Made by a program: the position numbers and the translations under genes. A DNA stretch of 64,000 nt from contig JANRIL010000028.1 in the NCBI GenBank assembly GCA_033764955.1, positions 15,165 through 79,164 of the forward strand, in the 5' to 3' direction. Positions 1 to 64,000 of the stretch are shown in pieces. Position 1 is the stretch's first letter; every line of letters begins with the position of its first letter. The stretch is from Cyanobacteriota bacterium (lineage in GTDB: Bacteria > Cyanobacteriota > Cyanobacteriia > Thermostichales > Thermostichaceae). A model generated the notes under the pieces. It did not search any database and was not told the origin of the DNA. It saw nothing but the letters and a program-made list of their open reading frames with translations.

Positions 1-417
1 AGACCTCGGACGCCTGACAAGCAGCAGTTGAGAGGGTGTAAATTCTCAATAGTCGGCAACTTAACGAACAAGTATTACAATCTGTTTTACGGTTGGGATC
101 TCCTCAATTTTTTTACAGGTTATGTCTAATAAATATCAATCTCTATAAACTCCGAATCAAGCGGAAATCTTTGTAGGGTTATGGCTTGCCGTTCCTACTT
201 TACGGAGACTTCGCTAAGTCTGCCCAGGCCATTAAATTGTTGTTCGCCATTGGTTAGGGGGTCCACAATTGGCGGAAATAGCCCACTTTTCGGTTCACAT
301 ATCCAACCAGTCTATCCCCACTCCCTAGGTTCTGGAAAAGCCCCCTCTAGCCAACAACCCCGATTCCGTGCATGATAGATAGCATCAAGGTTACAGTTCT
401 TAATACTTCTTCTCATA

Positions 418-1287
418 ATGATGCGTTTCTTTATATCCTTCTGTTCGGTGGGGCGGTCATGGCTGACAGCTATAGCCAACCGCCAGCCATCTCTGGCGGC
501 CAGTTTGGGAATAGTGGCTCTCTGGTTTCTGCTGGGGGGATCCCCTGCTTTGGCTCAAATCGGTTTGCCTGTGGTTGAGATGGAGTTGCCGCAGCCAGCG
601 GTGCCTGTTTTGGATTTAGCCAACGAGTTAAGTGAGAGTCAGGAACGGCTGATTGCTGAGCAGTTAACGGATTTAGAAGCGGAAACGGGCTGGAAGCTAC
701 GGGTTTTAACCCAGTTCGATCAAACTCCAGGTCGCCAAGTCAAAGATTACTGGGGTTTGGATCAAAAGAGTGTCTTGATGGTGGCCGATCCACGGGGAGG
801 CAATCTTTTGGCTTTTAATGTGGGAGACGCAGTGCGGCAAGTTCTACCCCGTACCTTCTGGATTGAATTGCAATCCCGGTTTGGTAACCAGTTTTTTGTG
901 CGAGAAAAAGGTAGCAGTCAGGCCATTCTGGATACCGTTAAAACGCTGGATTTTTGTTTTCGGCAGGGGGGATGTCGGGTGGTGCCGGGGCTGCCGGATG
1001 AGCAGTGGGTTCTCACCCTGGTGACCTCTATCACGGGGGGGATCATCTTTGGGTTTGCTGGCAAACCTCGCCATAGCGAAGAACTTTTTAACTGGCGCTG
1101 GGCACTGATATTTTCACCCCTCTGGTTCATTTTATTTGGAGCCTTTGGGGTGGCTCCGGTGATTAGCCGGACTGCCGATTGGTTGCCCCTCCTCCGCAAT
1201 ATTTTGGGATTTGCGGGATCCGGCTTGGTGATCTACCTAGTTCCTATGCCCAGCCTGTGGACGACGCCTAACTCCTCTGCCCCCTGA
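418..1287 (+). CDS. TPM-domain membrane protein
   Basis: Signal-like N-terminus, VLDLANELS...[16 protein letters not shown] pattern, C-terminal TM helices; start uncertain. Confidence 0.8.
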
Positions 1288-1361
1288 CTCCCCAGTGTGG
1301 GAGGCCAGCGTGGTATGGTGGGACTCGTCTTGCTTGGCAGACTTACCTTACCCTTGCACCC

Positions 1362-2045
1362 ATGATCACCATTGCCTTGGCAAAAGGATCGTTGCTCGCT
1401 GATAGTATTCGCCTATTTCAGAAGGTGGGCATCGACTTTAGTCGATTTTTAGATCCCCAAAATCGTCTGTTGCGGATCCCTTCCCCCACCAGTCCCGATG
1501 GGGAAGCCTATGAGGGTCTGTTGGTGCGTACCCATGATGTGCCGGTCTATGTGGGGTATGGACAGGCGCAGCTAGGGGTGGTCGGTTATGACGTATTGCG
1601 GGAAAAATTTGCCGATAGTCAGCAGGCGACGGTTGCCCAATTGTTGGATTTGCAATTTGGTTTCTGTCGAATGTCGGTGGCTGTCCAGCAAACCAGCCCC
1701 TATCGGAGCGCCCTTGATCTGCCAGCTCATGCGCGGGTTGCCTCTAAGTTTGTGGGTTGTGCCCGCGAGTTTTTTGATCAACTGGATCTGCCCGTGCAGG
1801 TGATCGCTCTCTACGGCTCCGTGGAGCTAGCCCCCCTCACTGGCATGGCCGAAGCGATTGTCGATCTGGTGGCTAGCGGACGCACCCTTCAGGAAAATGG
1901 CCTAGTGGAGCGGGAATGCCTGTTTGAAAGCACCGCCCGCTTAATTGCCCACCCCGTCAGTTATCGCATTGACAAGGGAAATCTGCGGCAGTTGGTGGAG
2001 CAGCTCCGTGAACAGCTAGGGATCCCTCAACCTGTTCTCGCCTAA
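1362..2045 (+). CDS. hisG: ATP phosphoribosyltransferase, short form (HisZ-dependent)
   Basis: [42 protein letters not shown] motifs; 227 aa without regulatory domain. Confidence 0.95.
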
Positions 2046-2279
2046 ACGGTCATTTTCAGGTTAAGAATTGTCAAGAAAACCCTTCCCCTACTCCGATCAA
2101 AACTCCTTGATAAAGGCGTTAGGAAGGGATCACAATTGCGTAAAATAGTAGCGGCTGATTCACCTTGCCAAGCTGAACTTACCCCCATTTAGAATACTCA
2201 TCACTTTCCAGATTTTGGCGTTGGATCCCTTTCCATGCACCATGCGAGTTGTTAACAAGCTACTTTTTTGAGGTTAGTC

Positions 2280-3089
2280 ATGCGGTATCGCCCATTCCTT
2301 GCTGTTTTTGTATCGGTGATTGTCACACTCTTTGCGGTTTGTGGCAGTGCCTCCGCTGCCAGCAAAACTCCTTTGACCTATGATCAAATCCGTAACACGG
2401 GCAAGGCAGCCATTTGCCCCACCGTCGGGGATGATGCTCGGGGCAAAATCGAAGTGCCCCTTGGCAAAACGGTCAAATTGACTGACATCTGCCTCCAGCC
2501 AGTCCGAATTGAGGTGGAAGAAGAAAAGCGTAACGGCGAGAAAGAATTTATTCAGGCCAAGTCTATTCTCCTGCCCGCCGCCTCTCTCGGACCAATCAAA
2601 GCAGAAGTGTCCGCCCAAGACAGCACGACTCTTTCCCTGAGGGTGACGGATGGGATGACCACTCAACCCACCACCGGGCAGATGCCGCGCCGCGAGTTGG
2701 TGCCCTTCCTGTTTAGTGTGAAGAACTTGCAGGCGGTGGCCAAAGGCTCGGATGCTTCCATCAATTCCTCGACTGACTTTGAGGGCAATTTCCTGGTGCC
2801 GGGTTACCATACCAGCCAATTTTTGGATCCCCGTGGACGCGGCTCAGGCACGGGCTATGAAGTGGCAGTTGGCTTGCAAGGAACTGAGTCGGATGCTTTT
2901 GAAACCAACCAGAAAGTGGATGAGATTTCGGAAGGACACCTCTCCCTACGGATTGCTCGTGTCGATGGCTCCACCGGAGAACTGGCGGGATCCTTTGTTA
3001 GCCTACAACCCTCTAGCACCGAGCAGGGCGCTCTAGAATCCAAATTAGTGCGTGTCCAGGGCCTGTTCTACGGGCGGGTTGATAGCTAG
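2280..3089 (+). CDS. psbO: Photosystem II manganese-stabilizing protein (divergent)
   Basis: Signal peptide, LTYDQIRNTG..CP, VPFLFSVKNL, FLDPRGRG, QGLFYG. Confidence 0.92.
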   Translation: MRYRPFLAVFVSVIVTLFAVCGSASAASKTPLTYDQIRNTGKAAICPTVGDDARGKIEVPLGKTVKLTDICLQPVRIEVEEEKRNGEKEFIQAKSILLPAASLGPIKAEVSAQDSTTLSLRVTDGMTTQPTTGQMPRRELVPFLFSVKNLQAVAKGSDASINSSTDFEGNFLVPGYHTSQFLDPRGRGSGTGYEVAVGLQGTESDAFETNQKVDEISEGHLSLRIARVDGSTGELAGSFVSLQPSSTEQGALESKLVRVQGLFYGRVDS

Positions 3090-3202
3090 CTAATGGTAGG
3101 GACTTGTTTGCGCCCTATTTGCCTGAGGGTTGGTCAGGAATGGTGAGTCTTCTCGGCCACGGTTGCGGTGAACTTCCTTAGCTAGTTCTCAATCCTGCTG
3201 CA

Positions 3203-3231
3203 TTGACGGACTAGGCATCTTGGCGTAGGCT
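3203..3231 (+). promoter_or_regulatory. sigma70-type promoter for the DAHP synthase leader
   Basis: TTGACG (3203-3208), 17-nt spacer, TAGGCT (3226-3231). Confidence 0.6.
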
Positions 3232-3321
3232 ACGAATATAAGCTCGATTGAGTCTTTTCCGATCAGCCCTCATCACTCGGTTTCCCTAAAACTTGATCCT
3301 AATCTGCTCGAATTTCCCCGT

Positions 3322-3408
3322 ATGACCTTCCATTCTTACTTTTTTGGCTACTTTACCAGCCCCTGGCATGAGTCAGGGCGAACGGGTACTGAGCAGATAA
3401 AAGTCTGA
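3322..3408 (+). CDS. Aromatic-amino-acid-rich attenuator leader peptide MTFHSYFFGYFTSPWHESGRTGTEQIKV (28 aa)
   Basis: Manual translation; 4 Phe, 2 Tyr and 1 Trp in the first 15 codons; lies directly upstream of a terminator and the DAHP synthase gene. Confidence 0.8.
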   Translation: MTFHSYFFGYFTSPWHESGRTGTEQIKV

Positions 3409-3432
3409 ATATGCTTTATCGAATCAAACCCT

Positions 3433-3464
3433 AGCCCTGAGCCAACCCTAGCTCAGGGCTTTTT
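3433..3464 (+). terminator. Intrinsic terminator (attenuator 3:4 hairpin)
   Basis: AGCCCTGAGC-caacccta-GCTCAGGGCT perfect 10-bp stem followed by TTTT, about 60 nt before the DAHP synthase start. Confidence 0.85.
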
Positions 3465-3523
3465 AATGGTTGTTCCGGTTCCCTTCTGCTTTTCCCTTCG
3501 CATTCTAAGGATCTCTGACTGTC

Positions 3524-4594
3524 ATGGTTGTCAATACTGAAAATTGCCATATTTTGGAGGCGGTTCCTTTGGTTTCTCCAAATGCTATTAAGGCCAAATT
3601 GCCCCTGACCGAGCCAGTGGTGCGGGTAGTGCTGCAAACCCGTGAGGCCATCCGCGATATTATCCATGGCCGGGATCCCCATCGGTTAGTGGTGATTGTG
3701 GGGCCTTGCTCCATTCATGACCCCAGCGCCGCCTATGACTATGCCCACCGCCTCAAGCAGGTGGCGGAGGCGACGGCAGAACAACTGGTCATTGTGATGC
3801 GTACCTACTTTGAGAAACCCCGCACCACAGTGGGTTGGAAGGGATTGATTAATGATCCTCACCTAGATGGCAGTTGTGATATCGCTCAAGGATTAGAAAT
3901 GGCTCGTTCCATTCTGCTCGACATCAATCACTTGGGACTGCCCTGTGCGGTGGAAATGCTGGATCCCGTAACTCCCCAATACATGGCGGATCTGGTCAGT
4001 TGGGCAGCAATTGGGGCACGCACCATTGAGAGCCAAACCCACCGAGAAATGGCCAGCGGTCTGTCCATGCCCGTGGGCTTCAAAAACGGGACGGACGGAC
4101 GGCTGCAAATTGCCTTGAATGCGATTATTTCCGCTAGCCACCCCCACAGCTTTTTGGGGATTAACCAAGATGGCATGACGGCTACGGTCAAAACATCGGG
4201 CAACCCCGACCGTCATATCGTTTTGCGAGGCGGTGGCGGTAAGACCAATTATGGAGTCGCAGATGTGGCGGATGCGGCAGCCCTCATGGCAGAACAGGGA
4301 ATTACCCGTCCGGTGATGGTGGACTGCTCCCACGACAATTCCAATAAAGACTATCGGCAGCAGGGATCCGTTTGCCGCGAGGTCTTGCGCCAGTTTGGGG
4401 ACGGGCAAAAAGCCATCATGGGATTGATGATTGAGAGTAACCTTAACCCCGGCAAACAATCCTGGTCAGAAGGTTGCCAACTGGATTATGGCGTTTCCAT
4501 CACTGATGGTTGTATTGGCTGGGCTGAAACGGAAACGCTCCTCATGGAGATGGCTCAGATGGTGAAAGGGAAAGATTTCGCTCTACTCCGATAG
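3524..4594 (+). CDS. aroF: DAHP synthase, class I-alpha (AroF/G/H type)
   Basis: GPCSIHD, YFEKPRTTVGWKGLINDP, IGART, GFKNGTDG, VDCSH, SITDGCIGW. Confidence 0.95.
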   Translation: MVVNTENCHILEAVPLVSPNAIKAKLPLTEPVVRVVLQTREAIRDIIHGRDPHRLVVIVGPCSIHDPSAAYDYAHRLKQVAEATAEQLVIVMRTYFEKPRTTVGWKGLINDPHLDGSCDIAQGLEMARSILLDINHLGLPCAVEMLDPVTPQYMADLVSWAAIGARTIESQTHREMASGLSMPVGFKNGTDGRLQIALNAIISASHPHSFLGINQDGMTATVKTSGNPDRHIVLRGGGGKTNYGVADVADAAALMAEQGITRPVMVDCSHDNSNKDYRQQGSVCREVLRQFGDGQKAIMGLMIESNLNPGKQSWSEGCQLDYGVSITDGCIGWAETETLLMEMAQMVKGKDFALLR

Positions 4595-4744
4595 GGCGGG
4601 ATCCCCTGGAATCTGTTGGAATCTGTTCTGAAATCATTCTGCCAAATCCGAAGTATTGTGCCGACCCCTGGAGGATATCCCAGGGGTTTTTGGCGGTGGG
4701 TTGGGGATCAAACCCCTGTGGGGCATGACCATCTTGGGCAAATT

Positions 4745-5431
4745 TCAACGCTGATGGGAATCCAGTTGCCCACTCAGCCAATCCACAATATCCCGTAGGC
4801 TCTCGTTAGAAACATGGTGACCCATGTCGTATTCGCGGTAGGTCAGGTCAACAGCAAAGGTTTGCAGTTGCTCCCGCATCTGCCGCCCCATGTCAATCGG
4901 CAAAACCGGATCCTGCCGTCCATGCACCACCAACACTGGCATCCCTGTCAGAGAAGGGGTGAGAAGGGGGGCTGGTTCTGGGGGGAGAGTCTCATGGGGA
5001 AACCGCCCACTCATCACCACGACACCCGCTAGACGGTGAGGAGTCGTGAATAAGACACTCAAACTCATCATCCCCCCTTGGCTAAATCCCATTAGATAGA
5101 GTTGTTGGGGATCCACCGGATAATGCACCACCACCTCTGCCAAGAATTGGTGCAGCTGCCCCAAGCTAGCCTGAGCTTGTTGTGGGTTGCCCACAATCCC
5201 TTGGGGGGTAAATTCAATCTCAAACCAGCCATAGGCATGGGATCCCAGGCTGATGGGGGCACGGGCACTGATCAGAAAAAAACGAGGATCCAGGTAGGGG
5301 GCAAGACCCAATAGATCCTCCTCATGGCTACCCACCCCATGCAGCAGCACCAGGCAAGGGGATCCCTGATCGGTGGGGGTGACCTGAGGGGGACGAATGC
5401 GGTGAACCAGAGAAAAGGGATGTTCAGCCAT
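4745..5431 (-). CDS. Phospholipase/carboxylesterase (alpha/beta hydrolase)
   Basis: LLHGVG, GFSQG nucleophile elbow, HGRQD, GH. Confidence 0.9.
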   Translation of the reverse strand: MAEHPFSLVHRIRPPQVTPTDQGSPCLVLLHGVGSHEEDLLGLAPYLDPRFFLISARAPISLGSHAYGWFEIEFTPQGIVGNPQQAQASLGQLHQFLAEVVVHYPVDPQQLYLMGFSQGGMMSLSVLFTTPHRLAGVVVMSGRFPHETLPPEPAPLLTPSLTGMPVLVVHGRQDPVLPIDMGRQMREQLQTFAVDLTYREYDMGHHVSNESLRDIVDWLSGQLDSHQR

Positions 5432-5475
5432 ACCTTGTCAACATGAAGGGAGCCAAAACGAAGGCAGCGAAAAAA

Positions 5476-7785
5476 TCAGCTTTCCTCCTCGTCATAAAAA
5501 CGACCTTCCCCAATTACTACCAAATCAATTTGCTGGCGATAATAGTCCACATTTTTGATCTGCACCTCCACCCGATCCCCTAAACGAAACTGCTTGCGGG
5601 CTTTGCGACCCACCAAAGCCTGTTGACGGCTGCGGTACTCGTACCAGTCATTTTTTAATGAGCTGACATGCACCAATCCTTCCGCCAAAATCGGATCCAC
5701 CTGTACAAAAAAGCCGTAGTTTTGAACTCCAATGATCAAGCCGGGAAAGGTTTCCCCCAGATGTTTTTGCATAAACTCAGATTTTTTTAGCCCAGTCAAT
5801 TCCTGTTCGGCCTGCTGCACCCGCTGCCACTGCGGATTGAGTAAATCCAGTTGTTGTTGCAGATAGGCACGCCATTCCGCTACCACCTCATCCTCCAAAA
5901 TCGGCCAGTCAATTTGGGTATAACATTGGCTGCTGTGCAGATTGACCACATCTTTTTTGGCGCGAGGAGTACGCCGATCCCTGCCCTTGTCAAACAGCAG
6001 GTGCAGGGAGCGTTGGTTGACGAGATCCCCGTAGGAGCGGAAGGGAGCTGTGATGCGACCCAAACCGCCCGCCAGCGATAAGCCAAAGTGCCCCATTTCA
6101 GCCGTGGGATCCTGCGGCTGCCATTGATAGCGAATGGGGGGTAGGGTGGCCAGGAGTTGGGCGGTCAAGGCAGGACTGGATCCGGTTGCCACCACCTCAG
6201 GGTGGCTAATACTGGCGGCTAACTGCTGAAAATCACCGAGAGTTACTTGCCCCGCATCCGTCAGCACCGAACCGGAAAGATTCAGGTTAGTTGCCAAGCG
6301 CAAGAAACTTTGCATCGCCTCAGGACTAGGGGCAGGCTGCACCTCGGCTAAGAAAGGGATCCCTAAACGATGAAGATGCTCCCCGACGGCACGGTTAGCC
6401 AGCAATAGGGGTTCTACCATCCAAGCATGGGCTGGCCGGCTAGGGCTAATCAGGGGCACACCTACCCGATGGTCATCAGCCGCATGGGGGGGGTAGATAT
6501 CCGAAAAGGGAAGGTCAAAGCCCTGGGCACGATGGCGTTGTTGTCGTAAGTGCTGGCTGAGTTGGCGCAAATTGCCCAGTAATGTCATCAATTCTCCGGC
6601 AGGCTCACTTGATTCCTCTGGAGGCACCAGCAACGCTTCCACCTGCTCGTAGGTAAGATGGGCGCGGGTTTTTACCACACTGGGATAGATCTCGAACCCC
6701 TGTAGGTTACCTTCTGGAGTCAAGTGCAGCAGCACCGAGAGGCTAAGCCGTTCCTGCTGGGGGAATAGACCATACTGCTGGTGTAATTCAGCCGGAAACA
6801 AGGGTAAAATGGCCGGATCCAAATAGACTACCTGACAGCGCCGTTGCGCTTCCTTTGCTAGCGGGTGATCCCCTGGGATCCAGTGAGCTAGATCGCTAAT
6901 GTGAACCCCCAGCAACCAGCCCTCCCCCTCCGACTGAAGGGAAATACCCGCGTTTGGGACAAACGCCTGGGGATGTTGCAAGTCCAGGGGTTCAATGGTG
7001 ACCACCAGCCAATCTCGATAATCTTGGCGGTTTTTGAGTTCCGTCTTGCTGATTTTTTGCGGTAGGTCAGCAACGGTTGCTAGTAAATCTGCCGAAAATT
7101 GTTGGGGTAGATCATACTTGCAGCAAACCAGATCAATATCAATGGATGTTTCAGGATTGCTCCCCAGCACCTTGCGTACCGAACCCAGGGGCAGCAGGTT
7201 AGCGAGTGGGTAACGGTTGATCTCGATATAGGCAAACTGTCCGTCTTGCAAGTTAGGGATGTCGGTTGTAGCCGGATCCTCAACCAACTCCAGCTCAAAC
7301 AACAGACGATCATCGAGGGGCTTAGCGCGAAATCCCTGCTCTCCTCGCTTAATTTCTCCCACAATCGTTGGATTTGCCCGTTCGATGACGGCGGCTACCT
7401 CTCCCTCTGGACTGCGCTTGCGATTGCCATCTTTGGTGATCCGCATCAAAACCTGATCCCCATTCCAAGCCCCGTGCAAATTCGAGGCGTGGATATAGAT
7501 ATCCTCTACCCCCGGTTCATCTCGAATGGCAAAACAAAACCCCTTACTGGAACAGCGTAGCCGCCCTACCACCAGACTGTCGTCACTTTTACGGCGGTAG
7601 GCATTATCTCCCACAGCCTCAATAAAGCCCACCTGAATCAGCCCATCCAGGGCAATTGCCAATTCGAGGTGCTGTTCGGTGTGGGTAATGCCAAGCTGCT
7701 CTTGCAGGGTAGCTAGGTCAATCGGGGAGTCAGCAGATGATGTGGCGAAAAAACGCTCAAATAATTGAGGAACAGAAAATTCCAT
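5476..7785 (-). CDS. RNase II/R family protein (cyanobacterial Zam-like), probably catalytically degenerate
   Basis: N-terminal cold-shock domains, RNB domain (TAPFRSYGDL), C-terminal S1; DxxDxDD motif not visible. Confidence 0.85.
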   Translation of the reverse strand: MEFSVPQLFERFFATSSADSPIDLATLQEQLGITHTEQHLELAIALDGLIQVGFIEAVGDNAYRRKSDDSLVVGRLRCSSKGFCFAIRDEPGVEDIYIHASNLHGAWNGDQVLMRITKDGNRKRSPEGEVAAVIERANPTIVGEIKRGEQGFRAKPLDDRLLFELELVEDPATTDIPNLQDGQFAYIEINRYPLANLLPLGSVRKVLGSNPETSIDIDLVCCKYDLPQQFSADLLATVADLPQKISKTELKNRQDYRDWLVVTIEPLDLQHPQAFVPNAGISLQSEGEGWLLGVHISDLAHWIPGDHPLAKEAQRRCQVVYLDPAILPLFPAELHQQYGLFPQQERLSLSVLLHLTPEGNLQGFEIYPSVVKTRAHLTYEQVEALLVPPEESSEPAGELMTLLGNLRQLSQHLRQQRHRAQGFDLPFSDIYPPHAADDHRVGVPLISPSRPAHAWMVEPLLLANRAVGEHLHRLGIPFLAEVQPAPSPEAMQSFLRLATNLNLSGSVLTDAGQVTLGDFQQLAASISHPEVVATGSSPALTAQLLATLPPIRYQWQPQDPTAEMGHFGLSLAGGLGRITAPFRSYGDLVNQRSLHLLFDKGRDRRTPRAKKDVVNLHSSQCYTQIDWPILEDEVVAEWRAYLQQQLDLLNPQWQRVQQAEQELTGLKKSEFMQKHLGETFPGLIIGVQNYGFFVQVDPILAEGLVHVSSLKNDWYEYRSRQQALVGRKARKQFRLGDRVEVQIKNVDYYRQQIDLVVIGEGRFYDEEES

Positions 7786-8052
7786 GGGCTTCTCAAACGG
7801 TAAATCTACTGTGAATTTGGGGAATCGAGGGGTAAATCTCGGATAGGCAATCGCAAACCAATCCTCTCAAGTCATCGATCTCAAGCCGTCATGCGGGTAT
7901 GGACAAGTTGAGAGGTCTGCTTGAAAGGGTCGCTCTCCCACCGGAGCAAAAGTCGTCAGGTGCGCCGGAGACATTACCTGTTAGGTTAGCAGTTAACCTG
8001 CTCCTTGCGTCATTAGAAAAAAGCACAAGCAACTGGAGTCGGGGGATCCGAA

Positions 8053-8712
8053 TCACTGCCGTTGACCGGTCACAATAAAAGCCACCCGTTGACCAATATT
8101 GGTGCTGTGATCTCCCAGGCGCTCTAGGTAGCGAATCATTAACAACATCAATAGGATAGGCTCGATAGGTCCGCGAATATCCGATTGTTGGGCCAGCGTT
8201 GCGTAAAGACTGCTGTAGTCTTCATCCACGGCGTCATCTTCCCGTTTAATCCGCAAGCCCATTTCCGCATCCAATTCGGTGAGCGCCGCCAGACTGTGAC
8301 TCAGCATAAGCTGACAGCGCTGCATCATCACCTGAATGCGCCTCAGCTCGAGGGGGGGAGGATAGATCACCATCCGCATGGCTACTTCCGCCAGATCTTT
8401 GGCATAGTCACCAATCCGCTCTAGGTCACGAATCAGTTGCATGAGGGTACTAATCAGCCGCAATTCTTGAGCCACAGGAGAGCGTAGGGCAATCACACGA
8501 ATGCAGTCTTGTTCAATTTGACGGTAGTAATAATCAATTTGTTTGTCTTGCTGGCGAATTTGATCGGCAGCAGCCAGGTTGTGTTCAAACAAGGATTGAT
8601 AGGCCAAAACCACGGAGAATTCCGTCAGTGCTCCCATCCGCAAGACATCTTGCTGAAGTCGTTTAATTTGAATATCAAGATCCATCTGCTTCATGGAGAA
8701 AACTCCCTTCAA
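8053..8712 (-). CDS. phoU: Phosphate signalling protein PhoU
   Basis: PVAQELR...DLERIGDYA and YLERLGDHSTNI PhoU repeats. Confidence 0.95.
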   Translation of the reverse strand: MKGVFSMKQMDLDIQIKRLQQDVLRMGALTEFSVVLAYQSLFEHNLAAADQIRQQDKQIDYYYRQIEQDCIRVIALRSPVAQELRLISTLMQLIRDLERIGDYAKDLAEVAMRMVIYPPPLELRRIQVMMQRCQLMLSHSLAALTELDAEMGLRIKREDDAVDEDYSSLYATLAQQSDIRGPIEPILLMLLMIRYLERLGDHSTNIGQRVAFIVTGQRQ

Positions 8713-8809
8713 CCCCTCTTACTTGGGTAGGTTATTCAATTTAGGAAATGAGAAAGGTTAGATGTAAACTCAAAAATCTTAAAAAAAGAGTAAGAAAATA
8801 GAGAGGTTC

Positions 8810-8828
8810 AGGTTAAGAAAAGGGGAAG
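8810..8828 (-). promoter_or_regulatory. Possible SphR (Pho) box upstream of phoU
   Basis: CTTAACCT on the minus strand (8810-8817) with a degenerate CTTCCCCT copy 11 bp away. Confidence 0.35.
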
Positions 8829-9223
8829 TTATCTTAAACTAAAGCTTTTCTCTGGATATTTTCTCTTTTACTAGAATAACTCTCCCGGACTCGCTCTGTA
8901 ACCTATGCCAACAATCTCTGGGTGAATTCGTACCGTTTTTGGCTCTCAGCCGCAATCTAGCCACCACCTGATCAACTTAGGCAGACTTCTGTGCTAGCAA
9001 AGTAGCCGGAACGATTCGAAAATTTAGCTCTCTGAGCGGTCAACTAGCCTTAGCTCAGCCTCTCTGGGCTGGAGATCCCGATCCATACCTATCAATATAT
9101 TGATCGGTATTTGAAGCGAAAGCTTTCTATCACCAAAGGAGTTATGCAGCTCCTCAAAAAACGGGGAACACAGCCTGATATGGCTATTTTAAACAAAACG
9201 TCCAACCAGAAAATCGGACCGAT

Positions 9224-11233
9224 TTAAGAGGCAGAAGAATTGGTCTGAGATGGAGTTTGAGGAGCGGCTTGGGCGGGATCCTCGCCCCAAAATTGGGGAT
9301 GAAAATAGTGATAGATCTGCTGAGCGAGTTTGGGGCCGATGCCAGCCACTTGCGCCAATTCATTGAGCTGGGCGGTTTGAATGCGGCCTATCGAGCGAAA
9401 TTCTTCCATCAACAGTTTTTGGCGATGTTTGCCCAGACCGGGAATATCGTCCAAAGTTGAGCGATGTTGGCGGACTTGCCGTTGTTGGCGGTGAAAGGTG
9501 AGGGCAAATCTGTGGGCTTCATCCCGCAACCGTTGCAGGAGTAAGCGAGCCGGATCATCGGCAGCCAGCTTGATGGATAAGGGATCCCCTGGCCGGAAAA
9601 TTTCCTCTTCCCGTTTGGCTAAACCGATGATCGGCAGATGGTCTAGCCCCAGATCCGCCAGCACGGCACAGACGGCGGCCAGTTGACCTTTGCCCCCATC
9701 AATCAGGATCAGATCCGGTTGATCTTGGGATCCCATGCGGCTAAAGCGGCGGCGCGCCACCTCAGCATGGCTGGCAAAATCGTCCGAATGGCCGGTGCGC
9801 ACCTCAGGGTTACGAATTTTGTAGCGGCGATAATGCTGTTTGGCGGGTAATCCATCTAAAAAAACCACTTGACTGGCGACCGCATCGGATCCCTGGATGT
9901 GGGAAATATCGTAGCCCTCCAGTCGATGGGGGGGGGCAGGCAGATCCAACACCTCCGCCAACCGCTCCAACGCCTGAGCATCACGGTCGGCGAGGCGCTG
10001 GGTGCGAGCCAGTTCTAACTGGGCGTTGCGCTCCACCATCTCGATCAATTCTGCTTTACTTTGGCGTTGGGGAGCCACCAGTGTGACCTTGCGCCCTTTG
10101 CTTTGGCTGAGCCACTCCTCCAGTAAATCCGCTTCGGGGAGGGGGTATTGGGTCAAGATTTCTGCGGGTATTTCGATGGGATCACAGTGCTGGTAATGTT
10201 CCTCCAAAACTTTTTGCAAAATCAGCGCCGGATCATCCCCCTGCTGATCAGCAATAAAGCCCAGACGACCCACTAATTTGCCGGCGCGCACCTGAAACAA
10301 CTGAATACAAGCGCGGGTTTCATTCATGGCCAGAGCTAGGGCATCCCGCGAAACGGTGGAATTGGGCAGAGAGACTTTTTGTGAGGATCCCAACTGCTCC
10401 AGACCGCGAATTTGATCCCGCAAGCGGGCGGCAGCCTCGTAGTTTTCCTGCTCCGCCGCCTGCACCATCCGTTCCTGTAAGGTGGTGATCAGGGCTTCCG
10501 TTTGCCCCTGAAAAATCATCGCGACCTGCTGCACCGTCTGGGCATAGTCGGCAGGACTGATCAACTGTTGGCAAACCCCCGGACAACGCCCCAGGTCATA
10601 GTTGAGGCAGGTGCGATCTTTGTAGAGGGGCTTCCAACGCTGCCGTAGCGGAAAAATGCGTTTGACCAAACCCAAGGTGTAGCGCAATAACCCCACATCA
10701 GTGTAGGGTCCGTAGTATTTGTCGGCTTTGCGATCTTCTAAGGAAGGGGATGGTGGGAAGGGGTGAGGGATCCCTGGTTGTTTTGCTTTGCCTTTCGATT
10801 TGGCAGAAGAGGCTGAGGGGTGTTTTTGGCTATTGGGGGATTCGAGGCGGCGGTGCCGGGTAATCAACAATTGCGGATAAGCCTGCGACCAGGTGATACA
10901 CAAATAGGGATATTTTTTATCGTCTTTAAGCAAAACATTGTAGGGAGGCTGATGGGTTTTGATCAGGTTGTCTTCGAGGGCTAGTGCCTCCGATTCAGTA
11001 TCTGTGACAATAAACTCAATCTCACAAACCTGGATCACCATTCGCTGAATGCGGGGAGAAAGATCACTGGTAAATCGGAAGTAGGATCTCACCCGCGAGC
11101 GCAGTCGTTTGGATTTGCCCACATACAAAATGTTATCGCCGTGATCCCGCATCAAATAAACCCCAGGTTCAGCCGGGATCTCCTTGAGACGAGCCTCCAA
11201 CACTTCTCGGTTTTGTAGGAGCGGTAATGACAT
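9224..11233 (-). CDS. uvrC: Excinuclease ABC subunit C
   Basis: GIY-YIG domain ([17 protein letters not shown]), UVR coil, [20 protein letters not shown], HhH; ATG at 11233 chosen. Confidence 0.96.
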
Positions 11234-11359
11234 AGATAGCAAGGTAACAGAAGCAACCCATACGGACAAGGGATCCCTCGGTTGCCCCACCCACGGGATC
11301 CTTGTTCTCTGCTAAATAAATTGCAAATAAATGATGGAAATGGTGTCTCTCCCAACTAT

Positions 11360-11785
11360 CTAAATGGTACGGGTTGCACGGGGTAAGCTAGTCAGCTTAG
11401 GGCGGGTATGCTGAGCCGCTGCCAACTGAGTGATGCGCGGGGCTAGGGCTTGCTGGCTGGCTAGGGAGCGGATGCTGGCCGCCGTTGGGGTGGGTTTACT
11501 AGCTAGGGAAGAAGGTTGGGTAGGGGCAGGAGGTTTGCCAAGAAAAGGGGAGACTTCCTGAATAACCTGGGGTGCTGGCGGTGGAACGGGGGTGGGCAAC
11601 GATTCCTTAGGCGGAGGGGGGGAGGCAAGGGTCGGAGCTACCACAGGCTGGGGTGGGGGGACTGGATCGGCAGGAGCCTGGGGTCTGAGGGGCTTCCGCC
11701 GCAATGGAGCGGTGGGAGGATCAGCAGGGGGAGCCGGATTGTTAGCAAACCAACCTTTGATTTTTTCTATCCAGTCTTTCACCAT
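11360..11785 (-). CDS. Proline-rich hypothetical protein
   Basis: Amphipathic N-terminus followed by a Pro-rich low-complexity region; fills the hrcA-uvrC gap. Confidence 0.55.
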   Translation of the reverse strand: MVKDWIEKIKGWFANNPAPPADPPTAPLRRKPLRPQAPADPVPPPQPVVAPTLASPPPPKESLPTPVPPPAPQVIQEVSPFLGKPPAPTQPSSLASKPTPTAASIRSLASQQALAPRITQLAAAQHTRPKLTSLPRATRTI

Positions 11786-11980
11786 AATCCCCTCACCCTT
11801 GCGTCAAAAGTGGATGGCCGATGTCCAGTTGCCAGCGATGGGAAGGAAAACTCCTATGGGATCCCAACCCTATCACCCCAACTATTGGCTATCCTAAGCC
11901 AGAAAGCGACTGGCCTACCCTCTCTCTATCCTACGACTTCACTCGCGGTCACTGACTCATCTCCGCCGCTAGGCTTGAGC

Positions 11981-13078
11981 CTAAGCCAAAGCATTCGATA
12001 AATAACCCGCTAGAGCCTGCACCGAGGCGATGGCTTGTTCGTAGAGCATCCGCGTCGGCCCCAATAAGCTAATGCTGCCGAGGGGGGCTTCCCCACGATG
12101 GTAGGTGGTGCCAATCAAGGTGCAATGGCGAATCGGTTCCAGAGGATTTTCGGTGCCAATATAGACCACCACCTGTCCGGGTTGATGAGGGCTGAGAACT
12201 TCCCCCAATGCTTCCTGGTTGGTTTCCAAAAGTTGGGCTACCGCTTCCACCTGCTGAGTTTGGGCAAACTCCGGTTGCCGCATCAACTCCACCATACCCG
12301 CACTAAACAAAGAACCGAGGGAAGGCTTTAGGCACTTGCGGGCAATGGTTTTCAGCAGTTGACGCAGCCACTGGGCATAGGCGCGCCATTCGCGGTCGAG
12401 ATCTAACCAGCTCAAGTCCTGAAGCTGAGCAAAGGTTTTCCCCCGCAACTTTAGATTCAAAAAATTGTTGAGCACCTGCAATTCTTCATCCGCTAGTTCC
12501 CCCTGCATCGGCCTAGAGTGGGATGGGGATCCCTCGGTTTCTCCATCCGATAACGAGACCCCAATCGAATGGGTTTGGTAGGAGTCTGTAACCACCACCA
12601 CCATCACCCGTTGTCCCTCCAAACGCAGCAATTGCAGATGCCGGATTGCCACTCCTTCCGCTTGGGGAGGGGTAATTAATGCCATGCAGCCACTCAAACT
12701 AGCCAAGATCTGAGCTGCCCGCCGCAGCAGACTGTCGAGATCTTCACCCCAGTGCTCTCCCAGTTGCAGGGCTAATTCCTGTTGTAGGCGGTGGGGATTG
12801 GCGGTACTACCCTCTCCCAGGGCAATGGAGCGCAACACCCCATTCACATAAACTCGATACCCCGAATCCGAAGGAACACGCCCCGCTGAAGTATGGGGCT
12901 GAAACAATAATCCCCCCTGTTCCAGAAGCGCCAAATCGTTGCGAATGGTAGCCGTGCTCACCCCCAAATCAAAGTTTTCGGCCAGAGACCTAGACCCAAC
13001 CGGTTCCGCCGTCGCAATGTAGCTACGAACCGTTGCCCAAAGAATCTTCTGTTGGCGAGGAGTCAGGGTGTGTTTCAT
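11981..13078 (-). CDS. hrcA: Heat-inducible transcription repressor
   Basis: YIATAEPVGS, SATIRND-like, QPHTSAGRVPSDSGYR, GPTRM. Confidence 0.96.
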   Translation of the reverse strand: MKHTLTPRQQKILWATVRSYIATAEPVGSRSLAENFDLGVSTATIRNDLALLEQGGLLFQPHTSAGRVPSDSGYRVYVNGVLRSIALGEGSTANPHRLQQELALQLGEHWGEDLDSLLRRAAQILASLSGCMALITPPQAEGVAIRHLQLLRLEGQRVMVVVVTDSYQTHSIGVSLSDGETEGSPSHSRPMQGELADEELQVLNNFLNLKLRGKTFAQLQDLSWLDLDREWRAYAQWLRQLLKTIARKCLKPSLGSLFSAGMVELMRQPEFAQTQQVEAVAQLLETNQEALGEVLSPHQPGQVVVYIGTENPLEPIRHCTLIGTTYHRGEAPLGSISLLGPTRMLYEQAIASVQALAGYLSNALA

Positions 13079-13519
13079 GGCTACAACCAGGCAGGGATCC
13101 CACAGGGAATGGAAGGAAGCTTAAATGAAACCGAAAGATAACTGACTGATGGCTTTTTTATGCAGGACCTCAGCCAAGGTCATGTGGTGATATTGTAGAC
13201 GGTTTTTTTGAAGCCCAGGTTGCTAAACGTGGCAAATCTGTCGTTGAATGGTCAAAAAATGTAACGTTTTGCAAATATAATGAATCATATTGGTTAATAC
13301 CAAGCTGATTCAATCTAGTCCAAGGATCCCAGTCACAAGCGTATCCTGGAACGCCGTTGGCGTGGGATAATTTGACCGTTCTCTGGTGTTTATGACTGAC
13401 GTTGGGTTTGATCCAGTGCTTCACATTCGTATTGTTTGGTTAGCGGATATCGGGTATTTACTGCATGTGGTTCCTGAGCTTTTGTGCCCTCCTCTAGTTG
13501 CTCTCTGCGGGTGAGCTTG

Positions 13520-14395
13520 ATGACCTCCCTCAGCCAATCCATCAACCTTTGTCGCCAGATCACGGCCAAGTATGCCAAGACCTTTTACTTGGGATCCTTG
13601 CTATTGCCTCGACCCAAACGCCATGCCATTTGGGCTATTTATGCTTGGCTACGGCAAACCGATGAGTTGATCGATGGACTCGATATGCCCACCAATCAAC
13701 CCCAAGTCACCCGCAGCCATCTGGAGGTTTGGTCCGATCAACTGGAAAAACTGTTTGCCACGGGAGAAGCCACCCACCCCACCGATATTGCCTTTCGGGA
13801 TGCCATTGAGCGCTATCAGCTTTCTATCCAGCCCTTTCGAGATATGGTGCTGGGTCAGCAGATGGATCTCGATACCAATCGCTACCCCACCTGGCAAGCC
13901 TTGCACCTCTACTGTTATCGGGTAGCTGGCACGGTCGGGTTGATGTCCTCAGAAATTATGGGGTTTGTCCCCGCCGAGGATGGAACCCAGGAAGCGGTGG
14001 CACTGGGGATCGCCATGCAATTGACCAATATCTTGCGGGATGTCGGGGAAGATGCGCGGCGGGGGCGCATTTATCTTCCCTTAGAAGATCTCAAGCAATT
14101 TAACTACTCGGAAAAAGATCTCTTTAACTACGTTGTGGATGAACGGTGGATAGCCTTGATGGACTACGAAATCAAGCGCGCCCGCCAGTATTATGCTGAG
14201 GCGGAAGCCGGCATCCCAAAACTGAGTCCCGATGCCCGCTGGCCGGTGGCGGCTTCCCTCATGCTCTATCGCCAGATCCTTAATGCCATCGAGCGCAACC
14301 AATATCAGGTCTTTCGTACCCGTGCCTATGTCTCGACGCTGGGCAAAGCCTTAGCCCTACCGATTTCGTGGTGGAAGGCACAGTATCACTACTAG
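13520..14395 (+). CDS. crtB: Phytoene synthase
   Basis: AKTFYLG, DELID, YCYRVAGTVG, QLTNILRDVGED. Confidence 0.95.
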   Translation: MTSLSQSINLCRQITAKYAKTFYLGSLLLPRPKRHAIWAIYAWLRQTDELIDGLDMPTNQPQVTRSHLEVWSDQLEKLFATGEATHPTDIAFRDAIERYQLSIQPFRDMVLGQQMDLDTNRYPTWQALHLYCYRVAGTVGLMSSEIMGFVPAEDGTQEAVALGIAMQLTNILRDVGEDARRGRIYLPLEDLKQFNYSEKDLFNYVVDERWIALMDYEIKRARQYYAEAEAGIPKLSPDARWPVAASLMLYRQILNAIERNQYQVFRTRAYVSTLGKALALPISWWKAQYHY

Positions 14396-14446
14396 ATCAC
14401 CCCCAGTAGATCGCTACTAGTCATTTTCCCCGCTAAACACTAACTT

Positions 14447-15283
14447 TTGACCCAACCATTTATGTCACCGCTTTCCCATTCCCCCGCCCAGGCTATCGTG
14501 ACCATCGCCGCCGATAGCTTGACGGTCTTCTGGCGTGACTGGCTGGATCTGCGGGTGCGGGTTTGGCAGATTTTGGCTTCGGGGTTAGTGGCTCCCCTCA
14601 TCTACATCATGGCCTTTGGGGTCGGCCTGGGGGGATCCCTCAACACAGGGGCGCTCAATACGATTGCGGGGGAGTCGGGGGCGGGATCCTACTTGCGTTT
14701 TATTCTGCCCGGAATGGTGGCGCTCTCGGCAATGACCATTAGCTTTGCAGGCACCACCTTTTCCATCTGCGGGGCACGTTTGTTTACCAAAAGCTTCGAG
14801 GAAATTTTGATGATGCCGGTGCATCCCCTATCCCTGCACATCGGCAAGATGCTGGCGGGCATGACCCGTGGCATGATTACGGCGTTGGGGGTGCTGCTAG
14901 TCGGGGTGTTGACCACCCAAGCCTGGGGGTTGCTCCATCCCTTAGCTTTATTGATTCTGGTGCTAAATTGTGCGGTGTTTTCGGGGATTGGGGTTTTGAT
15001 CGGCTTGAATGTTCCTTCTCTAGAAAGTGTGGGAGTGGTTACGAATTTTTTGATCACCCCTATGTCTTTTTTGGGGGCAACCTTTTTCGATCCGGCGCAA
15101 CTGCCTTGGTTGATGCAGATTTTGGTCTACTGTTTACCCCTCTCCTATGCCAGCATCGGGATCCGAGCGGCTGCCTATGCGCCTCTCAGCCAGTTTCCCT
15201 GGTATACCATAGCGGCTCTGCTAGCAATGGCTGCCGGACTCACCGCCTGGGGAGGGTATCAGTTTTCTCATCAAAAAGACTAA
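14447..15283 (+). CDS. ABC-2 type exporter permease
   Basis: Six TM helices, YLRFILPG, PMSFLGATFF; no adjacent ATPase gene. Confidence 0.85.
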   Translation: MTQPFMSPLSHSPAQAIVTIAADSLTVFWRDWLDLRVRVWQILASGLVAPLIYIMAFGVGLGGSLNTGALNTIAGESGAGSYLRFILPGMVALSAMTISFAGTTFSICGARLFTKSFEEILMMPVHPLSLHIGKMLAGMTRGMITALGVLLVGVLTTQAWGLLHPLALLILVLNCAVFSGIGVLIGLNVPSLESVGVVTNFLITPMSFLGATFFDPAQLPWLMQILVYCLPLSYASIGIRAAAYAPLSQFPWYTIAALLAMAAGLTAWGGYQFSHQKD

Positions 15284-15313
15284 GTTCTCTTGATCTTTAA
15301 TGTAAGCAGCGCA

Positions 15314-15400
15314 GCATAACAACCCGCTGGGGCGGATGGGCGAAAGATTCTGGGTGTTGATGCAAAGGTTATCTATCGCCCCTCAGCTAAGCCGTTCAGC
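15314..15400 (+). repeat. Solitary degenerate integron attC-like site
   Basis: GCATAAC-5nt-GCTGGGGCGG ... CCCCTCAGC-6nt-GTTCAGC; R''/L''/L'/R' spacing typical of attC. Confidence 0.55.
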
Positions 15401-15460
15401 AATTGATCGACAGCTTAAGGGAGATTAGGGAATCGGTACTTCAACATTCCTGCCGGAGCC

Positions 15461-16852
15461 TCACGCCCGTTCAAAATAGCGGGCACGCTCCCAACTGGTC
15501 ACCACCTGATCAAATTTGTGTTGCTCGGTGCGGAAGAAATGCAGGTAATGCTCGATCACAGCTTCCCCAAACACCTGCCTTGCCCAGCTACTTTTTTCCA
15601 TCTCCTGAATCGCTTCCGGCAGGCTGTGGGGGACATGCGCTAGCTCCTGAGCGGCATAGACATCCCCCTCAAACATACCGGGTGGTTCGATGTGGTTGAG
15701 AATGCCATCCAAACCTGCTGCTAAGGTTGCTGCAAAACCCAGATAAGGGTTGGCATCCGCGCCGGGGGCACGACATTCAATCCGCAAACTGGATCCATGT
15801 CCCACCACCCGAAATCCCGCCGTGCGATTGTCATAGGACCAGGCAATGCCGGTTGGGGCAAAGGATCCCGCCACGTAGCGTTTGTAGGAAGCAGGATAGG
15901 GAGCATAGAAGGGGAAAATCTCCCGGATATGGGTCATCCATCCCCCCAAAAACCAGCGAAAGAGGGGACTGCAATGGATCGATCCCAAAGACTCTTCCCC
16001 AGGAAAGAGGGAGCGTTCCCCACGGGGATCCCAAAGGCTGGCGTGCAGGTGCATACTAGATCCAGCATAGCGCTCATCCCATTTCGCCATGAAGGTGATG
16101 GCGGTTTGGCGCTGCCAAGCAATTTCTTTCGCGGCGTGTTTATAGAGAACATGGCGGTCGGCCATCTCCAAGAAAGGCGCATAGCGCAGGTTGATCTCCT
16201 GCTGCCCTGGCCCCCACTCTCCCTTAGAAAATTCCACAGGGATCCCTGACCGTTGCAGGTGGTGGCGGATGGCTCCGATCACAAACTCTTCTTTGGTTCC
16301 CTGCAAAATGTGATAGTCCTCGATATAGTCGCCAATGGGTTCGGGATCCACATATTTTTTGCGGCGGACTCGCTCCAGTGACTCGGCAAACACATAGAGT
16401 TCCAACTCAGAGGCTCCCATTGGCAAATAGCCCAGCTCGGCAGCTTTTTGGATCTGTTTTTTTAGGATGGTGCGGGGAGCCACCTCGATCAACCAGTCCT
16501 CTTCTTCGTTATAAAGATCACAGAGGACAATCGCCGTTTTATCCAGCCAGGAGGCCGTGCGGAGGGTAGTCAGATCCGGCATCATCCGCATATCACCGTA
16601 GCCACTCGCCCAACTGGTGAAGGCATAGCCCGGAACGGGATCCATCTCCATATCGCAGGCCAGCAAATAATCACAGGCATGGACGCCATGGCCCAAAACG
16701 TCGCTGACAAAATAATCTCCGATGATCCGTTTGCCCATCAGTCGTCCATACAAATCAGGAAAAACTGTTAGCACCGTTTCAATTTGTTCGTTAGCGATGA
16801 GCGTTTTCAGGGTATCGACATCTAACATGCCGCGAACGGAAGGAGCATTCAT
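15461..16852 (-). CDS. Glutamine synthetase-like gamma-glutamyl-amine ligase (GlnA4/PuuA type)
   Basis: DLYGRLMGKR, ELE, EWGPGQQEIN, GSSMHLH, DNRT, RIECRAPGADANPYL. Confidence 0.9.
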   Translation of the reverse strand: MNAPSVRGMLDVDTLKTLIANEQIETVLTVFPDLYGRLMGKRIIGDYFVSDVLGHGVHACDYLLACDMEMDPVPGYAFTSWASGYGDMRMMPDLTTLRTASWLDKTAIVLCDLYNEEEDWLIEVAPRTILKKQIQKAAELGYLPMGASELELYVFAESLERVRRKKYVDPEPIGDYIEDYHILQGTKEEFVIGAIRHHLQRSGIPVEFSKGEWGPGQQEINLRYAPFLEMADRHVLYKHAAKEIAWQRQTAITFMAKWDERYAGSSMHLHASLWDPRGERSLFPGEESLGSIHCSPLFRWFLGGWMTHIREIFPFYAPYPASYKRYVAGSFAPTGIAWSYDNRTAGFRVVGHGSSLRIECRAPGADANPYLGFAATLAAGLDGILNHIEPPGMFEGDVYAAQELAHVPHSLPEAIQEMEKSSWARQVFGEAVIEHYLHFFRTEQHKFDQVVTSWERARYFERA

Positions 16853-16880
16853 GATGTTTTTGTTATTGGGTTAGAGGTGG

Positions 16881-18323
16881 TTAGCTCTGCGTTGAGATAA
16901 AAACACTTTTCCATTCGCTGTAGTGATCCAAAACGGGCAAGCCTAGCTCCCGTCCCAAACCACTTTGCTTGACACCGCCAAAGGGAGCCTCTAGATGCAC
17001 GCTATGTCCGGTGTTGATGGACAAAACCCCCGTTTCGATAGCCCGCGCTACCCGCAGGGCACGCCCGATATCCTGCGTCCAAATCGAGCCGGAAAGGCCA
17101 TAGAGGCTGTGGTTGGCAATCGCAATCGCCTCCGCTTCGCTGGCAAAAGGAATCGCACAGACGACCGGCCCAAAGATCTCCTCCTGAGCAATCCGCATCT
17201 GTGGATCCACCTCGGCAAAGATAGCGGGACGCAAGTAGGCTCCGCCCGCCAACGCCGGATCGAGAGGGGGATCCCCACCGCAGACCAGGCGTGCCCCCTC
17301 CTGCACCCCCAGCCGCAGATAGCCCTGCACCCGTTGCCGATGATTGAGGGACACTAGGGATCCCAACTCGGTTGCTTCGGCGAGGGGATGACCCAGTTTG
17401 AGGGCTTGGAATTGAACGGCCAGCCGCTCCACAAATTCCTCGTAAAGGGGTTGCTCAATCAACAACCGGCTGCGGGCGCAACAATCCTGTCCGGCATTGC
17501 CCAAAACACTGTTCATGGCCGCCGGCACAGCTTTTTCGAGGTTGGCATCGGCAAAGATCAGATTGGCGGACTTGCCCCCCAACTCCAGCGTTACCCGCTT
17601 GATGTCCGCCGCCGCCACCCCCATGACATGGGATCCCATCTGGGTGGATCCGGTGAAGGAGATTTTTCGCACCAGGGGATGCCGCACCAGTGCTTCTCCC
17701 GCCGTCCCGCCGGATCCCGGCACTACATTCAAGACGCCGGGGGGAATGCCAGCTTGGAGGGCTAACTCCCCTAAGCGCAGCGCCGTCAAGGGAGTTAGCG
17801 AAGCGGGTTTGAGTACCACCGTGTTACCCATGGCTAAAGCGGGAGCCAGCTTCCAGGCGGTGATGGCAATGGGAAAATTCCAAGGGGCAATCAGTCCACA
17901 GACCCCCAGAGGTTCCCGAAAGGTCATACTAATCCCGCTAGCCGCCACCGGAATCGTTTGTCCTCCCACCTTATCAATTGCTCCGGCATAGTATTGGAAG
18001 CAATCCGCCGCCAATTGCACCTCTTCGCGAGCCTCTCGAATCGGTTTGCCCACATTACGGCTTTCTAGCTGTGCCAGCTCCTCCACCTCCTGGCGGATCC
18101 GGGAAGCCAGATCCAGCAAAATCTGGGATCGGCGACGGCTGTTCAAGGAGCGCCAGGATCCCTCTCGAAAGGCGTGATCGGCAGCCTGCACCGCCACCTC
18201 CATATCTTCGGCTCCACCAGAGGCTACCGTGATCCAGACTTGCCCAGTGGCGGGATCCACCAGATCCGTCGTAGCGCCTGTGACCGAGCCGAGCTGCTTG
18301 CCTCCGATCCACAATCCTTCCAT
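16881..18323 (-). CDS. Aldehyde dehydrogenase
   Basis: PWNFP, FTGST, LELGGK, NAGQDC, EEIFGPV. Confidence 0.95.
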   Translation of the reverse strand: MEGLWIGGKQLGSVTGATTDLVDPATGQVWITVASGGAEDMEVAVQAADHAFREGSWRSLNSRRRSQILLDLASRIRQEVEELAQLESRNVGKPIREAREEVQLAADCFQYYAGAIDKVGGQTIPVAASGISMTFREPLGVCGLIAPWNFPIAITAWKLAPALAMGNTVVLKPASLTPLTALRLGELALQAGIPPGVLNVVPGSGGTAGEALVRHPLVRKISFTGSTQMGSHVMGVAAADIKRVTLELGGKSANLIFADANLEKAVPAAMNSVLGNAGQDCCARSRLLIEQPLYEEFVERLAVQFQALKLGHPLAEATELGSLVSLNHRQRVQGYLRLGVQEGARLVCGGDPPLDPALAGGAYLRPAIFAEVDPQMRIAQEEIFGPVVCAIPFASEAEAIAIANHSLYGLSGSIWTQDIGRALRVARAIETGVLSINTGHSVHLEAPFGGVKQSGLGRELGLPVLDHYSEWKSVFISTQS

Positions 18324-18352
18324 ATAACAACCCTTAATCCCTTTGTCTCAGG

Positions 18353-19879
18353 CTATTTGCTCATGGGCATTTCGCCGGGATGCTCAATTTCATGCATCGC
18401 CGAAGCCACCAGGGCGCTTTCCTCTTCGGGGGCTTGCGCCACCAGTCGCTTGCTGCTGTAGAAGACGAAGTAAAGGATACTAACCAGCAAAAAGGCCACA
18501 CATCCATAAACTCCAGGGCGATAGGATTCCACCGCGAAGCAAGATATCAAAGCAATCACCGCCAAAATTGCCCCCACCACTGCCCCCGGGATCCCGACCG
18601 GACTGACATAGGGACGGGGCATCTGCGGACGCTTCATCCGTAGGGCAATAAAGCTCAAGAAATTGAGGGTATAGGTAATTAAGGCTCCAAACACTGCCAT
18701 ATTCAGGAGTGCTGCTCCCACACTCCCCGGCAGCAAACTAATTAACAACGCACAGCCAAAGGCCACCACTCCCCCCAAAATCAGCGCCACATGGGGGGTC
18801 TGAAAACGGCTGGTCAAGGAAATCCAACGGGGGAAATAGCCCGCCCGCGACAGGGCAAACAAGACCCGCCCGTAGGCATAGATAATGGTGTGAAAGCTAG
18901 CAATCAACCCCGTCAAGGCAATCAACGTTAAGGCTACAGAAGCAAAACCGGATCCCAACACTGCTGTAAAGCCAGCTTCCAAAGGAGACAGCGAAGCCCC
19001 AATAGCGGCGGCTCCCCGCAGCACTTCCCCGGTTTCCTCCACCGTCACCTCCGCCGGGATCCCAGAGTTAAAGACCAACACCAATAACGACAACCCCAAC
19101 AGGGTAAAGATGCCTGTCACCATCGCTTTGGGAATATCCCGCGAGACGTCATGGGCTTCTTCTCCCGCCAACGGCAACTGCTCGATCGCCAGATAAAACC
19201 AGATGGCAAAGGGCAAAGCCGCCAACACCCCTCCCCATCCCTTCGGCAGCCAGGTGGCAGATTGCCCCGGATCTGGCTCAATCGTAAACAAAAGGGCAGG
19301 ATCAAATTTGCCACTGCCCAGTGTCACCAAGACAAAAACCCCCAGTACCACCATCGCCATGACAGTGATGACCAGACCAAACTTGAGGGTGAGTTCTACC
19401 CCTAAAATATTAATGGTGACAAACACCACATAGGCCAATAGCCACCACACCCAGACGGGCACACCAGGAATGAGAGCCTGCATATAGCCCCCAATTCCCA
19501 CCACTACCACAGCGGTAGTCACCACATACTCGATGACATCCGTGACGCCGTTAATGTAGCCCCCCAAGGGTCCAAAAGCGTTGCGGGTAAAGGAATAGGA
19601 TCCCCCAGCATGGGGCAGCGCCGCCGACATCTCCGCCATGCTAAACACCAAGCAGAGATACATGATTGCCATCAGCACCGTCGCAATGGTTAATCCCCAA
19701 AAACCACCCGCCGCCAGCCCAAAATTCCATCCAAAAAAATCCCCGGAGATAACTGCCCCAACGCCCAATGCCCACAGGAGCACCCAGCCAGCCCCCCGCC
19801 GTAATTGTCGTTTTTGCAGATACTCACTATCGACATCTTCGTAGCGAGCCATTCCGACCGATTTGGGTTGTTCAGACAT
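18353..19879 (-). CDS. eat: Ethanolamine permease-like APC transporter
   Basis: LWALGVGAVISGDFFGWNFG and FAIWFYLAIE motifs characteristic of the Eat family. Confidence 0.8.
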   Translation of the reverse strand: MSEQPKSVGMARYEDVDSEYLQKRQLRRGAGWVLLWALGVGAVISGDFFGWNFGLAAGGFWGLTIATVLMAIMYLCLVFSMAEMSAALPHAGGSYSFTRNAFGPLGGYINGVTDVIEYVVTTAVVVVGIGGYMQALIPGVPVWVWWLLAYVVFVTINILGVELTLKFGLVITVMAMVVLGVFVLVTLGSGKFDPALLFTIEPDPGQSATWLPKGWGGVLAALPFAIWFYLAIEQLPLAGEEAHDVSRDIPKAMVTGIFTLLGLSLLVLVFNSGIPAEVTVEETGEVLRGAAAIGASLSPLEAGFTAVLGSGFASVALTLIALTGLIASFHTIIYAYGRVLFALSRAGYFPRWISLTSRFQTPHVALILGGVVAFGCALLISLLPGSVGAALLNMAVFGALITYTLNFLSFIALRMKRPQMPRPYVSPVGIPGAVVGAILAVIALISCFAVESYRPGVYGCVAFLLVSILYFVFYSSKRLVAQAPEEESALVASAMHEIEHPGEMPMSK

Positions 19880-20491
19880 GAGCCTTAGCCTCTCAACGAT
19901 TAGGTTATACCAAGCATCGGGATCCCGTAGGATCTTCAAGACTTTCTGAGACGAAACAAACAGCAGGGACTTCCTTCGCTACCAGAATTAGAGTTAGACA
20001 GTGCTTATATTTAATGTTTAGTAGCTAACCAAATTTACCCGAAGGAATGGATTGTGGCTGAGGCAACTATCAATTCTTTTGGAATCTTTCAGGATCAATG
20101 GGTGGATCCAGATGGATCCCTAACAAAACCAAAACCTAAACTTGCCCAATCCGCAAATTTACGCATACTTCTCCAGGATTTATCGGCTCTGGATGAATGG
20201 ATATCTTGAGGTGGGGTATGACACTGCTGAGAGAGTCCCCTTGGGAGAGAGAAATTGAGGAAAGTGAGATCCGGATTGGTAAACAAGAAGGGATCCTACT
20301 GGGGAAACAGCGCGGATACACTAGCTCAGGCTCACCTGGATCATTGTGACCCTTAACCCCCACGACTCATTCACCAAGCGCTATCGGATTGGCTAGGAGG
20401 AAGAGCGGGAACTGCTTAAGGATCCCTCACTTCTGGCCGAGGAGAAAGGATATGCTAAATGATCGCAAAAATCATCGGGACAAAAAACCTC

Positions 20492-21265
20492 ATGCGACTC
20501 AAGGAGAAAGTAGCTCTGATCACGGGAGCAGGTAGTGGGATTGGACGGGAGACAGCCCTCCTCTTTGCCCGTGAGGGATCCCGTGTGGTGGTGGTGGATG
20601 TCAACGATGGGGCTGGACAAGAGACGGTAGCGCAGATCCACGCAGAGGGGGGCGAAGCCGTCTACGTTCATGCGGATGTGGGGGTGGCGCAAGCGTGTCA
20701 ACGGATGATTGCCATCGCTGAGGAGCAGTTTGGCCAGTTGAATGTTTTGTTTAACAATGCTGGCATTATGCACAGCCAGGATGACGATGCGGTTTCCACT
20801 TCGGAAGCCGTTTGGGATCTCACCCTCACCATCAACCTGAAGGGGGTATTCCTGGGCTGCAAATATGGGATCCCGGCTTTGCGACGGGCTGGAGGGGGAT
20901 CCATCATCAATACAGCCTCTTTTGTGGCCATTATGGGGGCAGCTACTCCTCAGGTGGCCTATACCGCTAGTAAGGGGGGGGTGTTGGCCCTCACCCGCGA
21001 ATTGGCGATCATTCATGCCCGTGAAAATATCCGTGTCAATGCCCTCTGTCCGGGGCCATTGCGAACCGAACTGTTGATGAAATTCCTCGACACGGAGGAG
21101 AAACAGCAACGACGCTTAGTGCATATTCCGATGGGGCGCTTTGGGGAAGCCCGCGAAATTGCTCAAGCCGCTCTGTTTTTAGCCTCCGATGAGTCGTCGT
21201 TTATAACCGGAACGGACTTTTTGGTAGATGGCGGCATTACCTCCGCCTATGTAACTCCTCTCTAG
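20492..21265 (+). CDS. Short-chain dehydrogenase/reductase
   Basis: TGAGSGIG, NNAG, YTASK, VDGG. Confidence 0.95.
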   Translation: MRLKEKVALITGAGSGIGRETALLFAREGSRVVVVDVNDGAGQETVAQIHAEGGEAVYVHADVGVAQACQRMIAIAEEQFGQLNVLFNNAGIMHSQDDDAVSTSEAVWDLTLTINLKGVFLGCKYGIPALRRAGGGSIINTASFVAIMGAATPQVAYTASKGGVLALTRELAIIHARENIRVNALCPGPLRTELLMKFLDTEEKQQRRLVHIPMGRFGEAREIAQAALFLASDESSFITGTDFLVDGGITSAYVTPL

Positions 21266-21273
21266 GGGCTTGG

Positions 21274-22749
21274 TTAGGCTAGGGGAAATGACAATCCACC
21301 CGATGAATTAGTAGGTGAGGGATTACCCCCCGATGTGGCAGCCTCCGCCGATTCTTGGTGCAACTGATAGAGCTTTTTGAGGGCCTCTTGGGAGCGCTGA
21401 TAATAGGCTTGTAGACCCTGTTGCAGAAACAAATCGGTGGCTTTTTGGGTGTCTACTATCGCCTGTTGGAGGTAGCCCATACTCTGTAAGGCTAGGCCAC
21501 GATTGCCATAGGCTAGGGCAAAGTCGGGTTTAGTGGCAATGGCTTGACTGTAGTGTTCGATAGCGGCGCGGGGATTGCCTACGTCCACATAAATATTGCC
21601 TAGGTTGTAATGGGCTTCGGCATATTGGGGATTGTGGGTGAGAGCCTGCTGATAATCTTGCAAAGCGGCATTAATGTTGCCTTGACGGGCGTAGGCCAAT
21701 CCACGATTGTTATAGGCTTCGGCATAATCCGGCTTGAGCTTGATGGCCTGCTGATAGTCGCGCAGGGCGCGATCCAGTTCTTCCATCTTAGCGTAGGCCA
21801 CTCCTCGGTGATTGTAGGCTTCGGCCAGAGTGGGATCTAAGCGCAACGCCCGCTCCCAGTCATCGAGGGCAGCCCCTATATTGGCCTGCCGATAATGAAT
21901 CAATCCCCGCCGATGATAGGCCAAGGCAAATTTAGGATCGAGCCGCAACGCTTGTGATTGATCGGCAATGGCTTTCGACCACTCTGAGGTTTCCCCGTAG
22001 GCTAATCCCCGTTCACTATAGGCGGTGATCAGCTTAGGGTTGAGGCGGAGGGCTTGGGTATAGTCTCCAATCGCTCCCTCCTGATCCCCTACTTCTAGGC
22101 GGAGGCGGGCACGGTGGCAGTAGAGATTAGGGTTATCGCTATCTAGGCGCAGGGCATAGTTACAGTCTTGCAGGGATCCCCGTAAATCCCCCTGTTGCTG
22201 TCGCAGTTGAGAGCGCCCTTGATACGCCTCGGCATCGTTGGGGTTGATGGAAAGAGCTTGGGTATAGTCAGTGAAGGCTGCAGGATAATTGTTGAGGTGG
22301 CGGTAAAGGGTGGCGCGATGGCGATAGGCTTCCGCCAGTTGCGGAGAGAGGGTGATAGCCTGCGTGAGATCGGCTAAAGCCAGTTGCGGATTCTCCAGGT
22401 GACGATAGGCCAGACCCCGACTCATACAGGATCGGGCGTCCTTAGGGTTGAGCCAAAGTACCTGAGTGAAATCTTCAACAGCCGCCTGAAAATTGCCGAG
22501 GGTGAGGCGTAGGGATCCCCGACTAAAGTAGGCATCCCCATAACGGGGGTTAGCGCGAATCGCTTGGCTCCAGTCTTCTAGGGCGGCTTTGTGATCCCCT
22601 AAAACTAACCGCACTTGTCCGCGGCTATAGTAGGCGGCAGCAAAGTTTTTATCCAGACGAAGGGCTTGATTAAAATCTTGCAATGCCCCCTTTGGATCCC
22701 TGGCCTCTGCTTTGGCTAAACCCCGCTCGTAGTGAGCAACTGCGTCCAT
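21274..22749 (-). CDS. Tetratricopeptide repeat protein
   Basis: About 13 34-aa repeats (AY..RG....A..DY.QAL.L.P). Confidence 0.93.
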   Translation of the reverse strand: MDAVAHYERGLAKAEARDPKGALQDFNQALRLDKNFAAAYYSRGQVRLVLGDHKAALEDWSQAIRANPRYGDAYFSRGSLRLTLGNFQAAVEDFTQVLWLNPKDARSCMSRGLAYRHLENPQLALADLTQAITLSPQLAEAYRHRATLYRHLNNYPAAFTDYTQALSINPNDAEAYQGRSQLRQQQGDLRGSLQDCNYALRLDSDNPNLYCHRARLRLEVGDQEGAIGDYTQALRLNPKLITAYSERGLAYGETSEWSKAIADQSQALRLDPKFALAYHRRGLIHYRQANIGAALDDWERALRLDPTLAEAYNHRGVAYAKMEELDRALRDYQQAIKLKPDYAEAYNNRGLAYARQGNINAALQDYQQALTHNPQYAEAHYNLGNIYVDVGNPRAAIEHYSQAIATKPDFALAYGNRGLALQSMGYLQQAIVDTQKATDLFLQQGLQAYYQRSQEALKKLYQLHQESAEAATSGGNPSPTNSSGGLSFPLA

Positions 22750-23038
22750 ACCTAACCCCCTAGCACGATCAAAATATACTGATGAATATATTGAGACTTA
22801 CATTTTAAGGCTTTAGATTATTTCCGAAGGATCCCTAACAACAGTAGTTTTCACTACCGATCAAACAAATCAACTATAGAGACAGCAAAATCCTATCTGA
22901 GAGGGGGCCAATTTTTAGAGAGCAAATTTACAGAAATGGTTTGGGTGGCGGCGCAGAGAGGTGTGGGTGGTTGTGCGGGATCCCTAACGGTGAAGATATC
23001 CTGATCTCGGTAATCCCCCAGTTCATTAGGATCTCTAG

Positions 23039-23500
23039 ATGTTGTCTACTTTACAGAATCTACCTTTTCCGATTATTCCCCTCTGGGCAGTGGCCATCGC
23101 CATCCTTTTAATTTATGTGCCGATGGTGTGGGTTGCTTGGGAGCGATTTCGCCTGGGCTATAACTTGAGTGCCCCCCGCACTATGTTTGACCAACTGCCC
23201 CCTTATGCTCAACGGGCATTCTGGGCACACCAAAATGCCGTCGAAACCTTTGCTCCGTTTGCGGCAGCGGCAGTGATCGCCTTTGTCACGGGGCCTCACC
23301 CCCAACTGGCGTGGGGACAACTGGGGGGAGATGTCTGGATTGCCGGACTGAGTGGGGGCTTTTTGCTGGCTCGGCTCGGACATAGCCTGTTTTATATGAT
23401 CGATTGGCCCTATGCCCGTTCTTTTAGTTTTTTGCTGGGGGGAATTTGCACAGCAGGGATCCTCTGGATTAGCCTGAGGGAATGGATCCCTTGGGCTTGA
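23039..23500 (+). CDS. MAPEG family membrane protein
   Basis: RAFWAHQNAVE motif, 4 TM helices. Confidence 0.88.
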   Translation: MLSTLQNLPFPIIPLWAVAIAILLIYVPMVWVAWERFRLGYNLSAPRTMFDQLPPYAQRAFWAHQNAVETFAPFAAAAVIAFVTGPHPQLAWGQLGGDVWIAGLSGGFLLARLGHSLFYMIDWPYARSFSFLLGGICTAGILWISLREWIPWA

Positions 23501-23582
23501 GAAGCCTTGTCAATCCCCGTCAGAGTCTTGCCGCCTGCTATTTTATCCAGCGATCTTTCATAGGAGACTTGTGGAGAAACGG

Positions 23583-24110
23583 ATGCCACGCCCCATCTGT
23601 CAGCTAGGGGATCCCATCCTCACCCAACCTGCCACCCCGATTACGGATGTCGGAGATCCGGAGGTGCAACGGCTGATCGCAGATTTGTTGGAGACGATGC
23701 AGGAGGCTGAGGGAGTGGGGATTGCGGCTCCGCAGGTGGGGGTCGGCTTACAACTGCTGATTGTGGCTTCCCGTCCCAACCCCCGCTACCCGACGGCTCC
23801 CCAGATGGATCCCTTGCCCATGATCAACCCCCGTTTGCTGGCGGCTTCGCCAGAACAGGAGTGGGGCTGGGAAGGCTGTTTGAGTGTGCCTAATCAGCGG
23901 GGTTGGCTGGCGCGTGCCCAGTCGGTGGTGGTGGACTATACGACCCTCACCGGAGAATCGGCTAGGGTAGAGTGGCAAGGATTCGTGGCGCGTATTTTTC
24001 AGCATGAGTATGACCACTTGCAGGGTTATGTCTTTTTGCAACGGGATCCCGGTCAACTGCTCAGCGAAGCTGACTATCAACAGCAGGTTTTGGGGGTGGT
24101 GAAATCCTAA
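23583..24110 (+). CDS. def: Peptide deformylase
   Basis: GVGIAAPQ, EGCLS, QHEYDH. Confidence 0.96.
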   Translation: MPRPICQLGDPILTQPATPITDVGDPEVQRLIADLLETMQEAEGVGIAAPQVGVGLQLLIVASRPNPRYPTAPQMDPLPMINPRLLAASPEQEWGWEGCLSVPNQRGWLARAQSVVVDYTTLTGESARVEWQGFVARIFQHEYDHLQGYVFLQRDPGQLLSEADYQQQVLGVVKS

Positions 24111-24167
24111 GTTCATTGGATGCAGTCCCATCTCCCGTTGCCGTCTTGTCCTCATTTCTCTTTTTGT

Positions 24168-24653
24168 ATGAGCTACACCATCATTTATGACGGCACCTGT
24201 AATCTCTGCTCCAATCTGGTGCAGTTTTTAGAAACCATTGACCGGGGGCAACGTTTTGTCTACGTGCCGATGCAGGATGAGCAAGCCCTAGTTCAGTGGC
24301 AGATCACCGCCGCCGATTGTCAACTGGGCATGATCGTGATCAACAATCAACAGCCCCAACAACGCTGGCAGGGCAGTGCGGCAGTAGAAACCATCGCCCG
24401 TCAACTGCCCGTCGGGGATCTGGTAATGGCCGCCTATCGTGGGATCCCTGGGCTGAAATATTGGGGAGACAAAGGCTATGAACAGGTGCGTGACCACCGC
24501 TATGATTGGTTTGGTCGCCGTTCCCAGGTTTATCAGTCCAACTATCCAGCCCCGATGGACTGTGCTGAAAATACCTGTAGCACCGCAACTTTTGCCCCTC
24601 CCGCTCCTGAGTCTCTTTCTTCTGTCCCTCCCGAATGTCCTACACCCTCCTAG
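24168..24653 (+). CDS. DCC-family thiol-disulfide oxidoreductase (DUF393)
   Basis: IIYDGTCNLC DxxCxxC motif; Y..V...RY.WFG. Confidence 0.88.
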   Translation: MSYTIIYDGTCNLCSNLVQFLETIDRGQRFVYVPMQDEQALVQWQITAADCQLGMIVINNQQPQQRWQGSAAVETIARQLPVGDLVMAAYRGIPGLKYWGDKGYEQVRDHRYDWFGRRSQVYQSNYPAPMDCAENTCSTATFAPPAPESLSSVPPECPTPS

Positions 24654-25555
24654 TGGTCGGTAGCCTCAATATGGATCTGGTGGTTCCTGTAGATCACCAT
24701 CCCACCCCCGGAGAGACGGTGCTTGGATCCGATCTCCAAATGTATGCGGGGGGCAAAGGAGCCAATCAAGCGGTGGCGGCGGCTCTGGCGGGAGGAAAAG
24801 TTAGCCTGCTGGGCTGTCTGGGTGAGGATGATTTTGGTCAGCGCCTTCAGGCCAATTTAATAGCGCAGGGGGTCAACACAGCCCACCTCTTCACCACCGG
24901 CATCCCGACGGGAGTGGCGCTGATCACTGTGGATCGGCGGGGGGAAAACATGATTGTGGTCAGCCCTGGTGCCAATCACCATCTCACCCCCGATCGGTTT
25001 TCCCTTGACTACCTGGAGGGAGTGGGGTTGGTGATGCTGCAACTGGAAATTCCTCTGTCTACGGTTGAGGCGGTGGTGAAAGCAGCCCAGGCTCGTCAGA
25101 TCCCCCTCCTGCTCAACCCCGCCCCCGTCCAACCCCTCTCAGCGACTTTGCTCAGCCAGATTGACTATTTAGTGCTCAATGAGTCGGAGGCGGCGTTTTT
25201 GGGAGGGCAACCCGTCACTAGTCCAGCCACAGCTCTACAGGTGGCCAAAAGATTACGGCAATTGGGATCCCGAACGGTCATTATTACCCTGGGGGGAGCG
25301 GGTCTCGTCTGGCAAACGTCCTCCGATCAAGGTTATTTGGCGGCTCACCCGGTGGAGGTGGTAGACACCACGGCGGCGGGAGACAGCTTTTGTGGGGCTT
25401 TCGCCGTTAGCCTCCTAGAAGGCCACCCACTTCATCAAGCCCTTGCCTTTGCCAACGCTGCCGCCGCCCTCACCGTCACCCAAAAGGGATCCCAACCCAG
25501 CTTGCCCCACCGTCAGCAGATCGATGATTTTCTCGCCGATCCGGCAGATTATTGA
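24635..25555 (+). CDS. rbsK: Ribokinase
   Basis: GSLNMD, GGKGANQA, NESE, DTTAAGD. Confidence 0.93.
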   Translation: MSYTLLVVGSLNMDLVVPVDHHPTPGETVLGSDLQMYAGGKGANQAVAAALAGGKVSLLGCLGEDDFGQRLQANLIAQGVNTAHLFTTGIPTGVALITVDRRGENMIVVSPGANHHLTPDRFSLDYLEGVGLVMLQLEIPLSTVEAVVKAAQARQIPLLLNPAPVQPLSATLLSQIDYLVLNESEAAFLGGQPVTSPATALQVAKRLRQLGSRTVIITLGGAGLVWQTSSDQGYLAAHPVEVVDTTAAGDSFCGAFAVSLLEGHPLHQALAFANAAAALTVTQKGSQPSLPHRQQIDDFLADPADY

Positions 25556-25586
25556 CCGCCGGACAACTCCTCCCAACGGTCTCCCC

Positions 25587-26843
25587 CTAATCCGGGATCC
25601 CATGATTGGACGGAAGACTGGGATCTGTTTCGGAGATAGCCGGAGAAGGGGTGGGATTGAGTAGATTGGGTTCCAAGGGAGCGAGTGGATCCGGAGCAAG
25701 CGGATCCGGACTGGTATTCAACTCGCTGGCTGGGCTAGGTTCGGGGGAGACGGCTGGCGGGATCGCTGGGAGATCGCTGGGTAGGCTGGAGGGCGGCTGA
25801 GGGGATCGCGGCAGAAACGGGAGTAAGGAGGGGCTAGGGGAGGGAGATACGACATCTTGACTACGCACCTCTTGGGTTTGGCTAACCTGCAAAACTAGGG
25901 TAAAAGCCTGACTCAATTGACTCAGCACATACTCCTCTAGTAACTGCACCTGCCTGGGGGTAATGGGTTCGTTAGCCCGCACGCTCAGGAGTACCTCTGG
26001 GGGAGATGTCCGCCAGTTAAACTCGGTGTTGAGCAACTGCACCCGTTGAAAGGTGACGGTTCCCCGTAGCAGATTGCGCCGCAGAGCTGTTTCCAGATGG
26101 GCTTGGGTGAGAAGGCGGCTCAAGCTAGCCCCCAGTGGCAGCAGTAGCACCCCCACCAATCCCGCCATCCAGAGGAGGGGAAATCGGGCTTTTTGCAAGT
26201 TGGCATAGCCCATTGCCCAAAACACCACCATACAAGCCAGAGCAATTCCCAACAAATTCGTCAAAAACAGGAGCGTCGCGCCCTGGCTAACCGGCCCATC
26301 CAGTTGAGAAAGCCCCAGCCCAATCACACAAACCGGAGGCATTAAAGCGACGGCAATCGCCACTCCCGCTAAACTGTCAGCAATCTGCGTGCGTACCCGT
26401 GCAAACGCCCCAATTGCCCCCGCCGCCAGTGCTACCCCCAAGTCCAGCAGGTTGGGCTGGGTGCGCGCCAAAATCTCGCTCGTCCAGGATGGCAGATCGA
26501 CCCAGCGCCCCAATAGCCAAGACAGTCCAATGCCACAGCCCGTCCCGACCAAAAGTGAGAAGAGCGCCGTTCGAAACAGGACAACATTACCCGTCAACGC
26601 TCCCAAGGCTACACCGCGAATTGGCAACATCAGGGGAGCCACAATCATCGCCCCAATGATCACCGCTGTACTGTTTGCCAACAACCCCAACGTAGCAATC
26701 ACACAAGAGGAGATGATTAGCATCAGGTAGTTGAGACTGGGGCGGGATTCTTCCAGCAAATCGGCAGCCAATCGAGATCCATCCGCTGGCTGCACCTTAG
26801 CCGGGATCCCAAGTGGATCAGGGGGTGGATGATCGGAGGGCAT
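25587..26843 (-). CDS. DUF389 membrane protein with Pro-rich tail
   Basis: IIGAMIVAPLM, GVAIAVALMPP. Confidence 0.9.
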   Translation of the reverse strand: MPSDHPPPDPLGIPAKVQPADGSRLAADLLEESRPSLNYLMLIISSCVIATLGLLANSTAVIIGAMIVAPLMLPIRGVALGALTGNVVLFRTALFSLLVGTGCGIGLSWLLGRWVDLPSWTSEILARTQPNLLDLGVALAAGAIGAFARVRTQIADSLAGVAIAVALMPPVCVIGLGLSQLDGPVSQGATLLFLTNLLGIALACMVVFWAMGYANLQKARFPLLWMAGLVGVLLLPLGASLSRLLTQAHLETALRRNLLRGTVTFQRVQLLNTEFNWRTSPPEVLLSVRANEPITPRQVQLLEEYVLSQLSQAFTLVLQVSQTQEVRSQDVVSPSPSPSLLPFLPRSPQPPSSLPSDLPAIPPAVSPEPSPASELNTSPDPLAPDPLAPLEPNLLNPTPSPAISETDPSLPSNHGIPD

Positions 26844-26884
26844 AGCAAATTATAAATAGATATAGAGAAGGGGCTGTTCAGAGC

Positions 26885-27166
26885 CTAAACTGAAGTTCCC
26901 TCCAAGAGTCGATCCAACTTGCCCATTGCCTCTAGGTGGTGAATATCATCACACCCCCCCACGTGCTGATCGTTGATGAAAATCTGCGGTAGGGAGCGGC
27001 GACCATGAGCACGTTCCGCCATTTTGGCACGGGCGGCTTCATCGCCATCAATCGCATACTCGGTGTATTTCACCCCTTTTTGATCTAAGAGATGTTTTGC
27101 GCGAATGCAAAAGGGGCAGCTTCGCCAAGTATAGATTTCTACGGTGGCAGGCTGGGGTGCAGACAT
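26885..27166 (-). CDS. grxC: Glutaredoxin 3
   Basis: CPFC, LPQIFI, GGCDD. Confidence 0.95.
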   Translation of the reverse strand: MSAPQPATVEIYTWRSCPFCIRAKHLLDQKGVKYTEYAIDGDEAARAKMAERAHGRRSLPQIFINDQHVGGCDDIHHLEAMGKLDRLLEGTSV

Positions 27167-27478
27167 AGACACTATCAATAATGGAGATAAAATGACTAAG
27201 AATCATACTAACATTCTTGATATAGGAATCTTCTGGAGCAAAATATCCATCAATTAAAAATGGTCTAATAACCTCCCAGATACCCTTGACAACTATACGG
27301 AATCACTTCTATTCAAAATCCCTATCAATCACCAATTTCCACAAGTTTTTTATAAAGAAGCTGGCATAACAGTCGGCCTGGATGGATCGAACTCGGCTCG
27401 TCAATGATGGCCGAGGGATCCCAAAGGATTCCTAAAGGATCCCTATTCGGGCAAACCGGATGACTAGCCAATAAATAG

Positions 27479-28201
27479 CTATTCCGCAAACTCGGCAATA
27501 ACTACGGTAATGTTATCTCTGCCCCCGTGAGCTTTAGCCGCCTCGATCAACTGCATAGGCAGGGTTTCCAGATCCGGAGTTTTTTGGCAAAACTCGGCAA
27601 TCTGGTTATCATCTAGCTCTTCCGTCAGGCCATCACTACAGAGCAATAGGCGATCTCCTACTCGGATCGTCACAGGCTGGACGGCTGGGGATCCAGTATC
27701 CGGTCGCCCCAAACAGCGCTCCAGAATATGCCGCCAGGGATGAGCGCGGGCTTGCTCCACCGTTAACTCCCCTTGCCGGATGGAACGCGCCACCAAGGTA
27801 TGATCTTCCGTCATCTGATCCATCTTGGAGCCACGCAGGCGATAGAGTCGAGAGTCACCGATGTGGGCACTCCAACAATTTTCGTTGGGATCCACCATGA
27901 CAGCGACAACCGTAGTCCCCATATCCGCTCGCTCAGGGTTACGCCGTTGATCCGCCAGAATGGATTGATTGGCCGACTCGACGGCTTCTACCAACAACTG
28001 AGGAGCCTGGACACTTTTCCAGCCCGCCTCGATTTTTTCACGGATGGCCTCTACGGCGAGCAGGCTAGCTGTCGCTCCGGCAGCATGACCACCCATACCA
28101 TCCGCCACGATAAAGAAGCGTCCCTCAGGGTCGCAGTAATAAGCATCCTGATTGTTGCTACGAACTTTTCCAGGATCGGTTGCAGAGGCAAATCGCATCA
28201 C
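27479..28201 (-). CDS. PP2C/PPM Ser/Thr phosphatase
   Basis: RSNNQD, VADGMGG, GDSR, CSDGL, GGRDN. Confidence 0.94.
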   Translation of the reverse strand: MMRFASATDPGKVRSNNQDAYYCDPEGRFFIVADGMGGHAAGATASLLAVEAIREKIEAGWKSVQAPQLLVEAVESANQSILADQRRNPERADMGTTVVAVMVDPNENCWSAHIGDSRLYRLRGSKMDQMTEDHTLVARSIRQGELTVEQARAHPWRHILERCLGRPDTGSPAVQPVTIRVGDRLLLCSDGLTEELDDNQIAEFCQKTPDLETLPMQLIEAAKAHGGRDNITVVIAEFAE

Positions 28202-29928
28202 ATCATTCGCTCTGATCGTTCTAGTCTGATCATGACCCGTATTAGTGCCGCCGCTGCTAGGCTCGCTAACAGAAGGGCAATGAATGCTAAGGTAGCATGA
28301 CTGGCCACAAATAGGTGCGTTCCCGCCAGAATAAACGTACCAAAAAGTAGGGCATAGATAGTTCCCATCCCGAGGGCAGCAATTTTTCGTAAAAGTCGCT
28401 CACTTTCGGTGGCTCTCACCCGTAGCCGCAGATCCCCCTGTTCTAATTTAGAAAGGGTCATTTCGATGCGGCGGGGTAGGCTGAGGCTGGTGCTGGTAAA
28501 TTCCACCGCCTGCCGCCCCACCTGAGTCAGCAGGGTTTCTCCATCCGTCGCATTTAAGGTCAACAATTCGTCCGTAAAAGGACGAGCCACCTCCATAAAA
28601 TTGAAGTCGGGATCCAACCCTTTGCCCAACCCCTCCAGGGTGGTCATGGCTCGCATCACAAAGGTAAAGGTGGCCGGAAAACGAAAGGGCTGATCGTAGG
28701 CCAGCTCATACAGATCCTCACTGATGGCCGTCATGGAGATATTCTCTCCGTCAAAGGGGCGATCCATAAAGTGATCCAGCATGTACTGCACCGAGCGGCG
28801 CACCGGAGCCATGTCCGCCGTTGGCACCAGCGCCCCCAAATCCACTAGCGATTGCACCACCAGATCGCCATTCTTGGAGGCAATGCCCGTCAGGGTAACC
28901 ATCAGCTTTTCTTTGATGTCGGGGCGGATGCGACCCATCATGCCAAAGTCATAAAAAACCAGCGTGCCATCCGGTCTAACAGCAATATTGCCGGGGTGGG
29001 GATCCGCGTGAAAGAAGCCATCCTTGAGCAGTTGCCGCAGGTAGGAATGTGCCCCCAGGCGAGCGATGGCTTTGCGATCCAAACCCGCTGCCGCCAAAGC
29101 CGGATAGTCACTGACTTTGATGCCCGGCATATATTCTAGGGTGAGGAGACGGCGGGAGGTATAGCGCCAGTAGACTCGTGGCACCGCCACCTGGGCGAGA
29201 TCTCGAAAGTTGCGGCGAAAGGTATCGGCGTTCCGTCCTTCATTCAGATAGTCCACCTCTTCCCAGAGGGTGCGGCGACATTCCTCATAGATGCCCACCC
29301 AGTCCCGCCCCCCTTGCCCCCAGCGGGTACGATATTGAAAATATTCGGCAATCCCCCGCAAAATCTCTAGGTCAATCGTAAAGAGGCGGGTCAGGCCGGG
29401 GCGCTGTACCTTGACAACAACTTCTTCCCCTGATTTGAGTTGGGCACGGTGCACCTGCCCCAAACTGGCGGCAGCTAGTGGGGTAGCCTCAAAATAGGCG
29501 TAGATTTCAGGGATGGATTTGCCTAGCTCCTGCTCGACGATGGCGGCAACTTGTTCGTAGCTAAAAGAAGGCACTTTGTCTTGTAGTTTAGCCAGCTCCT
29601 CCACATATTCGCTGGGGAAGAGATCGGCACGGGTGGAAAAAAATTGCCCCACTTTGATGAAGGTTGGCCCCAGGTTGAGGAGGGTTTCCCGAATCCAAAT
29701 GGCACGGGTGCGCCGCCGCTTGGCCTTGCGTTCTGGGGTGGGGGATCCCCCATAGCTCCAGTTTTTTTGGTCAAGCCAACTGTAGTAGAGCAGGGTCAGG
29801 ACAAACCGCCAGATATCGATCAGCCGTCCTTGGCGTGAGTAGCTGTCCCGCGCCCACCGATAGGAGGTGTAGGAGCGGTTAGAGGAAGGGGATCCCAACG
29901 AGCGGGAGGGAAGAACACTGGCACTCAA
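28198..29928 (-). CDS. ABC1/AarF/UbiB atypical kinase
   Basis: LGPTFIKVGQ, AASLGQVH, VKVQRP, HADPHPGN, DFG. Confidence 0.94.
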   Translation of the reverse strand: MSASVLPSRSLGSPSSNRSYTSYRWARDSYSRQGRLIDIWRFVLTLLYYSWLDQKNWSYGGSPTPERKAKRRRTRAIWIRETLLNLGPTFIKVGQFFSTRADLFPSEYVEELAKLQDKVPSFSYEQVAAIVEQELGKSIPEIYAYFEATPLAAASLGQVHRAQLKSGEEVVVKVQRPGLTRLFTIDLEILRGIAEYFQYRTRWGQGGRDWVGIYEECRRTLWEEVDYLNEGRNADTFRRNFRDLAQVAVPRVYWRYTSRRLLTLEYMPGIKVSDYPALAAAGLDRKAIARLGAHSYLRQLLKDGFFHADPHPGNIAVRPDGTLVFYDFGMMGRIRPDIKEKLMVTLTGIASKNGDLVVQSLVDLGALVPTADMAPVRRSVQYMLDHFMDRPFDGENISMTAISEDLYELAYDQPFRFPATFTFVMRAMTTLEGLGKGLDPDFNFMEVARPFTDELLTLNATDGETLLTQVGRQAVEFTSTSLSLPRRIEMTLSKLEQGDLRLRVRATESERLLRKIAALGMGTIYALLFGTFILAGTHLFVASHATLAFIALLLASLAAAALIRVMIRLERSERMM

Positions 29929-30236
29929 GTCGATTGACTCCGATATTTGCGTAGTTCTGAACGAAGCTGAGCCACTTCTGCCCGTAGATCGTCAAGGGTG
30001 GCTTGCAGGTCATCGGTTTTAAGGGGTTGCTGGGTGGGATCCCCGACGGCTAGAGCCTCTTCCTGCTCGGCTCGCTGGATCACATCGAATGCAAACGTTT
30101 GCCATCCCTCCTGCCACTCCAGCAGGGTTTTGCCAAACTCGCTGGCTAGATCGGTGAGGGTATTCTCCATCCGCTCTCTCAACAGATCGGCAGTGGCGCG
30201 ACCAATAAAAAAAGCCCGAACGACAGGGTTGCTCAT
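29925..30236 (-). CDS. Conserved cyanobacterial small coiled-coil protein
   Basis: MSNP..RAFFIGRA, LDDLRAEVAQLR; overlaps the ABC1 kinase start. Confidence 0.8.
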   Translation of the reverse strand: MSNPVVRAFFIGRATADLLRERMENTLTDLASEFGKTLLEWQEGWQTFAFDVIQRAEQEEALAVGDPTQQPLKTDDLQATLDDLRAEVAQLRSELRKYRSQST

Positions 30237-30442
30237 GAGGGGACTCTAGGTTGGGGATTGGAGGATTATTGCTAAGTCTTTACATTGGGTTACTGGAATT
30301 ATATCGAATCTCAGGGATCCCCATCAGCCGAAAAACGCGGGTTTCCTGCGGATTGCTCCATTTTGCCGATAGCCATAGTCAACTACCTGCCCCCGTGGTG
30401 AGCCGTGGACTAGACTAAGTTAGTGGATTAGATTAACGAATC

Positions 30443-30720
30443 ATGAAAACTGTCAACATTTAGAAAGCCAAGGAATCCAAGATAGATCTTCTGCTATCTC
30501 GTGTGAAACTAGGAGATGATTAGGTCTCGACTCGTATGACTCAGTTAGCCGCCAAATCACTAGAAACTACAACCTCTCATGCGTTGCGAGTGTCGGCATT
30601 ACCCTTACGTCATCGGGATCCTTTTGACCACATGCTGATTGCCCAAGCTTAGGTGGAGAATATGCCCCTAGTAATTACAGGCTCGGTATTTCATCGAGTG
30701 TGAGGTCTCTTTAATCTGAG
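30443..30720 (+). pseudogene. Decayed vapBC (Phd antitoxin + PIN toxin) module
   Basis: MKTVNI*KAK...LLSRVKLGDD* then SHALRVSALPLRHRDPFDHMLIAQA*VENMPLV; in-frame stops and an internal deletion. Confidence 0.75.
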
Positions 30721-30884
30721 CCAGTGTTTCATCAAAACCTCCCGGAAAGCGTATCCCTTTGTGAGTAGGGTCGTTGACGTTGATGAGTGAATGGAGAGTT
30801 TCTGAGATATTGACCCCTGGCGCACGGAAAGTTTACCTGTGAATGTTCGAGCTTAATGGCAGCGGATCGCTGAAAATGCTGGGG

Positions 30885-31685
30885 TCATTCTATGGATCCC
30901 AGCTCTGATTCGGGGTCACTATCCTGCTCGTCGCTCTCTGTCCATGTTCGCTGCCCTTCAGCCGACTCATCGATGCCTGGTTGCTCAAAAGCAGACTCAA
31001 GATCGGCATCCATAACTGTCATGGGTTGGTGGGGTAGCCCCTCCGCCAGATCTGTCTTTTGGGGAGCCATTCCTCTCTCCAAAACCCCTACTACTTCATC
31101 GAAGATTTTGTAGGCAGCAGATCGATCCATTTTCTGCACTTGATCGATCGTCATTAGCATGGGATCCAAACCCAATCGATCGCAGACATAATCTCCCAGG
31201 TGGCCCAACAAAGCATGGATGATAAATGCCCCCAAGCGAGTGTTGACATCTAACTCCCCCTGAGCACACCCCTGCCTGACCAGTTGCCAAATATATTTCA
31301 AAGAGGTAGCACGCGAGGCTTCCAGAGATTCCGCAGCAAAAGGCAACTCACCATAGGTAGCTTGGCGCAAAAAACGATTGAGATGGGGTTGAGCCAGTTC
31401 AAACTCAAAATTGACTTCCATTAACCAGCGTAAATAAGGAAAAAAACCCATCCGTTGGCGCAAAAAGGCAAACTTCTGCTGCATCCCCTGCTCTAAGACA
31501 TAAAGGTAGAGATCCTGTTTATCTTGAAAATATTGGTAGATACTGCCTTTGGCGATGCCTACCTGAGCTACAATCCGCGACACAGAGGCATTAGTGTAAT
31601 CATGTCTGGCAAATTCCTCCACCGCTGCCTCTAAAATGAGTCGTTGTTTGTCTTGAGAAAGATTGAAAAATGTTTGAGTTGGCAT
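30885..31685 (-). CDS. TetR family transcriptional regulator
   Basis: MPTQTFFNL, HTH IAKGSIYQYFQDKQDLY; acidic tail. Confidence 0.9.
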   Translation of the reverse strand: MPTQTFFNLSQDKQRLILEAAVEEFARHDYTNASVSRIVAQVGIAKGSIYQYFQDKQDLYLYVLEQGMQQKFAFLRQRMGFFPYLRWLMEVNFEFELAQPHLNRFLRQATYGELPFAAESLEASRATSLKYIWQLVRQGCAQGELDVNTRLGAFIIHALLGHLGDYVCDRLGLDPMLMTIDQVQKMDRSAAYKIFDEVVGVLERGMAPQKTDLAEGLPHQPMTVMDADLESAFEQPGIDESAEGQRTWTESDEQDSDPESELGSIE

Positions 31686-31732
31686 AAAAGCAAGAGGAGG
31701 CAAAAGGCATAGAACAGAACTTGAGAGGAAAT

Positions 31733-33025
31733 CTATGAGGTTTTTTTAACAAGCTCAGGCCCAGAATACCAAAAGGCAGCCGTTAAACCTAGGGCCAGAA
31801 ACCCATTAAACACCAATCCCCCTGCCAAGCCCCATGGACTGATATCCACAATCAGACCGACCAACAGTGGACCCAAAATAAATCCAGCATCACTAATAGA
31901 CCGAAAGATGCCCATAGCAGGTCCATAGCGATCGTGGGGGGTAACCTCAGCCGTATAAGCACCGGTGGCCGGAATACAGATTCCGGTGGCAATGCTAAAC
32001 AACCCCATGCTCACACAAAAGGGAAGAAGTGTATTGGCCCATGCCAGGAGAAGCAGTGATACAGCACATAAGCCAGAACTCCACAACACCACCAGTTTGT
32101 TCCCAAAACGGTCAATGGCGGATCCGACAAAGGGTAAGGTGAAAAAATTGATAACGGTTGCGGCCATTAGAATAAGTCCGACCGTACCAGCCCCCAAACC
32201 AAAGCGATAGTAAATGGCTAAGGGCAATAAGTTTAGCTTAGCGGCAGTACGGGTAAAGAAGGTGCCAAAGGAGATCAAAGTAATCATTAAAAAGCCAGGG
32301 CTACAGAAAACCAAGCGTAAGTCACTCCCCCAATTCAAAGAATCAGAACCCAGAGAATCAGAACCTACCCTCTGGGAAGGGGGAGCAGTCCTTTTATCAG
32401 GGGATAAAGTTTCTGGCAAAGAGGTCAACGCCACAACGATTGCCAGCAACGCCAATAGACCAAACACCCAAAAGGGAGCACGCAGCCCAAAGTGAGTAGC
32501 AATCCATCCACCAAAGGCTGGCCCTAAGGTTGTCCCTATGGAAACCGCTCCTTGATAAAGCGCCATCATTCGACCACGGGTTGGTGGGGAACTTAGATCC
32601 GCCACAGATGCCATTGCTGAGGTAATATACAGGCCCGAACCCATCCCTTGCCCAATCCGCCATAGTAGTAACAGTAGAAAGTGATCGGTGCCAGCCGCTC
32701 CAAAAGAAGATATTGCCAGGGTAACTAATCCCCCCACCAACAAAGGCCGTCGCCCCCATCGCTGCGATAGGGATCCCGCCGGAATATTGATCAGCAAGCG
32801 GGCAATGCCAAAGACGGTGATAATCATACCCGCCAACGTTACCCCCACCTCAAAGGTTGCTCCGTAAAGCGAGAGGACAGGGGAAACCAAGCCGATACCC
32901 ATCATCACCAACATGACAATGCTCAAGAGGGGAATCAGAGCGGGTTGTTCTGCCACAATAGCCCCCCAGGAGGGGCTAGTTGAGGGAGACGTGGGTGGGG
33001 AAGCCGAAAGTGTTGGACGTGACAT
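31733..33025 (-). CDS. MFS transporter (12 TM, DHA1-like)
   Basis: GSLSQRWGRR motif A, GPAFGG. Confidence 0.9.
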   Translation of the reverse strand: MSRPTLSASPPTSPSTSPSWGAIVAEQPALIPLLSIVMLVMMGIGLVSPVLSLYGATFEVGVTLAGMIITVFGIARLLINIPAGSLSQRWGRRPLLVGGLVTLAISSFGAAGTDHFLLLLLWRIGQGMGSGLYITSAMASVADLSSPPTRGRMMALYQGAVSIGTTLGPAFGGWIATHFGLRAPFWVFGLLALLAIVVALTSLPETLSPDKRTAPPSQRVGSDSLGSDSLNWGSDLRLVFCSPGFLMITLISFGTFFTRTAAKLNLLPLAIYYRFGLGAGTVGLILMAATVINFFTLPFVGSAIDRFGNKLVVLWSSGLCAVSLLLLAWANTLLPFCVSMGLFSIATGICIPATGAYTAEVTPHDRYGPAMGIFRSISDAGFILGPLLVGLIVDISPWGLAGGLVFNGFLALGLTAAFWYSGPELVKKTS

Positions 33026-33062
33026 GATCTCAATCGGTAAGCAACAGCAGGACATGCCTCTC

Positions 33063-34520
33063 TTAGCGGGAACAGAACGCCATTAACAGAGAGAAGACTG
33101 TTCCTGTCAAAAACACTGTTCGATGTCCCCCCATGAACACTTCGGGGCTAAGCCTATTGCCAGAAGCTGTTCCTAACTGAAATAACACCACCCCCAATGT
33201 GGCACCTGTGGCCTGACCGAATACCCGCACAAAGGCAACAATGCTGCCACCCGTGCCCAATTTACCCGATGGCATGGCATTCATTAGGCGGGTGTTGTTG
33301 GGAGCGGAAAAAAGCCCCATACCCAAACCCTGCAGCAAGAGGGGAAGCATCACCTGCCAGGTGGCAGGGGTAGTGGGCAAAATAGCCAGACCAAGCTGTC
33401 CGATCGCTAAGGCCAAGGATCCCAGCCGTGCCAATCGAACTGTCCCATAGCGATCGGCTAGCCATCCCCCAACTGGAGCAAATAAAGCTAGCACTAGCGA
33501 ATAGCCTGTCAACAATAGACCAATTTGAGCAGGCGGCATGGCTAGCCGCTGATCCAAGAAATAGGGCACCATCAAAAGGGTAAAGTAGGCTACCAGAAAC
33601 GACATAAATCCGGTGAAGGCAGCCAAACTCAAGATAGGATCCCGAAACAAGTTGACATCCAACAATGGCTGAAGTGATGCCTGCTGGCGGCGAACAAACC
33701 AGCTCCCCAAACTGAGACCAATCCCTATAACAGCCAGCAGCCGCCAATCCAACCCCCACTCAGGGGCTTGCGACAAACTCAAGATCAGACAAAAAGCTGT
33801 TAGGGCAAAGGTGATGCTTCCCCCCAGATCAACCCGCTGATCTGACTGCACGACCTCCTGCCTCGACAGTCGCCACATAAAGATGTAGGCCAAGCTCCCC
33901 CCTAACAACCCCAAGGGTAGATTGACAAAAAATAGCCATCGCCAACTGGCCGCCTGTAGGATCAAGCCACCAATAGCGGGGCCGCAGAGGGTTCCTACGG
34001 CGGCTGCCGTTGAAAGAAGTCCAATGGCTTTGCCACGGGAGGTTTTGGGAAACACCGCACTCAAAATGGCGATGTTGTTTGCCACTAACATAGTGCTGCC
34101 AACCGCCTGCACAATCCGAAAGCCAATCGCCATTGATAACGTGCTGGAAAGCCCCACTAAAGCGGATCCCAGCACGAAAATAAAAAATCCTAGGTTGTAA
34201 ACTCGCGTTGGACCATAAACATCTGAGAGCCGTCCTATCGTTGGCAAGAGTCCAGCCACCGTAATCAAAAAACCAGACACCATCCATTTGGCAGTTGCCA
34301 GATCTGCCTGCAAAACTCTAGCCATCGTGGGCAGAGCCGTGTTGACAATCCCTGCCGAAGAAGTGGACATAAAAGTACCAACACAAGTCGCCACCAAAAC
34401 CCACCAAGGATTAAAGGGCGGGGATGAGGATGGCTGGGATCCCTCAGGCCGGTTGGGGGTAGGGTTCGTTTCGGGCTGGGGCACAAGCTCCTGTTTCACC
34501 ACCGTCTTTCTCCTCTGCAT
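33063..34520 (-). CDS. MFS transporter (14 TM, DHA2/EmrB-like)
   Basis: NTALP, GRLSDVYG, GPAIGG, WRWLFFVNLP. Confidence 0.9.
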   Translation of the reverse strand: MQRRKTVVKQELVPQPETNPTPNRPEGSQPSSSPPFNPWWVLVATCVGTFMSTSSAGIVNTALPTMARVLQADLATAKWMVSGFLITVAGLLPTIGRLSDVYGPTRVYNLGFFIFVLGSALVGLSSTLSMAIGFRIVQAVGSTMLVANNIAILSAVFPKTSRGKAIGLLSTAAAVGTLCGPAIGGLILQAASWRWLFFVNLPLGLLGGSLAYIFMWRLSRQEVVQSDQRVDLGGSITFALTAFCLILSLSQAPEWGLDWRLLAVIGIGLSLGSWFVRRQQASLQPLLDVNLFRDPILSLAAFTGFMSFLVAYFTLLMVPYFLDQRLAMPPAQIGLLLTGYSLVLALFAPVGGWLADRYGTVRLARLGSLALAIGQLGLAILPTTPATWQVMLPLLLQGLGMGLFSAPNNTRLMNAMPSGKLGTGGSIVAFVRVFGQATGATLGVVLFQLGTASGNRLSPEVFMGGHRTVFLTGTVFSLLMAFCSR

Positions 34521-34671
34521 AAACCTGGCTGCTGGGAGCCTTTCACGTCGGGATCCCTATAGAAGCCAATCAAAAAGGCCAGGAGGACTGCGGGGGGTGC
34601 CTCGCCAAGCCACTGTTTCTGACCTTATTAGCCCATAGACTGAGACCCCGCTCAGTAACCAGCCAAAGGAT

Positions 34672-35298
34672 TCAAACCAGTATGGGTAGACGAGTCCACG
34701 CATTGATCACTTCTTCGGCTGTCGCCACTACACCAAAATGACGATTGATGTTAGCCAGCGTGGCGGCATGGGCATCAGCATGACTGGTGGCTGTACAGTC
34801 GGACAAAAAGACAATGTGATAGTCGAGCATGAAACCATCGCGGGCGGTGGACTCCACGCAAACATTGGTAGCCACACCCGTCATAATCAGGGTCTCTACC
34901 TTGAGCCGTCGCAAAACTTGATCCAACCGCGTGCCGATGAAGGCGCTGTAGCGATGCTTATGAATAATCAAATCCTGGGGTTGCGGCTTCACCCCAAAAA
35001 ACTCTGCTCCAAAGCTACCGGGGCGGCAAATGCTCCTGGAGTGGTGGCTGCGCTCTAGCCAGACATCGGAGTCTGTGGCGTCGGTATGGATAGTCTGAAT
35101 GAAAATAATCGATACCCCAGATTGACGAGCTGCCTCGATCAGCCCATTCAGAGCGGGGACAATCGCTTGAGAGGCTTCAGTACTATACCCTCGCTGCCCT
35201 AGGGAACCCTCAGGATGACAGTAGTCATTTTGCATATCTACCACTATCAAAGCGGTTTTGTGGGGGGCAACTTTTTCGGGTAAAGGCATTTTTGGCAT
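34672..35298 (-). CDS. Isochorismatase-family cysteine amidohydrolase (RutB-like)
   Basis: VDMQND, KHRYSAF, ATNVCVESTARD (Asp-Lys-Cys triad). Confidence 0.9.
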   Translation of the reverse strand: MPKMPLPEKVAPHKTALIVVDMQNDYCHPEGSLGQRGYSTEASQAIVPALNGLIEAARQSGVSIIFIQTIHTDATDSDVWLERSHHSRSICRPGSFGAEFFGVKPQPQDLIIHKHRYSAFIGTRLDQVLRRLKVETLIMTGVATNVCVESTARDGFMLDYHIVFLSDCTATSHADAHAATLANINRHFGVVATAEEVINAWTRLPILV

Positions 35299-35341
35299 GA
35301 TGAGGTTCTCCGTTTAGCGTGAAAGAGTAAAATTGAGACTT

Positions 35342-36346
35342 TTAGGATCCCTTGATAAACTGCATATCGACTAAGGCATCGTAGGAATAAGACCCTTTGT
35401 AGAGACCTGAAGCAATCGGGATCTCCATAGCATTGGTGAGCGCTTGCTCGCTGACAGTGCCATCCAAAGTCCACAGTTGGTCGGCATAGGCACGGTCAAG
35501 AGCTGCCTTGATCAACTCCGGTTTGATGCTGGTAAATTCCTGCTGAGCAATCTCAAAGGCTGCTTCAGGATTATCGTTGACAAATTTGATTCCCTTGAGC
35601 AAAGCATCCACAAAGGCTTGAGCGGTCTCAGGATCTTGGGTGTAAGTAGACTCTTTAACGTTAATGGTGGAGTAGGCATAATCCCCCAATTCGGCCGGAA
35701 AGCTGTAGAAAGGTTCCCCCCACAGACCTTGTTGGATCCCTTGGGTAATCTGTGGCTCGGTGGTATAGGAAATATCCCCCTGCTGGGAGAACTGAGCTAG
35801 GACTGTCCCGCTATCGGCCAGCTCTACCATCTCCACATCTTTGTCGGGATCCAAACCCAAAGAGGTGATGTAGTACCGAGCAAGCAAGTTAGGACTGCCA
35901 CCAAACCGTCCACCCACCACCACTTTGCCTTTCATAAAGTCAGCCATCTGGGAGGGGTCTTCAGGAAGCTGGAGATCGGGCTTAGCCACCATATAAACGT
36001 TGGCTTTGTTGACCACATTGACAATAGTCTTCATGTTTTGACCCTTTTGATTAGCAAAAGCGGCACTCTCCGGCCCACCGATAAAACCCCAGGCATCATC
36101 ACTAATCACCGTCGAAACATGACCTCCGCCAGCGGCTGTCAGGATTTCTACATTCAGCCCCGCTTGCCGAAAGTAGCCCTCCCGCACCGCCACATAGAGG
36201 GGCAAATAGCCTAGGTTGCGGGCAGGTTCTGAGATAGTTAAATTCTTTAGGGATTGAGCCTGTAAAGGAAGGTATGTGGAAAGCAATATCACCAAGCAAG
36301 CAGAAAGAACAGTTACGGCTAGTGACCCAAACGAACGACGACGCAT
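35342..36346 (-). CDS. ABC transporter substrate-binding protein (NMT1/SsuA/TauA type)
   Basis: Signal peptide MRRRSF..., YLPLYVAVREGYF. Confidence 0.9.
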   Translation of the reverse strand: MRRRSFGSLAVTVLSACLVILLSTYLPLQAQSLKNLTISEPARNLGYLPLYVAVREGYFRQAGLNVEILTAAGGGHVSTVISDDAWGFIGGPESAAFANQKGQNMKTIVNVVNKANVYMVAKPDLQLPEDPSQMADFMKGKVVVGGRFGGSPNLLARYYITSLGLDPDKDVEMVELADSGTVLAQFSQQGDISYTTEPQITQGIQQGLWGEPFYSFPAELGDYAYSTINVKESTYTQDPETAQAFVDALLKGIKFVNDNPEAAFEIAQQEFTSIKPELIKAALDRAYADQLWTLDGTVSEQALTNAMEIPIASGLYKGSYSYDALVDMQFIKGS

Positions 36347-36465
36347 AAAGCTCTCCTTGTAAATTAAGGGGAATAAAGGAATGAAAGTAGCAAATGTCTT
36401 AGTTGGATTAACTGGGCTACTGCCACCAAGTCTTAAAAAGGGGCAATGTTTCAAAACCCTTCCAA

Positions 36466-37317
36466 TCAACGGGTAGAGGCTCCCACCCCAGCTTGGAGGC
36501 GAGCTTCGATCACCGCCACAAACCAGTACATCAACATCGCCATGATGCAGAGGGTAAACACAGCCACCCAAATAGATTCCATATCGAAAAGCATGGAGGC
36601 ATTAACGATCATGCGACCTAGCCCACGACGAGAGGAGATGTATTCCCCGACAATAGCGCCCGTCAAGGCCAGACCAATATTGATGCGAAGGGAGGAGAAA
36701 ATCCAAGGCATGCTCCAGGGCACAACCACCTTGGAAAAGACCTGCCAACGATTTGCTCCCAGGGAATAAAGCATCTTTTGCAGATCTTGATCCACGCTTT
36801 TCACCCCCCCATAGGCCGCAATGGCTGTCACAGTAACGGTCAGCATGATGGCGATGGCCACCTTGGAGAGTAATCCGATCCCCAAAGCCAGGATCAAAAT
36901 GGGAGCGAGGGCAATCTTGGGGAGAGCTTGCAGGGTAACCAAGTACGGCTCAACAACTTTGGCGTAGGCATGAGACCACCAAAAAGAAAGTCCAATTGCC
37001 CCTCCCAAGCAAGTACCCAAAATGAAACCCAAGATGGTAGCTTGAGAGGTAAAAAGAATATCTCCAGCTAACTCTCCTGTCACCAGGAATGTCCATGTCC
37101 GAAGAGCTATGGTAGAAGGCATTGACCAAAAGAAGGGATCCAAAATACCTAGGCGCGCTAGGATTTCCCAACTAGCGATCAAGAAGACGACCACGGTAAG
37201 CTGCATCGCCTGAATAACAGCCGGAGGAGCGACAGTTACATCAGAGATCGCACGCCGCCGCGAGGACGACTTAAGGTGTGAGCCGGCCAAGGGTAAGGAA
37301 ATCGTGGCATCTTTCAT
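36466..37317 (-). CDS. ABC transporter permease (NitT/TauT type)
   Basis: PKIALAP, LGA..WQVF EAA loop, GAIVGEY. Confidence 0.93.
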   Translation of the reverse strand: MKDATISLPLAGSHLKSSSRRRAISDVTVAPPAVIQAMQLTVVVFLIASWEILARLGILDPFFWSMPSTIALRTWTFLVTGELAGDILFTSQATILGFILGTCLGGAIGLSFWWSHAYAKVVEPYLVTLQALPKIALAPILILALGIGLLSKVAIAIMLTVTVTAIAAYGGVKSVDQDLQKMLYSLGANRWQVFSKVVVPWSMPWIFSSLRINIGLALTGAIVGEYISSRRGLGRMIVNASMLFDMESIWVAVFTLCIMAMLMYWFVAVIEARLQAGVGASTR

Positions 37318-37377
37318 GACATTACTCGTGACAGATCATTTATTGGGGAGTGCAGGACAAATCATTCGTTAAGGGAG

Positions 37378-38184
37378 TTAGGCTGAGGCTGTCATCATGG
37401 CAGGTTGAATATCCTCGGTATCAGGAGATTCTTCAGCTAATAAATCAAGCAAATAGCCTTTTAGGCGGACAAACTCTCGATCGGTAAAGACATGACGATC
37501 ACGGGGACGAGGCAGAGCAACCTCCAGTACCGTTTTCACCCGTCCTGGACGAGCCGACATCACGACGATCCGATCCGATAAGAAAATCGCCTCGTCGATG
37601 TCATGGGTGACAAACAAAATCGTCTTGTTCATCTCTTGCCAAACCCGTAGTAACCAAGCCTGCATAGTCACCCGTGTCTGAGCATCCAACGCCCCAAATG
37701 GCTCATCCAACAACACGACATCCCGGTCGTAGAGGAGGGTACGGATCAGGGCAGCCCGTTGCCGCATTCCCCCCGATAGTTGAGTCGGACGACAGTGGGC
37801 AAAGTCCCCCAACCCATAGCGCTGCATTAAATCCATTGCCTTGGGAACCGACTGGGATTTCGGGATCCCGCTCACTTCCATGCCCAAGATGACGTTCCCT
37901 AAAATTGACCGCCAAGGCAGGAGGAGATCTTTTTGCAGCATGTAGCTAACAATGCCCGCCTGCGCCGTAACATCCTCACCGTCAATCAGAATCACCCCTG
38001 TGGTGGGAGAACTCAACCCAGCAATCAGGTTAAAGAGGGTGGATTTGCCACAACCACTAGGGCCAATGATGCTAGTGAAACGCCCTTCTGGGAATTCCAA
38101 AGTGGTAGGAGTAAGAGCCTGCACAATACCCCCCTGAGCTACCACAAAGGTTTTGGATAAATCTCGGATTTCTAGCATGGGCAT
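37378..38184 (-). CDS. ABC transporter ATP-binding protein (NitT/TauT type)
   Basis: GPSGCGKS, LSGGMRQR, LLDEPF, THD. Confidence 0.95.
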   Translation of the reverse strand: MPMLEIRDLSKTFVVAQGGIVQALTPTTLEFPEGRFTSIIGPSGCGKSTLFNLIAGLSSPTTGVILIDGEDVTAQAGIVSYMLQKDLLLPWRSILGNVILGMEVSGIPKSQSVPKAMDLMQRYGLGDFAHCRPTQLSGGMRQRAALIRTLLYDRDVVLLDEPFGALDAQTRVTMQAWLLRVWQEMNKTILFVTHDIDEAIFLSDRIVVMSARPGRVKTVLEVALPRPRDRHVFTDREFVRLKGYLLDLLAEESPDTEDIQPAMMTASA

Positions 38185-38233
38185 TTTTTACTTAATCATG
38201 GATTTAGTTGTAGCGGCCTCAGCTCTAAAATAA

Positions 38234-38249
38234 TGTAAATTAAGATACA
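38234..38249. promoter_or_regulatory. NtcA binding site
   Basis: TGTA-AATTAAGA-TACA (GTA-N8-TAC) about 50 nt upstream of the ABC ATPase. Confidence 0.75.
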
Positions 38250-38460
38250 AAATTAGATGTTTTTCTTTTATTTTTCTTTGATATGACTTAGCGGTCATTT
38301 TGTTTTAGCGATTGATTGACGAATCGTTTTAGCAATTTTCGCTACTTAGCTATCCCAGGCTCTTTCCCTCTCGGTCTCAGTCTGGGCTGGCCAAAATCCC
38401 GAAAAATCTGGCTAAACTGTGATGAGTTTTATCAGACATATACGTGTATTCATTATGTTT

Positions 38461-38502
38461 TGTATCTGGAGATACAAAACGACTCATATTTGTTGATAGT
38501 CT
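38461..38502 (+). promoter_or_regulatory. NtcA-activated promoter
   Basis: TGTA-TCTGGAGA-TACA (38461-38476); TAGTCT (TAN3T) 21 nt after the TAC. Confidence 0.8.
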
Positions 38503-38676
38503 AACGATTGGCTTAGTTTCGAGCTTAAAATTATAAAAATGACTTGCTAGTCATGGCGACTAATCGCTGAAGTTATGAGGTCTCTTGTTTTTGCAAAATA
38601 ACTTGCAAGATCCATTGATGTCTTCTGTAGCAGGGAGACTATTTGCTTGTCCCATCCCTACTTGAGGTCAGCCACG

Positions 38677-40368
38677 ATGAAACCCAAAATTGCCATTTTT
38701 TCTGGCCCAACAGCTACGATCCATAACAGTGAGCCGCTAGTAACCAGCAATAAAGCCCGTGCCCACTACGGATTACCCCTGTTGCGGGATGAGGACGGAG
38801 ATCCTTTGCGTTTTGATGTCTTACGTCCTCAACGCTTGGCCGCTCCGGTAAAAGTTTATATTGAGCAGTTCAGTGCTCACCCGCTAGAGCAGGATGCCTG
38901 TGAATTGTATGCACCTCCCGATGGGTATTTGGATGGCAGTGGTATATTTCACCGTCAGCCACAATCTCCGCAGGATAAGCCTGTTTATGAGGTGATTCTC
39001 CAGCCTGAAGACGGCTTATATCCTTTGCCGTATATGGCTCGTCAGGCAAATGGCTCAGCTTGGGAGGATGACTGTGCTTATGCTGGCGCGCCACCCGAAC
39101 ATAGCCGCCAGCCTTTTTATCCCGACGCCTCACGGATTGTCGAAGAAATCGACCGACTGGGTTATGGCCACGCAGGCATTGGCAGCTTACTCTCCTCGCG
39201 GGCGCGCTTTGCTTACTACCGAGCGGCTCCCCCTGGAGGCTATAAAAAAGGCTTACCTGCCCAGCAACGCACGGATGTAGGGACAGGAGATATTCTGCCG
39301 GAGCGGATGGGGCAGGATTTTTTCCCCTATCGCCCCCGTCACCTTGCTCAAGAGCCTTCGTTAGCAACCTTGGCTCATCTAACCAATGTGGTGGCCGAAG
39401 CGATGGCCGATCCTGAGTGCGCCGGCGGAATCTGGCTAGAGGGATCCCCTTCTACGGAGGAAACCACCTATTGGCTGAATCTGTTGATCGATACAACCCT
39501 GCCGATTGTTGGTAATGCTTCCCAACGTCCCCACGGGGCGGTGAGTAATGATGGGGATCGCAATATCATCGACTCGGTAACCTATATCCTCTCGAAAATC
39601 TGGGCGGATGAAACCGGTAAGGATCAGGTGGGTGGAGTGATGATTCAAGAAGAGCAGATCTTTGCTGCCCGTGATGTGCAGAAAGGAGATGCTCGTCCGG
39701 GGGGATATGTGGCCACTGGTGGACATGGTGGCATTATCGGTACGATTGGCGATCCGGATCCGGCTACTCTCACCTATTTGCCCAACAAGCGCCATACCCA
39801 CACTTCCCTGGTCAATCTCAGCCACATTCCTCTTTCAGTCTTGGGTACGAAGAAAGACCTGTCGGGTCAGTTGGTGCCGCTACCGATTGCGGTGAAAGAT
39901 GAGGCAGGCAAGCTCTTGGCCACAGCCATTCCTAAGGTGACTCTGGCCAAATATAGTCGTTACCAGTTGGATAGCACGGATGACGACATCGCTGGAGAAG
40001 TGGAGTTGATGGCTCGTCTTGAGAAAAATTTGCAGGATTTCCCATTAGCCGGATTTGTTGTAGAGGGCAAATCTCCCTATGGGCGAGGCAATGAGACGAT
40101 GGAGGCTGTTCTGGAACAAGCAGCTCATTGCGGAATGCCTGTCGTGAAGGTGGGGAGAGGGAATGCCGATGGCTTTGCCACATCTGGCAGTTGGTGGATT
40201 GGGGGTAGTAATTTAACCGCCACCAAGGCTCGTTTACTGTTGATGGCCTGTTTACTCCGTTTCGGCAGTTTGCCTGTTGCTCAGAATCCAACCGCTCCCA
40301 CCCCAGCCGAAACAGCGGCTCTCAAGCAAAAGGTAGCCATCTATCAGGAGATTTTCAACTCCCACTAA
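38677..40368 (+). CDS. Atypical asparaginase/glutaminase-fold amidohydrolase
   Basis: FSGPTATI, EGSPSTEETTYWL, ASQRP, DGDRNI, LTATKARLLL. Confidence 0.75.
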   Translation: MKPKIAIFSGPTATIHNSEPLVTSNKARAHYGLPLLRDEDGDPLRFDVLRPQRLAAPVKVYIEQFSAHPLEQDACELYAPPDGYLDGSGIFHRQPQSPQDKPVYEVILQPEDGLYPLPYMARQANGSAWEDDCAYAGAPPEHSRQPFYPDASRIVEEIDRLGYGHAGIGSLLSSRARFAYYRAAPPGGYKKGLPAQQRTDVGTGDILPERMGQDFFPYRPRHLAQEPSLATLAHLTNVVAEAMADPECAGGIWLEGSPSTEETTYWLNLLIDTTLPIVGNASQRPHGAVSNDGDRNIIDSVTYILSKIWADETGKDQVGGVMIQEEQIFAARDVQKGDARPGGYVATGGHGGIIGTIGDPDPATLTYLPNKRHTHTSLVNLSHIPLSVLGTKKDLSGQLVPLPIAVKDEAGKLLATAIPKVTLAKYSRYQLDSTDDDIAGEVELMARLEKNLQDFPLAGFVVEGKSPYGRGNETMEAVLEQAAHCGMPVVKVGRGNADGFATSGSWWIGGSNLTATKARLLLMACLLRFGSLPVAQNPTAPTPAETAALKQKVAIYQEIFNSH

Positions 40369-40430
40369 GAGTCTGCTACCACCCACCTTCACCACGGTTC
40401 TGTTGCCCAGATAACCAGGACACGGGATCC

Positions 40431-43400
40431 CTATTCGGTAACGGTTAGTGACTGGCTGCTGCTTTGCCCATACACCTGGGCGGGGTTATACATCTCTTCG
40501 GCGTGGGCAGGGGGGATGGAAAATTGACCAGGGATTTCTGGCCGGAACAGATAGACAAACTCATGGCTGCCGCGGGGCAGTTCGGTGGCAAAGAAGGTGA
40601 TGCGGTTGTCTCGGATCTCTTGATGCGTCCAAAACCAGTCCCAACCATAGCGGGAGGGATCCCCACCATCGGTGAGGGTACGTGGATCTTGAGAGAGCAC
40701 CTCCACGCCACTAGCCAGGGGTTCTTCCAGCATGACGTAGTTGTGATCCTGATCGGAGGTGAGGGTGATTTTGCCCATCAGGGTTGTGCCCGCTGCCACC
40801 GTTCCAGAAAAGGGACGCTCCTCATAAAGAATGCGACCATCCCGTTGTGGTTTGGCTTGCAAACGGAAATAGCGGCGCGTCACCGCTAATCCCTGGGACT
40901 CAGCGGGCAGGGGGGATGTAGGGGGGGTGGGTACAAAGGCTTGCAGATCCAGGCTGGCGTAGAGGGGGCCGGATCCCACCTTTTCCAGTTGCAGGGTTTG
41001 GGATCCCGCCCGTAAGAGGGGGCTATTGAGATCGCGGGGAGTGAGGCGGAGGGTTTGCCGGGGCTGTCCAGGGTTTGCCTGCCATTCGGCTAGGATGGAT
41101 CCTGTCTGGAGATTTTTCAAGCGAACTTGATAGGTGGCGGGATTTTGCTGGCTGAGGGTTTGGGTATAGCGGATCAATCCCATCAGAGCATCAGCACTGG
41201 CTTTGGTGGTTTGCCACGCGGATCCCTGCCGCTGTTGCAGTAGCCAATCGGCAAGCTGGGAGGCGCGTTGATCCCGCAATAGGGTAGCCGCCTCCAGCAA
41301 CGGTCCTGCCACTTCTGCCCCTGCGTAGGTGGGACGCAGCCAGAGGGGACGGATCCCTAAGACTTGGCTAGCCTGCTGAAACCAACGGTAGCCGCTATTG
41401 AGTTGGGCGCTGACCCACACCTGGTCAAAAGAGGCTTGCGCCAGTTGGCGATCTGCCAAGGCTAAAGCAGCTAGGCTGCGATAGGCTATGCCCAGAGTGG
41501 AAAGCTGATCCGTCGGGATCCCCGTCAATCGCGGCAGGCTGCCTTGCTCATAGAGGGCCAAAATATACTCCGCGAAGACTTGCATGTCGGCATCCAGAGC
41601 ATTGTCTCGGTTAGGGGGGGCAGCCACCTGAGTCTGGAGATACGCTAGTCCTCGTTCCACCTGCTCAGGGATGATCGCCTCTCCGTAGCCCGCTTCGGCG
41701 GCTTGTCGATAGCCCAACAAAACATAGCTGGTCAGATAGGGGTTACTGCGGTCATAACGCCACCAGCCCCAGCCCCCATCGGAGTTTTGGCTTTCTTGTA
41801 GACGGCGAATCCCTTGCTGCACCACCTGGGACAACCGTTCTAGTGTGGAGGACTGGAGCGTTAATCCCAGCGCCGATCTGGCCTGATCAATCGCCAATGC
41901 AGGCAAGAAGCGGCTGAGGGTTTGCTCCGTACAGCCATAGGGATAGTCCACCAGATAGTCGAGGGATCCCAGCAAAGAGGCGAGGGGGTTGCTGGCCCAA
42001 TCAATTTGCAAGACAAGGGATCCCGGCACCACGGAATCGGGCAGGGAGAGGGAAATGGTTTGGGTTTGGGATCCTGCCAGCAGAGACCTGCTTTCATGAA
42101 AGCGCCAATCACGACCCAAGGGCTGAGCGGGGATGGTCAGTTGCACGGCATCCTGAAGTTGATCGGCTTGGGCGATCACCCGCACGGTGGTGGCTCCAGC
42201 CGCCAAAACCTGAGTCGGCCAGACAAGCCGCTGGGATCCCTGAGGGGGCAGGCTAATGCGTTGGCTGGGAGCCGTCAAGGGTTGCAGGGTGGAGGGGGTT
42301 TCCAGTTGCACGTTCACCGTCTGCGGCTGATCCGTCTGGTTTTGCACAATCGCAGTCACGCTGAGTTGATCCCCTGTGGAGAGAAAGCGGGGAGTGGCTA
42401 ATCTGACCAGTAAATCCTTGCTGACCTGTAGGGTATGGCGGGCGGATCCCACTTGAGTGGCGGCGGTGGTGGCGCGTGCCGTCAGCCGCCAGGTGGTGAG
42501 ATTGTCTGGCAACGGAACCGGAACAGTGGCTAGTCCCTGACTGTCGGTGACAATCGTGGGGAACCAAGCGGCGGTATCCCGAAAGTTTTGTCGTACCTGA
42601 TTAGCTAATTTGTCCAGCCCCGCGGGATATTGCTGGGGGAAGGAGTAAGCGGTGTTGACGCGGTTATAGCGTTGTTGATAAAAGAAGCGACGAATATCAG
42701 GGGTAGGATCCTCCCGCAGGATGTAAAGGGCGCTATCCACCACCCCCAGGCTGACCTCCGCCGGAATAGGTAGACCCTGGGCATCGCGGGTTGAGATCTG
42801 GATTTGCGCCGTCTCTCCGGGCTGATAGACCTGCCGATCACTCGTCACCTCTACCTGCAAAAAGCGATCCAAAGGAGAGACGCGGATCACCGCTTCCCCC
42901 TGATAAATCTGCCGTTGGGATCCCAGTAGGGTAACCCCATAAAACACATTGGGTCGATAGTTCTCCAGAATGGGCAGGTCAATCTTCGCCACATTGCCCG
43001 CCAATTTTTTGACTTGTGCCTGATAAATCGTTACCCCTTCCACCGTCAACAGGGCATAGGCATCTGGCAACGGCGAGACCACCAATAGGTGGGCAGTATC
43101 CCCCACTTGATAGACCTCTCGATCGGGGATCACCTGAATGCCCTGCTGGGGGCCAGCCCAACGGAAACCGGAGGCATCCGCCTGCGTCACCCAAATGCTG
43201 GTTTGATCCTGCATCATTCCCCCTTGACTGTCCCGTGCCTCCACGATCACCCGATAGTTCCCATTGGGCAGATCGCTAGGTAAGTTGAGGCTAACGGAGC
43301 CTTCCCCACCCTCGGTGCGGAAGGGGCTGGTTAGGAGGGTGCGCTGTTTTTGATAGCGGTTTTGCTTGGCTTCCCACAGCCATTCTTCAATCCGTAGGTT

Positions 43401-45254
43401 GCCCGAACGAATAGAAACGGGTTGCTGATCATAGCCATAGGAGCGGATCCGATAGGTGAGGGGATCCCCTGCGGCGGCCACATACTGATCTCCTTCCACA
43501 AACAGGGCAGCGGATCCCTGGGTAACCCGCAGACGAGCATCACGGCTGACACTACGGCGACTGATATCGGTGACTTCCACTTCAATTCGCAGTTGCTGAA
43601 CGGGAGCGGAGCCAAAATAATCTTCCTCCGACCCCTGCCACTCAAAATCCTTCAACAGGTTAGCGAGGCGAAACCGAGCCAATCCGGTGTCGTCGGTGAT
43701 GGTATCCCCCTCTAGGATCAGCGATCCATAGCCGCCATAGTCATAGCCTCGCTCTCGATCTAACTCATTGCCAAAAAAGTCAGCGGCAGCCGAACGGGGC
43801 AAGACTTGATAGCGAAAACCCCAGTCGGGACTGCGGTAGACGGTATAGTGAACCTGAGCCTGGGCAACGGGGCCACCAAACAGATAATTGGCACGGGCAC
43901 TCACCTCCACGGCGGATCCCTGTTTGACCCAACTCTGATCGGTGGTCACGCTCACATCAAATTCCGGCTTGCGATATTCCTCCACCCGCACAAACGCATA
44001 GGAAGTGGCGGCTTCCGCCTTGATGATCAATTCATAGCTACCCAGTTCCCCATCCGCTGGTAGAGCTACTTCCCCATGCACAGTTCCAAAGCGGCTCACC
44101 GTCAAGGTTTGAGGGGGTAAGGGATCCCCACGCGGCGTTGTGACCTGCACCTCAACTGTTGATCCGGCGGGCACAGGAACCAGGGATCCCTGGCCATCCA
44201 GGCGGCGGAGAATACTGCGGAAATAGACGGTTTGCCCAGGTCGATAGAGGGGGCGGTCGGTGTAGGTATAGATGGAGTATTGGTCGGTGGATCCGCCATA
44301 GTAATAACTGCTGGCTAGGGCTTCCCAGTTTTGCTCCGCTAGCCGACCATAGACCAAAAACTGGCTTTGATCCCGCCGCTGTTGAGGAATCAGGATTTGC
44401 GTGAGACCGGAAGCATCAGTGGTTGCCCGTAAGGGGGGTTGGGTTAAATCGTCCTGTCCATACACCCGCACCTCCACATTGGGGATGGGTTGTAAGGTAG
44501 CGAGGTCGACCGCCTCCACCACCATGCGATCGCTGGCCTGTTTTTGGATCAAGCCCAGATCGGTAATGGTGAAGATCAGACCAGCCGTCAGCGGTTTCTC
44601 GGTCTCCAGGTTGGCTTGGGCGCGCAGGGTATAGGATCCCACCTCCAAATCGGGCAAATCCAGGGTAATGGCTGACCAGGCATCTTCTCCTATGGGCAGG
44701 GGTTGTTGCCAGGTGCGAATCGGCTGAGCCGTAATCCCCTCCATCAAGCCATACCCATAGGGATCCGCCAATTCCCGCAGCTCGTCACTACCCAGATAGT
44801 CCTGGATCTGGAAGCGAGCCAACTGCAACTGCACCGACTCAATCCCTGAGGCGCGCAGATTGATTTGGGGTTCTTCCTGGCGAGTAAAGACTTGGCTGGT
44901 AAAGGAAAAGTAAAGGGCGGGGGTGAGGGCGGTTAAGGACGTGGCGGGTAACTCCAGTTGTTGCCCTTCTTTCACCCTCACCTGTTCTTGAATAACGGTG
45001 GATTCATAACCCTGGGCGGTTGCCCGCACCCGATAGGATCCCTGGGGCAGTTGGCGAATGGTAAAGCGTCCATCCTTGCCAACATGCACCCCCCGCACCA
45101 CCGGACCATAGGCAATCGCCTGAATATCGGCGGCGGGTTGATCGGCAGCCAGCACCACCTGCCCACTCAGAGATCCCCTAGGAGGTTCTGCCATAATCAC
45201 GGCGGATCCCAACCCCAAGAGCAGCAGCAACGCCAGCAACCATCGTCCCAGCAT
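40431..45254 (-). CDS. Bacterial alpha-2-macroglobulin
   Basis: TDRPLYRPGQ, EEYRKPEF, PDNLTTW, thioester motif YPYGCTEQ, MY.P. Confidence 0.93.
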   Translation of the reverse strand: MLGRWLLALLLLLGLGSAVIMAEPPRGSLSGQVVLAADQPAADIQAIAYGPVVRGVHVGKDGRFTIRQLPQGSYRVRATAQGYESTVIQEQVRVKEGQQLELPATSLTALTPALYFSFTSQVFTRQEEPQINLRASGIESVQLQLARFQIQDYLGSDELRELADPYGYGLMEGITAQPIRTWQQPLPIGEDAWSAITLDLPDLEVGSYTLRAQANLETEKPLTAGLIFTITDLGLIQKQASDRMVVEAVDLATLQPIPNVEVRVYGQDDLTQPPLRATTDASGLTQILIPQQRRDQSQFLVYGRLAEQNWEALASSYYYGGSTDQYSIYTYTDRPLYRPGQTVYFRSILRRLDGQGSLVPVPAGSTVEVQVTTPRGDPLPPQTLTVSRFGTVHGEVALPADGELGSYELIIKAEAATSYAFVRVEEYRKPEFDVSVTTDQSWVKQGSAVEVSARANYLFGGPVAQAQVHYTVYRSPDWGFRYQVLPRSAAADFFGNELDRERGYDYGGYGSLILEGDTITDDTGLARFRLANLLKDFEWQGSEEDYFGSAPVQQLRIEVEVTDISRRSVSRDARLRVTQGSAALFVEGDQYVAAAGDPLTYRIRSYGYDQQPVSIRSGNLRIEEWLWEAKQNRYQKQRTLLTSPFRTEGGEGSVSLNLPSDLPNGNYRVIVEARDSQGGMMQDQTSIWVTQADASGFRWAGPQQGIQVIPDREVYQVGDTAHLLVVSPLPDAYALLTVEGVTIYQAQVKKLAGNVAKIDLPILENYRPNVFYGVTLLGSQRQIYQGEAVIRVSPLDRFLQVEVTSDRQVYQPGETAQIQISTRDAQGLPIPAEVSLGVVDSALYILREDPTPDIRRFFYQQRYNRVNTAYSFPQQYPAGLDKLANQVRQNFRDTAAWFPTIVTDSQGLATVPVPLPDNLTTWRLTARATTAATQVGSARHTLQVSKDLLVRLATPRFLSTGDQLSVTAIVQNQTDQPQTVNVQLETPSTLQPLTAPSQRISLPPQGSQRLVWPTQVLAAGATTVRVIAQADQLQDAVQLTIPAQPLGRDWRFHESRSLLAGSQTQTISLSLPDSVVPGSLVLQIDWASNPLASLLGSLDYLVDYPYGCTEQTLSRFLPALAIDQARSALGLTLQSSTLERLSQVVQQGIRRLQESQNSDGGWGWWRYDRSNPYLTSYVLLGYRQAAEAGYGEAIIPEQVERGLAYLQTQVAAPPNRDNALDADMQVFAEYILALYEQGSLPRLTGIPTDQLSTLGIAYRSLAALALADRQLAQASFDQVWVSAQLNSGYRWFQQASQVLGIRPLWLRPTYAGAEVAGPLLEAATLLRDQRASQLADWLLQQRQGSAWQTTKASADALMGLIRYTQTLSQQNPATYQVRLKNLQTGSILAEWQANPGQPRQTLRLTPRDLNSPLLRAGSQTLQLEKVGSGPLYASLDLQAFVPTPPTSPLPAESQGLAVTRRYFRLQAKPQRDGRILYEERPFSGTVAAGTTLMGKITLTSDQDHNYVMLEEPLASGVEVLSQDPRTLTDGGDPSRYGWDWFWTHQEIRDNRITFFATELPRGSHEFVYLFRPEIPGQFSIPPAHAEEMYNPAQVYGQSSSQSLTVTE

Positions 45255-45256
45255 AG

Positions 45257-45604
45257 CTACCTCACCAAGCCATAGGTTTGAAACAACGCCGGATAACCCA
45301 GAGCCACCACTATCAACAGCGCCAAGAGGGGCAAAACGCCCAGCAAAAGATGGGTCAAGCGTTCCACCTCAACCGTAGCAGGCAGCCGCCAATAGGCAAC
45401 GCTCCCTACCCCAAGCAGGGATCCGACAAGGACTAATGAAATCGGCTGACCCATCACTTGACTAGTCGCCAAAACAAAAGCAGTCAATCCGGGCAGTTCA
45501 CCCCTTAACCCTTCTTGATAGAGAGCTTGTAGGTAGGGAGCCACACCGATCAACAAAACCCCATTGATCGCGGTCAAGACCAGAACTAACACTCGCTTTC
45601 CCAT
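45257..45604 (-). CDS. Small 3-TM protein resembling PilC membrane segments
   Basis: GELPGLTAFVLATS resembles PilC GELPAFTQFFLTIS; C-terminus resembles the PilC C-terminus. Confidence 0.65.
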   Translation of the reverse strand: MGKRVLVLVLTAINGVLLIGVAPYLQALYQEGLRGELPGLTAFVLATSQVMGQPISLVLVGSLLGVGSVAYWRLPATVEVERLTHLLLGVLPLLALLIVVALGYPALFQTYGLVR

Positions 45605-45667
45605 GATGCTATGGCCGTAGCTCGAGCACCGACATGGATCCCTTAAGTATTTGAGTATTTATTTACC

Positions 45668-46888
45668 TTACTTAACCAATTCAAACACCTTAAACATCGG
45701 CAGATACATCGCCACGATAATGCAGCCCACCATGCCCCCCAGCACCGCGATCATCAACGGCTCCATCAAACTGGTCAAGGCTTTTACGGCTTGCTCCACT
45801 TCTAGCTCATAAAAGTCAGCCGTCTTCATGAGCATGGCATCCAGTTCCCCCGTCTCTTCACCCACGCTGATCATCTGCACTGCCATAATCGGGAATACCT
45901 TGGCTTTGTCAATGGCGGGAGCAATTTGTCCCCCTTCCGAAATGGCCTGACGGGAGGCATCCACCGCATTAGCGATTACCTGATTCCCTGCTGTATCCCG
46001 CACAATCTCTAGGGAGGTCAAAACGGGCACACCAGAGCGGGTCAACGCACCGAATGTCCGGCAAAAGCGAGCCACTGCTGTCTTTTGAATCAGGTCACCA
46101 AAAATCGGCAGCTTGAGAGAAAGGGCATCAATCGTCTCTCTACCCGCCGGAGTGGAATAAAAGCGCCGATAGGCAAACCCCAGCGCCACCAAGAAGCCCA
46201 CCAACCCCAAGCTGTATTGGGGAGTCCGCAAAAACTTACTGATCGTTAGGAAAAACTGAGTAAAGGCGGGCAATTCTCCTCCCAATTCCTCAAAGATGCC
46301 CTCAAAGGTAGGCAAGATGAAAATTACCATCCCCAAAAAAATCAGGGTAGCCAAAATAGTTACGGTTACCGGATAAGCCATTGCCGATTTGATCTGTTTG
46401 GCTAGTTTGTCCATATCCTCCAATAACTTGGCCAGACGGTTGAGCACTTCATCAAGCACACCGCCGACTTCCCCCGCCTGCACCATGCTGCAATACAAGC
46501 CGTCAAAGGCATCGGGGTAAGGGCGAATCGAGTCCGAGAGGTTTTTGCCCGACTCTACATCCGCCCGCACCGCCTTCAAATATTTCTTTAATTTGGGATT
46601 GGTGGTTTGCTCAGTCATGATCGTGAGGGAACGCACCATCGACACCCCTGCGTTGATCAAAGCGGCAAACTGGCGGGAAAACACCGCCTTGTCCCGCACA
46701 TCCACCGTGCCCAAATCAATGGAAGAAAGATTGAAGGCAAAGGGGTTTTTCACCTCTTGAATATCTTCGTTTTTGGCGTAAATACCCTGCTGGCGCAACA
46801 ACGAGCGGGCTGCCGTGAGAGACTCTGCTGTAATCGTTTTCCGCACGGGTTGACCAGCCTGTAACCCTCGAACCTGAAACTTTGGCAT
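45668..46888 (-). CDS. pilC: Type IV pilus platform protein
   Basis: Two T2SF domains, AGEVGG, GEETG, MYLPMF. Confidence 0.95.
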   Translation of the reverse strand: MPKFQVRGLQAGQPVRKTITAESLTAARSLLRQQGIYAKNEDIQEVKNPFAFNLSSIDLGTVDVRDKAVFSRQFAALINAGVSMVRSLTIMTEQTTNPKLKKYLKAVRADVESGKNLSDSIRPYPDAFDGLYCSMVQAGEVGGVLDEVLNRLAKLLEDMDKLAKQIKSAMAYPVTVTILATLIFLGMVIFILPTFEGIFEELGGELPAFTQFFLTISKFLRTPQYSLGLVGFLVALGFAYRRFYSTPAGRETIDALSLKLPIFGDLIQKTAVARFCRTFGALTRSGVPVLTSLEIVRDTAGNQVIANAVDASRQAISEGGQIAPAIDKAKVFPIMAVQMISVGEETGELDAMLMKTADFYELEVEQAVKALTSLMEPLMIAVLGGMVGCIIVAMYLPMFKVFELVK

Positions 46889-47142
46889 ACCGTCATCCTG
46901 TGTATATCTGATTGCTAGGGGATCCCTATCCAGGCTCCCGACATCAAACCCATTCACCCAAGTCAGCCATCGGTTGTACGGCCAAGCCGCCATCCTTAGC
47001 TAGAGCTTAGCCATAATCTTTTGTTTTTGCATCCTGCTGACTTAGAAATTCACCGAATAGGCTAAATCAACCCACAAAGTAGATCTGCCGCGGGATCCCC
47101 AAATAAATCAGCAGGATTTGAGCAATGCGAGGTCGTCAGGGG

Positions 47143-48261
47143 TTAGCGACGTCCCGCCATCTGGGGATTTTGAGCCGCTTGTACCACCGAGGCTCCTAAC
47201 AGGCGTTGCAGTTCCTCTGGGCGGGAGGTTTTGGACATGGCGACATCAAAGCTAATCTTGCCATCGATGTAGAGATCCGCTAGATCCCGCTCCAGAGTCT
47301 TCATGCCCAACTTACCCCCTGTTTGAATGGCGGAATAAATTTGAGCGGTTTTGCCTTCTCGAATGAGGTTGGCAATAGCAGGGGTAACGATCATAATCTC
47401 TTGCACTAAAACCCGTCCCCGTTCACCGGGCTTGGGGTTGAGGCGAGTGGCTAGCGTTTGGGTAAATACCGCCCGCAGCGAGTTGGATAGCTGCACCCGA
47501 ATTTGTTGCTGCTGTTCGGGGGGAAACACATCCACCAGACGGTCAACGGTTTGAGCCGCAGAACTGGTGTGAACCGTGGCGAAGCAAAGGTGTCCAGTTT
47601 CTGAGGCGGTGATGGCTAGCTGAATGGTTTCTAGGTCGCGCATCTCCCCAATCAGGACTACATCAGGATCCTCCCGCATGGCGGCTTTCAGGGCATTGGC
47701 AAAACTTTTGGTGTCTTCCCCCAGTTGCCGTTGATGGACGATGCTTTTGATCGGGGTATAGACATATTCAATCGGATCTTCGATGGTCAAGATGTGTTCG
47801 GCTCGCTCGCGGTTGATCATGTCGATCATGGAGGCGAGGGTGGTGGTTTTACCGGATCCAGTGGGTCCTGTTACCAGCACCAAGCCTCTGGGAATCTTCG
47901 CCATCTCTTTACAAATGTCCGGTAGACCCATTTTGTCGATATGGGGAATTTCGGTGGAAAGGGCACGCATGGCACAGGCGTAGGTTCCCCGATCTTTATA
48001 GACATTCACCCGAAAGCGCCCGATGCCCCGCACGCCATAGGAACAGTCCAATTCCCAATTTTGCTCCAACATCTTGCGCTGAGTATTGTTGAGCATACTG
48101 AAAATCATCTTCTGCACTTCTTCCGGTGTCAGGGGATCATGCTCAGTTGGCTCTAGGTGACCGTTCACCCGCAAATAGGGGGGCAAGCCACAGGAAATAT
48201 GGATATCGGAACCGCCCTTTTGCACAACGGCTTCCATCAAGTCTTCAATCATCAAAACCAT
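47143..48261 (-). CDS. pilT: Type IV pilus retraction ATPase
   Basis: GPTGSGKT, TIEDPIE, REDPD, ANLIRE. Confidence 0.96.
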   Translation of the reverse strand: MVLMIEDLMEAVVQKGGSDIHISCGLPPYLRVNGHLEPTEHDPLTPEEVQKMIFSMLNNTQRKMLEQNWELDCSYGVRGIGRFRVNVYKDRGTYACAMRALSTEIPHIDKMGLPDICKEMAKIPRGLVLVTGPTGSGKTTTLASMIDMINRERAEHILTIEDPIEYVYTPIKSIVHQRQLGEDTKSFANALKAAMREDPDVVLIGEMRDLETIQLAITASETGHLCFATVHTSSAAQTVDRLVDVFPPEQQQQIRVQLSNSLRAVFTQTLATRLNPKPGERGRVLVQEIMIVTPAIANLIREGKTAQIYSAIQTGGKLGMKTLERDLADLYIDGKISFDVAMSKTSRPEELQRLLGASVVQAAQNPQMAGRR

Positions 48262-48395
48262 GAGACTATCTCCAAAATGAGCGAGGGTAGGTTGGGGTGG
48301 TTGGGTTCACCAGTTGGGTTTCATCACTATAGGGGCTGGGCAGCAGGGATCCCCTGAAATTCAACAAAATCAAAGGGATCCCTATCCAGCCTGGG

Positions 48396-50444
48396 TTAAA
48401 TAAACTTGGGAGTGAGACAGTAGGGACAGTCCATCCATTCCAGATGGAGGGCAGCTCCACAGGTGCGACAGGTACTCAGGCTCTTGGCTTTTGCCTTCAG
48501 CTCGCTTTCTAGACCTTTGTCGGTGAGAGTGACGCGATCCACTTCTTCGAGGGTGGTGTGGCCTTGTTTGACCAACATGAGGCTGTAGGCCAAGAGGGTC
48601 TTCATGCCCGATTCTACGGCAGCTTCTTTGATCACTTCGGTGGGAGCCTCTTTGTTGATCAAATCGGCAAGCCGATCATTCATCCGCATAAACTCATAGA
48701 CCCCAACGCGGCCTTTGTAGCCCACCCCGTTGCACTTTTCGCAGATGGGCTTGCCCGTTGCTTTATGCTGCTCCACCTCCTTAGGATTGAGTTTATTGGC
48801 TCGGTAGAAAGTAATTTGTTCGGTGCTACCGGAGCTAGATAATCCATAGCGAGCCAGTTCTTCTTGGGTGGGATGATAGGGGATACGGCACTCACTACAA
48901 ACCCGCCGCATCAAGCGCTGAGCCAATACCCCCAGCAAGGAGCTGGAAATCATGAAGGGTTCAATCCCCATTTCCGTCAGACGGGCAATCGCTCCGGGGG
49001 CATCATTGGTATGGAGGGTGGTTAAGACTAAGTGCCCAGTCAAGGAGGCTTCAATAGCGGTTTTGGCGGTCTCTAGGTCACGGGTCTCTCCCACCAAGAT
49101 GACATCGGGATCCTGTCGTAGAAAGGCACGGAGGATCTTGGCAAAGTCCATGCCCTTTTCGCGGATCACCTGCACCTGGGTCAGACCGGGCAAGGAATAT
49201 TCAATTGGATCCTCGGCGGTGCTGATGTTCACTCCGGGATCGTTGACTTCCGCCAGAGCGGAATAGAGGGAGGTGGTTTTGCCGGATCCCGTTGGCCCTG
49301 TTACCAAAATCAGGCCAAAGGGACGACGGACAATCTCTTTGAAGCCCTCTAGTGTTTCCACATCCGTAATCAGTTTGTCGAGACCCAGTTGGGTGGCGGA
49401 GTTATCCAAAATCCGCATGACAATTTTTTCGCCATAGCGGGAGGGTAATGTGCTCACCCGAAAGTCAACTTTTCGTCCCTTGAAAACACGGCGGATCCGG
49501 CCATCCTGAGGACTACGGCGTTCGGCAATATTCAGGTTAGAGATAATTTTGAAGCGAGCCGTCAGAGCCGGAATGATCTTTTTGGGCAGTTCATCAAAGG
49601 CTTGCCGCAACACGCCATCTTTGCGGAAGCGAATCCGCAGCGATTCTTCCTGAGGCTCAATGTGAATATCAGATGTGCCTTCTTGGAGAGCCTTGATCAA
49701 AATCTGGTTGGCTAGCTTGACGATGGGAGCATCGTCTGCCGACTTCATTTGTTGTTCGAGAGAGGAGCCTTCGTTGCTATCCTCCGCCGTCATATCTTCG
49801 ATCGCGTCGAGGTCGATATCTTCGGCTTTCCCCGTCACCACCACCTCTTCTGAGTCTTCTTTGACTTGGGTGGCGGCTTTTACGGCGATGGCGTCTGCCT
49901 GGATATCCAGGTAGCGGGACATGAGGGCTTCAAAGTCGCTGGGGGTGAAAACCCGTCGTTGCCATTTCAAATTTTGCGAGCGCAACCGTCGATCGATATC
50001 ATCTCGGGCTTCTAGGTCATCCGGTCTGACCATCGCCACGGTGAGAAGGTTATTGTCCAAACTGACCGGCAACAGTCGAAAGCGGTTACACACATCGAGG
50101 GGCAAGTATTTTTCCATCAGTTCCGCCATGGCGGTCGGGTTGATCGGTTCCCGATCCAGATCGATGGAGGCTAATCCGTAGATAATTTTTAATTCAAAAA
50201 GCTGCTGGCGTTTATAGGCACGTTCTAGTTCGGGGGTCAGTTCTTTGCCGGTTACCTCCGCGATGATCATCGCTAGATTACCGCCCTTCTCCTTTTGAAT
50301 TTTGTAGGCGGTCTGAATTTGGACGTTATCGGCAAAACCAGTGTTGGCAAGAGCCAAGGCAAAGGGATCCTTAGCTTGACCGACGACAATAGCGGTATTA
50401 GCTTTCTGGGAGCGCCGCGAAAAGGTTGGGAGTGCTTCAGTCAT
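48396..50444 (-). CDS. pilB: Type IV pilus assembly ATPase with cyanobacterial C-terminal Cys motif
   Basis: SDIHIEP, PQDGR, GPTGSGKT, RQDPD; C-terminal CRTC...CPYC. Confidence 0.96.
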   Translation of the reverse strand: MTEALPTFSRRSQKANTAIVVGQAKDPFALALANTGFADNVQIQTAYKIQKEKGGNLAMIIAEVTGKELTPELERAYKRQQLFELKIIYGLASIDLDREPINPTAMAELMEKYLPLDVCNRFRLLPVSLDNNLLTVAMVRPDDLEARDDIDRRLRSQNLKWQRRVFTPSDFEALMSRYLDIQADAIAVKAATQVKEDSEEVVVTGKAEDIDLDAIEDMTAEDSNEGSSLEQQMKSADDAPIVKLANQILIKALQEGTSDIHIEPQEESLRIRFRKDGVLRQAFDELPKKIIPALTARFKIISNLNIAERRSPQDGRIRRVFKGRKVDFRVSTLPSRYGEKIVMRILDNSATQLGLDKLITDVETLEGFKEIVRRPFGLILVTGPTGSGKTTSLYSALAEVNDPGVNISTAEDPIEYSLPGLTQVQVIREKGMDFAKILRAFLRQDPDVILVGETRDLETAKTAIEASLTGHLVLTTLHTNDAPGAIARLTEMGIEPFMISSSLLGVLAQRLMRRVCSECRIPYHPTQEELARYGLSSSGSTEQITFYRANKLNPKEVEQHKATGKPICEKCNGVGYKGRVGVYEFMRMNDRLADLINKEAPTEVIKEAAVESGMKTLLAYSLMLVKQGHTTLEEVDRVTLTDKGLESELKAKAKSLSTCRTCGAALHLEWMDCPYCLTPKFI

Positions 50445-50671
50445 AAGTGCCCACAAGATTTAACTTTAATTTTACTAATTTCACGGTAACGAGTTTGTTG
50501 GGAGCCAGTTAGTCGGGTGATAAGTCCGGTCATGAGCCTGGTCATGGGTGGAAACTTGCAGCCTGTTGCCTATACTATGCCCCAAAGTAGACTAGATGAC
50601 ACGGATACGTTGGTAAATCGATAGATAGATCTCCAACGCTTTCCAGCTCCTTCCTCCCAGGTTTTTTGCCC

Positions 50672-52339
50672 ATGTCTGGATTGGCTACCGTTACTCAGGG
50701 ATCCCTCAGCCAGGGACTAGAAGCCCGCCTCAATCCGGGGGTTGCCATCGAAGATTTACGGGTGGGCAAATTTGTGGTGGTGCAGGGGCAGCGCAACCGT
50801 TTTTTTGGTTTGCTGACGGATGTTCGTCTAGGCAGTGCTAGTCCGCATATTCTCTTAAATCCCCCCCGCCCAGAGGAGCATTTGCTGAGGGAAATTTTGA
50901 GTGGCACGGGCACGTTTGCCCTGTTAACCCTCACCCCCATGTTGATGCTTACTCCGGTTCGTTCAGAAGGGGAGGGAGGAGGAGAATCCAGTCATCCCAC
51001 TGCTATGGAGTTGTTGCCTGTGAAAACGGTTCCTGCCCATTTTTCACAAGTGTATGAAGCCCGTGAGTTGGATTTTCGCACGGTCTTTGGCTGGGAAGAG
51101 GATCCCAGTAAGCGCAATTTTGCCATCGGTCAACCGATTGATATGCCGGTGCCGATCTGTCTGGATTTGGATCGGCTTGTTGAGCGCAGCAATGGCATTT
51201 TTGGCAAGTCAGGAACGGGGAAATCTTTTTTGACGCGCCTGCTATTGTCGGGGGTGATTCGCAAGCAGGCTGCTGTCAATTTAATCTTTGATATGCACTC
51301 GGAGTATGGCTGGGAAGCCGCTTCGGAGGGACGGCAATTCAGTACGGTCAAAGGATTACGACAATTGTTTCCTGGACAAGTACAAATTTACACATTGGAT
51401 CCCGATTCAACGCGGCGGCGTGGGGTACGGGATGCTCAGGAGCTTTTTATTAGCTACAACCAGATCGAGGTGGAAGATCTAGCCCTGTTAAGTCAGGAGC
51501 TAAATTTATCAGAGGCCAGTTTAGAAAATGCCATCATTCTCCGCAATGAATTTGGGAGAGATTGGATTACTCGACTCTTAACTATGTCCAATATTGAAAT
51601 CCAGGAGTTTTGTGAGCAACGACTGGGGAATAAAGCCTCAATCATGGCTCTGCAACGGAAACTGACCCGTTTGGATGATCTCAAATATATTCGCAATAGT
51701 CTACCCCACAACTATATTGGACAAATTTTGGAGGCACTAGATACTGGAAAACATGTGGTGATTGAGTTCGGATCCCAGTCCAATTTGCTCTCCTATATGC
51801 TGGCAACCAATGTGATTACCCGCCGCATTCACCAAGCTTATGTTCATAAATCCGAGATCTATCTCCAAACTAAAAATCCTATGGATAAGCCCCGTCAGTT
51901 GATGATTACCATTGAAGAAGCCCACCGATTTTTGGATCCCCATGCGGCCAAACAAACGATTTTTGGCACGATTGCCCGCGAGATGCGGAAGTATTTTGTC
52001 ACGTTGTTGGTGGTGGATCAACGTCCCTCCAGTATTGATAGCGAGGTGATGTCGCAATTAGGCACTCGCATTACCGCCCTCTTGAATGATGACAAGGATA
52101 TTGAGGCGGTGTTTACGGGAGTCTCTGGCAGTCAAAATCTCAAAACCGTTCTGGCAAAATTAGACTCTAAGCAACAAGCTCTCTTACTGGGTCATGCGGT
52201 ACCGATGCCAGTGGTGGTGCAAACCCGTGCCTATGATGAGCGATTTTATGCTGAGATTGGTGAGATGGATTGGAGTTTGGCTAGCGATCAAGAGGTTTTG
52301 TTGGCAGCCCAGGAGGCAAGGGCTGATTTGGGTTGGTAG
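50672..52339 (+). CDS. HerA-like (DUF87) ATPase
   Basis: N-terminal HAS-barrel-like region, GKSGTGKS, DMHSEY, IEEAHRF, QRPS. Confidence 0.88.
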   Translation: MSGLATVTQGSLSQGLEARLNPGVAIEDLRVGKFVVVQGQRNRFFGLLTDVRLGSASPHILLNPPRPEEHLLREILSGTGTFALLTLTPMLMLTPVRSEGEGGGESSHPTAMELLPVKTVPAHFSQVYEARELDFRTVFGWEEDPSKRNFAIGQPIDMPVPICLDLDRLVERSNGIFGKSGTGKSFLTRLLLSGVIRKQAAVNLIFDMHSEYGWEAASEGRQFSTVKGLRQLFPGQVQIYTLDPDSTRRRGVRDAQELFISYNQIEVEDLALLSQELNLSEASLENAIILRNEFGRDWITRLLTMSNIEIQEFCEQRLGNKASIMALQRKLTRLDDLKYIRNSLPHNYIGQILEALDTGKHVVIEFGSQSNLLSYMLATNVITRRIHQAYVHKSEIYLQTKNPMDKPRQLMITIEEAHRFLDPHAAKQTIFGTIAREMRKYFVTLLVVDQRPSSIDSEVMSQLGTRITALLNDDKDIEAVFTGVSGSQNLKTVLAKLDSKQQALLLGHAVPMPVVVQTRAYDERFYAEIGEMDWSLASDQEVLLAAQEARADLGW

Positions 52340-52387
52340 GGATGAGAATAGGTTGATAATGAAAGGTAGACCCATTCCCCTATTTCT

Positions 52388-52675
52388 ATGGCAACTCCCC
52401 TCAGTCTGGCTGATATTCAAGCCCGTTTGCCTCAGCTCTCTGGCTGGTCACTGGTGAATGGCAAGCTGCACAAGCAGTTTGTTTTTAGCTCATTTATCCA
52501 GGCTTTTGGATGGATGAGTGGGGTGGCGTTGGTGGCGGAAAAACTCGATCACCATCCCGAATGGATGAATGTTTATAACCGCGTCACGGTAGACTTAGTA
52601 ACCCATGATGCCCACGGTATTACGGATCTGGATTTTGAGTTAGCGGAACGGATGAATCAGCTAGCCACAGGGTAG
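52388..52675 (+). CDS. phhB: Pterin-4-alpha-carbinolamine dehydratase
   Basis: DHHPEW..VYNRV...L.THD. Confidence 0.93.
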   Translation: MATPLSLADIQARLPQLSGWSLVNGKLHKQFVFSSFIQAFGWMSGVALVAEKLDHHPEWMNVYNRVTVDLVTHDAHGITDLDFELAERMNQLATG

Positions 52676-52690
52676 GAGGAGTGGGCGAGT

Positions 52691-53635
52691 CTACGCCACA
52701 GCCCGATACCAAGCAATAGTGCGTTCTAATCCCTCGCGCAAAGTGACTTTGGCGGCAAACCCGAAAGCGGTTTTGGCTTTGCTAACATCTAAGCAACGGC
52801 GAGGTTGTCCGTTGGGTTTGTCCGTTTGCCAGCGAATTTCTCCTGCAAAATCCATTAATTCACAGATCAATTCGATCAGATTTTTGATAGAGATTTCTTC
52901 ACCCGTACCCAGATTTAAGGGATCCCCTGTCTGATAATATTGGGTGGCCTGCACAATTCCCCTGGCACAATCTTCCGAGAAGAAAAACTCACGGGTGGGG
53001 CTACCATCTCCCCAGACCTCGATAAAGGGTTGATGCTGCCTTTGGGCTTCATGTACCTTGCGAATCAGGGCAGGAATAACATGGGAGCTTTGGGGGTCAA
53101 AATTATCCATTGGCCCATACAAATTGACTGGAAGCAGATAGATACCATTAAATCCATATTGCTGACGATAGGATTGCAGTTGAACCAGCAGCGCTTTTTT
53201 GGCAATGCCATAGGGAGCATTAGTTTCTTCGGGATAACCCTCCCACAAATCGGCTTCTTGAAAGGGAACCGGGGTGAATTTGGGATAGGCACAAATAGTT
53301 CCCACACAGACAAACTTTTCCACCCCCGCACAATAGGCAGCATGAATTAACTGGGATCCCATGATCAAATTGTCATAAAACAGTTCGGCGGGCTTGGCTT
53401 GATTGAGGCCGATTCCTCCCACATGCGCCGCTAAATGAATGACTACCTCTTGATCGGCTACCACATCTTGACAGACCGACCATTGACGCAAATCATGGGT
53501 TTGAGATCGCGGGATCCGCACCTGCGCCGGATCCACCCCCAAATGCTCTAGATAGCGAAGGACATGCTTTCCTAAAAAGCCACTTCCCCCCGTCAATAAA
53601 ATCTTCTTGTCCTGTAGGTTGAGCATTCCTAACAT
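52691..53635 (-). CDS. fcl: GDP-L-fucose synthase
   Basis: GGSGFLG, AAHVGGI, YGIAK, SHVIPALI, WGDGSPTREF. Confidence 0.93.
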   Translation of the reverse strand: MLGMLNLQDKKILLTGGSGFLGKHVLRYLEHLGVDPAQVRIPRSQTHDLRQWSVCQDVVADQEVVIHLAAHVGGIGLNQAKPAELFYDNLIMGSQLIHAAYCAGVEKFVCVGTICAYPKFTPVPFQEADLWEGYPEETNAPYGIAKKALLVQLQSYRQQYGFNGIYLLPVNLYGPMDNFDPQSSHVIPALIRKVHEAQRQHQPFIEVWGDGSPTREFFFSEDCARGIVQATQYYQTGDPLNLGTGEEISIKNLIELICELMDFAGEIRWQTDKPNGQPRRCLDVSKAKTAFGFAAKVTLREGLERTIAWYRAVA

Positions 53636-53674
53636 CCAATGGAGAAATAAGTCTCAAAAAGTCAAACCGTTTTG

Positions 53675-54235
53675 TTATAGACGACTGAGCAATTCCTGCT
53701 TTTTGGTTTGAAATTCTTCCTCGGTGATCACGCCTTGATCCCGCAGCTTGCCTAGCTTTTCTAGAGACTGATAGACATCGGCGGCGGCCTCTTTATTTTG
53801 GTTCAGCTTATTTACGTAGGCTTTGCCTTTTTCATAGGCATCTTCGTAGGCACGTTTGGCTGCCTCCAGATCGACATCTTGCAGGGATCCAGAGGTGGCA
53901 AACTGAGTGGCTACCACTTGTCCGAGGGCATAGGTGGAAGCTCCCGACAACAAAGACATGGACACGCCCCCAAAGACGCTGCCCACGCCAGGAATGGCCT
54001 TGAGGACACTCGCCCCAATCCGCGCCAGGGTGGTTCCGGTAAGGGCAGAAACAAAGGCTTTGCCGGAGGATTTGGAGTAGTCAAGGCCATAGTGATGGGA
54101 CAAATCCTTGAGCATATCTAGCTGAATGGCGGTAACGGCGGCAAAATCCACCACCGGAATCGGAATTAACCCCGCCCCCATCGCCCACAAAACATGACTG
54201 CGAATAATGGATTCAACCGCTTCCGACTGGCTCAT
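53675..54235 (-). CDS. DUF697-like protein with C-terminal SHOCT domain
   Basis: AGLIPIPVVD...IQ..M; LEKLGKLRDQGVITEEEFQTKKQELL. Confidence 0.8.
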   Translation of the reverse strand: MSQSEAVESIIRSHVLWAMGAGLIPIPVVDFAAVTAIQLDMLKDLSHHYGLDYSKSSGKAFVSALTGTTLARIGASVLKAIPGVGSVFGGVSMSLLSGASTYALGQVVATQFATSGSLQDVDLEAAKRAYEDAYEKGKAYVNKLNQNKEAAADVYQSLEKLGKLRDQGVITEEEFQTKKQELLSRL

Positions 54236-54290
54236 GGCTGGGATCCCCTGGCGGATGTCGTCTCTATCATGAAAGCCAATCGGAGTTTGG

Positions 54291-54656
54291 TCAAGTCAAC
54301 TGTCCCTGGCGAACTAACACCCCCAACAGCCAGTTGGCCGCCGTTGCCCGCCGCGTTTTTTGGGGAGTTAGCTCAGAGATGGTGTAGCCGGGAAAATATA
54401 GTTTTTCTTTGAGCAGTTGCTTATGCTCGGCAGGAATGGCACGGGTCAGCTTCACACTATCGGGGCGGTGGGCGATCACATCCGGGATCCCTCCGTCTCT
54501 CCAGGCGGGATCGGCGGCGCTGGGATCCCAAGATTGACTGAGCGGATCATAGCGATAGCCCAAACTCAGCAAAACCAGGGCGTTCACCGTCGCATCGTCG
54601 AGGCTGCCATCCAAAATGAAGGCAATGGTTTCTACCGTCAGAGGAGGCCAATTCAT
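54291..54656 (-). CDS. Conserved cyanobacterial protein (DUF1823-like)
   Basis: LGYRY, VKLTRAIP..HKQLLKE.L.F.GY...P..TRRAT..NWL. Confidence 0.8.
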   Translation of the reverse strand: MNWPPLTVETIAFILDGSLDDATVNALVLLSLGYRYDPLSQSWDPSAADPAWRDGGIPDVIAHRPDSVKLTRAIPAEHKQLLKEKLYFPGYTISELTPQKTRRATAANWLLGVLVRQGQLT

Positions 54657-54733
54657 AAGAAAAAAAGAAGTAATTTGTAAAGTTTTATTACCGACTCTTA
54701 GAATAAAGATATGTTGTTAAGGAACAAAAACGG

Positions 54734-55465
54734 GTGATCGACCTGTTGCCTGCCCAGCCACTACCCCTTGCCCAGCTTTTGCTCAGCCTTTGCCAAACTC
54801 AGGTTTGGGTGGAGGGGAGGGAACGGTTGCCGAGGGGAGCCGCTCTTATTATCAGCAATCATCGCAGTTTTTTGGATGCTCCTGTATTGCTAGCGGGTCT
54901 TAACCGTCCTGTGCGGCTGGCCTGCCACTATTACCTAACCCAAGTGCCCCTTTTGCGAGACATTGCTCTCGGTCTGGGCTGCATTCCGTTGCAACAACGT
55001 CCCCATAAGCAGATACACTTTTTTCGGGAAGCGGAGGCCACCCTTGGGCAAGCTGGCTATGTCGGGTTATTCCCGGAAGGGGCGGAGCGGATTGCCTCCC
55101 TCAGCTCTCCTGGAGAAATCGGTTCCTTTCAGCCGGGGTTTGCCCATCTGGCTCTGGCTTCTCAAGTGGATCCCTTGCCGATCGTACCCGTGGCGATTCG
55201 CGTCCGTCAGGAATGGCAGGCTCCTGGCATCCCTCTACCCGTGTTTCGCCTGTTTGATCAAACCGAGCCGATGTTTCAAGGCAATGGCGGACATCCGGTG
55301 GTGATCTACCGCGAGGTGCATCTGTCGATTGCCGAGCCGATCTGGATTGGTCAGGCGGATCGTCCCAAGGATCGCCACCGCCGCCAGCAAAAAATACAGG
55401 ATTTGGTGGCACGAGCTGAGGCGCTGGTAGCGGGATCCCTTCATCCTTCCGCTCAATCTGTCTAA
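54734..55465 (+). CDS. Lysophospholipid acyltransferase (PlsC family)
   Basis: NHRSFLD (HX4D), FPEG, PIVPV. Confidence 0.88.
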   Translation: MIDLLPAQPLPLAQLLLSLCQTQVWVEGRERLPRGAALIISNHRSFLDAPVLLAGLNRPVRLACHYYLTQVPLLRDIALGLGCIPLQQRPHKQIHFFREAEATLGQAGYVGLFPEGAERIASLSSPGEIGSFQPGFAHLALASQVDPLPIVPVAIRVRQEWQAPGIPLPVFRLFDQTEPMFQGNGGHPVVIYREVHLSIAEPIWIGQADRPKDRHRRQQKIQDLVARAEALVAGSLHPSAQSV

Positions 55466-55484
55466 ACCTTCTCAACCTCTCATC

Positions 55485-56297
55485 ATGTCTAGTCTGACTT
55501 CCTCCCTTTTGCCCGCTGCTACCCCTCCCAAGGCCGGGATCCCATTGCTCTATTTACCAGGGATGGATGGCACGGGAACTTTGTTTTATCGGCAAGCCGA
55601 AAAGCTGGCGGCAGACTTCTGCATTCGCAGCCTCTCCCTGAATGGCAGCAATTTGGATTCCTGGGTTGCCCTCAGCCAGTATGTGGAGTTTTATCTGGAG
55701 GAGGGATCCCCGGCCATCCTCTGTGGAGAATCTTTTGGGGCTTGTTTGGCCTTGCAGGTGGCGGTGCGGCGACCGGATCTGTGTGCGGGTCTGATTTTGG
55801 TCAATCCGGCTTCTTCGTGGCGGCGGGGGAGTTGGGGCTGGCTGGCACGACTGCTCTTGCCCTTTGTGCCCGAACCTTTTTATCACCTAGCCTCAGGGCA
55901 GGGTTTGGGCTGGTTGGCGGAACTGTCCCGCATCGCTCCTGTGGATCAACAAAAGCTCCAGCAGGCGGTGGCGCAAGTTCCCCTGGCTACGGCGGCGCAT
56001 CGGTTGGCTCTGCTCAGTGAATTTGATGTGGATCGCTTGCCTCTGGAGGCGTTGCAGATGCCTACCCTGCTGGTGGCGGGATCCCATGATCGCCTGTTGC
56101 CCTCCAGAGCCGAGGTGGAGCGGTTAGCCCATCGTCTGCCCAATGCGGCGGTGGCGGTAGCACCCGCAAGTGGCCACGCCTGTCTGCTGGAGCAAGACCT
56201 GAATTTAAGCGTATTGATGGAACAACATCCGATGCTAAGATCTAAATCTTTGAGAGCAAAATCCAGTCGTAGGCCAGCGGACGTGGCGGAATGGTAG
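55485..56297 (+). CDS. Alpha/beta hydrolase resembling the PES/ELT hydrolase domain
   Basis: LYLPGMDGTG, GESFG, LILVNPASS, D.LLPS, SGH. Confidence 0.88.
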   Translation: MSSLTSSLLPAATPPKAGIPLLYLPGMDGTGTLFYRQAEKLAADFCIRSLSLNGSNLDSWVALSQYVEFYLEEGSPAILCGESFGACLALQVAVRRPDLCAGLILVNPASSWRRGSWGWLARLLLPFVPEPFYHLASGQGLGWLAELSRIAPVDQQKLQQAVAQVPLATAAHRLALLSEFDVDRLPLEALQMPTLLVAGSHDRLLPSRAEVERLAHRLPNAAVAVAPASGHACLLEQDLNLSVLMEQHPMLRSKSLRAKSSRRPADVAEW

Positions 56298-56357
56298 ACG
56301 CGCTAGACTTAGGATCTAGTGGAGCAATCTGTGAGAGTTCGAGTCTCTCCGTCCGCA
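56277..56357 (+). tRNA. trnL: tRNA-Leu(TAG)
   Basis: GCGGACG/CGTCCGC acceptor stem, CTAGA-CTTAGGA-TCTAG anticodon arm, long variable arm, GTTCGAG T-loop; no encoded CCA. Confidence 0.96.
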
Positions 56358-56380
56358 TTGATTGAACCGACACAAAATAA

Positions 56381-56413
56381 ATAAATTCAGAAAATAAATT
56401 CAGATAAATTCAG
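56381..56413. repeat. Short near-tandem repeat ATAAATTCAG x3
   Basis: Copies at 56381, 56394 and 56404. Confidence 0.7.
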
Positions 56414-56429
56414 ACCAAGGCCAGCCTGA

Positions 56430-58409
56430 CTAAGTTGCTTCACTCTCCCGGCGCAGCTTCTCCAATACCCCCCGATCCTCCAGAGTTGAGGTGTCTCCGC
56501 TAACCGCTTCCCCCGCCGCCAGAGTCCGCAATAACCGTCGCATGATCTTGCCGGAGCGGGTTTTGGGCAAGGCTTCGCTCCAACGAATTTCGGCGGGGCG
56601 GGCGATCGCTCCAATTTCGGCTACCACGTGCTGCATTAACTCCTGTTGCAAGTTAAGGCTGGGTTGCGCTGCCTGGGTAAGGGTAACAAAAGCTACAATC
56701 CCCTCACCTTTAACGGGATCCGGTTTGCCCACAACGGCGGCTTCCGCCACGGCGGGATGGGAGACCAACGCCGACTCAATCTCCATCGTGCCCAGACGGT
56801 GACCCGCCACGCTAATCACATCATCCACCCGCCCCATCACCCAAAAATAGCCATCGGCATCACGGTGACAGCCATCCCCGGCAAAGTAGACATACGTTCC
56901 AGCACGGGGGGGGATTTTTTCCCAATAGCTCTGGCGAAACCGTTCTGCATCTTGATAAAGGGTTCGCATCATCCCCGGCCAGGGATCCCGAATCACCAAA
57001 TATCCCCCCGCCGGATCCGACACGGGATCCCCGTTGGCATCCACAACATCCGCCCGAATGCCAGGAAAAGGCAGGGTGGCGGATCCCGGTTTGGTGGGGG
57101 TGACTCCCGGCATCGGTGCGATCATGATGCCGCCCGTCTCCGTTTGCCACCAGGTATCTACAATCGGGCAACGGCCTCCGCCAATCACCTCGTGATACCA
57201 CATCCAGGCTTCTGGGTTGATCGGTTCCCCCACCGTTCCCAACAGGCGTAAGGATCCCAGATCATATTGGTAGGGCAGGTGGGATCCCAGGCGCATAAAG
57301 GAGCGGATAGCGGTGGGAGCCGTATAAAAAATGGAAACCTTGTGCTTGGCAATCACCCGCCAAAAACAATCCGGCTGGCTGGGGCGGGGAGCACCCTCAT
57401 ACATAACAATCGTGGCGGCATTGGAAAGCGGCCCATAGACAACATAGCTATGTCCGGTGATCCAGCCAATATCGGCGGTACACCAATAGACATCCTCCTC
57501 TCGCAAATCAAAGATCCACTTGGCGGTGATGTGGCTGTAGAGGTTATAGCCCCCCGTGGTATGCACCACCCCTTTCGGTTTGCCCGTTGTGCCACTGGTG
57601 TAGAGGATAAACAGCATCGCCTCGCTATCCATTGGCTCCGCCGGACACTCCGCTGACATTTGGGGTTGCAGCTCATGCCACCACACATCCCGTCCCGGCT
57701 GCATAGCGACTCCATCCCCAGCCCGATGCACCACCAGCACCTTTTCTAAACTGGGTACCGCTCCATCGGCTAAGGCCACATCCACCTGCGGCTTGAGAGC
57801 CACCACACTGTCTTTGCGCCAACTGGCATCCGCCGTCACCAGCAGCTTGGCTTGAGCATCCCGCAGACGATCTTTGAGAGCTTCGGCACTAAAGCCACCA
57901 AACACCACCGTATGAGCCGCGCCAATCCGCGCACAGGCCAACATCGCCATCGCCGCCTCAGGGATCATCGGCAAATAAATACCCACTCGATCCCCTTTGC
58001 CCACCCCCAAGTGTTTGAGGGCATTGGCAAACTGACAAACCTGACGGTGCAGTTCTTCATAGGTAAAAAAGCGCGTATCTCCCGGTTCTCCCTCCCAGAT
58101 CAGAGCCAGTTTGTCGCCTTTACCCGCCGCCAGATGGCGATCCAGACAGTTATAGGAAAGATTGAGTTGCCCCCCGACAAACCACTGGGCATGGGGGGGA
58201 TCCCAGTGCAACACCTGCTGCCAGGGCTGAAACCAGTGCAGTTCTTGTTCCGCCAATGCTCCCCAGAAAGCTTGGGGATCCGCCTCAGCCTGCTGAGATA
58301 ATTGTTGATATTGCTCCAGACTGGCAATGTGGGCAAGTCGAGCAAATTCCGCAGGCGGAGGGAAGATCCGTTGCTCCTGCAAAATGGATTCCAGCGGAGA
58401 ATTTTCCAT
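56430..58409 (-). CDS. acs: Acetyl-CoA synthetase
   Basis: [37 protein letters not shown]. Confidence 0.96.
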
Positions 58410-58548
58410 ACAATGCCCTCAACCCTGGGTCAATTATCCGTCGATTCGTAGAGATCCCCCTAGACGTTGCCAAAATTATTCAAAACTCTGGGTTGAGACT
58501 GCCTTCCCTCTGATTCTGGTCGGGAACGATTGCCTGGGAGAATAATCA

Positions 58549-59496
58549 GTGTTAATAACGATGTGCATCCGGTCATTCTGTGGAGGGATCCCCATGCCAT
58601 GCCCCCGTACCCCTATTCACTCGGTTTGGTGTCGCTGGACGATCGGATTGTTGGCCTCAAGCAGCCTGATCGGATCCCCAGCTTTCTCCGGTGAGTATTT
58701 CAGTGAGGAGGTGACTAGCCCCAGTCTGGAGGTGATTCACGGCTGGCGGCAGAGCGTAGGTGAACTGGAGGTGAGCGTCACTAACAACAGTCGGGGATCT
58801 TTCAAAGTGCCCCTCGAAATCACCACCTCAGGCTGCCAGGAGGTGGAAATGAGCCTAACCTCCGGCAAAACCCTCCCCTTGGGCAAGATGGAAAACTGTG
58901 TGATCAACCTGTTTCCTGTGCTCGATAAGCTGATCAACCGCGAAGTGGCGGGCTTTCGTGTCGCCATTACTAACCAACCCGTCCTTGAGATTCCTGTGGC
59001 GGAGGAGGATCGGTTAATCTTGGCTCGCATTGGCAATCAGTCCCGCGAAGCGTTCCTCTTCTTTCAGCGGGAGTTAACACGGGTGATTGCCCTCCTCCGC
59101 GAAGGAAATACCCCCACCACCCCGCTCCCCATTCCCACGCCTATATCGGTAGCTCCCCCGCCCACCCCGCTCCCCGCCACCCCGCCACCCACCCCCGCCG
59201 CCACCACTCGCTCGGTGGGAACGGATCCCTTGGTGATTGTGGGAGAGATTCAGGAGGAACGGCTGGGGGCAGGCAGTCGCCTCAAGGTGGAAGCCATCAA
59301 TCGGGATCGGGTGGCGGTGCTGGCGGCGAAAGCACGGTTTGATTTTTATCAAAACAACCAAATTGTTGATACTCGCACCGAGGCGTTTCAACCCTCTGAT
59401 GTGCCCCCCGGAGCCAAAGCGATTGCCCAAGTGGTCAAAACAGAGTCCAACTGGGATCGAGTGACCGTCAGCTTTGAATGGCAATCCCCTCAGTAA
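58549..59496 (+). CDS. Hypothetical exported protein with Pro/Thr linker and C-terminal beta-rich domain
   Basis: Signal-like segment, PTP linker, FDFY..NQIVD Ig-like pattern; start uncertain. Confidence 0.6.
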   Translation: MLITMCIRSFCGGIPMPCPRTPIHSVWCRWTIGLLASSSLIGSPAFSGEYFSEEVTSPSLEVIHGWRQSVGELEVSVTNNSRGSFKVPLEITTSGCQEVEMSLTSGKTLPLGKMENCVINLFPVLDKLINREVAGFRVAITNQPVLEIPVAEEDRLILARIGNQSREAFLFFQRELTRVIALLREGNTPTTPLPIPTPISVAPPPTPLPATPPPTPAATTRSVGTDPLVIVGEIQEERLGAGSRLKVEAINRDRVAVLAAKARFDFYQNNQIVDTRTEAFQPSDVPPGAKAIAQVVKTESNWDRVTVSFEWQSPQ

Positions 59497-59647
59497 TTTC
59501 AACAGTGATTGTCAGGATATCCACCTAATTTTGGGGGGGATGCAGGGCATTCTTTCACCCGTGATCAGCTCTGAACAATCCATCAATCGACCAAAATACT
59601 GTTAACTTGGTGATGTCAGGGGCTAATCGTTTTCAGGGCAGTCTTCT

Positions 59648-60469
59648 ATGCGAAATATCCTGAGCCGCCTATTTGGATTTTTACGCCGACCAGAGCCGCA
59701 TCCTCCCTCTCCTCTGCCCCCCACCAGCGGTCAATCTCTTCCAGCCTCTGCTCCTCCTAGCCCTCAGCCGCCGCCTCAACCCAGATCAGTCCCTATTCCC
59801 AGTCCGCTTCCTGCAAAAGATCGGCAGGCATCCCGTTCACTCCCTCCTCGATCGATCGCATCCGTTAATCCTCATTCCCCAACAAATGCCACCCCTGAGA
59901 CAACAGCAGGAGTGCCTTCAAAAGTTCCGCATCCCCCCTCTCCTTCAGGATCCCAAGCCTATTCCCCTCCCCCCCAGGAGAATTGGCCGGAAATTCCCAT
60001 TCCAGAGATCTTCCCTTGTGATGAACCAGAGCAACCCGCCGATGTTGCCCTGTTGAATGTGTTGGTGGCGATGCAACAGAAGCAGCAACGACAGGAAACC
60101 CAGTCTTCCCTCAGCCAATCGTCTGCTGCCACCTCCTCCGATTTACCTGATTTACTGGATGTCTTAGCCAATACCTCCGATCAAGCTCGCCAAAAAGCGG
60201 AGGGGTTTAAGATGACGGATGCCCTGATCTTGCCCGACCAGCATCGGCAATTGGTAAACTGGATTACTCGGCGTGGTCAGGTGACGCTGGCAGAAGTGGC
60301 GGTTCGTTTGCAGCAACCGGAGGATGAGACGGGATCCCTGCTGCATCTGTTAATCGAACAGGGGTTTTTGCAGCGATGTCCCGGACAGGATTCTCCCACC
60401 TATCGCCCTCGCCTCGCCCCCAAACGAGGGCCACAACTCTCCTCTGAACTGTGGAAGGCAATCGACTAA
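59648..60469 (+). CDS. Pro-rich hypothetical protein with C-terminal winged-helix-like domain
   Basis: [10 protein letters not shown]...[10 protein letters not shown] pattern. Confidence 0.6.
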
Positions 60470-61377
60470 TGGCGGAAACCACAACAGGCAAACCCCCCTG
60501 GTTACGAGTCAAGGCTCCCCAAGGGATCCAGGTGGGGAACGTCACCCAGTTATTGCGCGATCTCGGCCTCAATACAGTCTGTGAAGAAGCCGCCTGCCCC
60601 AACTTGGGGGAATGTTTTGCCCACGGCACCGCCACGTTTCTGATCATGGGGCCAGCCTGTACCCGCGCCTGCCCCTATTGCGACATTGATTTCAACAAAC
60701 GTCCCCTCCCTCTCGACCCGACGGAACCCCAGCGACTGGCGGAGGCGGTGCAGCGCTTGGGGCTGCGTCATGCCGTGATTACCTCCGTTAACCGGGATGA
60801 TCTGGCGGATGGAGGAGCCAGTCAGTTTGTTGCCTGTATGGAGGCGATCCGCCAACGGATGCCCCACACCACCCTAGAAGTGCTGATCCCCGATCTCTGC
60901 GGCAACTGGCAAGCGTTGGCAACGATTGTGCGGGCGGATCCCACGGTTCTCAATCACAATACGGAAACTGTGCCCCGTCTCTATCGGCGGGTGCGCCCCC
61001 AGGCTGACTATCAGCGGTCGTTAGCCCTTTTGCGGCAGGTGCGCCACTGGAATGAGCGGGTGCTCACGAAGTCGGGTCTGATGGTGGGCTTAGGAGAAAC
61101 GGAGGAGGAAATCCTCCAGGTCATGCAGGATTTACGAGAGGTCGATTGCCAAATTCTCACCATCGGGCAATACCTACAACCCAGCCCCCAGCACCTGGCC
61201 GTGCAGCGGTTTGTGCCCCCAACTGAGTTTGATCGCTGGCGGCAAATCGGAGAAGCGATGGGTTTTTTGCAGGTGGTTGCTTCTCCCCTCACCCGTAGCT
61301 CCTATCATGCGGAGGCTGTACAGGAGCTGCTGGAGCGTCGTCCATTCCCGGTCAGGCAGGAGAGAACCCAGACATGA
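60469..61377 (+). CDS. lipA: Lipoyl synthase
   Basis: [26 protein letters not shown]. Confidence 0.96.
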
Positions 61378-61772
61378 AAACCTTCAAGTTGGTGTTACTG
61401 AGTCTTTGGGGGCTATCGCTACTGATCCTGATGGCACAAAACTGGGGATCCCCTGTCACCCTTTTGCCCGCCAGCCAAAATCCCATCGTCCTCCCTCTCC
61501 CCCTCGCTCTCCTGCTTTTTTATGGAATAGGGGTTGCCTTGGGATCCTTGTTGCTGGGAACCTGGGCTTGGCATGATCGCCTCTTGCAACGGCAAGCACT
61601 GCGCTGGATGCAACGATTGACCAGTCAGATCGAGGCCCTAGAAGTCAAGATCTACCGACCTGAGGTTTATCTCCCGCCGGATCCGCGAGCTAACCCTTCC
61701 ACCCCCCCGCAGGGATCCGAGAATGAGACAATCGATCCGCAGGATTGGCAAACCGACCGATGGGATTCTTAG
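61374..61772 (+). CDS. LapA-like small membrane protein
   Basis: TM-QN...V.L...LPL-TM followed by a coiled coil. Confidence 0.65.
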
Positions 61773-62656
61773 ATTGGCTCCACCCCCCCACCCCCCCGCC
61801 ACCCCCCCAGGCGGAAACCCGCCCCCACCCGCAGGGGCAGAACCACTACCTGCTAATTATCTTGGACAGTTGCCGCTTTGATAGCCTGCTGGCAGCTCAT
61901 CCCAAGACCCTGCTGAAATTGGGATCCTTGGAGAAACGCTGGAGCTATGCCTCCTGGACTGCTCCCTCCCACTACAACCTGTTAATGGGATTGATGCCCC
62001 ACACCAGCCCTACCCAGGTTTTTGCTTCCGAGCACTACAAAAATGACTATCTAAAATTTAATGAACGTCTGGGATCCGCAGGAATTGCCTTCAAAAATCT
62101 GCTCCCCCAACTGTTTCTGCCCAGTTTTTTTAAGCACCATCTCGGCTATGCCACCCATGCCCGTGTTTCGTTGCCCGTCCTCAACCCCCAAACCCTGCTC
62201 AACAAAGATTTTGACTCCTATCTGCTGATGCCCAGCCACAACGATATGGCGGCTATGCTCGATCACCTCACCTTTCAGCCGGATCGCCCCTCCTTTTATT
62301 TGATGAATGTCGGCGAAACCCACTATCCCTATGCTTTGCCCCAGGAGGATCCCAGCCAATGGCCTCGCATCTCCGGCGTGAACGGGGTGCTGAAACGGCT
62401 AGATAGCTCAGGGGATCCGGATCTCTGTTTCTTTGACGAGGCCAAGCTACGGGAATTGCACCAACGACAAATCGAAGCGGTGCGTTATTTGGATGGCGTT
62501 TTTGAAGAACTGTTTGACCTAGTACCCCCCAACACCTACATCACAGTCACAGCAGATCATGGCGAGCTGTTTGGAGAAGGAGGCTATTTTGGGCATGGCC
62601 CTATCCATCACGAAAAGGTGCTGGAAGTACCCTTTATCGAAGGCAAGATCCGCTAG
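61760..62656 (+). CDS. Alkaline phosphatase/sulfatase superfamily metalloenzyme
   Basis: LDSCRFD, WTAPSH, ETHYPY, TADHGE, GH. Confidence 0.85.
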   Translation: MGFLDWLHPPTPPPPPQAETRPHPQGQNHYLLIILDSCRFDSLLAAHPKTLLKLGSLEKRWSYASWTAPSHYNLLMGLMPHTSPTQVFASEHYKNDYLKFNERLGSAGIAFKNLLPQLFLPSFFKHHLGYATHARVSLPVLNPQTLLNKDFDSYLLMPSHNDMAAMLDHLTFQPDRPSFYLMNVGETHYPYALPQEDPSQWPRISGVNGVLKRLDSSGDPDLCFFDEAKLRELHQRQIEAVRYLDGVFEELFDLVPPNTYITVTADHGELFGEGGYFGHGPIHHEKVLEVPFIEGKIR

Positions 62657-62727
62657 CCACTTGCCCTTCTCCTCCTCAACTCAAGGGCTATCGTAGAAAT
62701 AACCCACCATCACCGGATCCCTCCTCT

Positions 62728-63219
62728 ATGCTTCCTTTTTGGCTGGTTATCCCAGGAGTTGCCCTAGCCATTGCCTTTGTCTTTAACCGCCTCTTTCCCG
62801 ACACCTACAAATCGGCTCAGCACTACGACTGGTTTAGGCGGTTACGTCGCCCCCGTTGGCTGACCTTTGAGGGAGCTATTCCCTTTATCTGGATTTTTAT
62901 TTTCATTTGTGGGATCGCTTCCGCCTGCTTGGTTTGGCAAGTGGATCCCTCGCGGCCAATTATACGTGGGTTGATGGCGGGCTATGTCGGGGTGGAGGTG
63001 GCGATCCTGGCCTATATGCCGTTACTTTGTGGTTTACGCAGTCTGCGGGTAGGGGTGATAGCGGGAGCCTCAGGCTGGTTATGGGGCAGTTTATTAACGC
63101 TCTGGGTTTGGCCCCTTTCTGCCTGGGCGGGAGTGCTATTGCTGCCCTATGTGTTGTGGAGTCCCATCGGTACTTATGTCACCTGGGAGATGCTCCAACT
63201 GAATCCCACCGAAGCCTAG
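62728..63219 (+). CDS. tspO: TspO/MBR tryptophan-rich sensory protein
   Basis: WF..LRRP.W, LLLPYVLW, LN; 5 TM helices. Confidence 0.9.
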   Translation: MLPFWLVIPGVALAIAFVFNRLFPDTYKSAQHYDWFRRLRRPRWLTFEGAIPFIWIFIFICGIASACLVWQVDPSRPIIRGLMAGYVGVEVAILAYMPLLCGLRSLRVGVIAGASGWLWGSLLTLWVWPLSAWAGVLLLPYVLWSPIGTYVTWEMLQLNPTEA

Positions 63220-63483
63220 CTTACCCTTTTCCCCCACTGAGGAAGCCATGCCCCGCCACCGTAAAAAGTCAGATCTGCCCCAAAAAATTTGCCTGACCTG
63301 TCAGCGCCCTTTTGATTGGCGGAAAAAATGGGCGGACTGCTGGGATGAGGTGAAATATTGTTCGGATCGTTGCCGCCGCCACCGCCCCAGTGACCCCAAG
63401 GATCCCGTCGCCATCTAGCCGGAGATCCACCCTCAGCAGAAAGCCCAGGAACCAAGCAAAATAACGTCAACCGAGGAATCGCA

Positions 63484-63627
63484 ATGACGATGACAACCGC
63501 TACGAAAAACTGGACAGATGCTGAGTTTATGACCTTACCGGAGGATGGGCATCGTTACGAGTTGATGAATGGGAAGGAGGTGGATATAGGCAATGCTGGG
63601 ATGGAACATGGGGAAATGGGTTCTTAA
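63484..63627 (+). pseudogene. Truncated Uma2 (DUF820) endonuclease
   Basis: MTMTTATKNWTDAEFMTLPEDGHRYELMNG...GMEHG, then a stop after 47 aa. Confidence 0.75.
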
Positions 63628-63861
63628 TTTGGGAGATAGTCCTATTCAAGTCATGGCCATGAAATAACCGACTCTATAGGGCTGCCTTATTGAGAATAGG
63701 CAACCTGGAATGGGAGTTGTAGGCTTTGTTCTTTCTCAATTCGCATCCTGCTAAATTTGCCAGCATTACCCCTAGGGCACTACCAAAGGGACAAATAGTC
63801 CTGGCTTCAGACTGGCTCAAAGTTCGTCGATAATTTTCTAGTAGAGTCTGGGAGATGCGAA

Positions 63862-64000
63862 TGAACCTCTTGCGAAAGTCAGAAAAACAGCTCCAACTCA
63901 AAGTTATAGAGAGCAGCAATTAGATTAAAGCGCAGTCGAAAGCGACGACGACGGTTGCGGTATCGCTCCGACAAGATCCGAAAGACCTTGAGTCTGCCAA
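63862..64000 (-). mobile_element. 3' end of an IS5-family (ISL2/IS702-like) element, truncated by the window edge
   Basis: Minus-strand frame GRLKVFRILSERYRNRRRRFRLRFNLIAALYNFELELFF* (stop 63879-63881), followed by a TIR-like GAACCTCTTGCGAAAG. Confidence 0.75.

Follow-up and report, generated by a model that had tools for sequence, protein, structure and literature searches.

A probable leader-peptide attenuator rich in aromatic codons upstream of class I-alpha DAHP synthase in the cyanobacterial family Thermostichaceae

Control of a DAHP synthase gene by a leader peptide is known from Corynebacterium glutamicum, where the aroR-aroF attenuator (Neshat et al. 2014) has a Phe-Tyr-Phe leader and is described as responding to Phe and not to Tyr (PMC11802643). 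The element reported here resembles aroR-aroF in that a leader peptide with aromatic codons precedes a DAHP synthase gene, an arrangement in which stalling is described as raising readthrough (PMC11802643, PMC4046766), and it differs in that its leader holds seven aromatic codons of all three kinds and belongs to another phylum. In E. coli trpL-trpEDCBA and pheL-pheA, a leader ORF, a protector, an antiterminator and an intrinsic terminator follow one another in the same order as here (PMC11802643, PMC2659441). The two enteric leaders are described as sensing one amino acid each and controlling a terminal branch, which sets them apart from this case. Attenuators have also been predicted for aroA-I-alpha > tyrA in Vibrio and aroF in Shewanella (PMC1173090, PMC2659441). 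As at our locus, the gene for which attenuation is predicted encodes a class I-alpha DAHP synthase; these cases differ in being gammaproteobacterial and in forming an operon with tyrA, and the leader peptide is not given in the relevant parts of those papers.

In cyanobacteria, Sml0012 of Synechocystis PCC 6803, a peptide of 45 aa encoded before aroQ, has been suggested to be an attenuator peptide (bioRxiv 10.64898/2025.12.20.695498). Like the leader described here, it is a small ORF before a shikimate-pathway gene in a cyanobacterium; unlike it, Sml0012 is suggested to act on translation, from close spacing alone, and the preprint's account of it gives no codon run or terminator. A 2016 paper from an attenuation-survey group stated that there were no reliable data on attenuation in cyanobacteria (PMC4833913). 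The original prediction for this locus had called leader-peptide attenuation essentially undescribed in the phylum, and our literature search, which left most subscription papers outside its reach, likewise found no leader-peptide transcription attenuator described in cyanobacteria. Classical attenuation requires a ribosome that keeps pace with RNA polymerase. B. subtilis lacks such coupling, and many bacteria may lack it too (PMC7858274). The mechanism is textbook, and its use before a DAHP synthase gene is known from Corynebacterium. Novelty here lies instead in the phylum, in the RNA family and its Phe/Tyr/Trp leader, in the fixation of the element within one cyanobacterial family and in its dispersal across phyla together with the enzyme.

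The window, by which we mean the whole 64,000-nt stretch of DNA that was analysed, encodes on its plus strand a class I-alpha DAHP synthase of 356 aa (3524-4594), the gene under the proposed control. This gene scores 484.5 bits against TIGR00034 (aroFGH; cut-off 173.2) and 514 bits against NF009395. Upstream on the same strand lies a leader ORF of 28 codons (3322-3408; MTFHSYFFGYFTSPWHESGRTGTEQIKV), whose seven aromatic codons (F3, Y6, F7, F8, Y10, F11 and W15; four Phe, two Tyr and one Trp) all fall within codons 3-15. The helices are referred to by the 1:2, 2:3 and 3:4 naming of the enteric attenuators. Segment 1 (3359-3367, plus strand), which contains Pro14-Trp15, forms the 5' arm of a predicted protector or pause hairpin 1:2, in which 3361-3367 pair with 3372-3378. 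Segment 2 (3372-3379, plus strand) can pair either with segment 1 or with the 5' arm of the terminator, giving the antiterminator 2:3 (3373-3379 with 3434-3440). The predicted intrinsic terminator 3:4 occupies 3433-3467 on the same strand, with a 10-bp stem at 3433-3460, an 8-nt loop and T at 3460-3464. The leader ORF with seven aromatic codons among its first 15, the terminator hairpin with its T-run and the mutually exclusive 1:2, 2:3 and 3:4 layout had all been named in the original prediction, and each is found in the sequence exactly where it was placed. To these parts we add a predicted inner stem (3384-3431, plus strand), which joins segments 2 and 3 and fits both states.

A predicted sigma-70-type promoter, read in the sequence, precedes the leader on the plus strand (3203-3231), with TTGACG at 3203-3208, a spacer of 17 nt and TAGGCT at 3226-3231, and would place the transcription start near 3238. 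This earlier assignment stands in part: both boxes are present and the pattern recurs in relatives, but the site is absent from the consensus scan list (8 of 12 matches). The pattern TTGACN-N16-18-TANNNT lies within 150 nt upstream of the leader at 8 of 11 family loci outside genus g2, compared with 86 of 20,000 random control windows, and 11 of the 12 loci of genus g2 carry a different motif, GGGTAT(A/G)(A/C/G)T. Promoter regions are unalignable across the family (30% identity). No Shine-Dalgarno-like stretch was found upstream of the leader start in the window; the sequence just 5' of the start (3312-3321) is pyrimidine-rich, as in most relatives. CCCGT (3317-3321) could pair with ACGGG (3382-3386), which might block re-initiation, and by eye the relatives follow no consistent pattern in this respect.

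The leader peptide belongs to no Pfam or NCBIfam family and has no match in the protein collection searched. Among the families of Rfam release 15 (Trp_leader, Phe_leader, T-box and all others), none reaches its gathering threshold within 2800-3800 of the window, where the best score, 18.9 bits, comes from unrelated families; eight element loci gave no Rfam match either.

Both the fold and the codon content of the leader exceed what would be expected by chance. The fold of 3322-3470 has a z-score of -3.47 (0 of 200 shuffles as good), and its best structure contains 1:2 and 3:4; that of 3365-3445 has a z-score of -4.08, with 2:3 closed around the inner stem. At the genome's aromatic codon fraction of 7.9%, the probability of seven or more aromatic codons among 14 is 4e-5. 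Short ORFs with at least five aromatic codons in the first 16 occur in 31 of 1,602 upstream regions (at least 120 nt) of the window's genome, and in only one of the 1,602, that of the DAHP synthase leader, is such an ORF followed by a terminator. The simple terminator scan expects 0.9 terminator-like sites per shuffled kb. A scan for runs of other amino acids, covering short ORFs with terminators upstream of genes of at least 150 aa, revealed by eye no other convincing leader-peptide attenuator in this genome.

To relate ribosome position to the switch, we computed equilibrium folds of transcripts ending before the 3' arm of the terminator, with a ribosome footprint of -15/+13 from the P site. 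In the window, the probability of 2:3 is 0.53 with no ribosome, 0.98 with a ribosome at F3, 0.70 at Y6, 0.67 at F7, 0.78 at F8, 0.42 at Y10 (0.22 at 50 C), 0.83 at F11 and 0.94 at W15, and it is 0.00 from H16 to I26. Averaged over 22 distinct leaders, it is 0.17 without a ribosome and 0.47-0.89 when the A site lies anywhere from 13 codons before the Trp codon to that codon itself; it then drops to 0.14 at Trp+1 and 0.00 from +2 to +9. In some relatives, it is near 0 at stall positions. Since the mean falls right after Trp, the last stall codon that permits antitermination is the last aromatic codon. With a ribosome at the stop codon, the equilibrium model gives no 2:3 in 17 of the 22 leaders, while 2:3 re-forms behind it in four, the window's included. 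The earlier proposal that stalling masks segment 1 holds from codon 12 on, but at F3-Y10 segment 1 is uncovered and 1:2 still competes; the sharper switch in the model is that a ribosome beyond W15 covers segment 2. On the full transcript at equilibrium, the terminator has a probability of 1.00 for every ribosome position, and thus the switch must be kinetic.

The calculated energies at 37 C are -11.7 kcal/mol for 1:2, -19.2 kcal/mol for the terminator 3:4 and -25.5 kcal/mol for 2:3 plus the inner stem, the inner stem alone contributing -12.2 kcal/mol. On the early transcript, 1:2 has a probability of 0.85.

The element is conserved throughout the family. The class I-alpha DAHP synthase gene is present in all 22 other family genomes, and an aromatic leader ORF lies 5' of it at 23 of 23 family loci, in agreement with the earlier expectation that an aromatic leader would be conserved in related cyanobacteria. 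These ORFs have 20-29 codons and lie about 160-250 nt before the gene. The same leaders also occur in Synechococcus sp. and Thermostichus sp. records, and the family includes cultured thermophilic members. A covariance model, R1, built from 33 leaders (21 from the family and 12 from outside), finds exactly one copy of the element in each of the 23 family genomes, a count that is not independent because most family rows sat in the training set. The next best R1 match in the window's genome has an E-value of only 0.37, so the element is single-copy there; R1 has no match in seven genomes of the sister family.

All 21 distinct family leader ORFs contain the motif Y-F-x-x-(P/T)-W (19 by anchored count and two read directly), with its Trp at codon 14-17, and all 21 have at least three Phe, at least one Tyr and at least one Trp codon up to this invariant Trp. 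No aromatic codon follows the invariant Trp in 18 of the 21, and indels upstream of it preserve the reading frame. The Tyr-Phe of the motif is always TAC TTT, with no synonymous change, and helix 1:2 also demands the invariant CCTGG in which the Trp codon lies. Part of the apparent conservation of the peptide may therefore lie at the RNA level.

In the window, the upstream neighbours of the element are psbO (2268-3089; Pfam MSP), hisG (1362-2045; TIGR00070) and a gene for a TPM-domain protein (418-1287), and a convergent carboxylesterase gene lies on the minus strand at 4745-5431. One might thus read the hairpin as the terminator of psbO, with a chance ORF in front of it, given that psbO ends at 3089 and that no other terminator-like site is listed in 2800-3800; the hairpin may indeed also stop psbO readthrough in this genome. 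However, the element is kept in all 22 relatives, whose gene order differs from the window's for both psbO and the esterase, and psbO is found in none of their loci (about 1.5 kb of flanks). As a main explanation the psbO terminator is refuted by this conservation, and we assign it a practically negligible probability. Because psbO is missing beside the element in the relatives, the leader travels with the enzyme gene.

The predicted helices are maintained by sequence changes in the 33 leaders, bearing out the expectation of covarying stems: compensatory changes occur in 1:2, 2:3 and 3:4, in 2:3 through one pair. Paired cells make up 88.6% for 1:2, in which three of seven pairs have changed on both sides, 88.7% for 2:3, and 90.9% for 3:4, in which three of the eight counted pairs have changed on both sides. 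Controls with slid registers reach at most 56, 60 and 64% for 1:2, 2:3 and 3:4, a comparison that overstates the difference, given the relatedness of the rows and a structure derived from one of them. The outer pair of 2:3 (3373:3440) persists in only 10 of 33 leaders, which reduces the conserved core of the antiterminator to 6 bp (3374-3379 with 3434-3439, plus strand), each kept in 32-33 of the 33. Its A-U pair is G-C in seven leaders and G-U in three; this single pair is the whole of the 2:3 covariation, which does not exceed the control for two-sided change (474 of 500 shuffles). In the inner stem, the starting GGG and a CC near the end are nearly invariant among the 23 family loci.

The T tract of the terminator has 4-7 T within 8 nt from the stem end at the 23 family loci, with at least 6 T at 19 and a weak tract of 4-5 T at four. 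In metatranscriptomes, the locus of one relative (L011) occurs in 24 runs, of which four were examined as assembled contigs, which show neither transcript ends nor levels. The contigs cover the leader, and one contig per run bridges the hairpin into the gene in all four. Summed depth is higher for the leader than for the gene in 4 of 4 runs, but contig depth cannot rank gene parts and we give this difference no weight. Adapter-joined contig ends lie at 1293 (X5) and 1404 (X3) of L011, each from a single study, and are likewise given no weight. The bridging contigs, together with a T tract that is short or broken at 4 of 23 family loci and at some outside loci, would suit hairpins that govern translation or stability of the DAHP synthase mRNA, as a processing or protective stem, with no termination involved. 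We consider this very improbable, since the hairpin ends about 35-120 nt before the gene and so leaves its start uncovered, 19 of 23 loci have at least 6 T, and an attenuator would itself let some transcription through.

Outside the cyanobacteria, the enzyme finds its nearest relatives in Binatia and Nitrospira records, with up to 70% identity, above the 52-57% of other cyanobacterial I-alpha genes. Among 78 non-cyanobacterial loci, two of which lack upstream DNA, we judged 16 to have an aromatic leader with a related terminator. They are mostly from Myxococcota, together with two Binatia, two Acidimicrobiia and one Spirochaetaceae record; four of them (L085, L097, L108 and L109) are divergent or weak, and the T tract is short or broken at some outside loci. 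The Nitrospira clade (45 rows) has no element. An attenuation survey by Lopatovskaya et al. (2010) is said to have covered many phyla and might include myxobacterial leaders. In the myxococcotal locus L085 (984-1129), a full RNA element (52 bits) contains a leader with only one Phe and one Trp codon, seemingly a decayed or narrowed sensor. At L101 (1340-1477), a terminator hairpin precedes the enzyme gene, no leader ORF was found, and another gene seems to end just 5' of it.

As a blind test, we searched with R1 a further 150 genomes from the phylum to which G189, a Myxococcales record's genome, belongs. The search returned 10 matches besides G189, of which nine lie directly 5' of a class I-alpha DAHP synthase gene. 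Eight of the nine are new to the training set and one duplicates a row already in it; for eight, an aromatic ORF complete with start codon is listed. The tenth match is, by eye, a tRNA-like gene with a similar hairpin. A further R1 match (E 4e-6), in the genome of a Binatia record (G190, locus L174, 1501-1645), has a stretch of Cys codons in its ORF (MFSIATCCCCLPCTG...), together with a similar terminator. Its downstream gene probably encodes a sulfate-binding ABC protein (a weak match to SBP_bac_11; the sulfate label is our reading), which makes L174 a candidate cysteine attenuator on a look-alike RNA scaffold.

These outside leaders bear on two further readings. One is that the element is a constitutive dampener, or a small RNA or peptide gene with its own terminator, whose aromatic codons are by-products that sense nothing; Phe and Tyr codons are T-rich, the Trp codon is part of a stem, and no synonymous variant of TAC TTT occurs in the family. 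However, leaders in phyla with GC-rich genomes, where TTC and TAC are used, retain the start codon, the frame and the aromatic content, and indels keep the frame. Moreover, the element is tied to one aromatic-pathway enzyme (nine of the ten blind matches), and the look-alike RNA before the probable sulfate-binding protein has Cys rather than aromatic codons. We therefore regard a non-sensing element as highly unlikely.

The other reading is a TnaC-like nascent-peptide arrest, in which a free aromatic amino acid or metabolite stalls the ribosome and sets the same hairpins. It would account for the motif fixed in 21 of 21 family leaders and for the FYF and YF..W motifs that recur in other phyla. 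Yet F, Y and W come in freely varying order and spacing in leaders from outside the family, some of which lack PW, and a stall caused by the product would turn a biosynthetic gene on, which is the wrong sign. TnaC control also needs Rho, and Rho was not found in the window's genome (best TIGR00767 score 34.8 bits, cut-off 509; assembly 89% complete), a result that fits intrinsic termination. Only a slim chance is left to such an arrest.

Together, our results suggest that the gene for class I-alpha DAHP synthase is very probably under classical ribosome-mediated attenuation of transcription, as judged from sequence, conservation, covariation and the tie between leader and gene. The original prediction that one leader would integrate Phe, Tyr and Trp is roughly an even call; the Phe-Tyr-Phe leader of C. 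glutamicum, for comparison, is described as answering to Phe alone of its two amino acids.

An unrooted tree (LG+G4, 57 rows, from which partial genes, near-duplicates within the family and most of the Nitrospira sequences had been omitted) places the family I-alpha genes in one group (98/99) and the seven other cyanobacterial I-alpha genes in another (100/99), and the AU test rejects uniting the two (p = 0.018). The leader needs seven changes on this tree, which names no donor or direction. On the simplest reading of these sequences, gene and leader were likely acquired jointly by the family ancestor from outside the cyanobacteria. Seven I-alpha loci from other cyanobacterial families, in which 16 genomes gave a match, all lack a leader-plus-terminator. 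R1 under strict filters gave only six weak matches (E 5e-4 to 1e-2) in a sample of 150 genomes of the cyanobacterial phylum, a search that is insensitive to short class I-beta leaders since the strict filters missed them.

These short I-beta leaders came from a TIGR01361 search of 70 genomes, in which 20 loci were examined. All 11 short-type I-beta loci from the window's class (L127-L137) have an F/Y/W-rich ORF followed by a hairpin and a T run, with two leaders in tandem at nine of them, while full-length I-beta genes of other classes have a leader-plus-terminator at none of nine loci. The short I-beta leaders share with the I-alpha leader their design and the activity of the enzyme they precede. 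They differ in the class of that enzyme, which has 273-290 aa at 10 of the 11 loci (one start is uncertain), and they match R1 weakly (9-29 bits for the best match per locus). The proximal leaders of L131, L136 and L137 read ..FYSFYFWP.. or ..FYGFYFWP.., near the ..YYGFYFWP.. of a class I-alpha leader, L183, from another genome (G238) of the phylum of G189; this likeness may reflect either shared ancestry or convergence.

It is tempting to speculate that a single Phe/Tyr/Trp attenuator RNA family moves between phyla as a cassette with class I-alpha DAHP synthase, and that cyanobacteria have put attenuation on a spare DAHP synthase twice, once on I-alpha and once on short I-beta. This reading, which spans Myxococcota, Binatota, single spirochaete and actinobacterial records and one cyanobacterial family, is tentative, and we hold it to be somewhat less probable than its opposite.

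The original prediction had the element before the first committed enzyme of the shikimate pathway. The gene does encode a class I-alpha DAHP synthase, but it is not the sole entry, as the window's genome encodes elsewhere another DAHP synthase, which is of class I-beta and carries a ferredoxin-like regulatory domain. The start of this I-beta gene overlaps the stop of the preceding ORF and thus leaves no room for a leader, so the attenuated I-alpha gene is an additional isoenzyme. The best PDB match of the I-alpha enzyme is the Tyr-sensitive enzyme 6agl (E 7e-125), and it retains the residues aligned to N8, P148, Q152 and S181 of 6agl. These residues presumably serve feedback inhibition, and their retention implies that allosteric control of the I-alpha enzyme may be retained too. 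In the same genome (89% complete), ARAGORN lists one tRNA-Phe (GAA), one tRNA-Trp and no tRNA-Tyr.

We propose a mechanistic model for the attenuator. Transcription would begin near 3238, and the polymerase would wait at hairpin 1:2 for a ribosome to load. With ample charged aromatic tRNAs, the ribosome would pass W15 and cover segment 2, blocking 2:3, so that 3:4 ends transcription and the RNA is released with its 3' end near 3464-3467. For a leader as long as this one, with 28 codons, this would require 1:2 to form again in the wake of the ribosome. Upon tRNA shortage, the ribosome would wait at codons 3-15 and leave segment 2 free to pair with 3434-3440 across the inner stem before the 3' arm of the terminator is made, and the gene would be read. 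The response would be graded, firmest at F11-W15 and weaker at Y6-Y10, where 1:2 competes. The attenuator would thereby add DAHP synthase capacity on shortage, beside the leaderless I-beta enzyme.

If confirmed, the attenuator would be a compact sensor of aromatic amino-acid supply. An element of about 150 nt that is fixed in a whole family makes transcription-translation coupling directly testable in cyanobacteria, and a regulatory RNA seems to travel across phyla with its enzyme. Should the cassette reading be true, coupling between transcription and the leading ribosome would be tight enough in Rho-less cyanobacteria to support classical attenuation, and a single leader would read the charging of three tRNAs to gate entry into the shikimate pathway.
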